Assembly (NCBI GenBank): GCA_009914755.4
Contig: CP068257.2
Location: 18,944,001-19,008,000, forward strand
From: the human T2T-CHM13v2.0 reference genome, Homo sapiens
Length of the DNA stretch: 64,000 bases
Direction of reading: 5' to 3'
Of this stretch, positions 1-64,000 are shown in pieces; positions within the stretch are counted from its first letter, which is position 1, and every line of letters begins with the position of its first letter. The translations under genes and the position numbers were made by a program. The notes under the pieces are model-generated. The model made no database searches and was not told the origin of the DNA. It was given only the letters and a program-made list of their open reading frames with translations.

Positions 1-486
1 AGCACGGAGGCAGCACAGCTCTGCTATAAAAGGCTTTGCCTCCAAATACAAAATATAACTTTTGCTTGAATTCCTTTGATTACAAGATGTTTATATGGTC
101 ATTTCGATTAGCCTTGCAATGAAGCCAACTGCAAGGACAACTAGGAAATATCTGGGTGCTCACAAAAACAGAGCAAAGAAAATTTTGATTAGCAGTTAGA
201 GACTCAAATGTACCTATGGTTTTTGTATTGTGTTTGTTTTGAGCTGCTACCAGTTAATTCTAACTTTTATGTTATAATGCAGCATAATCAATGTCCTTGA
301 ATTAACTTCCTAAAACATAGAGGATAAAAGGCTATATTAACATATTTTTCCAGAAAATGTAAATATACTAGCTAATAAAATAACAAGATCAAATTATAAT
401 TGAGAAAGTACTGCTGTTTAAATATTTTTAAACACCTAAAATGGGAAAAAACTTATTAAACATTAGAAAAATATTTTTATGTCTTA

Positions 487-817
<331 letters not shown>

Positions 818-1699
818 AAGAATTGACAAACGTAGGAGCAGTTATGTAAATACTTAACATGCTTATTGCTTTATGTAACACAAGCCTTTATCACATTGAT
901 TGGAGTTTTTTCTGAGCTATATGTAAAAACAGAAGGTCAGAAAACTTACAAAATCATTATTGTAAAGTAAAGAAGAACTAAACTGTGAAATCATTGCTTT
1001 TTTTAGATGAAGTTACTGAAGTGACTCAAGATGCTAAATTCAAAATTTCTTCAGTTACCATTGTACTTGTGGAAAAATATTGTCAAAAAGTGTCATTGTT
1101 TATACAGGAAAACTTTCTTTAAAGTTTAGAGTAAGACAATAATCAAATATCACATTATCATGCTGAAAAAAGATGGAAAGTCTATTAATATATATGCCTA
1201 TATATTTATTTGTTAAGCAAACAATATGTATTTTTTCTATCATGCTATGTTAGAATTTTTGTGTCTAGCTATGATGGAGTAATCATGAACATCTATGAAA
1301 CTACAAAATATAGGAGGTAAAGATTTTTCAGTATTTAACAGCAGGTAGGAGCAGGACAGGATGTGATATTTGAGAGAAATACATAGAAAGAGGTGAATCC
1401 CATATTGGCCCCTGATTTTGGTCTAAGAGAAGTTTCTCAGCGAAAGTGTTGTAAGCTTTTTTCAAATTTTGAATCTTACCTCCTCTTCAGCACAACTTGC
1501 CTGCCTACATGTGGAGAAAGTTCTGTGTTTAAAATCTCACGTGATTAGATTGGGCCCGCCGGAATAAGCTCCCTATCTTAAAGTTTGTAACCTTAATTAT
1601 ATACAGAACCCTCACAATTGTTTTCTTCTCTTATTCTCTTAAATGACTGCCATCAGTTTAAAGCAAAAAAAAAAAAAAAAAGATAAAATGACTTTATTT

Positions 1700-2478
<779 letters not shown>

Positions 2479-3747
2479 GTTTAACATATTTTACTATATG
2501 TAGAAGAAAAATATACAGGAACAATAACATAAATGTTGGGCAGAGGTAAAGGGAGTCATATTTTTCTCATTTTGTTATGATTTACCTGAAGTGGTACAAT
2601 ATTAATTCTTAGCAGACACTTGTAGAAGATGCCTATTTAGATTTCAGGAGCAGTGACTTCCCAAACAAAATATAAAGCAGTATTGCTAGAAAGCAAATAG
2701 AGAAAATAAATGGAAAATATTTAGAAGTATTTAATTAACTCAAGACAGGAAAGAGAAAAAACAGAACACACAAACGTGGAAAGGGCAAGGTATAAATGTT
2801 TTTAGATGGTATTTAAACATAAACCAAGTATAAAAGACAGAGATTGGCAGCTTTTATGTAAAAAGCAAGACTTAACTATGTGCTGTATTGAAATTTCGTT
2901 TGAAAAATCAATCAATGCAATTTACGCCAGTAACCTAATAGAGAAGAAAACATATCATTATTCCCATAGATGAAGAAAAACATCTTGACAAAATGTATTA
3001 TTTAAACCATTCAGCAAATTAGAAAGAGAAGAAAATTTCCTCAGTTTGAGAAAGGGAATCAATGAAAAACAGCTAATACCACATTTAATGGTGAATGACA
3101 GCTTGAAGTTCTCCTGAAATGAGAACAAAGGCAATAAGGTTTATTATCATCACTTCTATTCAGCAACATAATTATGGACTGTAGCCAATTAAATAAGGCA
3201 AAAATACGTATAAGAATTGAAAGGAAGAAATAACTGTATTCAGACATAAAACGGTTAGATACACAGAAAATAGTAAGGAATCTGCCACAATTAATGAAAT
3301 TCATATGTAAGTTTTTCAAGCCCGTGTACTACAAGGCACATATTGCATTCCCTACATACTACCAAAAAAATGGAAAATAAAATTAAGAGCACAATGCCAT
3401 TTAAAATATCATCAAATTGCTTAAAATACAAGTAAGTTTAGATAGAAAGGTAATAGATAACAGTTGATAGATAGAAAGATAGCTATTGTTATAGGTATTA
3501 TATGCTAAAAATTATAAAACATTTTAGGAAATAATTGAAGGTGACTTTTAGAAGCTAAGTTATATCGTAGAATCATGGGTGGAAAGATTCAATATTATTA
3601 AAAAGTCATACATCTCCATTAGTATATAGAGTCAATCAAAAGAAAATTTCAACAATTTTTATAGCTTCGCTTTAGATATTGACAAGCTATTTACAAACTT
3701 ATTGAAGAAATGCAAAGCAACAAAGCCAAAATAAACTGTAGAACAAG

Positions 3748-4026
<279 letters not shown>

Positions 4027-4160
4027 GAAAAGATTTTAAAAATGAAAAACTTGGAGGACATTAACGTCTGATTTCACAACTTATTATAATAGTACAATAA
4101 TTAAGAAAGTGGTATATTGGTGACAGAAAAGGTAAATATGCCAATGGAAGAAGTAGAGCC

Positions 4161-4313
4161 TATATATATATATACCCAGATATATATATATATATATATA
4201 CCCAGATATATATATATATATATACCCAGATATATATATATATACCCAGATATATATATATATATATACCCAGATATATATATATATACCCAGATATATA
4301 TATATATATACCC

Positions 4314-4360
<47 letters not shown>

Positions 4361-4559
4361 CAGATACATACATATACCCAGGAGGGGTGTGTGTGTGTAT
4401 ATATACCTGGGAGGGGGTGTGTATGTGTCTGTGTGTGTGTATATATTTATAAATTTATATGCAGAAGGGTGTATACACACACACACTTGGAATGGTGTAT
4501 GTATCCATATATACACATATATATGTGGGAGTGTGTGTATATATATAGACAAGAGGATG

Positions 4560-4619
<60 letters not shown>

Positions 4620-5130
4620 CCCAGGAGGGTGCATATATAGATATATACAGCGAGGGTGTGTGTATATATACACACACACACACACACACATATATCCAGG
4701 TGTATATAAATATATACATACAAGCGGGAGGGTGTGTGTATATATATATATATGCGGGAGGGTGTATATATATATACATACACACCCAAGAGGGTGTGTG
4801 TATATATATATACCTGGAAGGGTGCATATATATATGTGTATATATATATACCTGGCAGGGGGTATATATACATACCTAGGAGGGGTGTGTGTATATATTT
4901 TTATATACCCGGGAGTGGGTGTATATATATATACATACACACTCAGGAGTGTGTGCATATATATGTATCCGAGAGTAGGTATATATGTGTGTGTGTATAT
5001 ATATATGTGTGTGTGTGTACATATATACACACACACACACACATATACACACCTGGGAGTGGGTATTGGAGGGGGTATATATGTAGATATACACCCTGGA
5101 GTTGGTATATAAATATACACCCAGGAGTGG

Positions 5131-5192
<62 letters not shown>

Positions 5193-5234
5193 CTGAGAGT
5201 GTGTGTGTGTGTGTATATATATATATAAACACCC

Positions 5235-5282
<48 letters not shown>

Positions 5283-5434
5283 GTATATGTATACCTGGGA
5301 GTGGGTATGTATATGTATACCTGGAAGTGGGTATATATAGATATATATATCTATATATGCCTGGGAGTGGGTATATGTGAGTGTATATATATATATGGGG
5401 GCAGGTATAATATATATATAATGGGAGTGGGTTA

Positions 5435-5488
<54 letters not shown>

Positions 5489-5557
5489 TACCCAGGAGGG
5501 GTTATACATATATATACGTGGGGTTGGGATGTATATATACCCGGCAGTGGGTATGTG

Positions 5558-5599
<42 letters not shown>

Positions 5600-5812
5600 C
5601 CGGAGTGGGTATATATATATACACCCGGGAGTGGGTATATATATATACACCCGAGAGTGGGTATATATATATACAGCCGGGAGTGGGTATATATATACCC
5701 AGTAGTGGGTATATATATACCCAGTAGTGGGTATATATATACCTGGGGGAGGGAATATATATATATACCCAAGAGGGGTAGGGGTATATATATATATATA
5801 TGTGTGTGTGTG

Positions 5813-5858
<46 letters not shown>

Positions 5859-6357
5859 AGGGAGTGGGTATATATGCATATATACAACTGGGAGTGGGTA
5901 TATATACATATATATATGCAGACACATACCCAGGAGTGTATATATATATACCTGAGAGTGTGTGTGTATATATAAATATACACACATACACCCGAGAGTG
6001 GGTATGTATATGTATATACCCAGGAGTGGGTATGTATATATACACCCGGGTATGTATATGTATATACCCGGGAGTGGGTATGTATATATACCAGGGAGTG
6101 GGTATATATATACCTGGGTGGGGGTATATATATGTATATACCCATGTGGGGGTGTATATATATATATATAATATATATATATATATACACACACACCCAG
6201 GAGTGGGTATATATATATATACACCCGGGAGCAGTTATACACCACTCCCAGGCTTATATAGATTATACCCACTCTCGGATATGTATATATACACACACCC
6301 ACCCCTCCCGGATACATATATACACCCATCTGGGTATATATATATACCCACTCCCAG

Positions 6358-6396
<39 letters not shown>

Positions 6397-6606
6397 CACT
6401 CCCAGGTGTATATATGTGTATACCAACTGCCAGGTATATGTGTATATACCCCAACCCGCGTATATATATACGAACTCCCAGGTATATAAGTATATATTTA
6501 GCTGCTCCTGGGAGCAGCTAAATACACACACACCTGGGTTGGTAGGGTGTATATATATACACACACACACCCAGGAGGGGAGGATTATATATATATATAT
6601 GTGGTG

Positions 6607-6643
<37 letters not shown>

Positions 6644-6653
6644 GTGGTGTGTG

Positions 6654-6708
<55 letters not shown>

Positions 6709-6766
6709 ACCTGGGAGGGGGTAGTGTGTGTGTATATATATACACACTATATATATATACACACAG

Positions 6767-6797
<31 letters not shown>

Positions 6798-6902
6798 CTG
6801 GGAGGGGGTATATATATGAGCAGGTGTGTGTGTGTGTGTGTGTGTATGTATATATATATATATATACACACACACACCCAGGAGGGGTTATATGTGTGTG
6901 TT

Positions 6903-6949
<47 letters not shown>

Positions 6950-7086
6950 CCTGGAGGGGGTATATGTGTGTGCATGTGTGTTTGTGTGTGTGTGCGTGTG
7001 TGTGTGTATATACCCGGGAGGGGTATATGTGTGTGTATATATATACCCAGGAGTTGGTATATGTGTATGTATATATACCCTATATA
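4161..7086. repeat. Compound microsatellite/minisatellite: (TA)n, (CA/GT)n and ~20-25-bp units GGGTATATATA(TA)nCCCAGGAGTG (first 220 bp as (TATATATATACCCAGA)n)
   Basis: Directly visible: continuous TA/CA/GT dinucleotide runs separated by recurring cccaggagtgggt / cccgggagggtg blocks over ~2.9 kb. The YIYIY/CVCV ORFs in the six-frame track are translation artefacts of this repeat. Confidence 0.95.
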
Positions 7087-7439
7087 AAAAAAATATTGAT
7101 ATTTTATATCGATATATAGATATGTATCACTGCAATTGGCTACTTTTAGACTCCTGGTGATTGGTGCGTTTTACAGAATATAATATATAAATATATAGAT
7201 ATGGATTTATAAATATATCAATATAAAAAATATATGCCCTGTATGTATTTTTAAAAATCTTGTTTTACAGTTTATTTCGGCTTTGTTGCTTTGCATTTCT
7301 TCAATAAATTTGGAAACAGCTTGTCTAGTAATAGATGTTATATACATATATATAACCAATTTGTTTTTTATAGAGCTATGAAAGCATTTAACATACAAAA
7401 GAGTGTATTTTCAATAAATTGTCTTGAAGCAAGTGACTA

Positions 7440-7720
7440 TCAATAATAAAAAATAAAACTTGAATGTTACCTCATACCACAGCCTTATTATAATTAATAA
7501 ATATAATCAATATAATATAATTATAATTATCATAATATATAGTTTTATAAGATGTAGTATTATAACTAATAATTTAGTATTCCAATTAATAATTAATTAT
7601 AATTATTATAATACTATAATATAATATAGTATTAGAAAACATGATGGTTGCATAGTATAATTAATTATATTAATATAATACTAAAATAGTAATTAATAAA
7701 AATAATTAATCAAATTAATT
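7440..7720. repeat. AT-rich low-complexity tract (ataat/taatta-type)
   Basis: Near-pure A/T with repeated ataattataatt, aattaata motifs. Confidence 0.8.
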
Positions 7721-7839
7721 TGTGTATTAGAGTTGAAGAGATCATTTAACTTTGAAATCTAGAACTCTAAAAATTCCTGGAAAAAATATTTCTGACCTTT
7801 AGATGAGCCAATATGACAATTTTACAAAGAATACAAACA

Positions 7840-8170
7840 CTTCTTAAAATGATCAATTGGACTTCATCTAAATCAAAAATATATTTGAAAAACAACACTG
7901 GAGAAGGAGAGTGAGAGACAGAGAAAGAAAGAGAGAGATTTTAAAAGAAAGTCACTCCTTAAAAGGGAGAGGAAATATTCACAATATACAAATATATGTA
8001 ATGATTGAGTTGAATGAAGAATCTAGAATATAATGAATAATTAACTATGAGGCAAAAAAAAAATGGCTAAAGTCTTGAACAGACATTTCACAAAAAATGT
8101 TATGTAAATTACACTTCATTAGCTATCAGGAAAGTGCAAATTAAAACCATAATATAAAGTACTTTTTTTT
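7840..8170 (+). mobile_element. L1 ORF2 C-terminal fragment (older L1), sense on + strand
   Basis: + strand translates to ...DFI*IKNIFEKQHW... / ...TSLAIRKVQIKTII..., resembling L1 ORF2 ...LDFIKIKNFCS...STSLVIREMQIKTTMRY. Confidence 0.5.
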
Positions 8171-8460
8171 TACCTTTTCTATGTTTATATATGTTTAGAT
8201 ACACAAATGCTTACCATTGTGTTACAGATGTCCATAGTATTTCATACAAGTAACATGCTATACAGGTTTGTAACCTAGGAGCAATAGCATAGGCCTTAAA
8301 GCTAAGGTGAGTAGGAAGCTGTATCATCGAGGTTTTTGTAAGTATACCCTATGATGTTCACATGAAAACAAAATCACCTAATGACACATTTCTCAGAACA
8401 TATTCCCATCATTAAGTGACACATTACTGTATCATTGTTGCAATGTCTAATTTTTACTTC

Positions 8461-10335
8461 AATTCTTTCAGTTTCTATTTTATGTCTTTTGTAGATTTGT
8501 TGTTAAGTACATATATGTTAATGATTGTTACATCTTTCCGATGGATTGACCCTTTATAATTAGGAAATGTCCCTCTAGTAATATTTTTTTCTTTAAAGAC
8601 TATGTTGTCTGACAGCTTTTCTGGCTCTTTTTATGATGTTTGCAGAGTATTTCCTTTTTAATACTTTTACTTTCAACCTATTTGTGTTATTTGAATTTCA
8701 AATACATCTTCTTTAGAAAGCCTATAGTTGAATCTTACTTAATTCAGCCTGACAGTCTTCACTTTCGATTGGATTATTTAATCCATTCATACGCTGTAAT
8801 TGATAGGATTTCATTTATATTTTACATTTAGCTTTTTGTTTTTTATATATCTTCTATTTTTTAGTTTCTCCATTTGTTCTTTCTTGCATCCTTTTGCATT
8901 AAATATTTTCCAACATTTTAATTCAATTAATATTTTAGTTTTTGAGGTTTTTCTTAGCGGATACACTAGGGATTATGGTATAAATCTTAACTGATCATAC
9001 TCTAGCTTTATAATGACTTAGTTACAATAAGATGTTAAAATATTCCACCTATACTGTTCATTTCCTTCTCCACTTTTTTATGCAGTTACTGGTATATATA
9101 CTGTTTATATTTGATATAGACCTAACAGTACATGGTTATACATATTACTTTGTATTACCTTATGTATTTTAAAGAGGCTAACGAAAGAAGAAAAACAAAG
9201 ACATATTTATAGATTTTGTTATAGCAACCCTTTTATTTACTGTTTCTTGCTCTCTTCATTTCTTGTGGATTTGAGCTACTAACTAGTGTCATTTGTTTGT
9301 GCCAATACAGCTTTTTTTTCACTCAACTGTTTTATGCTGTTATTGGCAAATGTATTACATTTCTAAAAGTTATAGGTTCAGCAGTGAAGTACATACATAT
9401 ACTTTTGAGACAATTGCTTTTTAAATCAGTAAAGAGAAGAAAAGAGGAAACAAAATGCAATTATACAGTCTTTTGCAACTACCAACATAATTAGCTTTAC
9501 CTGCACTCATTGTTTTTTATTCTAATCTAATGTCTCGCTTTTATTTTAAAGAACTTCCTTTAGAATTTCTTGTAAGGTATGTCTTTAAGCAATGATTGTG
9601 AAGCTAAAATTGTCTTTATTTTTCATCATTTTTGGAACTTAGTTATAATTAGCAAAACATGAATATAAGACTCTTGATTTGCAATTCTTTTGTTTTGTTT
9701 TGTTTTGTTTTCCTACTTTCATCTCTTTGAATCTGTTGTACCATTCTGAAATTCATTGTTGAGATAAGAAGTCAGCCAACAGTCTTACTGGGATGCAAAC
9801 ATGCATACTGAGTCATTTCTCCATTGATGTTTTAAAGATTTTCTCTCTGTCTTTGACTTTTAACATTTGATTATGACGTATCTGAATGTAGATCTCTTTG
9901 TGGTTATCCTCTTTGGAGTTTGTCATACCTCTTGAGTGAGCAGATTAAATTTTTATCAGATCTGGAAGTCTTTCAGCCCTTATTCCTCTATGTTGTTTCT
10001 TCTTCTTTCTCTCCCTTCTCATACATATTTTCCGGGATAAATGTGTATCACATCCTTTCAGGCACTATTTTTCTTGAATTGTTCTTTGATTGGTGTTTCA
10101 GATTACATAATCTCTATTGATCTATCTTCAAGTTTGATCATTCTTTTATTCTCCCAATTCAAAACTATTTTTAAATTCCTCTGGTGAATGTCTAATTTGG
10201 GTTGTTGCATTTTTCCAACTGCAGAATTTCCATTTCATTATTTATAATAATTTCTATGATTTTATCAATACTCTGTATTTAATAAGATACTTTCATTTTA
10301 TCTTCTTGCATTTTTTTTTGCATAGTTTACTTTTT
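8461..10335 (-). mobile_element. Old L1 (L1M/L1PB-like) 5' portion: ORF1 C-terminal remnant, inter-ORF region and ORF2 endonuclease N-terminal remnant
   Basis: The reverse complement translates to L1 ORF1-like ...IPEnmyEKGEKEE... and ...LQEILKEVL*, and L1 ORF2-like ...GHFLIIKGSIHRKDVTIINIYVLNNKST (EN domain), with many frameshifts/stops. Confidence 0.65.
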
Positions 10336-11340
10336 GAACATATTTACGGTAGCTACATTGGGTTTGTGATGGCTGATTTTATGGTGAACTTTACTGAGAC
10401 AGGAAGTGCCAAAAATCGTTATTTCTAGGAGTGTCTTTGAGAGTTTTCTGGATGAAATTAGTATCTGAACCAGTGCATTCAGTAAATTAGATGCATCTCC
10501 TCCAAATGTGCATGGGTATTGTTTAATCTTGTGAGGGCCTGCATAAAATAAAAAGGTGGAGGAATGAGAAATTTGCCCTTTTTTTCTTCCTGCTTGCCTC
10601 CATAAACTAGGACCTCAGTCTTCTCCTGCCCTCTTTTGGGATTTATATCATCAGCTTCTCTGGTTCTCAGTCCTGTTGAAACAGCCTCGTTGTCTGAGTG
10701 CCACATGAATTTCTTTGTCTCACAGCCGAGGAAATCAAGGAAATGGACATTCCAAGGGTGAGGTTAGAGCAGAAGTTTAATAAGTGAAAGAGAGAAAGCT
10801 CTCTGCTGCAACCCCCAAAAAGGTTGCTGTTATTACAGTTGAATGCAAAGGCTCTTATAAACAACAAATGAGGGCTGGACATCTCATTTGCATAAGGAGC
10901 AAATTTCTGGCAGCTCCACCCCAATCTGTTGCGCATATGGGCCCTTAGTTTGAGTTACTCCATATTGCTTTGCTCCCCTTACTGTGCCTGTGTTGAGGGA
11001 TGGAATTTTCCATTGTGGGCATGTCTGGGCAAGTCACATGTGTAGCCTTTCTTATCTATGTGGCTGTGGGCATGTCTTAGGCAAGCCCCTCTGTGTAAGT
11101 TCCCTTATCTATGCCTGCAGCTTGAATTTTTAGGCTGTTCTTTGGTTTAAAACAATTTACCCAAGGACCCACCCTAACTGACTGCCTGACCAGTTTCTTC
11201 CTTTCTCCTCTCTCATTGTAGTCTCAGATACCACTAGCTTTCCTGAGTCTCAAGCTTGCAGATGGCAGACTGTGGGACTTCTCAGCCATCATAATTGTAT
11301 GAGCCAGTTCCTCATAATATATTTTCCTATCTTTCATGCG
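10336..11340 (-). repeat. Unclassified repeat-derived sequence adjoining the old L1 on its 5' side (possibly its 5' UTR, or an LTR fragment)
   Basis: Contains the widely dispersed motif cagactgtgggacttctcagccatcataattgtatgagccagttcctcataata that I recognise from human repeats but cannot assign to a family. Confidence 0.3.
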
Positions 11341-11344
11341 TGTC

Positions 11345-11765
11345 CATGTGAAGAGACCACCAAACAGGCTTTGTGTGAGAAACATGGCTGTTTATTTCAC
11401 TGGGGTGCAGGTGGGCTGAGTCCTAAAAAGAGAGTCAGCGAAGGGAGATGGATTACCATTAGTTCTTATAGGTTTTGGGTTAGGTGGTGAAGTTAAGAGC
11501 AATGTTTTGCGGTCAGGGTGGATCTCACAAAGTACATTCTCAAGGGTGGGGAGAATTACAAAGAAACTTCTTAAGGGTGGGGGAGATTACAAAGTACATT
11601 GATCAGTTAGGGTGGGGTAGGAACAAATCACAATGGTGGAATGTCATCAGTTAAGGCTGTTTTTACTTCTTTTGTGGATCTTCAGTTACTTTAGGCCATC
11701 TGGATGTATACGTGCAAGTCACAGGGGATGCAATGGCTTGGCTTGGGCTCAGAGGCCTGACACTA
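11345..11765 (+). mobile_element. Solo ERV LTR (class II/ERVK-like, LTR13-like by memory)
   Basis: Starts tgtgaagagaccaccaaacaggctttgtgtgag...ggtgcaggtgggctgagtcc.aaaagagagtcagcgaagggag...catcagttaaggc...cttcttttgtg.ttcttcagttactt.aggccatctggatgtata..tgcaagtcacaggggat...ggctcagaggcctgaca: a TG...CA LTR. Confidence 0.55.
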
Positions 11766-12305
11766 TCTATGTATCTATATGCATCTATTATCTACCTATC
11801 ATCTATCTCCTACTGGCTTTGTTTCTCTGAAGAACCTTGACTAACATAAGGTTTTTGTCTTTTAGTTCCATCATCTGGGCCCCTTCAAAGACAGATTCTA
11901 TTTCCTGTTTTTGGTTTCTAAGTATGTGTACACTTACTTGTTTGTTTGTTTGTTTTTAGAAAGCTGGCCATTTCTGATGATACAGGATGGCAACTCTATA
12001 TCCTGAGGGTCCCTTCCCAGAGGTTGCTGTTGTTGTTTCTTGCTTGGTCACTTTTTATTTGTTTGTTTGTTTCTTTATAGATTTTACTGAACTAATCCTG
12101 TAAAATACCTTTTCTTTGCATTTGAAAGCCTCCAATATTTCTGCTTAAATTATTTTCCCCTTATTTTTATATTTGAGCTGAACTTCCCATGAATCAGTGG
12201 GTTCAGTCACTCTTGAGTTGGCCTAAGCTGTTTATTTTATTTTACAAAGGGTTTACATAAGGCATCTGAGCTATTTAGATTTTACTGTTTGCTGTGAGAT
12301 GACTC

Positions 12306-12354
12306 TGTGTGTGTGTGTGTGTGTGTTTGTGTGTGTCTGTATGTCTCTGTGTGT
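12306..12354. repeat. (GT)n microsatellite, imperfect
   Basis: gtgtgtgtgtgtgtgtgtgtttgtgtgtgtctgtatgtctctgtgtgtg. Confidence 0.95.
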
Positions 12355-12823
12355 GACTTTTTATGTTCTAAGTTTCATCTAGACACCACTAGTTTGAAGT
12401 CACCCTATTTCATCACTCCTAAGTGAATTTGGTCTTGGGATGCACGCAGTGTTCCAGAATGCCAGGAATTAAGTAATTTTGTTTTAATCCTAACTGTCTA
12501 GAATCACTCATGGTTCCCAGTAGCTTTTTATTCAATTAGTGGTTTTATTTAAGCCCTTATGTCAGTGGATCTTTTATCCTCTGTTGATGAGTCTGTCTGT
12601 GGCTTGTGGATACACTCAAGTCAACCCCACGTCTTGCTCTGATTGCTCCTGAGTGGGTGCAAACTAGATCATGTTACAAACTAGTGCACAAGCTCCCTAA
12701 ATCCCAGGGTGTCTCTCATTCCAGAAGGCCTATTCTTGACTTTCTCATTCCTTGTTTCTCTCTATTAAACTTACTATGGAGCTACCAACTCCCTCTTATT
12801 TTTTCTTTAACAAGATCTCTTTC

Positions 12824-13257
12824 ATTTTTTTTTATTACACTTTAAGTTTTAGGGTACATGTGCACAACGTGCAGGTTTGTTACATATGTATACATGTGCC
12901 ATGTTGGTGTGCTGCACCTATTAACTCGTTATTTAACATTAGATATATCTCCTAATGCTATCCCTCTCCCCTCCCTCCACCCCACAACAGGCCCCGGTGT
13001 GTGATGTTCCCCTTCCTTTGTCCACGTGTTCTCATTGTTCAATTCCCACCTATGAGTGAGAACATGCAGTGTTTGGTTTTTTGTCCTTGCAATGGTTTGC
13101 TGAGAATGATGGTTTCCAGCTTCATCCATGTCCCTACAAAGGACATGAACTCATCATTTTTTATGGCTGCATAGTATTCCATGGTGTATATGTGCCACAT
13201 TTTCTTAATCCAGTCTATCATTGTTGGACATTTGGCTTGGTTCCAAGTCTTTGCTAT
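12824..13257 (-). mobile_element. L1PA-type 3' end (ORF2 C-terminus plus 3' UTR plus poly(A)), minus strand, 5'-truncated
   Basis: Poly-T then the reverse complement of the canonical L1 tail (ttaagttttagggtacatgtgcacaacgtgcaggtttgttacatatgtatacatgtgccatgttggtgtgctgcacc...). The minus ORFs translate to ...IDWIKKMWHIYTMEYYAAIKNDEFMSFVGTWMKLETIILSK... and ...HRWELNNENTW... Confidence 0.9.
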
Positions 13258-13683
13258 TTCATTTTTTTAACATCATCCTTTGGCATGAGGTTTTCCATTT
13301 TCCATTTCCACACAAATGAAGTGTAGAGGAAACAAAATTTCACCTCGATGCTCTTAGCGTTCCAAATGGGTCGAATAATTACACTGATCTAAGATATAGA
13401 TTAATAGAGAAAAAGTCTAATACAAATTTTATGTAGCATTGGAGCCCTCATAAAGAAATGAAGACCCCAAAAAAACAAAGTCAGTTACTTATTTACTGAA
13501 TTGGACAAATAGTCAACTTGAGAATGTGATAAGGCAAAGGGCCTTGGGTTAACACAGTTAACTGGGTAGAGAAGTAGCTAAAAAGATAAGGGTTGGTGTA
13601 CTAACCCTTTAGAAGTAGCTAAAAAGATAAGGGTTGGCTTGAGTCTCAACTTTCTCGTCCTTGATTAGAATGTTTTTCTCTAG

Positions 13684-14011
<328 letters not shown>

Positions 14012-17000
14012 CCGAATTTCTTCTGCTGTTAAGACATAGCATGAAGGTCAGAATGATCTTCTTGCACCTGCTGTTTTTCATGTGCTTTTAATTTACTGTT
14101 TATGCCAGGGTGGTACATTTTTAACTCCTTCAAAAGCCAGTCCCCTTAAGCAGAGCTTTTCCTGGAGACTCTCACTGCCTCTACAGTGTACGGAATTTTT
14201 AGAAGTACATTAAAATAATGCTAAGTACTTTCTTATTATGCAGAAGCAAATTGAATTTAAAAACTAATCTCAGATGAGTGTTAGCCATGTGTTTTGTTTT
14301 GTTTTAGCCTACTTAGTGAGATGTTTTAAAATCTGTGCATTATTTGATCATTTTTTCTGCTTTTGCTGTTGCGTAGTGCATTTTTGAGGGATATTTAATA
14401 TTACCTGTTACTACTCACTAAATGTCAGTAGTACTATACCAATCATTGTGACTATCACAATGCTGTAGCAAATTTATAATGTATACACTTTTATAAGAAT
14501 GTGGCCATAGCATATATATATTCTATAATTAGAGTGTTTATGACCATAATATATCTTTGACAAAATTTAATCTCAGTTTGCGAAGATCTACCTCATTTTT
14601 AACTGCTATTTAGTTTCAATATTATGTATGTATTTTATTTTTCTATTCCAAAACTAATATTAGGTTGCCCTCTGTTAAAATTTTCCAGGTGGATTCGATT
14701 CCAAAGGCTCCTATTTAAAAACCTTTAAAAGTAATTTCTTTCAGATTAATTCATTATCACCATAGTTAGACCAAACAAAAATTATTTTAAAATATGTCAT
14801 GCCTTTTAGCTTAAATTTTACTTTTCACAAACATGATTTCTTTTGATTTTCCCAACCTACTAAGATTCTATTATCATATGTTGTAGAGGAAAAAATGAGG
14901 ATCAAAAGGGCTAAGCAATTTTGAAATGATTGAACAACATTAAGAGTCAGAGGGAAATTTAATAGCAGGTGGTTATGGCTCTTCTTTTCCACTCTAAGGC
15001 AGGGCCACTCTCCTATGTCTGATCTAACCACTTCACACTTCTACCAATAGTCTTGAATTCTGGTCTTTTAAAATATTTCTTCCTTCATCCAGCTTTCCTG
15101 AGTAGGATCTAGTGTGTAAATTGAAATGTCCCTTCCAAAGAAAGCCTATAAGCAATGAAATTGTTTAGAAATTGGGGAAATGTCTGTTACCTTGCCTACA
15201 AGATCCTATTCCATTTATCGATTGCAATTGCCTCGATCAAAGCTGAAGGGCACATGAAATTCACTATGAAGCCTGCAAACTGCAGAACTTGTGGCATTTA
15301 TTTCTTTAGTTTGTTTCAGTACAAAACCTTGAAATTTGCCCTTGTATTCTGAACAGATTTTTAACAAGCATTATTGCTATTGTGTGTTTAATATCAAAGA
15401 ATAAACAAAGACAATTCCCTTGAAAAAATTATGCTAATTGATTGAAAAGCATCAAAAACATTTACAATTCTTTTAATGAGTAGATAATTCTGCATTGATT
15501 TTTTTGAAACACAAGCATTTTCTGGCATAGAAATATGCCAGATCTCTATTGGTTATATTTTGCTTATATTTTTCTCTAAGTCAATATTATGAATGCTATG
15601 TTTCTATTGCTACACATACATTATTTTACCTCTAGTTGACAATGAAAAACAGCAGACTAGCCAATTATATAAAAGGATCATAAGAGAAAATATATTTTCA
15701 TTTTCTGGAAATTGTATTTCTCCCAAATCTCATCTTCATAGAGTCTACAAATTCATTTTCCTTAGATTAAAATTGCTTCCAGACAAAAAATCCAGAATGA
15801 TAATTGGAGTATTATCTTCCTAGTTGGAAGTCAAAAATAGATACTTTTTTTTCTTCTGTTTAGGTAATAATAGTTCTCATCCAAAATAGGAATCTGGCAA
15901 AGAAAATGAAGGAGGGAGAGAGAGTCGCATGGTTTGACTTTGATTTTTTTCCATGTAATAATCAGGAGATAATTCTGATCGCATGCATCATCTGGTGCGA
16001 GAATAACGCCCATTCAATTGAGCCTTTTCATCTCTAAAGGCCATTTTATCCTCAACTTTATAGTCACCTTTCTTGACTACAGTCGCAATAGTTAACTCTG
16101 TAAGTTTGAAGATATTATGGGAAGTTGAGGGATCTAAAGAGCATGTGAATAGGCTGACACTGTATCAGGGAAAATAAAACAAAACAAAAACAAAATAGCC
16201 TGTCATTTATGGAAGAACATTTTGGGCTCTTTAATGTGAGTTAAGAAGAACATATTTTACCTCTTATAATAGGATGTTATTAATGGTCGAAAATATGCTA
16301 CTAAAATAGAATCAAGCTGGAGAAACCCACCCCCAACTATAAGAAATGTGGCTTGGAAATATAAAAGGACTCACACTGAAGAATAGTCCTAAGAATGTTA
16401 GATATGTGGTAATGTCTTCAGTGGTTCCAGCTCTGTTTGATGACATAAAATAATCCATTCTGGAGAAAAACTTTATGAATTTTTGGGATGTGGGAATGCT
16501 TCATTTTCTCACATCCATTCAAAGACACATGATAATGCATATTAGAGATGGACCTTGAAAATATAAGAATGCACACCTAACTGAAACCCAAGTAGTATGG
16601 AAGTACTGAAAAGCTCTCCATTTCAACAATTATTTTAAAAGTCACATGAAAACTACTAGAATGAAATTCTACAAATGTAAGTAATATGGAAATCCTGAAA
16701 CAAATTAATTATTGTATAGTGCTTGAGAAAATTCAAAACATGAAAGAAATAGTATATGAGTTACACATATATTGTGTTTATCAGTGGTTCATTATGAAAG
16801 AGGGTCTCTGCGCTACAATTTTCACTGCTTTTGCAAGGGAACATTGAGGTGAGAATTGCTCAGATACTTCGTAATCAACAGTATGAGTTTAACGGGCAGT
16901 GGTTTTTTTTAAGCCAGTTAAAGTATTTTTCTATCCATTTTAAAGTGTGTTGAATCTTAGAGTGAACTAAAATGTATTCCTAATATATAGGTAGGTTTAA

Positions 17001-18172
17001 TTTTTATATAGTTGTTTAATTCTTCTGTGATTAATAGGCCATTGAAAAATGAGTATTTGATTATTGTTGAGATTTTTCTTATTCACCTTATCTGGAAGGT
17101 TCTGAATATCCTCACCCATTTTATATATTCCACCTTTTATTCATATGGGAAAAACTTCTCTTTTTTGGTGTAAAAATATTTATCTTATTTTCTTGCTAAT
17201 AAAGAGTTGGGGTTAATCTGTAAGGATGTAAAGTTTATTATGGAGTATAGTCTCATGTGAAATATTATTTTCATATATTGCCCTTTACTGTTTGTCATTA
17301 TTTCTGCTTGTTATTTGGATATTTCACTTGAATTAAAGAGAGCACTGTGATAGAACAATATATTGTGTCTAATCTGAGAGAGAAAACCTCCAGTCTCACC
17401 CTCAAGTATAATGTTAGATCTGGGTTTTTAATAACTGCCTTAATGAAGGTTGAAAAAAAGAAAATACTGTAACATGTTTATTCATTTAGATATTTAGAAA
17501 GTTATAAATATTTTATACATTCTTGAGATAATTCTTTAGAAAACAAGAAATTTCTTGTTGCATATAATGTGTATGCAACACATTAGATCAGTAATATAAC
17601 AAGCTATGTGGAAGAATAACAGCAGTAAAAGGCAATTATATATTAATACATTTAAACAATAAGAATTATCGATTACATTATTAAAAATCAAAGAAGATTG
17701 ATGACTGACAGGCCTGTTAATATGTGTTGCATGGTAATTGTTTGGGTGTCTGTGTGCATATGTGTACACATATACACAAATACATATATATGTATAGTTA
17801 TATATTATTTATAAAACCATCAAATCATCAATTTTAACATAAATTTACATCATAATGTTTTATATAATCTCTAATTATAACTTGCATATTCTTTTATCAA
17901 CTTATTTTCTATATAAAAATTTCTAAGGTCCTCAAGCTGCCATTATATTCCTCAGGACAAAGGGCGTTTTAGTCTTTACATTTTAAAGTAATTTATAATA
18001 ATGTGAGATGATGGATATGTTAATTTGCTTGATGCAGTAACCACTTTACTATTTATATGTAGCAAAACGTCATATTGTACATTTTAAATACATACAATAA
18101 AAATGAGTAGACTAATTTATGATTTATGTTATTACTTAGTCTTTAAAAATTTCATGAACAATTATTTGGTTA

Positions 18173-18590
<418 letters not shown>

Positions 18591-18995
18591 ATAGATTTTA
18601 CAACAAATCTATTTCAAATTATGTAGTATTACTTACACGTTAAATGTATTGTGCATGGAAGTCAATGCTTTAAAGATTTTAAAATATTTTAAATATGATT
18701 GTTTTAGTTAAATAGAATTTGACTATGTTAAGTAATTTGTCCAAATGATTGTATATTTTGGATTAAAAATAAGTTTGCAACAAACTTTTATTTCAAAATA
18801 CTAACATCTGTGTTTATCTAAATCAAAAACGTGATAAAGTTCTATTTCAAAAAATAAAATAAAAATTTCAGAATACATAAAGTAGAAATTAAAAGAATTT
18901 CTTAATTTTAACTTTCTGTATACTTGCTATTAGTTTATAATATATAGACTATCTTAAGTTAAACATTGGCATTTGTAATAACAGGTGCTGTACAT

Positions 18996-19061
18996 ATGTG
19001 TGTGTGTGTGTGTGTGTGTACATATGTCTCTGTGTCTCTGTGTATATGTATGTGTGTGTGT
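18996..19061. repeat. (GT)n / (GTCTCT)-containing microsatellite
   Basis: gtgtgtgtgtgtgtgtgtgtacatatgtctctgtgtctctgtgtatatgtatgtgtgtgtg. Confidence 0.9.
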
Positions 19062-19077
19062 TAGAATTAAAAAAGGA

Positions 19078-19200
19078 ATCAAGAAGCTGAGGTGGGAGAG
19101 TAGCTTGAGCCCAGGAGTTTGAGGCTACAGTTACATGCTCACACTCCTGCACTCCAGCCTGGGCAACAGAGTGAGACCAAGTCTCAAAAAAATAAAAATA
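19078..19200 (+). mobile_element. Alu right-monomer fragment (FRAM-like)
   Basis: aagctgaggtgggagagtagcttgagcccaggagtttgaggctacagt...cactcctgcactccagcctgggcaacagagtgagaccaagtctcaaaaaaataaaaa. Confidence 0.7.
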
Positions 19201-20339
19201 GAAAAAGGAATCATTGCATGTGAGAATACATGAAACTCTTTTTGTGTTCATTAGCTACAGAATGTTTTATTGTTTGTAGTCCCATAAAGTGAAATAAGTT
19301 AATTAGTCTGCAAAAACTCTACAGTATTAACAAAAAATACATAATTTAAAAACAAATGGACAAAGAGAAAATGTGTAAGGGCCAGTAAAGCAGAGCATAG
19401 TTGTTAAAGGACTTGTTAACATATTATAATAGGCTGTTAGATAAACTACAGCAAACATTCTTTTGAAGTCACTACTATGCTCAAAATCATTAAAAGAGCA
19501 TCCTATGGGCCTTAGAAAAAAACAATATGTAAAAAGCTGAGACTGATCAGGCTGCTCCCAGAACATATAAACTTATCATTCATAGGGTGTGGAGAGAAAA
19601 TGTTAATGCCAGAGTGAAACAAAGGCAGTGAGTCCATGAAATATTCCAAAGCTCCAAAATGGAGCTAAACCTGAAAGGACTTCTTTAAGTCAAGATCCAA
19701 TAAGAGGGAATGCTCAATTGCTTATATGACATTGACGTTATTTCTTTCTCACATGGCAGTCCATAGGTGATTGCTCCAATATTGGTAGAGTTTCTCCTCT
19801 GTGGAATTATCCAGGACCATAAAATGGCAGATTGGTGTTAGTCATACTAAGCTTATGGCTTCCATCACTAGGTCTACAGTTTAATATTATAGAAGCCATT
19901 TCTGTCCATATGATCGGTAAAGACGGCAAAAAAGGTTATCAGTTGACATGTACTTTTGAATAAATTCAGGGTATTTGAATTGGCAATATGTACGAATATT
20001 TGACACATGCATACATCTTTGGTACAATGATTCTACTTCTAAGAATTTTATTTATAGAGGAATTATATAGATGTGTACAAATATGTGAACAGTAATGTAG
20101 CATAGCATTGATTATATGATTAAACTATGTAATCTCTATTTTTTAAAAAATTTATGTGTTACTGGTGATTTAAAGTAGCCTTGTTTTTCAGACCTTAGTT
20201 AATAAACATAAAAGAATAAGGAGAGATTTCTGAAATGTAATTTTAAGAAGAAAATATTTTTAAATGTTTAAAAGTGGAAGAATTTATTTTATCTTCCTTT
20301 CCGGATGTTAAAAAGCCAGAATCCCCCAAATTAAATGCA

Positions 20340-20440
20340 TAATATTGCATATTATATATTTATGTAATTTGATTGTATTTGCATATATATACACATATGT
20401 GTATAAATATATATATATACACATATGTATATAACTAAAT
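20340..20440. repeat. (TA)/(CA) low-complexity tract
   Basis: atatatacacatatgtgtataaatatatatatatacacatatgtatata. Confidence 0.8.
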
Positions 20441-21820
20441 GAAATTACTAGAAATATGAACTAATGAAAATAATAGATAGTGTTAGAGAAAGGACATGGG
20501 CTTGGAGAAACATTTATCTCAATTTGAATCCCACCTCTACTATCTGTGAGATTTTCAACAAATTATTGATTTTCCCTCATTTTCAATTTCATTACTTGAA
20601 GAATCAGTCCAACGAAGACTTTATTTGTGTAACCATGGATACTAGATGAGGCAGTGTTTGTAAAGTACTCAGTACAATGCTAAGAAGTAAGTGCTCAACA
20701 ATGTTAGTTTTATTGCTGTTTTTGTTGTTTTCATTATTGTTACTGACATACATATTTATTAAAGCTATCTCTGAAATCATCTGTGTCAATAATTGTACAC
20801 ATACCGTTTTTAAAGAGGTTAACCAGGCTCTGCTACAATATTTCCAGGGACAGGGACAACATTATATTTTAAGAGATCCCACAACCTGTAAGTATTATAA
20901 TTGTACATAACTGTTGCTATACAAAATATACCCCAGTATATGTTAGTAAAATGTATAACTTTAATATTTTAAATATATATCCAAAATTCTTGTGTTTTCC
21001 TAAAAATATATGAGTAAGTAATTCATACATTTAAGGTATTTTATTATTTAGAATAAAATCAAAAGTAACTATAAAGGATAACTAGCATATAATCAATTAG
21101 ATGAGACAAAATGCAGTTATGGATTTCCTTTGAAAGCCAATTTTTTTTAAAAAAAACATATATTGAAGATGGAAGGCTTATACCTTGCAAAACAAGGCTT
21201 ATATCTTAAGCCATTCTTGAAAAATAATGTTTAATATTTAGGAAAATGGCAGACTTGTACCCTTCCATATTTCTATTATAATAGACTTATTTTGAAAATT
21301 AGATTTTGCTTATTAGCATGTTAAATTTCATTTTGCTGGGAGAGGGAGATTAATGAGCTTAAAGCAATAATTGCCTAGGCACCTGTAAGAAAGCACTCAT
21401 ATAGAGGAAGCCTTTGATTTTAGTTTTCTTAAATACAGATCTCTTAGATTGCTTTCTTTTTGCACATAGCTAGAATGTAATTAAAATAGATAATTAGAGA
21501 AAGTAATTACTGAGTACTTCTTTCATCCTTGTGCATTCATTAAGGATTATATATAAATCTAAATTAGCCCGAAATGTACAGTAGTTGACAGTTTGAAAAC
21601 TATCTTGAAGTATAACATTAAGAACAGTCATTTTTTCTCATAAATGTGTGTGTTTAACTTGGAACCATGCACAGTTCTATTAATTTGTATAACTGGGGTT
21701 TTAAAATGATGCAAAGTAGTGAATGATGGACTAGCAGAAAAATCTAAATTTCTATTTTATATTTATTTTAAATAAAAAGAAAGAGATTTATTTTCCTTAT
21801 TCTATTTTACTTGTTTATAA

Positions 21821-22173
<353 letters not shown>

Positions 22174-25100
22174 GCTGAGTCATTATTATTTTTATTATTT
22201 CTATAAGATAAACTCTATGCAAATTGATAGCTTTTCCAACTTAATTGTCCTGTTCAGAATATGAGCTAAGGTCAATTTTTCTTATTATTAAAAACAAAGC
22301 ACCAAACAATGTGAATTGTTACTGCATTATAGTCATTGGTGTCTCCTACTGGAAGTAAACTCCAAATATGTTAATTGTATAGAATTCCAACCCAAATAAA
22401 GAATCATAGAAGAATCCCTAGTGTTACTAGATATTAACATTTGCAATCTTGAGTAAATTAGATTATGATGTGAATTGAATGAATTTACAGGCAAACCTTG
22501 TTATATTGCACTTCCTTTTACTGCACTTTGCAGATACAGTCTTTTTTTAACAAATTGAAGATTTGTGGCAACCCTGCATCCAGCAAGTCTATTAGCAACA
22601 TTTTTTCAACAGCATATGCTCACATCATGTGTCTGTGTCACAATTTGGTAATTCTCACAATATTTCAAACTTAATATTGATTATTATTAAATCTATTTTG
22701 GTGATCTGTGACCAGTGATCTTTGATGTTGCTATTATAATCGTTTTGGGGAATCCCAAACCAAACTTATAAAAGACAGCAAACTTAATTGATAGCGGGAG
22801 TGTGCGTTCTGACTGCTCTACTGACCACCGTTTCGCTTGTCTTCTCACCTTCTCTTAGGGTCTCTCTGTTCCTTGAGACAAAACAATATTGAAATTTGGC
22901 CAATTAATAACCATACTGGGGCCTCTAAGTGTCCAAGTGAAAGGAAAAGCTGCATATCTCACCTTTTAAATCAAAAGCTAGAAATGATTAAGTTTAGGTA
23001 GGAAGACATGTCAAAAACCAAGAAAGGCCCAAATTAGGCCTCTCGCACCAGTTAGCCAAGTTAGAAAAGCAAAGAAAAAGTTCTTAAAGGAAATTAAAAA
23101 GTACTACTTCCGTGAATACATAAAGAATAAGCAAAACAGCTTTATTGCTGATATAAAGAAAGTTCAAGTGATCTGGGTAGATGATCAAACCACAATATTC
23201 CCTTCAGACAAAACCTAATTGAGGGCCAGTATTAACTCTATTGAATTCTAGGAAAGTCAAGAAAGGTAAGGAAGCTACAAAAGAAAATTTGAAGCTAAGA
23301 GAAATTAGTTCATGAGGTTTAAGGAAAGAAGCTGTTTTTATAACATAAATGTTCAAGATGTAATAGCAAGTGCTGATGTAGAAGTTGCAGCCAGTTTTCC
23401 ACAAGATCTAGCTAAGAAAATCAATGAGGGGGGCTACACTAAACAACAGATTTTCAATGTACATAAAGCAGCTTTCTATTAGAAGAATAGACCACCTAGG
23501 AGTTTTAGAGCTAGAGAGGAATCAATGCCTGACTTCAAAGCTTCAAAAAATAGGCGGCAAGATGGTGGAATAGTAAGCCACCAAGGGCTACAGCTCTCTG
23601 TGACTCCAAGTGAAGTTGAAAAGCATTCTAGGCCATAAGAACTGCAACTCTTAGGTGAGTCCTACGGCTGAACTAGGCCCAGAGAAGGGTAACTAGGGAG
23701 TCACATGACGTACTGAGATAGAAGCTGGGGTAGCCAAAGGAGTTCCGGCAAGGGAGTTCCCCTAACCTCAGGCTGCACACCTCAGAGCTCCAAAAGCGAC
23801 TCTTCCCTTCTGCATGAGGGGAGCAAAGGGAAGAGCAGATAGGACTTTGTTTTGCATTTTGGATACCAGTTCAGCCACAGAAGAACTCTGGACACCAGCC
23901 AGAGTTGTGAGGTCCCTGTTCCAAGCCCTAGCTCCCAGATGACATTTCTAGACATACCCTGGGCCAAAGAGAATCTGCTGCCTTGAAGAAAAGAACCCAG
24001 TCCTGGCACCATTCATCACTTGCTAGTTAAAGAGTCCTTGGACCCTGAATAACCAGCAGTGATACCCAAGTCCTACATCAAGGGCCTTTGTGAGCCTCTG
24101 AAACTTGCTGGCTTAAGGTGAGACTCAGCATTCTACCATCTGTGGTGGCTACAGGGCAAAACTCCTTCGGCTTGAGAAAAGCAGAGCAAAAATTAAAGGG
24201 GACTTTATCTTTCACCTTTAGGTATCAGCATGCCCACAGCAGGGTGGAGCACCAAGCAGCGTGTTGGAATCCCTGATTCTAGGACTAAAGTCTTAGATGG
24301 CATTTCTGGACCTGCCCTGGGCCAGACGGGAGCCCACTTCCCAGAAGGTGAGTCCCAGGCCAGGCAGCATTCAGGACAAGCTAACTTAAGAGACCTTGGG
24401 CCTTAAGGAAATATTGGCAGTATTCTGGAAGTACTCTTTGTGACCTGGGGTGGTGGTGACTCTGGGGTGAGGCTCCCCTGCCATTGGAAAAAAACAGGGA
24501 AGAGTGGGAAGGACTGCATCTTGTGGTTGGAGTACCAGCTCAGCTGCAATACAATAGAATACCAGGTAGACTTCTACAATTTTTGACTCTAGTCCCTGAC
24601 TACTGGACTGTACTTCTGGACTCACCCAGGACCTGGTGGACCTCGCCATCCTGAAGGGAATGACACGAGCCTTGCTGCCTTTAATATCTACTGATAGTCG
24701 AGTCTCAGGGCCTTGAGCTAACATAGGTGGTGGCCTGGGAGTGGTTACAGCAGGCCTTGGGCAAGACTTAGTGCTGTGTTGGCTTCAGATCAGACTCAGC
24801 ACAGTTATAGTGATGGTGGCCACAGGGGTGCTTGTGTCACTCCATCCCCAGCTTTAGGTAACTCAGAACAGTGAGAGAGAGAGAGAGAGAGAGATTCTGT
24901 GTGTTTGGGAGGTTGTAAGGGAAGAGAACAATAGTCTTTGCCTGATAATCCAGAGAATTCTCCCAGATCTTGTCCAAGACCTTCTAAGGTGGTATGGTAC
25001 CTCTACAAGTCTGCAAGAACCACAGTATTACTGGGCTTTGGGTACCCTCTAAAGCAGATGGAGTTTAGATCACAACACCCAAGTCATTTCAAATACCCAG

Positions 25101-25319
25101 AGAGACTTCCCAAGAAGGACAGCTACAGATAAGCCTGGACATTGATGACTACAATAAATACCCAACTCTTCAATGCCCAGACACCAAAGAACATCTACCA
25201 GCAATGACACCATCCAGGAAAACATGGCCTCAACAAATGAACTAAATAAGGCATTAGGGACCAATCCTTGAGAAACAGAAATAAGTGACATTTCCCATAG
25301 ATAATTCAAAATAGCTGTT

Positions 25320-25990
25320 TTGAGGAAACTCAAAGAAATGTATGATAATACAGGAAAGGAATTCAGAATCCTATCAGATAATTTTAATAAACAGATTGAA
25401 ATAATTAAATATAATCAAGCAGAAATTCTAAAGCTGAAAAATGCAATTTGCATACTAGAAAAAGAATTAGAGTCCTTGAATAGAAGAATTGATCAAGCAA
25501 AAGAAAGAATTAGTGAACTTGAAGATAGGTTATTTGAAAATACACAGTCGAAGAGACCAAAAGAAAAAGAATAAAAAGCAATGAAGCATGACTACAGCAT
25601 GTAGAAAATAGCTTCAAAAGGGCAGATCTGCAACTTATTGGCCTTAAAGAGGAGGTAGAGAAAGAGATAGGAGTAGAAAGTTCATTCAAAGGGATAATAA
25701 CAGAGAACTTCCCAAATCTAGAGTAAGATATCAATATCAAAGTACAAGAACACTATAGAATACCAAGCAGATTTAGCTTGAAAAAGCATACCTCCAGGCA
25801 CTTAATAATCAAACTCCGAATGTTCAAAGATAAAGAAAGGATCCTAAAAGCAGCAAGAGAAAAGAAACAAACAATATTTAATGGAGCTCCAACATATCTG
25901 GTGGTTGACTTGTCAGTGGAAACTTTACAGGTCAGGAGAGAGTGGTATAACATGTATAAAGTGCTGAAGAAAAATAACATTTATTAGAAG
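25320..25990 (+). pseudogene. L1 ORF1 (ORF1p) remnant with stops/frameshifts, inside the nested L1
   Basis: Track ORFs 25320..25574 and 25778..25987 translate to ORF1p-like sequence (...EDRLFENTQ...; ...HLIIKLRMFKDKERILKAAREKKQTIFNGAPT...). Confidence 0.8.
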
Positions 25991-26589
25991 AGTATATCTG
26001 GTGAAAATATATTTCAAACATGAAGAAGAAATAAAGACTTCCCCAGACAGGTAAAAGCTGAGGGATTTCATTAATACCAGACCTTTTCAACAAGAAATGT
26101 TGAAAGAAAGAAAAGAACATTAGTGAGCAATAAATAATCACCTGAAGGTACAAAACTCACAATAATAGTAAGGTAGAAAACTCACTGGAAATAGAATATT
26201 ATAACACCGTAACTGTGGTGTGCAAACTACCCTTATTCTAAGTAGAAAGACTAAAGGATGAACCAATCTAAAATAATAACTACAACAACTTTGCAAAACA
26301 CATTCAGTACAAACAATATAAATAGAAACAACAAAAAGTTAAAAAGTGGGGGGATGAAGTTAAGGTATATTATTTTTATTAGTTTTCTTTTTTCTTATTT
26401 GTTTATGCAAATGATGCTGTTATCAGGTTAAAATAATTTGTTATAATATAGTATTTGCAAGACTCCTAGTAACCTCAAACCAAAAAACATACAGTGGACA
26501 CACAAAAAATATTATATCACCAGAGAAAATCACCTTCACTAGAGAAAGATAGGAAGGAAATAAGGAAGAAAAAAAATAAAGAAAACAGA

Positions 26590-28650
26590 AAACAAATAAC
26601 AAAATGGCAGGGGTAAGTCCTTACTTAATGTAAAAATGTAAATGAACTAAACTCTTCAATCAAAAGAATAGACTGGATGAATGGATGAGATAAATAAGAC
26701 CCATTGATCTGTTGCCTACAAGAAGCACACTTCACCTATAAAAACACAAATAGAGTGAAAATAAAGAGATAGAAAAAGATATTTCATGCCAATGGAAACC
26801 AAAAAAGAGCAGGAGTCACTTTGCTTATATCAGTCAAAATAGACTTCAAAACAAAAACTATAAGAAGAGACAAAGAAATTCACTATATAATGATAAAGGA
26901 GTCAATCCAGCAAGAGGATGTAACAATCTTAAATATATATGCACTCAGCACTGGAGGACTCAGATATATAAAGGAAATATTATTAGAGCTAAAGAGATAG
27001 ATAGGCCCCAATACAATAATAACCAGATACTTCAACACCCCACTTTCAGCATTGGACAGATCTTCCAGACAGAAAATAAACAAAGAAACATCAGACTTAA
27101 TTGGCTCTATAGACCAAATGGATCTAATGGATATTTACAGAATAGTTTCACCTAATAGCTGCAGAATACACATTCTTTTCTTTAGCACATGGATTATTCT
27201 GAAGGATAGACCATATTTTAGGTCACAAAACAAGTCTAAAAACATTCCAAAAAATTGCAATCATATCAAGCGTCTTCTATGACCACAGTGGAATAAAACT
27301 AGAAATAAATAACATGAGGAATTTTGGAAACTATACAAATATATCAAAGTTAAACAACATCCTCCTGAATCACCAGTGGGAAAATGAAGCAATAAAGAAG
27401 AGATTTGAAAACATTTTTGAAACAAATGATAATGGAAACACAACTTACCATACCTATGGGATACAGAAAAAGCAGTACTAAGAGAGAAGTTTGTAGCTAT
27501 AAGTGCCCACATCAAAAAAGAGAAAAAAACTTCAAACGAACAATCTAATGGTGCATCTTAGAAATTAGAAAAGCAAGGACAAACCAAACTCAAAATTAGT
27601 AGAAAAAAATGCGTAGTAAAGATCAGAGCAGAAAAAAATGAAATTGAAATTAAAAAAAAAACAGTGAAAAAAAATTTGTTTTTTTGAAAAGTTAAACAAA
27701 ATTGACAAACTTCAGCCAGATTGAGAAAAAAAAGAGAGAAAATCCAAATAAACAAAATCAGAAATTTAAAAAGAGACATTAAACTGATATTGCAGAAATT
27801 CCAAAGATCATTAGTGGCTACTTTGAGCAACTATATGCCAATAACTTAAAAAATCTAGAAGAAGTGGACAAATTCCTAGACATATACAACCTGCCTAGAT
27901 TGAATCAGGAAGAAATTCAAAACCTGGTTAGACCAATAACAAGTAACAGGATCAAAGTTGTAATAAAAATGGACAAATGGGATAACATCAAGCTAAAAAA
28001 TCTTCTGTAAAGAAAAAGATAATCAACAGAGTGAAGAGACAACTCACAGAATGGGAGAAAATATTTACAAACTACCCACTTGACAAGAGATTAATAAGCA
28101 GAATATATAAGGAGCTCAAACAACTCTATGTGAAAAAATCTAATAATCCAATCAAAAGATGAGCAAAAAATATGTATAGACTTTTCTCAAAAGAAGACAA
28201 ACGAATGGCAACCAGGCATATGGAAACGTGTTCAACATCATTGATCATCATAGAAATGCAAAGTAAAACTATAATGAGATATCATCTCATCCCAATTAAA
28301 ATGATTTATATACAAAAGACAGGCAATAAAAAATGCTGGAGAGGGTATGGAGAAAAGGGAACCTTTGTACATTGATGGTGGGAATGTACATTAGTACAAC
28401 AACCATGGAGAACAGTTCAGAGGTTCTTATAAAACTTAAAATTAAGCTGTCATATGATCCAGTAATCTCACCACTGGACATATATCCGAAAGAATGGAAA
28501 TCAGCATATTTGAGAGATAGCTGCACTCCTATGTTTGTTGTAGCACTGTTTACAATAGCTAAGATCTGGAAGCAACCTAAGTGTCCATCAACAGACAAGT
28601 GGATAAAGAAAATGTGGTACATATACACGATGAAGTACTATTCAGTCATA
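26590..28650 (+). pseudogene. L1 ORF2 remnant (EN domain plus C-terminal end; RT domain mostly deleted)
   Basis: EN-domain and C-terminal ORF2 motifs readable in translation. The ~2 kb between them is missing relative to a full ORF2. Confidence 0.75.
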
Positions 28651-30119
28651 TAAAAGAATGAGATCCAGCCATTTTCAACAACATGGATGGAACTGGGCAT
28701 CATTATGTTAAGGTCATCCAAACTGGAAATTAAGAAGTCAAATTATCCTTGTTTGCTGATGATATGATCTTATATTTGGAAAAATCTAAAGACTTCCCAG
28801 GAAAACTGTTAGAACTGATCAACTGATTACAGATTTATTTCACAAACGTAATGATCTCCAGTTCCATCCATGTTGTTACAAATGACTGGATCTTACATGA
28901 TAAACATCACATGTTCTCACTTATTTGTGGGATTTAAAAATCAAAACAATTGAACTCATGGACACCAAGTAGAAGGATGGTTACCAGTGGCTGGGAAAGG
29001 TAATGGAGGGTTGGGGGGAGGTGGGCATGATTAATGAGTACAAAATCAGTTACAAAGAATGAATAAGACCTACTTTTAATAGCACAAGAGGGTGACTATA
29101 CTCAATAATCACTTAACTGTACATTTTAAAATAACTTGAATAGTGTAACTAGATTGTTTCTAACTCAAAGGATAAATCCTGGAAGGGATGGAAACCCCAC
29201 TTTCCATGATGTGTTTATGTCACATTGTATGCTTGTATCAAAACAACTCATGTACCCCATAAATATATACACCTACTATGTACTCAAAAACATTAAAATA
29301 AAAACTAATAAAAAAAGCTTCAAAAAACAGGCTGACTTTCTTGGTAGGGGCAAATGCAGCTGATGGCTTTAAATTGAAGCCTATGCTCATTTACCATTCT
29401 GAAGTATTTAGGGCCCTTGAGAATTATGCCAAATCTACGCTGCCTATCCTGTAGAAATGGAACAACAAAGCCTGAATGACAGCACGTCTGTTTATAGCCT
29501 GGTTTCCTGAGTATGTTGAGTCCACAGCTGAGACTTAAGCAGCTGAGACTGCTTAGAAAAAAAAAATTATTTCATAATATTACCTCTCATTGACCATGTA
29601 TCAGGTCACCCAAGAGCTCTGATGGAGACGTACAAGGGGATTAATGATGTTTTCATGCCTATTAACACAACATCCATTCTGCAGCCCATGGATCAAAAAG
29701 ACATTTTATATTCGATTATTCTTGTTTAAGAAATACATTTTGTAAGATTATAGCTGCCACAGATACTGATTCCTCTGATGGATCTGGGAAAAGTAAATTG
29801 AAAACCTCCTGGACAGAATTTATCATTGTAGATGCCTTTAATTGTAATTATGTAATTACAATTGTAATTACATTTGTAATTCATGGGAGGAAGTCAAAAT
29901 ATCTACATTAACAGGCATTTGGAAGAAGTTGACTCCAGCCTTCGCTGATGACTTTGAGGGATCAGGACTTCAAGGGAAGACAAAACTACATATGTGGCAG
30001 AAATAGCAAGTTAGTTAGAATCAGAGGTGAAGCCTAAAGATGTGACTGAATTGCTTAAATCTAATGATAACCTTGAATGAATGAGAAGTTCTTTTTATAG
30101 ATGATCAAAGAAAGTTGCT

Positions 30120-30427
30120 TTTATTTTTTTTCATTGTTTAGGACAGGGTGTTGCTGTCACCCAGGCTACTGTGCAGTGGCAAGACATAGCTCATTGCAGC
30201 CTAGAACTCCTGAACTTAAACAATCCTTCCACCTCAACCTTCCAAGTGGCTGGGCCTACATGTATGCACCACAATACCCAGCTAACTTTTCTTATTATTA
30301 TTACTCTTAGTTTGTAGAAACAGGGACCCACTGTGTTGCCCAGTCTGGTCTCAAATTCCTGGCTTTAAGTAATCTGCCTCAGCCTCCCAAAGGGCTGGGA
30401 TTAAAGATGTGAGCCGCCACACCCAGG
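30120..30427 (-). mobile_element. Old Alu (AluJ-like), minus strand, inside Tigger1
   Basis: T-rich start then a diverged Alu reverse complement (acagggtgttgctgtcacccaggctactgtgcagtggcaagacatagctcattgcagcctagaactcctg...ggctgggattaaagatgtgagccgccacacccagg); CpGs decayed. Confidence 0.8.
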
Positions 30428-30826
30428 TAGAGAATTGGTTTTTGAGATGGAATTTACTCCTGATGAAGATGCTCTAAATATTGATGAAATTACAACAAAG
30501 AATTTAAAATTTTATTTCAACTTAGTTGTTAAAAAAGTAGCAGGGTTTGGCAGGGTTGAATCCAATGCTGAAATAATTTCTACTGTGAGGAAAATGATAT
30601 CAAAAACAGCATCATATTCTACAGAGGAATCTTTCCTGAAAGGAAGATTCAGTCCAGCAAACTTCATGACTGTCTTATTTTAAGTAATTGCCACAGCTAC
30701 CTCAATTCTCAGTATCCACAGCCCTGATCAGTTAGGAGCCATTAACATCAAGGACAAGACTCTCCGTCGAAAAAATATTACAACTCACTGCACGCTCAGA
30801 TAATTGTTAGCATTTATTTTCAACAA

Positions 30827-31101
30827 TTTTTTTTTTTTTTTGAGACGGAGTCTTGCTCTGTCATCAAGCTGGAGTCCACTGGTGTGATCTCAGCTCACTG
30901 CAACCTCCACCTCTTGGGTTAAAGGATTCTCCTGCCTCAGCTTCCCGAGTAGCTGGGAGTACAGGCACGTGCCACCATGCCCAGCTAATTTTTTTGTATT
31001 TTTATTAGAGACAGGGTTTCACCATGTTGGCCAGGATGGTCTCGATCTCCTGATCTCATAATTCGCCTGCCTTGGCCTCCCAAAGTGCTGGGATTACAGG
31101 C
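30827..31101 (-). mobile_element. Alu (AluS-like), minus strand, inside the Tigger1 3' region
   Basis: Poly-T 30827-30841 then gagacggagtcttgctctgtcatcaagctggagtc...ggcctcccaaagtgctgggattacaggc. Confidence 0.9.
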
Positions 31102-31559
31102 AAACAAAATATTTTTAAATTAACGTATATTCATTGCTTTTGTAAGACATAATGCTATGGGACACTTGATGGACTATAATATAGCATAAACATAACGTTT
31201 ATATGGACTGGAAAACTGAGAAGTTTATGTGACTTACTTTATTGCAATGTTTACTTTATTGCTGTGGTCTGGAACTGAACCTGCAATATCTCTTAGGTAT
31301 TTCTGTAATTTTATAATTACAGTATTTCCTTTTTTCTCCCTTTATCCTACTCATAGATGCCTGCCTTATATTGTTTATGTATTCAAGGCCCATAAATAAT
31401 TTATTTTCCCATCAAATGTTATACATTTTATAGAAAAAAAAGAATGTAGAAACTAAACAAGTATGTTAAAACTGTTAAAAAATAAGATTTAGTTTTTTCA
31501 GGCATGTTTTATCATTTTAGAGAAATCAGTTCTGAGCAACATATACCAGATAGTTTCAT

Positions 31560-31660
31560 ATTATAAGGGGAGTAGATACACACACATACATATGTATATA
31601 TACACATATATATTTACACATACATATATGCATGTATATATATAAACAAATTAAGGTATA
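31560..31660. repeat. (CA)/(TA) low-complexity tract
   Basis: acacacacatacatatgtatatatacacatatatatttacacatacatatatgcatgtatatatata. Confidence 0.8.
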
Positions 31661-31867
31661 TAACATATATTTTAAATTTTTCCCTTGTTAACTTAAATTT
31701 CAATATTTCTTCAGTGTTGTCAAATATTAAACCACAGTAATTTTTATATTAATCACTCAAGTAGAGATAATGTAAAGAAATAGAAGATTTGAAAGACATT
31801 CATGAAGAGAGGGAGAGGGAAGAAGCTTGCCCTACAAGATATTGGGAAATTGTATATCTATAGTATC

Positions 31868-33492
31868 TGATATGGTTTGACTCTGTGCCCCTGCCCAAAT
31901 CTCATCTCCAGTTGTAATCCTCACATGTCAAGAGAGGAAGGTGATTGGATCATGGGGGCACTTTACCCCATGCTGTTCTCGTGATAGTGAGTGAGTTCTC
32001 ACATCTCATGGTTTTGTATTTGGAAGTTCCTCCTTTTTTTTCTTTTCCATGTTGCCTTGTAAATAAGGTGCCTGCTTCCCCTTCCACCATAATTGTAAAT
32101 TTCCTGAGTCCACCCCAGCCATGCAGAATTGTGAGTCAATTCAACCACCTTTGTTTGTAAACATGTCCAGAACATGTCACAGACTTTCCCAGCAGCCCCT
32201 CCCATCACAGGCCCAGAGGGGTAGAAGGGAAAAATCGTTTTGTGGGCAGGGCCCAGGGCCCTGCTGCTGTGTTCAGCCTCAGGACTTGGTGCTCTATATC
32301 CCAGCTGCTCCAGCTCCAGCCATGACTAAAAGGGGCCATGGCACAGCTCAGGCCATTGCTTCAGAGGGTGCAAACCCCAAGCCTTGATGGCTTTCACATG
32401 ATGACGGCCTGTGGGTGCACAGAAGTCAAGAATTGAGGTTTGGAAAACCCTGCCTGGATTTCAGAGGTTATATCGAAACACCTGGATGTCCAGGCCAAAG
32501 TTTACTGCAGGGACAGAGTCTTCATGGAGAACCTCTGCTAGGGCAGTGTAGAAGGGAAATATGGGGTTGGAGCCCCCACACAGAGCACTACCTAGTGGAG
32601 CTGTGAGAAGAGGGCTACTGTCCTCCAAACCCCAGAATGATAGATCCACTGACAGCTTGCCCTGTGGGCCTGGAAAAGCCACAGGCACTCAATGTCAGTC
32701 CATGAAGGAGCTGCCCAAGATCTTGGGAGCCCACCCCTTGCATCAGCATGTCCCAGATGTGAGACATAGAGTCAAAGGTGATCATTTTGGTGCCGTAAGG
32801 TTTAATGACTGCTTCACTGAATTTTGGACTTGCATGGGGCCTGTAGCCCCCTTTGTTTTGGCCAATTTCTCCCATTTAGAATGGATGTATTTGCCCAATG
32901 CCTGTACCCCCTTTGTATCTTGGAAAGAGCTAACTTGTTTTTTATTTTACAGGTTCATAGGCAGAAGGGACTTGCCTTTACTCAGATGAGACTTTGGACT
33001 TGGACTATTGAGTTAATGCTGGACTGAGTTAAGACTTTGGGGGACTGTTAGGAAGGCAAGATTGGTTTTGAAATGTGAAAAGACATGAGATTTGGGAGGG
33101 GCCAGTGTCAGAATGATATGGTTTGGCTCTGTGTCCCCACCCAAATCTCCTCTGCACGTAATCCCCACGTGTTGAGGGAGGGACCTGTAATCCCTATGTG
33201 TTGAGGGAGAGAGGTGATTGGATCATGGAGGCAGTTTCCCCCATGCTGTTCTCATGATAGTCAGTTAGTTCTTATGAGATCTGATGGTTTTACAAGTGGA
33301 AGTTCCTCCTTCATTCTTTTTCCTGCTCCCTTGTGAAGAAGGTGCCTACTTCCCCTTCTGCCATGATTGTAAGTTTCTTGAGGCCTCCCCAGCCATGAGG
33401 AACTGTGAGCCAATTAAACCTCATTTGTTTATATTAATAAATTACCTAGTCTCAAATATTTCTTTATAGCAGTGTGACAACAGACTAATACA
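31868..33492 (+). mobile_element. MaLR (ERVL-MaLR) THE1/MST-class element: 5' LTR (truncated) 31868-32163, internal 32164-33113, 3' LTR 33114-33492
   Basis: Both LTRs begin tgatatggtttg(a/g)ctctgtg.cc.c.cccaaatct..., and the 3' LTR ends ...gtgacaacagactaataca. Internal sequence (gcccagagggg...tgggcagggcccagggccctgctgctgtgttcagcctcaggacttggtgc...) matches the remembered THE1B-int. Confidence 0.8.
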
Positions 33493-34650
33493 GATCCAAG
33501 ACAGTGTGCATAGGGATGAAAATAGTTCAGTGAAACACAAAAGAGAGTAGTCAAAAAGACACTGTCATATATGAGCATCTGCAGTATGACATAGACAGAA
33601 GTTTATGTTGCTGAAGAACATATACTGTTCATGAATGAGACAGAGAAAACAAGTTTACCCACCAGATTGGAAAAAAAAGTAAATGGTATTACAATCTCAA
33701 TTGTTGATGGTATGTGGAACAATGGGAGTATGCACACACTGCTGAGAATAAATTGGTATTGCATTTAGAAAATCAATTTGGCATTACATTATCTCATAAA
33801 ATTAAATGGACACATACTTTATTATCCAGCAATAGCATTTCTTGGAAGATAGTCTTGTACAGAGAAAGCCATGTACTATCTGTATTGTCCACAATAAAAA
33901 AAGAAATAATAACCAGGGAATAACATGGGAAAATGACTATCATTTGTAAAATAAATATTGACTTAGAGTATATTCAAACAATGCAAAATTAATTAATGTA
34001 TAATTTGGGATATTTAGCTACTAGATAGAAGTATAATGTTAATAAGCACGGCATTAAACAACATAGAATTAGAAATATTAGAGTCTACTAAAAAGAAGGA
34101 GCACAAATGTGATTCAAGGTTCATTTAATGCTTCATTTCTTAAAAAATTTGGCAGAACACAGCCATTTATTTCATATATATATATATTTAAAACATTCCA
34201 TCTTTAGTGTGCAAGAAAACAAATAGAAATAAAACACTATGAAAACTGGGATATCAACTGCCTGTGAAGCTAAAATCATGTAAAGGTCAAATAGAATTTT
34301 TAATTTAAGGAAATTTTAAGATAATGGAAAAATGGAGGTGATCTAAATTATTTTATAAAGAAGATATTATTATAATGATTTTATTCCATTAAATCAAATT
34401 TAATTTTTAAATGAATAGTACATACTTGTGGTACGTGTTCAAAGCTTCAAATGAATTTTAATATAATTGTATTAATAATTTTTTAAAAAACAAGAGGACG
34501 CTCAGCATCCTACATTATTATGGAAAAGAGAGAGTTGAAATAGAGTCCACGGTTATTATGAGGCATTATTTTCTTCCAATCAGCAAATGGAGAAACCGCC
34601 TTTTAATTAACCCTTTTAATTAGAAGCATAATTTTTCAATTCACCCACCC

Positions 34651-34845
34651 GTATGGTGCAGCCGAACCCTTGACTTCATTTCTAGATGGAGGAAATTGCA
34701 GTGGCTCATTTGTTGTGACAGACTGTCCCGTCTTAAACTACAAACAATATTGGTTAATTTATTTATCAAGAATAATACATGTTTATCTAGAGTTTACCTA
34801 CCATATCAGTTAATGTATTTCAACATATATTTACAAAATATATCA
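34651..34845 (+). repeat. Copy A of a dispersed ~190-bp duplicated segment (partner at 36474-36665)
   Basis: tatggtgcagccgaacccttgacttcatttctagatggaggaaattgcagtggctcatttgttgtgacagactgtcccgtcttaaactacaaacaatattggttaatttatttatcaagaataatacatgtttatctagagttta is about 85% identical to the partner. Confidence 0.8.
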
Positions 34846-36473
34846 TTATATCCCCTCAAATATAAAGGCAATCTTTCTACCGAATTAAAATGAAAACTAG
34901 AATGTGGTGTGACTAGTACATACTAACAGATAGTGTGCAGCAAGTATAATTTTAAGAAAAATATTTCTATTGAGGAATAAAACATGAACACCCTTTTGTC
35001 ATTCCCAAACCACTGTATATAAATACATACAGTGATACATATAATACATATAATACATGTATATGTATAATATGTATTTATATATATTTATTCAGATCAA
35101 ATGGGTTGAAGTGAATTATTAATTGTATTTCATTATATTGGTATTTATTGGCAGTCATAAATTAATAGACTAATTGTATTCAGATACTAATATTTAATTT
35201 TTTATGTAATCACAATGGAAATAGAGTTTATTCTCTTTTTATTTCTTAGAGCATGCAATAGTTTTGGAAACAATATAAAATTTTGACGTTATTAAGCTAA
35301 AGCAAAGATAACATTATGCAAAATTCATCTGAAAAGTTAATTAAATAATGGCAATAGAGATTTACCAAGTAGCTTATTGGGATTCAATCAGGCTGGTGGG
35401 AAAAATATTAGAGACAGTTATAGAGATAGACACAAATCTTCTCGGAAGGCCGAGAAGTTTGCGTAACTTTGGTAGTAGACCTGGCTGAAGGCGGCCTGGT
35501 CCCTTTACCTTTAGTTAAACAAATTAAAGTAGTAGCAAAGGAAGGCAGAGTAGTTTACCTAGCTAGCTTGTTTACTCATGTGATCTTAAGACTAACCTTT
35601 GATGTACCGCAGGTGCTGAAGTGCTTTTTACTCAAGAAGTCCACAATGTCAATTATTACCCTCTAATGGTGTTGACTCAAGCCTTTGTTAATTAATCATA
35701 CTGAATAAATGCGAGTCTCACTAGGTGATCAGGGCCGAGTCCCAACTGTTTAGAGGACTCTGCTGGAGTCTGTAAGCCATTCGAACACTCAGCAGGACTG
35801 GCAAAGCAGAGTATCTGTGTGCCAGTGTACTTCATTCATCTGTCGTGGGTCAGAGGTATGCAAGGGACAGACTCCCTGCAGCTGGTGCTCCCGTATAAGG
35901 AGCACTGCCACACTAGCCTATAAGTCCAAACCAATGTATTTAAAAACTAAGAGAAATATATTTTAAAAGATTTATCAGAGACATACTTTCCTCTTTGCCT
36001 AACAAGAACTTAGAACAGATAAATAATGCCTCTTGAAATCTATGTTTCCATTCTTTTTCCTTTAATACTTGAGTGTCATAAAAATGAACTGGATTTCATA
36101 TTTTTTTTTAGAAGACAGGCTTGAAGAAGGGCATTTCACTGGAAGCACTATTACTTATACAACTTAAAGAGCAATGCAATCATGGTAAGTGGAAGATTCA
36201 AAAAAGAAAGCCATATCCCTTTCCTCATTTTTGGAGCACGTTATAATAATATAACCTCTAGTTTGTTCTTTCCTCTTGATTGTTTTCTTCAGTGTCTCTT
36301 CTCCGAATTCTTTCACTGATAATCTCTGTAACCTCATTAGGAGTTCTGCTGCTGCTTCATTTTACTTGATGATAGTTATTTTATTTCTCTTAGATATTAC
36401 TTTTCAACTAGACTGTAAGCCCTGGGAGAAACATCCCTGATTTAGGATGATCTCTCAGTTCTCCTGCCCTCAT

Positions 36474-36665
36474 GGTGTGGCCCACCCATTGACTTCATTT
36501 CTAGAGGGAAGAAATTGTGGTGGCTCATTTGTGAGAGACTGTTTCATCTTAAACTACAAACAATATCAGTTAATTTATTTATTAGGAATAATACATGTTT
36601 ATCTAGAGTTTTCCTTCCCCATTAGTTGACATATTATCATAGATATTTACCTATGAATGTGACTA
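36474..36665 (+). repeat. Copy B of the ~190-bp duplicated segment
   Basis: catggtgtggcccacccattgacttcatttctagagggaagaaattgtggtggctcatttgtgagagactgtttcatcttaaactacaaacaatatcagttaatttatttattaggaataatacatgtttatctagagtttt. Confidence 0.8.
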
Positions 36666-39600
36666 TATGCACTTAAATATAATAGCAATTTTCCAACTGA
36701 AGAAGGGTTTAAACAGAAATCTGGGGTTAGTAGAACTTTGTGCAACAAGAAGTTTAATTTTAAGAAAATGATTTATTTGAGTCATAATGCATTGTTTCCC
36801 TTTCAGTATCTCCTAATCACAATGAAATATGTATTTATAGAGAAGAAATAGGCTGAACTATATGTTAGGCACTCTTAAGATTCAGAGGACCAGAAAATGG
36901 GTTATGTCTCGTCAGACTTCAGCTGAGCGTTAAGGAACAGATAGTAGATTCAGTATTACAAGAGAATGGAAAACAGCCTGCTGAAAATGAAATCAAGGGT
37001 AGAGGAAGCAGGACTAATTTAAGAGAGGAGAACCAGATAAAGATCTTAATTTAAGTAAAAAGAAGATTTTCTGTTATTAATTCAGTCTAAAAATATTTTT
37101 GACATCACCTTCTTTTTGGGAGAGGATTCTCCATGCCTCCTTCTGTTTTTGAACATCTTGCAAGCAGAGGTACTGACAGCTTTTTTTTCCAGACTGTATT
37201 TTCAAAGATGTCTATATAGTGAAACTTCCTAAAAGATACAGATAGTGTCTTTCTCTAGAGCGAAGAGATTTGTTTGCTGGACACAAGTAAAAAAGTTGGT
37301 TTTCCTCTGAGGCAAATGTTGGGCAGGTTTGAGTGTATCGCCTGATAGAAGATTGGCATTTTCTGAAACTGAAATTCTTTGTATTTGAGAAAAACATTGC
37401 AAGGGCTTCATCCAGCCAGACCAATCTGAATCATTGTCATGAGACCCGAGAGGCACAGAGAGCAAGAGCAAACATGAAACTCATGGCATCTGTTTTGCTT
37501 TGAATTAAAAAACAACAACAAAAAATCACTTTTATATCTGATGTCTGATGCAGGGGACTTGGGTTAGCTCTGAAAGAAGAATAAAATCTCAGCCTATGTA
37601 GTTTGTGACACCTACTATGTAGCAGGCATATTTTTAGGCATTAGAGAACATGAGTGAATAAAATAGAAAATGATTTCTGCTTTACTAAAATTTGCACTCT
37701 AGGGATGCAAAATTGTAATTTCTAGGGTTAAAAAATTTAAAAAAATAATTAAAATAAATAAAATACAAAGTAAGTAAATATTTAAAATTTTAACAAAACA
37801 AAATTAAGCCTGGGGCCAAATTTTGTATATGGTAGTTGCCTGAGAAAATGTAACAGTGGACTAAGGCTGGAAAGATGCTCTTTAGTACACAACGATGGTA
37901 AATACATTATGACTGCAGTCTAAAATGAATAAATTAGTGTATATTTTGTAGCCGACTAGAGACCCCTTGTAGGCTCATATTTTGAAATTATTGGTCATAA
38001 TGAAGATAAAAAAATGGTGATCATTTGTGTTTCAGGGAAAGTGGTGTAATTACAATTGTAGCATTCACTGTAGAAAGGGGCTAATATAACATTTTAAAAA
38101 TAATTGTTAGTCTGAAGTTGACGGAATCAGGAAACTAGACAGCGTAGCCACAAAGATAAAACTCTGGTCTTGAAAATGAGTAGTATAGAAACTGATAACA
38201 TGAATGAGAGAGGAAAACTTATCAAGAAGGAACTTCCCTTCTAGTTTAGGCACCTTGAGTTTGAGATGACAGAAAGACCACCAAGTGTAAGGGCTCATGA
38301 GACAGTTGAAAATTTGGCCCATTAATTCAGAAAAAAATTTAAATATGAGGCAAGATTTTGGAATCATTCCTGTGGTGTAGATTTCTAACACTTTGAGACT
38401 AGATAAGCTCTAAAAGATGGTGCAAAAATGGAAGAACAGATGACTAATGACCTAATGCTGAACCACACTCACTGTCAGAGATGTATAAAACAACCAACTC
38501 AACAGAAATAGAAGAGGAGAAAGAGAGCAGGAAGGGGAAAAGAAAATTCAAGATAGTACAGATCTCTGAATACCAGGAGAGGTGAGAGCATCAGCAAAGA
38601 GGGCATGACCACATTGCAGAGTGACAAAAAGATTTTAGCTCCAGAGAAGAAAGTATAGGTGACCTTCAATTTTGTAAAAATAGAGGTTACAGAATTCATA
38701 GATAAGAAAACAAGATAGTTTTAAAACAATTATTTTAAATATTATCTATGCTTGTTAATTTTTTTAAATTAATATTATAATTCTCTATTTTAATTGTTTG
38801 AATGATAGAAATAATGTTTGATATATAAAGATGTTTGATATATAAAGTAACATTGAAGCAAAATTTATTCTTCTGTATGTGTAATGTTCCAATGTTAAAA
38901 CTAATAATAATAGTATTTAACTATAAGTTTCTTTATTTTCAACAAGTCCTTTATTTGTTATCATTGCTGAGTTTGGCAGAATATTTATGATGTTCTTTCA
39001 TTCGTTCAGCTTAAATGAATAAGTGGATAAAATGATGAGATCACTCAGTATGAGCAGGGACTATCACACTGGAATAGCAATACAAATATTTGGTATCTTT
39101 GGGAAAAAATCTATTTCCACTTCAATTTTTAGATTTTTGATATAGGGATAATAATAAAACTGGCTATAAACTTATCTAAAATTGTATAATTGATTTATAA
39201 GCAAGTGGGAAAAAAAAGAGACCGGGAGAATATAATTTAAAGTTTCAGGACTATCTAAATAGTTGGGAGGAATTCTTCGCTGTATTGTTTGGTTTAGCAT
39301 CACCACCTTACTATATGAAGCAGTAACATAAAAATGTATATGTTTATCTAAAGTACATGTAAATCCCCAAGTCTCTATCTCTCCAACCTAATTCTGTCTA
39401 GGTTTATGAATAACCTCTGAGTTCATTAGAAACTACTGATGTGTGCAAAATAATTTGATAGTTCATAACTTCATATTTGTGAAAAAATATTGTAAATTCT
39501 ATTAGATTTGATGCCACTTTTATGTGGCTAACACCTTTTGCATCAACTGGAATGAAAATTAAAATGCAGTGGTTTGTTAGAATTCTAATTTTTACAACTT

Positions 39601-39962
39601 CTTGAAAAGGCTTCAGTAGACTATTATATGCTCCGTGTTGGAGAAAAGAAAACAAAATAACAGTACAGATTATTTACTGTGATTTATGCCACCAGGGTGA
39701 CATCATAAGCCTGGTAAAAACTTAGCCATTTCACCTTCATCTCTTTTTAATTTTTATTTTCATATTTTTGTGAGAAATGATTATGTACAGAAAAGAAGAA
39801 TAGCACTAAGAAAACAGCAGAAGGATATTCCAAAACTCTATTTAAAGCAAAGATAACAAAAATAGGTCAACATACACATGCTACCACTTACAGCTTACAA
39901 GTTAGCATAAAATTTCAAGGACTGTCAATCAATTCTGGATGTAAACTATTGCCCTATGGTGG

Positions 39963-40071
39963 CAGTAAGAAATATAACTCCTGAATTTTATTTCTGTGAA
40001 GATGGAGATGGATGCAGTAAGAAATATAACTGCTGAATTTTATTTCTGTGAAGATGGAGATGGATGCTTTA
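39963..40071 (+). repeat. Tandem duplication, 2 x ~55 bp
   Basis: gcagtaagaaatataact(c/g)ctgaattttatttctgtgaagatggagatggatg occurs twice back to back. Confidence 0.9.
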
Positions 40072-41002
40072 TGTATTATTAGGACTAAAATGCTAGATTT
40101 TGAAGCATGTGACACCACTTAAAACTAAAATATTCTAACAAACTACAAACTCCCAATAAATTGGGAGTTGAGTATATTCTAAGCACTATCTTTGTGTGCA
40201 GGTTTTTATTTAATTCTTAAAATATCTCCATATCCTTGGTATTATTATCACAATGTCTAAATGAAAAGAAAGAAAGAAGGGAAGGATAAAAAATGAGGGA
40301 AGGGATAGGCTTAACAGCATACAAAAGAATCATGGCATAATTGCAATATAATTCGTTACATGAATTAAAAATGCATATTAATTATTCCTGGTTGTATGTT
40401 GCCTAAAATATCACTGTTAACTGTAATACACAATGTAAGCAAATGCATATGTCTATGTTTTTTAAGAATTATAGTGAACATTCTCATGTAAACTCCAACA
40501 TTAATTGGAAAATCCTATTTTTTAATAAAAATAGGTTTTATTCTTGTATGATGTAAATTATAAGTACTTTTTTTCTCTACCATTACTTTCCTCAATACTA
40601 ACCTCATTTCAACAAATACCTGTATTTTCCTTCCCTTTCATCAGTTACATATTTCAACTATAGACAGCTAGAGTATATAATGAACAAATATAAATCAGTT
40701 TATGCTTGAACTGAGACACTTTGTATGATAAGAAGCAATTTTGTTTTCATTTCATTAAAATAATATAGATAATAATCAATATAAACAAGCTTGGTCAGTA
40801 CTGAAATATCCTTCCATGTCACTCACTTAGGTTTGCTCAGTCACAGTGATCTTTCCAAACTTTAAATCAAAGATTATCTTTTATGCATCACCACTGTCAC
40901 AGGTATGCATGTACTTAATTCTTAAATCTCCATACTGTAACCTAGTATTATTTTACAACCAATTTATGTTTGATAGTCTGACTTAAAAAAAAATTATAAC
41001 CA

Positions 41003-43082
41003 TGTGTCAACATTGGGAATTACAACTGAATATGAGATGAGATTTTGATGGGAACAAAAATCCAAACCATACCATTCCACCCCAGCCATTCCCAAATCTC
41101 ATGTCCTCTTCACATTTCAAAATACAGTCATGTCTTCCCAACATTCCCCCTAAGTCTTAGCTTATTTTAGCATTAACTGAAAAGTCCACAGTCGAAAGTC
41201 TAATCTGACACAAGGCAAGTCCCTTCTGCCTATGAGCCTGTGAAACCAAAAACAAGTTAGTTACCTGGAGGTATAGTCATTGGGTAAATACTTCTCTTCA
41301 AAAAGGAGAAATTGGCCAAAAGAAAGGGGCTACAAGCCCCATGCAAGTCCAAAACTCAAAAGGGCAGTCATTAAACCTCAAAGCTCAATAATCTCCTTTG
41401 ATTTTATGTCTCACAGCCAGGGCACCCTGGTGCAAGAGGCAGGTTCCCAAGGTCTTAGACAGCAGAGCTCTATGGCTTTGTAGGGTTATGTCTCCTGCAG
41501 CTGCTTTCATAGGCTGGCATTGAGTGCCTGCAGCTTTTCCAGGCTCAGAATACAAGTTACCAGTGGATCTACATTTCCGGGGTCTGGAGGACTTAGCTCT
41601 CTTCTCACAGCTCCACAAGGCTGTTCCAAAGTGGGGATTCTATGTGGGGGCTCTAACTCCACATTTCCCCTCAGCAGTGCCTTACTAGGGGATTTCCATG
41701 AGGGTTCTGCCCCACAGAGGCTTCTGTTTGGACATCCAGTGTTTTCCATAGATCATCTGAAATCTAAACAAAGGCCCCCAAGCCTTAACTCTTCCATTTT
41801 GCACACCTGCAGACTTACCCTGACATAGAAGCCACCAAGGCTTACAGCTTGCACCCTCCAAAGCAGTGACCCAAGCTGTACCTGGACCCCTTTTAGCCAC
41901 AGCAGGAGCTAGAGTGGCTGGAATTCAGGGAGCATTTTATGCAGTTGCACAGGGCAGCAGGACCCTGGGCCTGGCCCAGCAAACCATTCAGTCCTCCTAG
42001 GCCTCCAGGTATGTGATGAGAGGGGCTGCTGCAAAGGTCTCTGAAATGCCTTCAAGGCCTTCTCCCCATTGTCTCATCTTGGCTAACAGCACTTGCCTTC
42101 CTTTCAGTTATGTAAATTTCTGCAGCCAGTTTGCATTGCTCCCCTGAAAATGGACTTTTCTTTTCTACCACATGGCCAGGCTGCAAATTTTCCAAACTTT
42201 TATACTCTGCTTCCCTTTTAAATATAAGTACTAGTTTCAGGTCATTGCTTATGCTTATGAAACAGGTTGCTAGAAGCAGCCAGGCCACATCTTGAAATCT
42301 TTTAGAAGTTTCTTCCACCAGATACCCTGAATCATCACTCTCAAGTTCAAAGTTTCACAAATCCCTAGAGCAGGGGCATAATGCAGTCAAGTTCTTTGCT
42401 AAGACATAGCAAAAGTGACCTTTACTTTAGTTCCAATAAGTTACTCATTTCCATCTGAGACCTCCTCAGCTTGACCACCTCTGTCCATATCATTATCAGC
42501 ATTTTAGTCACAACCATTCAACAAGATTTTTAGGAAGTTCCAAACCTTCCCTCATCTTCCTGTATTCTTCTGAGCCCTCCACACTCTTCCAACCTCTGCC
42601 TGTTACCCAGTTCTAAAGCTGCTTCCACATTTTCAGGTATCTTTATAGCAATGCCCACTTCTCTGTACCAATTTTCTGTATTAGTCCATTCTTGCATTGC
42701 TATAAGGAAATACCTGACACTGAGAGGTTTAATTGGTTCATGGTTCCGTATGGCTGTACAGAAAGCATGATGCTGGCATCTACTCCTCTTCTGGGGAGAT
42801 CTTAAACAACTTATAATCATGATGGAAAGCAAAGTGGAAGCAAGATGTCTCATACAGTATGAGCAAGAGAAAGAGAGAGGGGGTGGAGATGCCACACACT
42901 TTTAAACAACCAGATTTCATGATAACTCTATCATGAGCACAGCACCAAAAGGATGGTGCCAAATCATTCATGAAGGATCCACCCTCATGATTCAATCACC
43001 TCCCACCAGACCCCACCTCCAACATTTAGGATTACAATTTAACATGAGATTTGGAAGGGGCAACAGATCCAAACCATATCAC
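41003..43082 (-). mobile_element. MaLR THE1/MST-class element, minus strand: 70-bp 3'-LTR stub 41003-41070, internal 41071-42676, 5' LTR 42677-43082
   Basis: The internal region is the reverse complement of the homologous internal region of the 31868-33492 element (e.g. ggcagaagggacttgcct...gactttcgactgtggacttttcagttaatgctaaaataagctaagactt...; shared peptide ...YRPHASPK...AVIKP... in the ORF track on opposite strands). The LTR reads tgtattagtccattcttgcattgctataag...ccaaaccatatca as a reverse complement. Confidence 0.8.
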
Positions 43083-43160
43083 CATATTACAAATACCTTG
43101 AAAACAATACATATTCAATAAGTATTTGTTATTGAATTTCCAAGTATTTTGCTTAGAGAG

Positions 43161-43546
43161 TGTATTCATTCTTGCATTGCTATAAATTACTTGATAATTA
43201 CTGGGTAATTTATAAAGGAAAAAGGTCTAACTGGCTCAAAGTTCCACAGGCTGTACAGAAAGCATGGCCGGGGAGGCCTCAGGAAACTTACAATCATGGT
43301 GTGAAGAGGAAGGAAGCACATCTTAGGTGGTGAGAGCAGGAGAAAGAGAGTGAAGGGGGAGGTGCTACACACTTTTAAACAACCAGATCTCATGAGAACT
43401 CTATCACAAGACAGCACTAGGAGGATGGTGCTAAATCTTTAAAAACTACACCATGATCCAATCACCTCCCACCGGGCCCCACCTCCAACACTGAGGATTA
43501 CAATTTAACATGAGATTTCGGTGGGAACAGAGCCAAACCATTTCAG
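43161..43546 (-). mobile_element. Additional MaLR (MST/THE1-class) LTR, minus strand, adjacent to the previous element
   Basis: tgtattcattcttgcattgctataaattacttgataattactgggtaatttataaaggaaaaaggtctaactggctcaaagttccacaggctgtacagaaagcatggc...ccaaaccatttca. Confidence 0.8.
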
Positions 43547-45604
43547 AGAGGAAACGAACACCACTCACCCGCCACTGTTGCTACTTCTACTTGCTTTTTA
43601 TTTTATGAAACTAGAGGAATATTTCAGCCTCTAATTGAACTGAGACATCCCAAAGAATATCAGAAGTATAATAATAAAAATTTTGAAATACTCCTAAGTT
43701 TCTTATGTTGTATATGCAAATTACTATTCCTTTTGGATTTAATTCTATCATATAATTTATTTATTGCACTACCCCATTACCTTCCAATGGGCTAATCAGA
43801 TGATTTGGCACTTCTTACATGTAAACTCAGTATTTCTTTGTAAACAAAGCCAACAAAACATATAGTGTATTAGAAACCCCTGATGTAAATGTTTTCATTG
43901 ACATTCTTTTTTTTATTTTTATTTATTTCCATTTTATTTTGGTATCAGAGTCAAGTTTTTCTCCTACTCTTAGATCCAGTCAGGCTTCCATTGCATAAAC
44001 AGGCCCTAAGCAGTGTGAATTCATTAGTTTTTTTTTTTAAACTATAAATAGGTATCTTTCTCTCTTATGTTAACTTCTAAAATATTTTAATAGTTCTATT
44101 CATATGCTATAGGTACATTATTGTTACATAATTTGATGAATTGGATTTTCTATCTCTGTGTTTCTTATTTCATAGTTGTAAATGCCAAATAGTTTTTTAT
44201 TTATACCAGAGGACTGCACATTTTGCTGTGCTGACATATATCTCTTTTGGATTACAAATATATTTGAGCATGACTCACTGAGGAGCAAGAGCAACTTATA
44301 GAAGGAAGACAAAACAAAGCAGAGTATATGGTGATATCAAGGAAAGCATATGAAACATAAAGATTCACCAAAGTAATCAGAAGAGAAAAGAGGAGAGATA
44401 CTAGAAGGCTATGTACACAAGGAAAAGACAAAGAGGAAGGTTACCCTAAGGGAAAGGAAGAACGATAAAAGTTGGAGAAATTATATATTTATGTAAGATC
44501 TCCAAAAAGGACTCTTAATGTTTCTGCTAATAACCAACATTTATTACATATCATCCAAATTCAACTCAAATTTACATGATCCCATTTAAAACAGATCTTC
44601 AATAATGAATAAGTGAGTTTCAATATAATTAACTCAAGAGCTTTAAGTTAAGAAGTTTTTATGTATCTTCTGCTGATTGACACGTCTCATGAAAATAATG
44701 AATGTGTACCAGGAATGCCTCATAAGTCTGTTGATTTTTTTTAAACTCAAGGTGTCATCAGAGTAAAGTTTAGTTTTTTTTTTTTAAGAAGTAGTTTGAC
44801 TCTAGATAATCTTTTATTTTTTGTTTGTAATAGTCTAAAAGCAGAACAGACCACCTTGAGCCAACTGTGAGCCACAAGGGACCTATCAGAATCTATTAGT
44901 AGCAATCACTATTTCAAATTTGAGAAGAGTGATCAGTTTTTACATTTTAAGTGCATATAATTTATATGTCAAGAGATGAATTGAAAGAGAATATTCTTTA
45001 TCCACTATAAAATAAATAAAATAAGGGAATGTGGGTTAGTGTGTTCTTTATAAAAGCTAAACATTTAAATTAACCTTTCCATTTCAAATAAGACTAATGT
45101 TTGAAAGCTTGCATTTTTAATGATGCTACCAAAAATGTAATAGCGTCTCAGCTACATCACACCTAGCGCATTTAATTTCAGCCAATCTCATTATGGATGG
45201 ATAGAGGTAAGAGGTTTATGGAAGTGACTGCCTGAATCGGCCTTAAAGAAACAAAATGCAAATTTACACAAGTAAAATCTCAGCACACATATATGGAAAA
45301 ATGCAACTCTAAAACTCGGTACCTGAATTTAATGCCAACATGATTGCCAACTCTTCCTGGTATTTTTAAAAGGATCGATGTTAGGTCCATGTAAAAAAAA
45401 AAATAGTCAAATAAGGGTTTTCTCAGTCAACTTAGCATTTCCTCGTCCCTTCCTACGGTAGGTAACAATTGTGAAAAAGCACATGCATAGTCAATACATA
45501 AACAGAAAATCATCATTTCACTCTATGTTTATATACAGAGACATACATGGTGGGGACATCATGTAATCCGGTTCTAACATTGTCATTTAAATCGCGTAAC
45601 ATTA

Positions 45605-45660
45605 ATCGCTTCTCGGCCTTTTGGCTAAGACCGAACGTAGTATCTGTTCTTATCCGTGAA
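45605..45660 (+). pseudogene. U2 snRNA pseudogene fragment (first ~50-55 nt of U2)
   Basis: atcgcttctcggccttttggctaagaccgaacgtagtatctgttcttatc versus U2 ATCGCTTCTCGGCCTTTTGGCTAAGATCAAGTGTAGTATCTGTTCTTATC. Similarity is lost downstream. Confidence 0.75.
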
Positions 45661-45882
45661 TCCAGTAGCATTCACTGAGACATTTGGCTCAGATCTGACA
45701 TCTTATGGTCAATCTTCTATTTGCTACAGCAATTTTCCTACTCAAACTATGAGGTCTCTTCAAATCCCACTCTTTGCCTATGTCTCCCTAACTTAGGGAT
45801 CTTTTGATTTCAGGTAACAGAATAATTATTAAAAAGAGAGTTAAAGAAGAGAGGTTTACTTTTACGTTTAATAATAAGTTCA

Positions 45883-46180
<298 letters not shown>

Positions 46181-46629
46181 GTAGTATAGGAGCAACTCGT
46201 TCTACAATTAACTCATTAAAATGACAATGTCAAGGCTCTGGGTGACTTCACTGTTCTGGTCGTCTCCTTGTGTCTACGAGTTGGATGTTATAGTTTCAAA
46301 TATTATCTAATCTCATAATGATAGGACCTGAAGAGCCTCTACCGTGAGGACATGATTAAGACACAATAAGTTATGTTTAATAAGTATCCCATAGTCTTTT
46401 ATCTATTATACACCACTACAGATGTATTATTTTACCTATTTCTCTAAAACATGAAATTACTTATTAGGAAAATGTAAAAGTAAAAATCACACAGAAAGAC
46501 CTCATAAGTCCTATGAAAATGGCCAAAGTTGGAAATACAGACCTTGAAAAAAATGAACACAGATATATGCAAAAAGTGGGGGAGAGAACACTCATACTTA
46601 AAGGCTTATAGAATAAATGTTTTTCATAG

Positions 46630-46790
46630 TAGCCCAAATGACATAACCCAAATATCCATCCATCAACAGGACGAGACAAAGGATAAATTGAGTTATATAC
46701 AAATACATTTGTGCACATGTACCCTAAAACTTAAAGTATAATAAAAAATAAAATAAAATAAAAAATAAAATTGAGACTTACCATTTGAAA
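46630..46790 (+). mobile_element. L1 3'-end fragment (diverged ORF2 C-terminal remnant plus canonical tail)
   Basis: ...tgtgcacatgtaccctaaaacttaaagtataataaaaaataaaat is the canonical L1 3' terminus. The upstream part is only weakly ORF2-like. Confidence 0.55.
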
Positions 46791-47227
46791 AAAAAAAAGG
46801 AATTAGAGGACAAGTCTATTCCAAATATACTAAGTAACATTTATGAAAATCTTATGTAACCCAATTCTGAGCAATGTATGATTCCCTTTTCTCTTTCGTA
46901 AAACTAAATGAAAGCTAAAAAAAAAAATACATTGGAATACTACTGAATCATCAAAGGCGGGGAAACACTACTTACTTACTTTATTTCCAACAACCTGGGT
47001 GATTCTAAACAACATCTGAGCAAAAATTGCTAGAGGCAAAAAAAAAAAAATACATGCTGCATGATTTTATCCATGGGAAGTAAAAAGGTAGGATTGAAAA
47101 ACAAATAATACTTGGTTAGGGGATTGTGAAAGTAAAGATTGACTGGGAAAAGGCGTAAGAGGTCTTTCCATCTGAGATGATCTAACTCATATATCTGATA
47201 CCAGGGTGGGTCATTCAGGTATGTGCA

Positions 47228-47345
47228 AATATAAAAAAGTGATGTCTCACTATGTTGCCCAGGCTGACCTTGAACACTTAGGCTCAAGCAATCCTCCTGC
47301 CTCAGCCCCCCAAGTAGCTGGGATTACAGGCATGACCCTACCTGG
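47228..47345 (-). mobile_element. Partial Alu (left-monomer portion), minus strand
   Basis: gtgatgtctcactatgttgcccaggctgaccttgaacacttaggctcaagcaatcctcctgcctcagccccccaagtagctgggattacaggcatgaccctacctggc. Confidence 0.75.
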
Positions 47346-48989
47346 CTGTAAATTTCACCCTAACTACGGTAATGTAAATATACATACACACACAGACACA
47401 CACACACGCACTCATATAGCTACAGAACTGTAATTTTCCTAAAGATATTCTATGCATTTTTTTGACATTAGACATACGTTGGTTGAGGTAGGCTGTAAAC
47501 AATATCTTGTGTTACCTAAAGTAAAACAGGGAGTTTCAATATGAGTCAAAAAAAAAAAAGTTAAGGGCTATACAAAAGTTTTTCCTGCAAACAAAATGGA
47601 AAATGTCTCTGAACTTCAGTGTTATTTCAGATCTGCTGCAGGATATGCAGAAAGCTTTCCGCCATCTTAGCTAATAACTAACAACTTATCATATCTAACA
47701 AAAGCTACCTGCCGTGGGTACAATTTGTTCATAAATATTTTTGATAATTCATGTTTTTATTCTATTAAATTGTATTCATTGGACATTTTGTCCTATTGTA
47801 ATTAACAGATATGAATATGTAATTAGGATAGGAAAACATTAGTGAGCAACCCATGATTAAACTTAAACAATCCACAATATAACGTGAAAAGTGACTGATT
47901 TTGATACCAGAATTGTCTTCCTATTATCAATCTGTATCATATTATAATTGCTTCATGTAACAAAATTTTAAAATAAAAATTGAGGTAACTTCAAAAATTA
48001 ATTCAACATTATATTAACAATATAGAAACTTGATTTATTTGTATAATACTTAGACATATTTTAGCAAAGGTTTATCTATGGTTGAGGGAGACACAGTATT
48101 TTTAGACAACTTTAGAAAACAAGAAAGTAATCCATTTATAATGATTCTCACTACTAAATCAAATGCTTATATTGTTCTACCTGTAAAGTATATACTGTCT
48201 CATTTTAACAACTTGCCTTTAATTTAATGAGCCTGTATACATTTAATTGAAAAGTACATAACATTTTTTCCATACACATAATAGTTTTTTAAAAAAGAAA
48301 GTCTAGATAAAATCCACTATGACTCAAATTCTTTCTCCCTCCTCATTGCAGTATTTTCACATTTGTTCTCTATTTTTCTTTCAGTTTCAAACAATTAATC
48401 CATATGAAGATTAAACATAGAAACATGATGAAAGATTATAGAGAGAAGCAAAATAACTTTAAAGACAATAAAATCAGATAATTTAATTAATGTACTTTAT
48501 TAAATATATGACTTGTTTTAAATTTACCTTCTCATTTTAAGAGAATAAAAATAAACATGTTCTCAAATTCTCCAAAAATATTTAATCCAAAATATTTTTC
48601 TCTGCTTCATTTATCAATGTACCTTAAACAAGCGTAACATTTATTTTATCAGTGTGTAGGAGTAGTTATCTATTGTCTAATGGTGTTATTAAAAAGATCC
48701 ATAATTTTCTTAGAAAAATCATCCACTAGGTGATATCCTTACATGTTCTTGTAACATTTTGTAAGATTTTAAACAAATATTTCATATAGAATTTATTATA
48801 CTATATTTATGTCACCTATTTACTTTTATATTTTTTCTACTAAATTACAAAGTTCCTAAATCTAGGAACTATAGCTCTTTCATTACTGTATTATCAATAA
48901 CATAGGTAATAATGTAACTGCCCAACGGGTTCATTTTGCCCACTATCCAGACAGAAATTGCAGTGGAAAAAGAGTAATTCATGCAGAGC

Positions 48990-49660
48990 CAGCTGAACAA
49001 GAGGCCAGAGTTTTATTATGACTCAAATCAGTCTCCCTGAAAATTCAGAGTGGGGTTTTTAAGAATAATTTGGTGGGCAGGGGATCGGGAAGTGGGGAGT
49101 GCTGATTGGTTGGTTTGATTTATAGGGAGCCAAAGCTGATCTCTTGCATTGAGTCAGTCCTTTCCTGGACGGGGACCATGAGACCAGGTGAGCCAGTTTA
49201 TCGATCTTGGTGGTGCCAGCTTATCCATCAATTGCAGGGCCTGAAAAATATTTCCGGCACCAGTCTTAGGTTTTCCAACAGTGGTGTTTTCCCTAGGAGA
49301 TATTGGGGAAGTTTGCAATCTTGAGGTCTCTATCTTCATGACTCCTAAACCGTAATTTCTAATCTTGTGGCTAACTTGTTAGTCTTACAAAGGTAGTCTG
49401 ATCCTCAGGCAAGAAGGGGGATTGTTTCAGAAAGGGGATGGTATCATCTTTGTTTCAAAGTTAAACAATAAACTAAGTTCCTCTCAAAGTCAGTCTGGCA
49501 TACACCCAGGAATAAACAAGGACAGCTCGGAGGTTAGAAGCAAGATGGGGTTGGTTAGGTTAGATCTCTGTCACTGTCATAATTTTCTCACTGTTATAAC
49601 TTTTGCAAAGGCAGTTTCAATAGCCAATAAATCTTTGGTGATTAGGAAGTATCCTTTACT
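48990..49660. repeat. Unclassified LTR/ERV-like segment with relatively preserved CpGs
   Basis: The sequence is richer in GC than its surroundings and retains CpGs (gatcggg, ggacgggg, atcgatc, ttccggc, accgtaa, gctcgga). I do not recognise it as any known family. Short ORFs lie on both strands. Confidence 0.25.
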
Positions 49661-50650
49661 CAAAACATTTTCTAGTCACCAAAATTTTCTTTTTTTAACT
49701 TAATTTGGTAATCTTAGTTCAAATATTATCAATTTTTATTTGAGTTCACGTTTGCTAGTTTATAAAATAAATAACCTGAAAGTTTAAAGTACTGTCAGTT
49801 TTGTAGTGCTTTTCTTTCTTCTAACATACTTCTTTTTCTAACATCTTGAGGTAAATAAAAACAGAAGTAAAAATGGACATCTTTAATAAGTATATGGTGA
49901 TGGAGGAAAAAAAGGATCTTTTCAAATATGTATAAATTTGGGGAGAAGCGGCTTTTGTAAGGCTAATTTACTGAGTTAGAAAGTTGAGGGTACACAGTAA
50001 CTGGGGGAAACAGAAGTTTGTGATGGAGAAATAGGAGATTACCAAAGATGAACATCTTCTACTTGATATTTTTCCCAGGAAATGGGAGGCTGTTCTCATT
50101 TCCTTCTACCTCTTTTACTTCTTGACTGACTCACTACATATATATGTAGATTTGTTTCCTCATATCCATTTGTTTTTCATTTTTTACAATGAAGCTCAGT
50201 CCAAATTCTAGCTACTATACATGCTTTAATATTGTAAAAGAGGATACATAAATCTAAACTCCCACAAAGATTGTTAAAAGTATGCGTGTTTCAATACCAC
50301 ATTTTCAAATTTAATGTGGTATTTCTTTCAGGGCTTCCCTGAAACTGATTTTCATATCTGGCTGCTCATTCCTATAGCCTAGAGAGATTTTAAAATACAC
50401 AGAGTCACACATCTGTGTATATATTTAAAGCACTCCCGGTGATTCGAACGCATAGCTATAGAAGGAGCTACTGCCGAATATTGACTAAAACAATTGATGC
50501 GCTTAGTGAACCTTCCATATATAACAGATAATGTCTTCAAAATCAGGCAAGAAAATGATGTGTTAGAATATTTTCCATATATAAGCTGAGATACAAGTGT
50601 TTACCATGTTTACCCAAAAAGAAGAGTAAAAATATCAATTTCCAAGATGA

Positions 50651-51009
<359 letters not shown>

Positions 51010-51374
51010 TTGCTTCCTCTTTTTTTAAAAAAGTTTACTTTTAAAATCAAAGATATTATATTTGCCCTCTTCCCTCTCTATTTTTTCTTCTGCCATAACA
51101 CAGCACAGGAGCTACCAGACCAACAATCTATTTTTACTTTTCTATTTGTAGAATCCTTTAAAAGAAAGCATGACCCATAAGAAAAGTGGTACTTAATGTG
51201 GCACAGCAATTCTTTTAATAAATGCAATACTTGTGTTCAGTAACTTAAATTTGAAAAATAAGTTTTATTTTGAAATGTCTTAAATAGGAAATTAATTTGT
51301 TAAGTTTAAGTTCCAAAAAAACAGAAATCAGTAAGAAAAAACTGCTTATAATAATGAATGCAACACTGAAATGC

Positions 51375-51430
51375 ATGTATCTATCTATCTATATATACAC
51401 ACACACAAACACACATATATATATATTTAA
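51375..51430. repeat. (TCTA)n / (CA)n / (TA)n compound microsatellite
   Basis: atctatctatctatatatacacacacacaaacacacatatatatatattta. Confidence 0.85.
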
Positions 51431-53799
51431 TTTAATATACACTTTTGTTTTCCACAGGGAAAAGGTGATTGATATCTCAGTTTGGCCTAGAAAGTTATTT
51501 TTTTATGTCCTATTCTGGGAAAAGACCAAGCCAGACCGGTTTACCTCAGAAATAGGTAATATATGTATCTTAGCGGAATATCTAAGATGACCTTAATTGG
51601 TGCTGGTTTGCAATGTGATTCGTGCTTCTTTATACATTATACAAAAATTGTTTAGTTTTCTAGGAAACATACTGTCTCAATAGTTTGATTTTATTTTCTA
51701 TAAAGAAATTATGAATTCCAGAAAATTTCAGGTTTTAAAGACATTTCTGAACTTAGGTTGAGACCACCTGCTTACCTCAGGAAATATTGACTTTTAGGAC
51801 AAACAGATTCACATAATCTATGAGCCACTGTTTCAGGAAGCTTCTGCTTCTCTGGCTTTCCATTTCCCTGTGGAGAGTCTTCATCTCAAGTAACACACCT
51901 GCCTCTCTCTTACCTCTCAGCCTCTGCTCTCTCTAGGAGGTGACCCGTGGTGAGCTTGAGAAGAAGAAAAAAATCTGAGCACATCTGGTTCTCTCCTCTA
52001 CTCTTTAAAATTTTATCTGGCTGAAAAAAGAATACATTCTGGTTTATCCTTTAAGATAATCTCATCAGGGCAGCTTCTCTTCCCTTGTATACGTGGGATA
52101 GTGTGGGTGGAAATTCATGTAATGAATGGGGCTCCGGAGGAGAGGTCTGAATTGTCTACCTATGCCAATAACAAGGTCAAATACATGTTTATTCTTGTGA
52201 TAAAATACTGTCAAGCTGTTTTGACTGAAATGTAAAACGATGTTTAAAATTAGTTTACATATAACTGAGCTAACATTTTGATCTCTATTTTCTAGTCCTG
52301 TCTCTAACCCTTGATTTGTTCTGAAATGTGGAAATGAACAGATAAATCTTATTTAATGGCCTTCCTGAGACCTTAACATTTTGGCACATTAACCATTGAA
52401 GTAGATGATAAGGAGTGAGATTTGGGGAACAGTTTTATATACAGAGATACAGGATCCTAGCCCATCACCGGAGGTGGTTCTGAACATATGCCTTATAGGT
52501 TTGAGCATGGTGAGTTATAGTTAGTTTCTACTACTTGCTGATGATTTTAATAATTGCTTGAATGGTTTTAATTGCAGGGAGGCAGTATCTGGATGAGCAA
52601 ATACCAACTGCTTTGGTAAGAATACACAAATCTGATTTAGACCACACCTAGTCATTTGTTACTCAAACAGATTCAACTATAAGGAAGAGAGAGTGTTTAT
52701 ATATCTAAGCCTCTAGGTATCTGTGGACTTAGTTTCTCAGCCAGGAGCTCAAAAACACGTTCCATTTTGGAGTTTCTTACAGTATGGGCAAGTGCATTCA
52801 AACAAGCAGCCCCCAAACTGCTTATTCTTTATATTAATTTGAACTGTTTCCGGGGCCTGTTTTGGGCTAAATGCTTATATCACCTCAAAATTTGTAGGTT
52901 GTAGCCCTACCCCCAGTGTGATGGTAATTAGGAGGTGGAATATTTGCACGGTGATTAGGTTATGAATGTGTGTGGTGGGGGTCATGGTGGAATTAGTGGC
53001 CTTATGAAAAGTGGAAAACACATCAGAGCCCACTCTCCCAACTTTCACTAAAGAAAGGTCATATGAGCATACAGTGAGAAGTCGGCCAACTGGAAGCCAG
53101 GAAGAGATACCTCACCAGAGCCTGACCATGTTGGCACACTGCACTTTGGATTTCCAGCCTCCAGAACTGCAGTGAGAAAATAAATATCTATTGTTTAAGA
53201 CACCTACTCTATGTCAGTTTGTTATAGTAGCACAAGGAGGCTAACACAGGGCCAAAAGAAGGAACTGTGAATAAGCTAGCCTCCTGGGTCCATGTGACTT
53301 TTTGGTAGGCGACAGACTGTTCTCTAGTTAACTAACTACATAAACTCTGAATATGGCTTTAAGAAGCAGACATCAAAACTCTTTCATCACCCATGAAAGG
53401 GAAAGGTCACACATTTTATAAGCAGAAAAAAAAATTAAAGAAATAGAGCATGTGATATTATTTAGTTGAAGTACACAAATAACTTGTTGAAATTACTGTA
53501 AATTAAAGACTTAAACATTTTCAGACATATCTATAATAATGTGAAAATCAGTTTTGCTCAAGAAATTAAGAAAATCTTGGGGTAATTTGAATAAAAAAGT
53601 TGATTATTAAGGTCAAAAATGAAAGAAAGAAATAATAAAATTAAAATAAAATACTGTTGTATACTATTCACTTGGCTTAAATGAAGATATCTGAGCATGT
53701 ATAGTGTTGGAATGGCTGTGGATAAAGAATTTTCACAAATTACTGTTGAATGTGTCAATCGATAAAACTACTTTGAAACCAACAACTTGGATTTATATT

Positions 53800-54010
53800 G
53801 TAAGATTAAACAGATATATAAAGATACATATATCTATATATGTATATATGAATCTATATATATAGACAGATCTTATGATACAATAATTTCATACTTCTGT
53901 TTACCCAAGAGAATCTTTTTTATATATAAATCTTTTTTATATATATAAAAGTTTATATATAATTTGTATAAATGCATATATATCTTTAATATGCCTATAT
54001 ATGTTTGTGT
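53800..54010. repeat. AT-rich (TA)n-type low-complexity tract
   Basis: Repeated tatatata/atatatgt blocks. Confidence 0.75.
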
Positions 54011-55154
54011 ATATATATGCCTGGAGCCATTTAAAGAATATGGTTCCTGATTGTTATAATGATATACTCAATATGTTCAAACTAACCAAGACACTAATCC
54101 AATGGAGAATGAGTAAACATATTACAAAAAAGTCACACAATTAAATATCACACAAGAGTAAAAATGAAGGGACTATGTAAATAAATATAGGTAACAAATA
54201 CTGAGTCAAGAAAGCCAGTCCCAGAAGACCATAGGGGACAATTTTATATAAAATTCAAATATAAGTAAAATATTACATTTTAGGTAAATATATATAGAGA
54301 GAGATAAAACATACAGAAAGATGTGATAAACCCCAAAGTCAAAGTAGGAATTAATTCTATCAGTGATAAAATAGAGAAGTGCTAAAAAAAATTGTTTAAT
54401 GATACTTAAATCATCAGGCTGGCTTTATTCAGGACCATTGTAATAGGTATAGAGATAACTGCAATGGGATTTTCCAGTGGGAAAGAGAGATTGGGCTTAA
54501 CTCCGAATACAGCATGGGGAAGTGGGAATTTATAGCCAAGGAGCAGGGTGGGGGTTAGTGGATAGAAAATCACTAACAGGAAACATCGGGAATAAAGGGG
54601 ATTCTGGCTAAACAGACCTTAAGGATTTTGATGTCACTTGAGAGATGGTAGAGAATGACAAATCTGATCAGATATTGAGGGTGATCTGATATCAAAGATA
54701 GAAGGTTCTTGGTAAACTGACTTAGCAGGGTTCTTTGCTAAAACTGGATTTTACAAGGAGGTTCATAGACTGGCCTATAAGAAAGTGCAGGAGCATGACT
54801 AAAGCTTGGCCAAAGACTCCTTTGTCATTAGGAATGTACAGATAGGAGTTGTTGGCATTCACTACTCCTTATCTTTGGCAATGTGTTCGTGGATGTTCAT
54901 CATATTATTAAAATAAATATTTTAAAATAAATTAATAATAAAAGCCCCCACATGAAGTTAATGTGTAATAAATTAAATAATTTTAATCAGTTCAGGTTTT
55001 TGCACTTGAATGCCAAAAAGTAGGCGTTTCAGTAAACTTATAAACAAAAAGAAACCAAAAAAAAAGGAAGAGTTGCAATTAGCTAGGCAGAAGTTGGATG
55101 AAGCAATGATAAATGAGGAGTGTTCCACATGAAGAGAACATTTGACTAAAAAAT

Positions 55155-55490
<336 letters not shown>

Positions 55491-55957
55491 ATGCCTCAGC
55501 TTCTGTGTGTCAGACACTACCTTATATACATTACATATATCACATACATTATACACATACATTATATGTATACATTATATATATTATATGGATAATATGT
55601 ATAAACACACCCACACATATATAAACTCACACTTCTCGCAACAACCTTTTCTTCATTTTACCTAAGCAAATTTTCACATAGAAAGGTCACATAACTAGGA
55701 AATGGAAAAGTACATGCACTTCACCAATACACCATTTTGTGAGTGCCAGAATGTGCAATGGAAGAAAGTCCTAGCCAAGGAACAAAGAAAAAGTAGAAGG
55801 AAAGAAAGTACTAATACCCAGAAAATTGTGCTAGCCCTCCACAAAGACACAAATGAGAAACAGATTCAAATCTAAAACCTTGACCAAACTCTCTCTCCTA
55901 AAATAATTAGGCAAGGAACAGAAGACGAGCAAAAGAGAAAGATAAGAGTCTGCCCCC

Positions 55958-56330
55958 TGTCTTAGTCAGTTCAGGCTGCTAAAACAAAATATCATAAAAT
56001 GGATTTCTTCTAAACAAAAGACATTTACTTCTCACAGTTCTGGAAGCTGCAAGTCTGAGATCAGAGTGCCAGTATAGTCAGATTCTGGTGAAGAACCTAT
56101 TCTGGGTTCAAACTATCAACTTCTCCTTACATCCTCTTATGGTGGAGGGAGCGAGCCGACTCTCTTGGGTCTCTTTCACAGGGGCACTAATCCCATTTAT
56201 GAGGACTCCACACTCATGATCTGACCACCTCCTAAAGGCCTCACCTCCTAATACCATCATCATTGAGGTTAAGATTTCAACATATGAAATGTCAAAACAT
56301 GTTTTGGGGAGAACATAACTATGCTCTCCG
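55958..56330 (-). mobile_element. MaLR MLT1-type LTR, minus strand
   Basis: tgtcttagtcagttcaggctgctaaaacaaaatatcataaa.tgg.tttcttctaaacaaaagacatttacttctcacagttctggaagctg.aagtc..agatcagagtgccagta...ttctggtgaagaacctattctgggttca...tggtggagggagcgag...ggggcactaatcccatttatgagg.ctccac.ctcatgatctgaccacctcctaaaggcctcacctcctaataccatca. Matches the remembered MLT1 consensus as a reverse complement. Confidence 0.7.
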
Positions 56331-57810
56331 TAATATCTCCTGACTTCAGATAAATATTGCTGTCACAGAAGCACAGATACTCAGTCCCTCAAAACTTCAA
56401 CATTCAGCAATGGCCATGCTTTACAAAAAACTAGTTTTTGGAAAAGGGTGCATGCAAGGGTATTAAAGCTCCCTCTTCAATCTCCCAGAGGCTCAGACTC
56501 CAGGAGCCTCAGTTCAGGAAACCGCAGAGGCAGTTTCTTCAAAATTGCTTAATTTTTACATATTTGTAGATATCCCACATTTTCTCTCTGTTATTGATTT
56601 CTGATTTGATTTCATTGTGGTTGGGGAAGATACTTTGTATGATTTCAGTCCTCTTAATTTTACTGGGACTTATTTTATGACTTACTATATGTCCTATCAT
56701 GGAGAATAATCCATGTGTACCAGAGAAATAAATATTTTGAAATAAGTAGGGTTTCTAGGGTAAGCAGTTTCATAGGAAGACTCAGAGACAAAGCCTAAAA
56801 TACCAACTCTCAAGAGACCAGAGGACAGGAGTGCTGTGTCACTCAACAAAGCCACATCCACTGAAGACCAAGGACCAGGAGTACAGGGCTCCATGGGGAA
56901 GGGCAACTTAGAAAGTTTTGGATTTGCTGCAGATTTGTTGACTTTTCAAGAGGGCACTGATGTATTCGGTCCCTCTCTCTGAGAGAGAAGACACCCCCTC
57001 TCCTACTTGATAACTGAATGATGCCATAGTTACTACCTGATGTGCAGTTCCTTCAAATAGAGAGGAAGTACACTGGCCACAATCTCTGAACAACAGACAT
57101 AGAGGACTGGCTTACAGGGGAAGCTAAATTTTTCACTTTATCATGGAGCACTAAACCTCTGCTATTGTATTTGGCAACAGAAATGAGGATCAAGATTAAA
57201 CAATGAGTGCTGAGTCTCAATCCGTTTGGGGAACCTGCTATAGTAGCGGAGGTTTCGGTAATTTTTAAACGTAATGCATAAAGATTGATTCTGAGAAGAT
57301 ATTGTGTGTTGCACTCTTAAAGATACTAAAAAATGAAGCATGCTAAGCACTTAGTTTGAACCAACAGAACATCTGAACTAGGGAAGGAACCAGGGCCAAC
57401 AAGCTTTACTGGCTTTGGATGGCTCCATGGAAGACACAAAAGATTCTACAATTATTGAATTAACCACAAATCTACCAAGGCCGTGGCTACTATTTGGAAA
57501 GCAATTTCATGACAAGTGGAAACCAAGTGCTCTGACATTATGCTGGTTTCTGCAAAGGGAGATTGCCACATTCTGATGAATCATAGGTTGGTTATTAAAC
57601 CCAATGCATTAAAAAAGAAACCCTGGGGAATAATAAAAGATATCACCATTTCCATGGCTTCAAGTTGCCATTGCAGGGATTCCCATTAATAATTTTCATG
57701 ATCTCTTTCCTCACTTCCCCCTGCCCGAGGGTAATATCTTTGGCTCTACATCCACTAATTTCAGTAAGTTGAAAGTACAGTCACCTTACTGGTACCTAAA
57801 GCAATAGTGT

Positions 57811-57899
57811 TGTCACACTCAATTCTTAACTTCAATTCTTAACTCAATTCTTAACTCAATTCTTAACCAATCATGGTCACACTCAATTCTTAACTTCTA
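57811..57899. repeat. Small minisatellite: (c)aattcttaact 12-mer x ~6, within a 23-bp duplicated (t/g)gtcacactcaattcttaacttc
   Basis: caattcttaacttcaattcttaactcaattcttaactcaattcttaacc...ggtcacactcaattcttaacttc. Confidence 0.9.
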
Positions 57900-57943
57900 A
57901 ATTAATATTTTTAACCTCATTCTTTGAGCAACACAATATTAAA

Positions 57944-58552
57944 ATTACCATATGATCCAGCAATTTCACTTCTGGGTATATAACCAAAAGAATCGGAAGC
58001 AGGGACACAAACATATATTTGCATCTCATGTCATTGCACCAGCATTCACAATAGCCCAAAAGTGGACACAACCTAAGTGTCTCTCTATGGATACATGGAT
58101 AAACAAGACATGATACATATATGTAGAATAGAATAGAATATTATTCTGCCTTAAAATAGAAGGATAGGATTTTGGCACATGGTACAACATGGAAGAACCT
58201 AGTTCTAAGTGAACTTAGGGGTTAGGGAAAGAAGCAAGTCACAAAAGAACAAATACTTTATGATTTTATTCATATGATGTACTTAATATAGTCAAATTCA
58301 GAGAGCCAGAATGTAGAATGGTGGTTGCCAGGATCTGGACATGGGGAAGCAGGCAATGGGGAGTTATTGTTTAATGGGATAAAAGTTTCAGTTTTGGAAG
58401 ATGAAAAACATTCTGGAGGTGGATGGAGGTGATGATTGTACAGCAATATAAATCTACTTAATGCCCCTGAACCATACACTTGAAAATGATTAAAGTTATA
58501 AATTTCATTATGCGTATTTCACCAGAAAAGTTAATTTAAAAAATCTTATTGT
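57944..58552 (+). mobile_element. Old L1 (L1M/L1PB-like) 3' end: ORF2 C-terminus plus 3' UTR
   Basis: + translation ...PYDPAIPLLGIYPKE..., ...AFTIAQKWTQPKCLSMDTWINKT*YIYVE*NRILFCLKIEG..., then a 3'-UTR-like sequence ending ttaatttaaaaaatc. Confidence 0.7.
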
Positions 58553-59084
58553 ATAATGCTATTCTAGAATATTAATATTATGCTTGCAACACTGCTCTAA
58601 AATCATGTGTTTGAAGCTTCTGTTGCTAACTTCTGCATGTTCATCCAAGTGCAGTGGTTTTCTTAATAGATCTTTCACCGAAGATGCTTTTTGATGGGTA
58701 AGTCCTTGGGACTTTATTGTCTTTTTTTCTTAATCACAGCTACTTAAGCAAGGAAAAAATGAAATTTATTTGATTTGTGTGTTTATTTTCTGTAATCAGC
58801 ATAATCAAATAATTTGCACATTAAAATATTTCTGCTGAGTTAACTTCTTAAAGTACTTTCAAGTGTAAGTCTAGATGATTTACGCCTAAGTATAAATGAA
58901 ATAAATACGCTCCTTGGAAATTGTCTCGTGTTTTACTCTTCATACAAGTTTTACTTCAAAATATACATGTATTTCTCTGACCAGAATTGGGTTTCAACAA
59001 TAATAAAACCAATACAGTCAAATAAACTGCAGTGTCTTTCAAAACAAATCCACAGGTTAGGCAACTACCAAAAGATTAGTTTGG

Positions 59085-59404
<320 letters not shown>

Positions 59405-60382
59405 TTAATTTGATGAGAACAAAACTAAACCAAGAACATGTCAAATTAATTATTAATAAGAGTAGTAAATAAAATTTAGTTTTTTTAACCTCATGAAAGC
59501 TTTGAAGTGAACAAAGGAAGATGTTTGATAGAATGAAATGTTGCACACTCCAAAACCACATTATAACTTTATAAGCATTATTTCTGTGTCTGTATGTATT
59601 TATGTGTAATGGTGTATGTGTGTGTATCCATCCTTGAAATTTAATCCCAAGTTACAATCTTTCTTTTTTTTCTTTACAGCTGAAGAGCATTGACCAAGTT
59701 ATTATCTTCAACTCTCTCAAAGGGTGAAGAGAGAAAAGCAACACTGAGTCAACTGGCTGGTTTTTCATCCCTTTCTCTTCTTCAGTTGTGGGCTGGAGAG
59801 AGATGTAATTCCAGGACATTGGCCAGCCTTTTGTTATGTGGATACGCTTTACACAACTACAGTTTATCCATCAGAATGAAATACAGACAAAAGCTGAGGA
59901 AATCAGTCTTCTTAATAGATAGAAAGTGATCCTTTCTGCCTCCAAATAAAACTGAATTATAACATTCTTCGTATTTCTCTGGGTACACATCTGGTTTAAA
60001 AATTAGAAGTTAAATTTTAAAAGTAGGCAGAAGTTTGTATTTAGAGAAAGACATTTTAACTGTAATAGTGATCATTATTTTAATGCTTATAAAGTCCAAT
60101 CAAAGATAAATGTCAAACCATAACTGAATATATTGTGTGCTGTGTGAGAGATGAAATACATAGAGAAAATCCACTTTAAATGGTAAAAAAAAAGAAAAAA
60201 TATATTATGGCTTTTTTCTAGGGAATATTCTGTAAAGAGAATGGCAAAGCTGTGCATTGAAGAGCCAACTTCAAAAAGGTGAATAAATAGTGGAATATTT
60301 TTATTTGTTTTCTGCTTTTTTCAACCAATGTTTCACTGAGTATGATTAATAATACCATTTGCTACTAGTAGAAGACTGAATT

Positions 60383-60640
60383 GGTTGGGTGCATCTGTGG
60401 CTCATACCAGTGTAATCCTAGTGTTTTGGGAGGCCAAGACAGGAGGATTGCTTGAGGGCAGAAGTTTCAGACCAGCCTAGGCAACATAGTGAGACCTTGT
60501 CTCTACAAAAAACTAAAAAAAAAACAAGCTTGGAGTCTTGGCACAGGCATGTAATCCTTGCTTCTCCGGAGGCTAAGGTGGGAAGATTGCTTGATCCCAG
60601 GAGTTTGAGGCTGCAGTGAGCTGTGACCACACCACTGCAC
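60383..60640 (+). mobile_element. Old Alu (AluJ-like), + strand
   Basis: ggttgggtgcatctgtggctcataccagtgtaatcctagtgttttgggaggccaagacaggaggattgcttgagggcagaagtttcagaccagcctaggcaacatagtgagaccttgtctctacaaaaaac...; CpG-decayed. Confidence 0.85.
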
Positions 60641-60759
60641 TATTAAGCAAAGGTAATCAAAAAGTTTGAGAGTTTGCATATATCAAGAACTTTATGATAT
60701 CATATTTAATATTCATATTAGTATTCTAATATAGATAATATTATTTCCCTTTTCCAATG

Positions 60760-61044
60760 AACAACAACAGCAAACTAACACAAGAACAGAAAACCAAACA
60801 CCGCATGTTCTCACTCATAAGTGGGAGTCGAATGATGAGAACACATGGACACAGGGAGGGGAACATCACACCAGGGCCTGTTGGGGGTCGGGGGCAAGGG
60901 GAGGGATAGCATTAGGAGAAATACCTAATGTAGATGATGGGTTGATGGGTGCAGCAAACCACCATGGCACGTGTATACCTATGTAACAAACCTCCATAGT
61001 CCTGCACATGTACTCCAGAACTTAAAGTACAATAATAAAAAAAA
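60760..61044 (+). mobile_element. L1PA-type 3'-end fragment (~285 bp) with poly(A)
   Basis: gcaaactaacacaagaacagaaaaccaaacaccgcatgttctcactcataagtgggagtcgaatgatgagaacacatggacacagggaggggaacatcacacc...cctgcacatgtactccagaacttaaagtacaataataaaaaaaa. Confidence 0.9.
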
Positions 61045-63567
61045 GAGGCTCCATAATTTGCAAGAGGTATATAACTTAATATTCACACAAACTGCTGGCT
61101 TTATTTACTGGCTCTGATCCCCCTCCTGAAAGAATAAGGTTAAAAAAATGCTGTAGGATATGTATTTGATGAAGTAACGTTTGGCTACGATACTGAATTC
61201 AGCTGGGAAAAGGTACAGGAAAAATGTATGCGAAACTAAGAGATTTCAGAATACTGGTCAAAGGTCTCTGTTTGTTGAATTTTTGGTCTTAGCTAAATTG
61301 TGGCTAAGCAAGCAGTAATGCATGGGAGTTCAATTGAGGTTAAAAAGGACCATATGGGTCAATGCCGGGGAGCTTAAAGACAATTCCTTTGAGAACCTGT
61401 GTGACTAGGAACCTGGATTCACACAGTTAATAGAAAAACAGAACTTTGTAGGAATTTGTTGAGAAAAGTGAAATTAGATCATATGGGGACTGTGAAGTTA
61501 TGTAAATCAAAGGCACTGTCTGAGGGCTCTGCCATCTGCAGGTCATGTTGACCTTCCTGGCCAGGGGCTCTCATTATGTATATATGTTGTGAACAGGTTT
61601 TGAGCGTTCTGCTGGAAAAGGGTTTGAGGAAAACTAACTCCTCCCAATGTTTACAGTCATATGAGAGGCCGAAAAGTTGTAAAAGATGATGAAAGAAATA
61701 AATCTAGTAGGAAGGCAGAAGTTTTAAAAAGTCTCTGAAGAAATAGAAGAGAATCAAGGTCGTTGTCAGGATGTAAGATGTGGTAGAAAGAGGGACGTGG
61801 TGCCCAGATGCCTCTTCAAGGAAGATCTTGCTGCTCAGCTCTAAGGAGTGCAGTCAGAAGTATTTCCCCCTTCTATTACCTGGTGTTGGCTCTTATTAAA
61901 TGTCATTCATACCAAATTCTATCTCAGAATTTGCTTCTGGAAGATCCAATCTGAAAAATATAAAGTTGTTAAATCAAAGCCTGTGTTTCAAAAAAGGAAC
62001 AAAAAGAAAAGATAATATGTTTCCACTAGAGAGATGCAGTGTCTACATAGGCTCTAAAATGAAGGTCAATCTTGAAAAAATAATGAAATCTCCATTTGTG
62101 TATGAAGATCTCAGAAAACCTTTAGTCCTCATCAATGGAGAAAACAATGAAACTGGAAAGAGAAGACTAAATCTAGTCTTCTAGATTCTATCATTTGCTT
62201 AGTTAAATAAACTTGAGAAAGTCACTTGTTATCAGTGAGCCCCAATTTCTTATTTGGCAAAATAGTCCACTACATAGCTAATCAGAGTGCGTGCTTTCTT
62301 CTTCCTTTGGGCATTTATTATTGCTGCAATATCCTTTGTAAGTTGTACTAGAATATCCTAGCAACTAGAAGAAAGGATAAGTATACAATAAATAATTGAG
62401 ATGTATTATATACAAGATATGACTTTTTGAAGCACCTGATCAGTAACACTTCTGCTGTATTTCAGAAAAATAAAGCTGCTCCCCAAATTCCTTAATTTTA
62501 CATTTAATAATTTTGACATATTTTTGAAGAACTTCTTGTATAAATTAACTTTTTTTGGTAATTGAATTTAGGTCACTGGGACAGAATAGGATTCATTTAG
62601 AAAGCAAGAGAAAACATTCCTTACCTCCATGCAAATTTTTTGAAAATCCCATGAGAATTCTTCTTTTAAGTTATGTATGATGGGTCACTCACATTATGAT
62701 GATGCTTTCAAGCTTCATGAATAAAACTGACTATTCCTTGCTTTTCCCTTCCAGTGTATTAGGACTGCAATTACTTTTGCACCAACCTAATACATGAGCA
62801 TTTTTATATGTTTCTCTCAGATAGACTATGAAACCCCCAAAACAATGACTACTTGGGCTCTGTATCCCCAGAAGTTTCCAAGTGTTTGATGTATACTAAA
62901 GACAAAAAATATATATAATAATAAACTGGTTATGAGTGACTTAGGTATATACTGCAATAAACATGTTCAAATTGTTCTTAGCTGAGTTACTTATTTTCTA
63001 AGATGGCAAGAGAGAATGGAGGATTATTCTCTGTTCTTACACTAACCATAAAATGATCATGAGTAGTTTAGACCAGTAACAACGGTTCATTACATATTTG
63101 TGCAAATACTGTATTCTACTTCTACCACATTCCCACAGTGTGATCTTGTAAAACCTTTATGAACTTCAAGGACTTTGACATTGCAATGAGTGTAGTAACT
63201 CCTACCTAAAAATGTAGTTTTAAAGAATAAATAAGATAACGAATGCAAAGTCTTAATGTGGTATCTGGCTACTGTTAGTATACCACAGCAATTTTTTTTT
63301 CTTACTATCCATGGCCCAAAAAGAGCTGCCTCATGTGGTGAGTTTCCTCCAAAGTATTAGAAGATAGTATAGCTACCAATATCGCTTTATTGATCAAATC
63401 TTGGATTTGAGATTGTAACTCTTAAATAAAGAGTTCATTCAGGCTCTCAGAATCAGGCAACGTATTAATATTATGATGTTTGTCACATCATGGGAGCTAG
63501 AATATGGACTTCTGCACAATTCATGCACCCATTTTCTTATTAAGACTCATAAAATAAAAAGAAGTAT

Positions 63568-64000
63568 ATAGCCTAATGTAATATTGATGGTGGTGGCAGC
63601 CCATCTGTAGCAGCTGCTGCCATAATGCCTGCTGCAGTGAGGGAGGTTTGGCCAGGGCTGTCTACTCTGTGGAGCCTGTGGGAGCCAGGAACAGGCAGGA
63701 GCCATGCCACCTTCTGAGTTAAAGGGGCAGGATCCCTGCCCTCCTGGGAGCAGCCATAGCTGCCCAGCTGCAGCTGCAGACCCAGGCATTCTTGTGGTCT
63801 CCGGGGCCCAGGAAGTTCCCTTGCCCCCAGTCTCGGAAGTGCCTGCTCCTGTTGCCTGGCCTCTCCCTGCACCTGGTGTCCACTCCAGTTTTGGAGCAAA
63901 GTGGTGGCCGAGCCCAGGCACTGTTGCTACCTGGTCGGTGTATACTCACTTGGGGCAGTGCTAACTCTCCAGCCCCCTGCTGCCTCAGACCCTTCTCAAC
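63568..64000. repeat. GC-rich but CpG-depleted block running off the window end; probably an old LTR/ERV-derived repeat (unclassified)
   Basis: Abrupt switch from AT-rich to ~60% GC at 63568 (tgtaatattgatggtggtggcagccc...). Only ~4 CpGs (ccggggcc, ctcggaag, ggccgagcc, ggtcggtg). Overlapping ORFs on both strands are expected from the base composition. Confidence 0.3.

What the first reader, a model, noticed from the sequence alone, without database searches (positions are those of the whole stretch)
4161..7086. 2.9-kb hairpin-forming compound minisatellite with an internally inverted block bounded by a perfect 26-bp palindrome
Seen in sequence: nearly 3 kb of (TA)n and (CA/GT)n runs punctuated by a recurring unit GGG(TA)nCCCAGGAGTG. 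Each unit contains the self-complementary core GGGTATATATACCC. From about 6238 to 6508 the same unit appears in the opposite orientation (cccactcccaggtgtatatat...). The switch back to direct orientation is marked by an exact palindrome tttagctgctcc-tg-ggagcagctaaa (6496-6521). The other junction at about 6226-6249 is quasi-palindromic (cccgggagcag ttatacac cactcccagg). Inference: the tract should have strong potential for non-B DNA (Z-DNA from alternating purine-pyrimidine runs, cruciform/hairpin from TA runs and unit palindromes) and therefore for replication slippage, length polymorphism and breakage. It is comparable in character to the AT-rich minisatellites at rare fragile sites and the AT-dinucleotide flexibility peaks of common fragile sites. 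The internal inversion looks like a palindrome-mediated rearrangement product.
Basis: partly seen in the sequence, partly recalled or inferred. Interest (0 to 1): 0.55.

Follow-up and report, generated by a model that had tools for sequence, protein, structure and literature searches.

The report
Hairpin-prone compound TA/CA repeat, partly inverted
This is a real but ordinary 2.9-kb non-coding compound simple repeat in primate DNA: it folds on itself easily and contains a roughly 250-bp stretch of units in the opposite orientation, but nothing shows it is more than a large, probably unstable, simple repeat.

Summary
The tract (4161-7086) is real. It is 65% A+T, and 72% of it is alternating purine-pyrimidine runs, typically G(TG)n(TA)n(CA)nC, separated by a ~10-nt G-rich spacer (CyrGGAGkGG). 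The commonest spacings are 22-28 nt. A block at about 6243-6489 carries all its spacers reverse-complemented, so the inversion is real.

The "perfect 26-bp palindrome" is not perfect and is off by one. It lies at 6497-6522, with 12-nt arms (14 if extended) around a non-complementary TG. The literal unit GGG(TA)nCCCAGGAGTG never occurs exactly.

The tract is by far the most fold-prone DNA in the window. That is a property of the whole array: un-inverting the block in silico removes only 7-13% of the folding energy. The longest pure runs, (TA)23 and (TA)21, sit at the published 20-22-repeat cruciform threshold.

It is not a FRA16B-type minisatellite and not a PATRR. It resembles the interrupted AT compound microsatellites (Flex1/Flex5) of common fragile sites.

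Length polymorphism, fragility, chromosomal position and the age of the inversion could not be tested, because no other copy of the locus exists in the searchable collections.

Verdict: an ordinary member of a known class; low interest.

The parts
4161..7086 (.). Whole compound micro/minisatellite tract (2926 nt, 65.4% A+T)
   Evidence: TRF arrays throughout. 72% is alternating purine-pyrimidine runs. Composition. It is the most fold-prone DNA in the window.
4161..4376 (+). Left-edge sub-array with the simplest unit, (TA)7-21 + CCCAG; period about 24, 9.3 copies
   Evidence: TRF score 302, 86% matches. Spacer is 'CCAG' only. Contains (TA)21 at 4317-4358.
4377..4910 (+). Degenerate domain with GGAGGGG-type spacers and long CA/TG/TA cores, including (CA)20 at 4564-4603
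   Evidence: Spacer listing; pure runs.
4911..6223 (+). Central domain with GGAGTGG-type spacers; includes the most regular sub-arrays (5584-5763, period 22/26, about 7 copies; 6000-6133, period 24/48)
   Evidence: TRF. 19 forward GGAGTGGGTATA-like hits at 4912-6211. The 48-nt two-unit block at 6000-6091 is duplicated at 97% identity, which indicates recent unit turnover.
5131..5186 (.). Perfect 56-nt palindrome, GTGTG(TA)23CACAC; holds the longest pure (TA) run, 5136-5181
   Evidence: The 71-nt stretch containing it (5126-5196) folds at -19.7 kcal/mol, z -3.9.
5433..5490 (.). Perfect 58-nt palindrome, TA(TG)7(TA)13(CA)7TA; the longest perfect palindrome in the window
6224..6252 (.). Left junction, forward to inverted: CCCGGGAGCAGTTATACACCACTCCCAGG; weak quasi-palindrome formed by head-to-head spacers
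   Evidence: Coordinates. Folds at -5.4 kcal/mol, z -2.6. Carries one of only three GGAGCAG copies found at the two junctions.
6243..6489 (-). Inverted block of about 8 units with reverse-complemented GGAGTGG-type spacers (CCACTCCCAG and variants); includes (TA)17 at 6361-6394
   Evidence: G3:C3 runs are 2:13 inside against 60:30 upstream. The longest exact inverted match to the rest of the tract that includes a spacer is 22 nt.
6495..6524 (.). Right junction, inverted to forward: 14-nt arms TATTTAGCTGCTCC / GGAGCAGCTAAATA around a 2-nt non-complementary centre TG
   Evidence: Folds at -12.4 kcal/mol, z -5.7, 0 of 200 shuffles as good. The only such inverted repeat in the window not built from repeat units; shuffles gave 0.
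6525..7086 (+). Right domain with GGAGGGG-type spacers and long (TG)n(TA)n(CA)n cores
   Evidence: Contains the most stable 150-nt window (start 6751, -46.2 kcal/mol).

Best explanation
The tract is a non-coding, hierarchical tandem repeat in AT-rich, Alu-bearing primate DNA.

The basic unit is a short G-rich spacer (CyrGGAGkGG) plus a self-complementary alternating purine-pyrimidine core, G(TG)n(TA)n(CA)nC; the commonest spacings are 22-28 nt. The array grew by duplication of units and of blocks of units. The cores then expanded secondarily as TA, CA and TG microsatellites by replication slippage.

About eight units at the right edge of the central GGAGTGG-type domain lie in reverse orientation. 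The most likely cause is one old strand-switch or inversion event whose breakpoints fell in the spacer, which is itself quasi-palindromic (CTCC-TG-GGAG). This left a GGAGCAG-type head in three copies, forward, reverse and forward, at the two junctions. Where a reverse head abuts a forward head, they form the 14+2+14 hairpin.

Because the cores are self-complementary, single strands of the whole tract fold readily in either orientation. It is therefore expected to slow replication, slip and vary in length, as other long interrupted AT-rich repeats do. No cellular function is implied.

Shown here: the anatomy, the orientation, the fold-proneness and the modest contribution of the inversion. Inferred: the growth mechanism, the template-switch or inversion origin, and any instability in vivo.
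For: Context: about 11 Alu copies and no CpG-island-like window outside an Alu; GC is about 0.3-0.4 across most of the window.

Tandem, degenerate units with sub-arrays at 86-97% identity, including a 48-nt two-unit block duplicated at 97%. Motif enrichment of 25 against 0.30 expected. Spacer subtypes are arranged in domains, with the simplest units at the left edge.

The orientation flip is confirmed three independent ways. GGAGCAG occurs in the tract only at 6228 (+), 6502 (-) and 6511 (+).

The block shares no exact inverted match longer than 22 nt with the rest of the tract that includes a spacer, so it is old or diverged rather than a fresh copy.

Folding: tract -28.7 against -11.4 kcal/mol per 150 nt elsewhere. 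The 5960-6800 piece has z -14.9. All-forward 841-nt stretches fold at -172 to -205, and the un-inverted control at -187 to -199, against -213.7 for the real sequence.

Not coding: the long six-frame ORFs encode only YIYI, CVCV and THTH low-complexity strings. They exist because stop trinucleotides are 8-fold depleted by composition, 7.5 against 61.3 per kb.
Against: No second copy of the locus (another haplotype or an ape orthologue) could be obtained, so slippage, polymorphism and the age and mechanism of the inversion are untested.

An in-place inversion and an inverted duplication cannot be told apart. Three copies of the GGAGCAG head could also reflect a small unit subfamily that existed before any rearrangement.

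Folding was computed for naked single strands. It says nothing direct about duplex DNA in chromatin.
Confidence: 0.8

Rival explanations
1. One reading: the tract is a true instability hotspot. It would be hypervariable in length and prone to breakage, like the AT-rich sequences at rare and common fragile sites, and the inverted block would be a product of palindrome-mediated rearrangement at this site.
For: Extreme fold-proneness. (TA)23 and (TA)21 are at the 20-22-repeat cruciform threshold, and the tract has perfect 56-58-nt palindromes. Flex1 fragility depends on AT-repeat length, and FRA16C carries AT-rich repeats of more than 400 bp, one of about 2250 bp (PMC10754330). Near-identical recent unit duplications suggest ongoing turnover.
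Against: The pure TA runs only just reach the threshold, and most TA tracts are interrupted every 12-40 nt by GC-containing spacers. A+T is 65%, much lower than in FRA16B units. The inversion adds only 7-13% to folding energy. There are no population, cytogenetic or break-mapping data, and the locus could not be placed on a chromosome.
Confidence: 0.25
2. The inverted block is a fairly recent inverted duplication of the forward segment at about 5398-5660, made by fold-back or template switching.
For: Rare markers occur in the same order in both segments: ACG[C/T]G, GGTTGG, GGCAGT, a perfect (TA)17 and GAGAGTGG. GGCAGT and ACGYG are unique per orientation. The heads GGGGCAGGTATAATATATA and GGAGCAGCTAAATATATA align. 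Forward windows at 5361-5581 give the top alignment scores for the reversed block.
Against: The top scores are only about 1.6 sd above the mean of all forward windows. The 59-nt marker segment scores equally well at 5506, 5579 and 6077. Rare k-mers of the block scatter over at least seven forward locations. MAFFT chooses a different register. Overall identity is about 80%, the same as between any two units.
Confidence: 0.1
3. The inverted block is an assembly or library artefact, such as a fold-back chimera or mis-joined reads inside a hard-to-assemble repeat.
For: Long TA/CA repeats are difficult to assemble. A head-to-head junction with a tiny spacer is the signature of fold-back chimeras.
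Against: Fold-back artefacts give long, exact arms. Here exact complementarity stops after 14 nt, and no exact inverted match that includes a spacer exceeds 22 nt. The block has its own private variants, such as CGCG at 6457-6460 and CCAGATGG (reverse complement; rc CAGATGG at 6326), and its own internal duplication.
Confidence: 0.05
4. The tract encodes something: a protein from one of the long ORFs, or a structured RNA.
For: Mechanical ORFs of up to 438 aa in all six frames.
Against: The translations are pure dipeptide-repeat low complexity. The ORFs arise because TA/CA/TG/GGG/CCC sequence lacks stop trinucleotides. Rfam found nothing in the tract. Five tract ORFs have no exact product on record.
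Confidence: 0.01

Closest known systems
AT-dinucleotide-rich 'flexibility peaks' of common fragile sites (Flex1 and especially Flex5 of FRA16D; the long AT-rich repeats of FRA16C)
   Same: Long tracts dominated by (AT/TA)n that form hairpins in single strands and cruciforms when perfect runs exceed about 20-22 repeats. Flex5 is described as a compound microsatellite with an interrupted (AT)n. FRA16C holds AT-rich repeats of more than 400 bp, one of about 2250 bp (PMC11797062; PMC10754330). Here the tract is 2.9 kb, with (TA)23 and (TA)21 as the longest pure runs and many interrupted runs.
   Different: This tract has a regular G-rich spacer that gives it minisatellite periodicity. It also has substantial CA/TG content, only 65% A+T, and an internal inverted block. 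Its chromosomal position, and therefore any link to a mapped fragile site, is unknown.
FRA16B / FRA10B AT-rich minisatellites of rare, non-folate-sensitive fragile sites
   Same: A tandem array of an AT-rich unit a few tens of bp long with predicted secondary structure.
   Different: The FRA16B 33-bp unit ATATATTATATATTATATCTAATAATATATC/ATA (PMC2875025) is absent at up to 3 mismatches. FRA16B units are almost pure A+T, whereas this tract is 65% A+T. Fragility there needs expansion to as many as 2000 copies. This tract has roughly 50 spacer-delimited units of variable length.
Palindromic AT-rich repeats (PATRR11, PATRR17, PATRR22) at recurrent translocation breakpoints
   Same: AT-rich DNA with inverted-repeat symmetry and cruciform potential. 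Forward units at 6023-6118 can pair with the inverted block at 6247-6354 (87 bp in the minimum-energy fold).
   Different: PATRRs are single palindromes of about 190-600 bp (PMC1851657). Here the arms are only 78.9% identical with several gaps, and the largest perfect palindrome is 58 nt. Un-inverting the block hardly changes the folding energy.
Expanded (TA)n repeats that break in WRN-depleted, mismatch-repair-deficient cells
   Same: (TA)n runs that can extrude cruciforms (PMC9890227).
   Different: [quoted passage not shown] Here the TA runs are short and interrupted in this haplotype. Nothing is known about this locus in such cells.
Quasi-palindrome template-switch mutations and inverted-duplication junctions (established knowledge; not checked in the literature here)
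   Same: A perfect short inverted repeat with a 2-nt centre sits exactly where orientation flips. The same head sequence is present forward, reverse and forward at the two junctions.
   Different: The event itself cannot be reconstructed. No ancestral or alternative allele is available, and no source segment could be identified.

Membership tests
Compound micro/minisatellite (simple tandem repeat) | Head-to-tail repetition of a short unit, detectable by Tandem Repeats Finder | tested here: met
   Periods of 2, 22-28, 43 and 48 nt across 4161-7086; best sub-arrays have 86-97% matches.
Compound micro/minisatellite (simple tandem repeat) | Unit motif enriched far above the compositional expectation | tested here: met
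   25 hits against 0.30 expected; 0 of 100 shuffles reach 25.
Compound micro/minisatellite (simple tandem repeat) | Length polymorphism between alleles | not testable with these tools
   No other copy of the locus was found: 7 exact-ORF look-ups and 4 collection scans gave nothing relevant.
FRA16B-type AT-rich minisatellite | 33-bp unit ATATATTATATATTATATCTAATAATATATC/ATA | tested here: not met
   0 matches at up to 3 mismatches.
FRA16B-type AT-rich minisatellite | Almost pure A+T unit composition | tested here: not met
   The tract is 65.4% A+T, and every unit has a G/C-rich spacer.
FRA16B-type AT-rich minisatellite | Expansion to hundreds or thousands of copies with cytogenetic fragility | not testable with these tools
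   This needs population and cytogenetic data.
PATRR (palindromic AT-rich repeat) | One palindrome of about 190-600 bp with nearly identical arms | tested here: not met
   The best long arms are 76-85% complementary; a gapped alignment gives 78.9%. The largest perfect palindrome is 58 nt.
PATRR (palindromic AT-rich repeat) | Site of recurrent translocation breakpoints | not testable with these tools
   The locus could not be placed on a chromosome.
Common-fragile-site AT-dinucleotide flexibility peak (Flex1/Flex5-like) | Perfect (AT/TA)n above about 20-22 repeats (cruciform-competent) and/or a long interrupted (AT)n hairpin former | tested here: met
   (TA)23 at 5136-5181 and (TA)21 at 4317-4358, only marginally above the threshold, plus many interrupted runs. 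Threshold from PMC11797062.
Common-fragile-site AT-dinucleotide flexibility peak (Flex1/Flex5-like) | Lies within a mapped common fragile site and stalls replication | not testable with these tools
   No human genome coordinates or replication data are available. The window has no identifiable exon or CpG island to anchor it.
Z-DNA-prone (CA/TG)n tract | Uninterrupted CA/TG runs of a dozen or more repeats | tested here: met
   (CA)20, (TG)16, (CA)15, (CA)14 and (CA)13. Actual Z-DNA formation was not computed, because no Z-Hunt tool is available.
G-quadruplex motif | Four G3+ runs with loops of at most 7 (or at most 12) nt | tested here: not met
   0 in the tract on either strand. Only long-loop (up to 25 nt) candidates exist: 10 on the + strand and 4 on the - strand.

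The most novel reading that the evidence does not exclude
The tract is an unrecognised structure-driven instability hotspot. It would be hypervariable among human haplotypes. Its inverted block would be polymorphic or lineage-specific and generated by hairpin-primed template switching within the array. Alleles with expanded TA runs would act as replication barriers or break sites, for example as WRN-dependent breaks in mismatch-repair-deficient cells or as a component of a common fragile site.
Probability: 0.1. Interest if true: 0.45.

Novelty: new member of a known kind. Interest (0 to 1): 0.17.

Why it matters
As it stands, it matters little. Long compound TA/CA repeats with degenerate minisatellite periodicity are a familiar component of AT-rich primate DNA, and routine simple-repeat annotation would presumably mask this one.

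It has some practical relevance. (1) The tract is almost free of stop codons in all six frames, so it generates spurious ORFs of up to 438 aa. (2) It is the kind of sequence that short reads cannot assemble and where long-read assemblies may disagree. (3) If alleles with longer pure TA runs exist, the site would be a reasonable candidate for replication stalling or breakage.

The internal inverted block with a clean 14+2+14 junction is a tidy natural example of a strand-switch scar inside a hairpin-prone array. It could be dated and interpreted mechanistically once ape and pangenome alignments are made.

Tried and rejected
1. Fetching other copies of the locus. Seven exact-product look-ups were run, five with mechanical ORFs from the tract and two with flank ORFs. 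All were empty. A metagenome scan for the junction 20-mer returned 7 hits, all unrelated microbial contigs with no TA-rich context. Genome-contig scans for the left flank and for the unit, and a viral-contig scan for the unit, returned 0.

2. 'The inverted block is an inverted copy of 5398-5660.' This was suggested by shared rare markers. It was not upheld by sliding alignment, by the marker-segment search (a three-way tie), by the rare k-mer distribution or by MAFFT. I kept it only as a low-confidence rival.

3. 'The inversion creates a PATRR-like large palindrome.' The minimum-energy fold does pair forward units with the block. However, the un-inverted control and all-forward stretches fold almost as well.

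4. 'Hairpin-templated maintenance of symmetric (TG)n(TA)m(CA)n cores.' TG and CA counts are equal in only 2 of 20 clean cores (permutation P = 0.995, correlation -0.26). Rejected.

5. G-quadruplex potential of the paired G3 runs. There is no canonical motif.

6. Placing the window on a chromosome. Rfam gave only a U2-like pseudogene. There is no CpG island, and the long ORFs outside the tract gave no obvious coding clue. Screening about 30,000 residues of stop-free segments against PDB or Pfam would have used nearly all capped searches for a side question, so I abandoned it.

7. Literature search for the unit sequence in six forms: 0 papers.
Full report
OBSERVATION

Tandem Repeats Finder reports a continuous series of TA, AC and GT arrays and arrays of period 22-28, 43 and 48 nt from 4161 to about 7077. 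At a score of 150 or more, the only other array in the 64 kb is an unrelated 52-bp duplication.

I segmented 4140-7100 into alternating purine-pyrimidine runs and the sequence between them. This gave 96 runs of at least 8 nt covering 2126 of 2961 nt. The tract is 2926 nt and 65.4% A+T, with 38% in (TA)>=3 runs and about 10% each in (CA)>=3 and (TG)>=3 runs. The surroundings are AT-rich, Alu-bearing primate DNA with no CpG island.

ANATOMY

The typical unit is a self-complementary core, G(TG)n(TA)n(CA)nC, followed by a roughly 10-nt G-rich spacer, CyrGGAGkGG. The motif GGAGTGGGTATA with up to 1 mismatch occurs 25 times against 0.30 expected, and every hit is inside the tract.

GGG(TA)nCCCAGGAGTG never occurs exactly, and GGG(TA)nCCC occurs exactly only three times.

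Spacer subtypes form domains:
- A left-edge sub-array with the minimal spacer CCAG (4161-4376, period about 24, 9.3 copies).
- GGAGGGG-type spacers in the outer parts (4381-4879 and 6574-7017).
- GGAGTGG-type spacers in the centre (4911-6200).

Some blocks are near-identical, for example a 48-nt two-unit block duplicated at 97% at 6000-6091. This indicates turnover by duplication of units and blocks, with secondary microsatellite expansion inside the cores.

The tract is 8-fold depleted in stop trinucleotides (7.5 against 61.3 per kb per strand). That is why it shows mechanical ORFs of up to 438 aa in all six frames. Their translations are YIYI, CVCV and THTH strings and are not evidence of coding.

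THE INVERTED BLOCK AND ITS JUNCTIONS

The inversion is confirmed in three independent ways.
- All strand-specific reverse spacers (CCACTCCCAG and variants) lie between 6243 and 6489, and no forward spacer lies there.
- The three minus-strand hits of the 12-mer are at 6264, 6343 and 6391. The other 22 hits are plus-strand.
- G3:C3 run counts flip from 60:30 upstream to 2:13 in the block and back to 12:6 downstream.

It has 12-nt arms around a non-complementary TG, and the arms extend to 14 nt at 6495-6524. It is still clearly non-random. It is the only inverted repeat with arms of at least 12 nt and a short loop in the window that is not simply built from repeat units; the only other hit, 5684-5723, is two identical self-complementary units in tandem. 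Twenty shuffles gave none. It folds at -12.4 kcal/mol with z -5.7.

The left junction (6224-6252) is only weakly self-complementary (-5.4 kcal/mol, z -2.6).

A GGAGCAG-type head occurs in the tract only at 6228 (+), 6502 (-) and 6511 (+), that is, forward, reverse and forward at the two junctions.

ORIGIN OF THE BLOCK

I first thought the block was an inverted copy of forward 5398-5660. Five rare markers occur in the same order in both: ACG[C/T]G, GGTTGG, GGCAGT, a perfect (TA)17 and GAGAGTGG. More objective tests did not uphold this.
- The best forward windows for the reversed block are in that region but only about 1.6 sd above the mean.
- The 59-nt marker segment ties at three positions.
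- Rare k-mers of the block recur at seven or more scattered forward places.
- MAFFT picks another register.

The longest exact inverted match that includes a spacer is 22 nt, one consensus unit. The block is therefore a diverged, mosaic member of the array. It is not a fresh copy, which also argues against a fold-back assembly artefact, since those have long exact arms.

An old template-switch or inversion event with breakpoints in the quasi-palindromic spacer (CTCC-TG-GGAG) is the best reading. This is inference. In-place inversion and inverted duplication cannot be separated without another allele or an outgroup.

NON-B DNA POTENTIAL

With DNA parameters, 150-nt windows in the tract fold at a mean of -28.7 kcal/mol (sd 7.5) against -11.4 (sd 4.5) elsewhere. 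The ten most stable of 852 windows are all in the tract. Large (TG)n(TA)n(CA)n cores fold at -18 to -21 kcal/mol (z -3.1 to -3.9), but a short 30-nt unit is no better than its shuffles (z +0.45).

The 841-nt stretch 5960-6800 folds at -213.7 kcal/mol against -135.5 +/- 5.2 for shuffles. In that fold, 87 base pairs link forward units at 6023-6118 with the inverted block at 6247-6354.

The control decides how to read this. Un-inverting the block in silico still gives -198.5 or -186.6 kcal/mol, and all-forward stretches of the same length give -172 to -205 with similar numbers of long-range pairs. The fold-proneness therefore belongs to the whole array, because its cores are self-complementary. 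The inversion adds only 7-13%.

Two further ideas failed. There is no sign of hairpin-templated maintenance of symmetric cores, since TG and CA counts are equal in 2 of 20 cores (permutation P = 0.995). There is no canonical G-quadruplex motif.

COMPARISON WITH KNOWN CLASSES

The published threshold for cruciform formation by perfect (AT)n in duplex DNA is about 20-22 repeats. Flex1 varies from 11 to 88 copies with length-dependent fragility. Flex5 is a compound microsatellite with an interrupted (AT)n. FRA16C contains AT-rich repeats of more than 400 bp, one of about 2250 bp (PMC11797062; PMC10754330). Here the longest pure runs are (TA)23 and (TA)21, then two of 17, so they sit at the threshold. 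The tract works like these interrupted AT-rich compound repeats.

It is not a FRA16B-type minisatellite. The 33-bp unit (PMC2875025) is absent at up to 3 mismatches, and A+T is 65%.

It is not a PATRR, which is a palindrome of about 190-600 bp (PMC1851657). The best long arms here are 76-85% complementary, or 78.9% in a gapped alignment.

Z-DNA potential applies only to the CA/TG runs, up to (CA)20. That TA runs favour cruciforms rather than Z-DNA is established knowledge and was not computed here.

The unit sequence appears in no searchable paper.

WHAT COULD NOT BE DONE

No other copy of the locus could be retrieved. Seven exact-product look-ups and four collection scans gave nothing relevant; the searchable collections are microbial and viral. 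The window could not be placed on a chromosome.

VERDICT

Hairpin potential is confirmed, but it does not depend on the inversion. The fragile-site analogy holds as a resemblance to Flex-type sequences, not as membership of the FRA16B or PATRR classes. This is an ordinary, if large and tidy, member of the class of compound simple repeats, and interest is low.

Noticed in passing
window 4161-7086, all six frames: Stop trinucleotides are 8-fold depleted (7.5 against 61.3 per kb per strand). The tract therefore yields mechanical ORFs of up to 438 aa in every frame, encoding YIYI, CVCV and THTH strings. This is a trap for ORF-based gene callers.
   Followed up: yes
window 45605-45737 (+): A U2 snRNA-like match just at the Rfam gathering score (46.5 against 46 bits). 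It covers 133 nt for a 192-nt model, so it is most likely a degenerate U2 pseudogene.
   Followed up: no
window 39962-40067: A 52-bp unit duplicated in tandem at 98% identity. It is the only other high-scoring tandem repeat in the window.
   Followed up: no
window 29850-29873: A perfect 24-nt palindrome, ATGTAATTACAATTGTAATTACAT. It is the only perfect palindrome of at least 24 nt outside the tract.
   Followed up: no
window 7087-7720: Immediately downstream of the tract lies about 600 nt of very AT-rich low-complexity sequence (GC 0.23 for 7001-8000) with weak 5-28-nt periodicities. It is unrelated in unit to the tract.
   Followed up: no
window 4175-7061 (spacers): The spacer variants CCGGGAGTGG and CCCAGGAGTT resemble the Alu segments CCGGGCGTGG and CCCAGGAGTTCG; the Alu consensus is recalled from memory. 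The two near-matches to the spacer motif outside the tract are CCCAGGAGTTTG at 19110 and 60596. With about 20 spacer variants, a 10-mer match with 1 mismatch to a 300-bp element is probably coincidence. This was not tested statistically.
   Followed up: partly
window 4656-4695, 5433-5491, 5784-5857, 6647-6710: Long cores always have the polarity (TG)n(TA)n(CA)n, four cases against none for (CA)n(TA)n(TG)n. This fits G-rich spacers on the 5' side and C on the 3' side, or descent from one ancestral unit. The cause was not resolved.
   Followed up: partly
window 18989-19027 and 31576-31644: Other, ordinary alternating purine-pyrimidine microsatellites of 30-39 nt elsewhere in the window.
   Followed up: no
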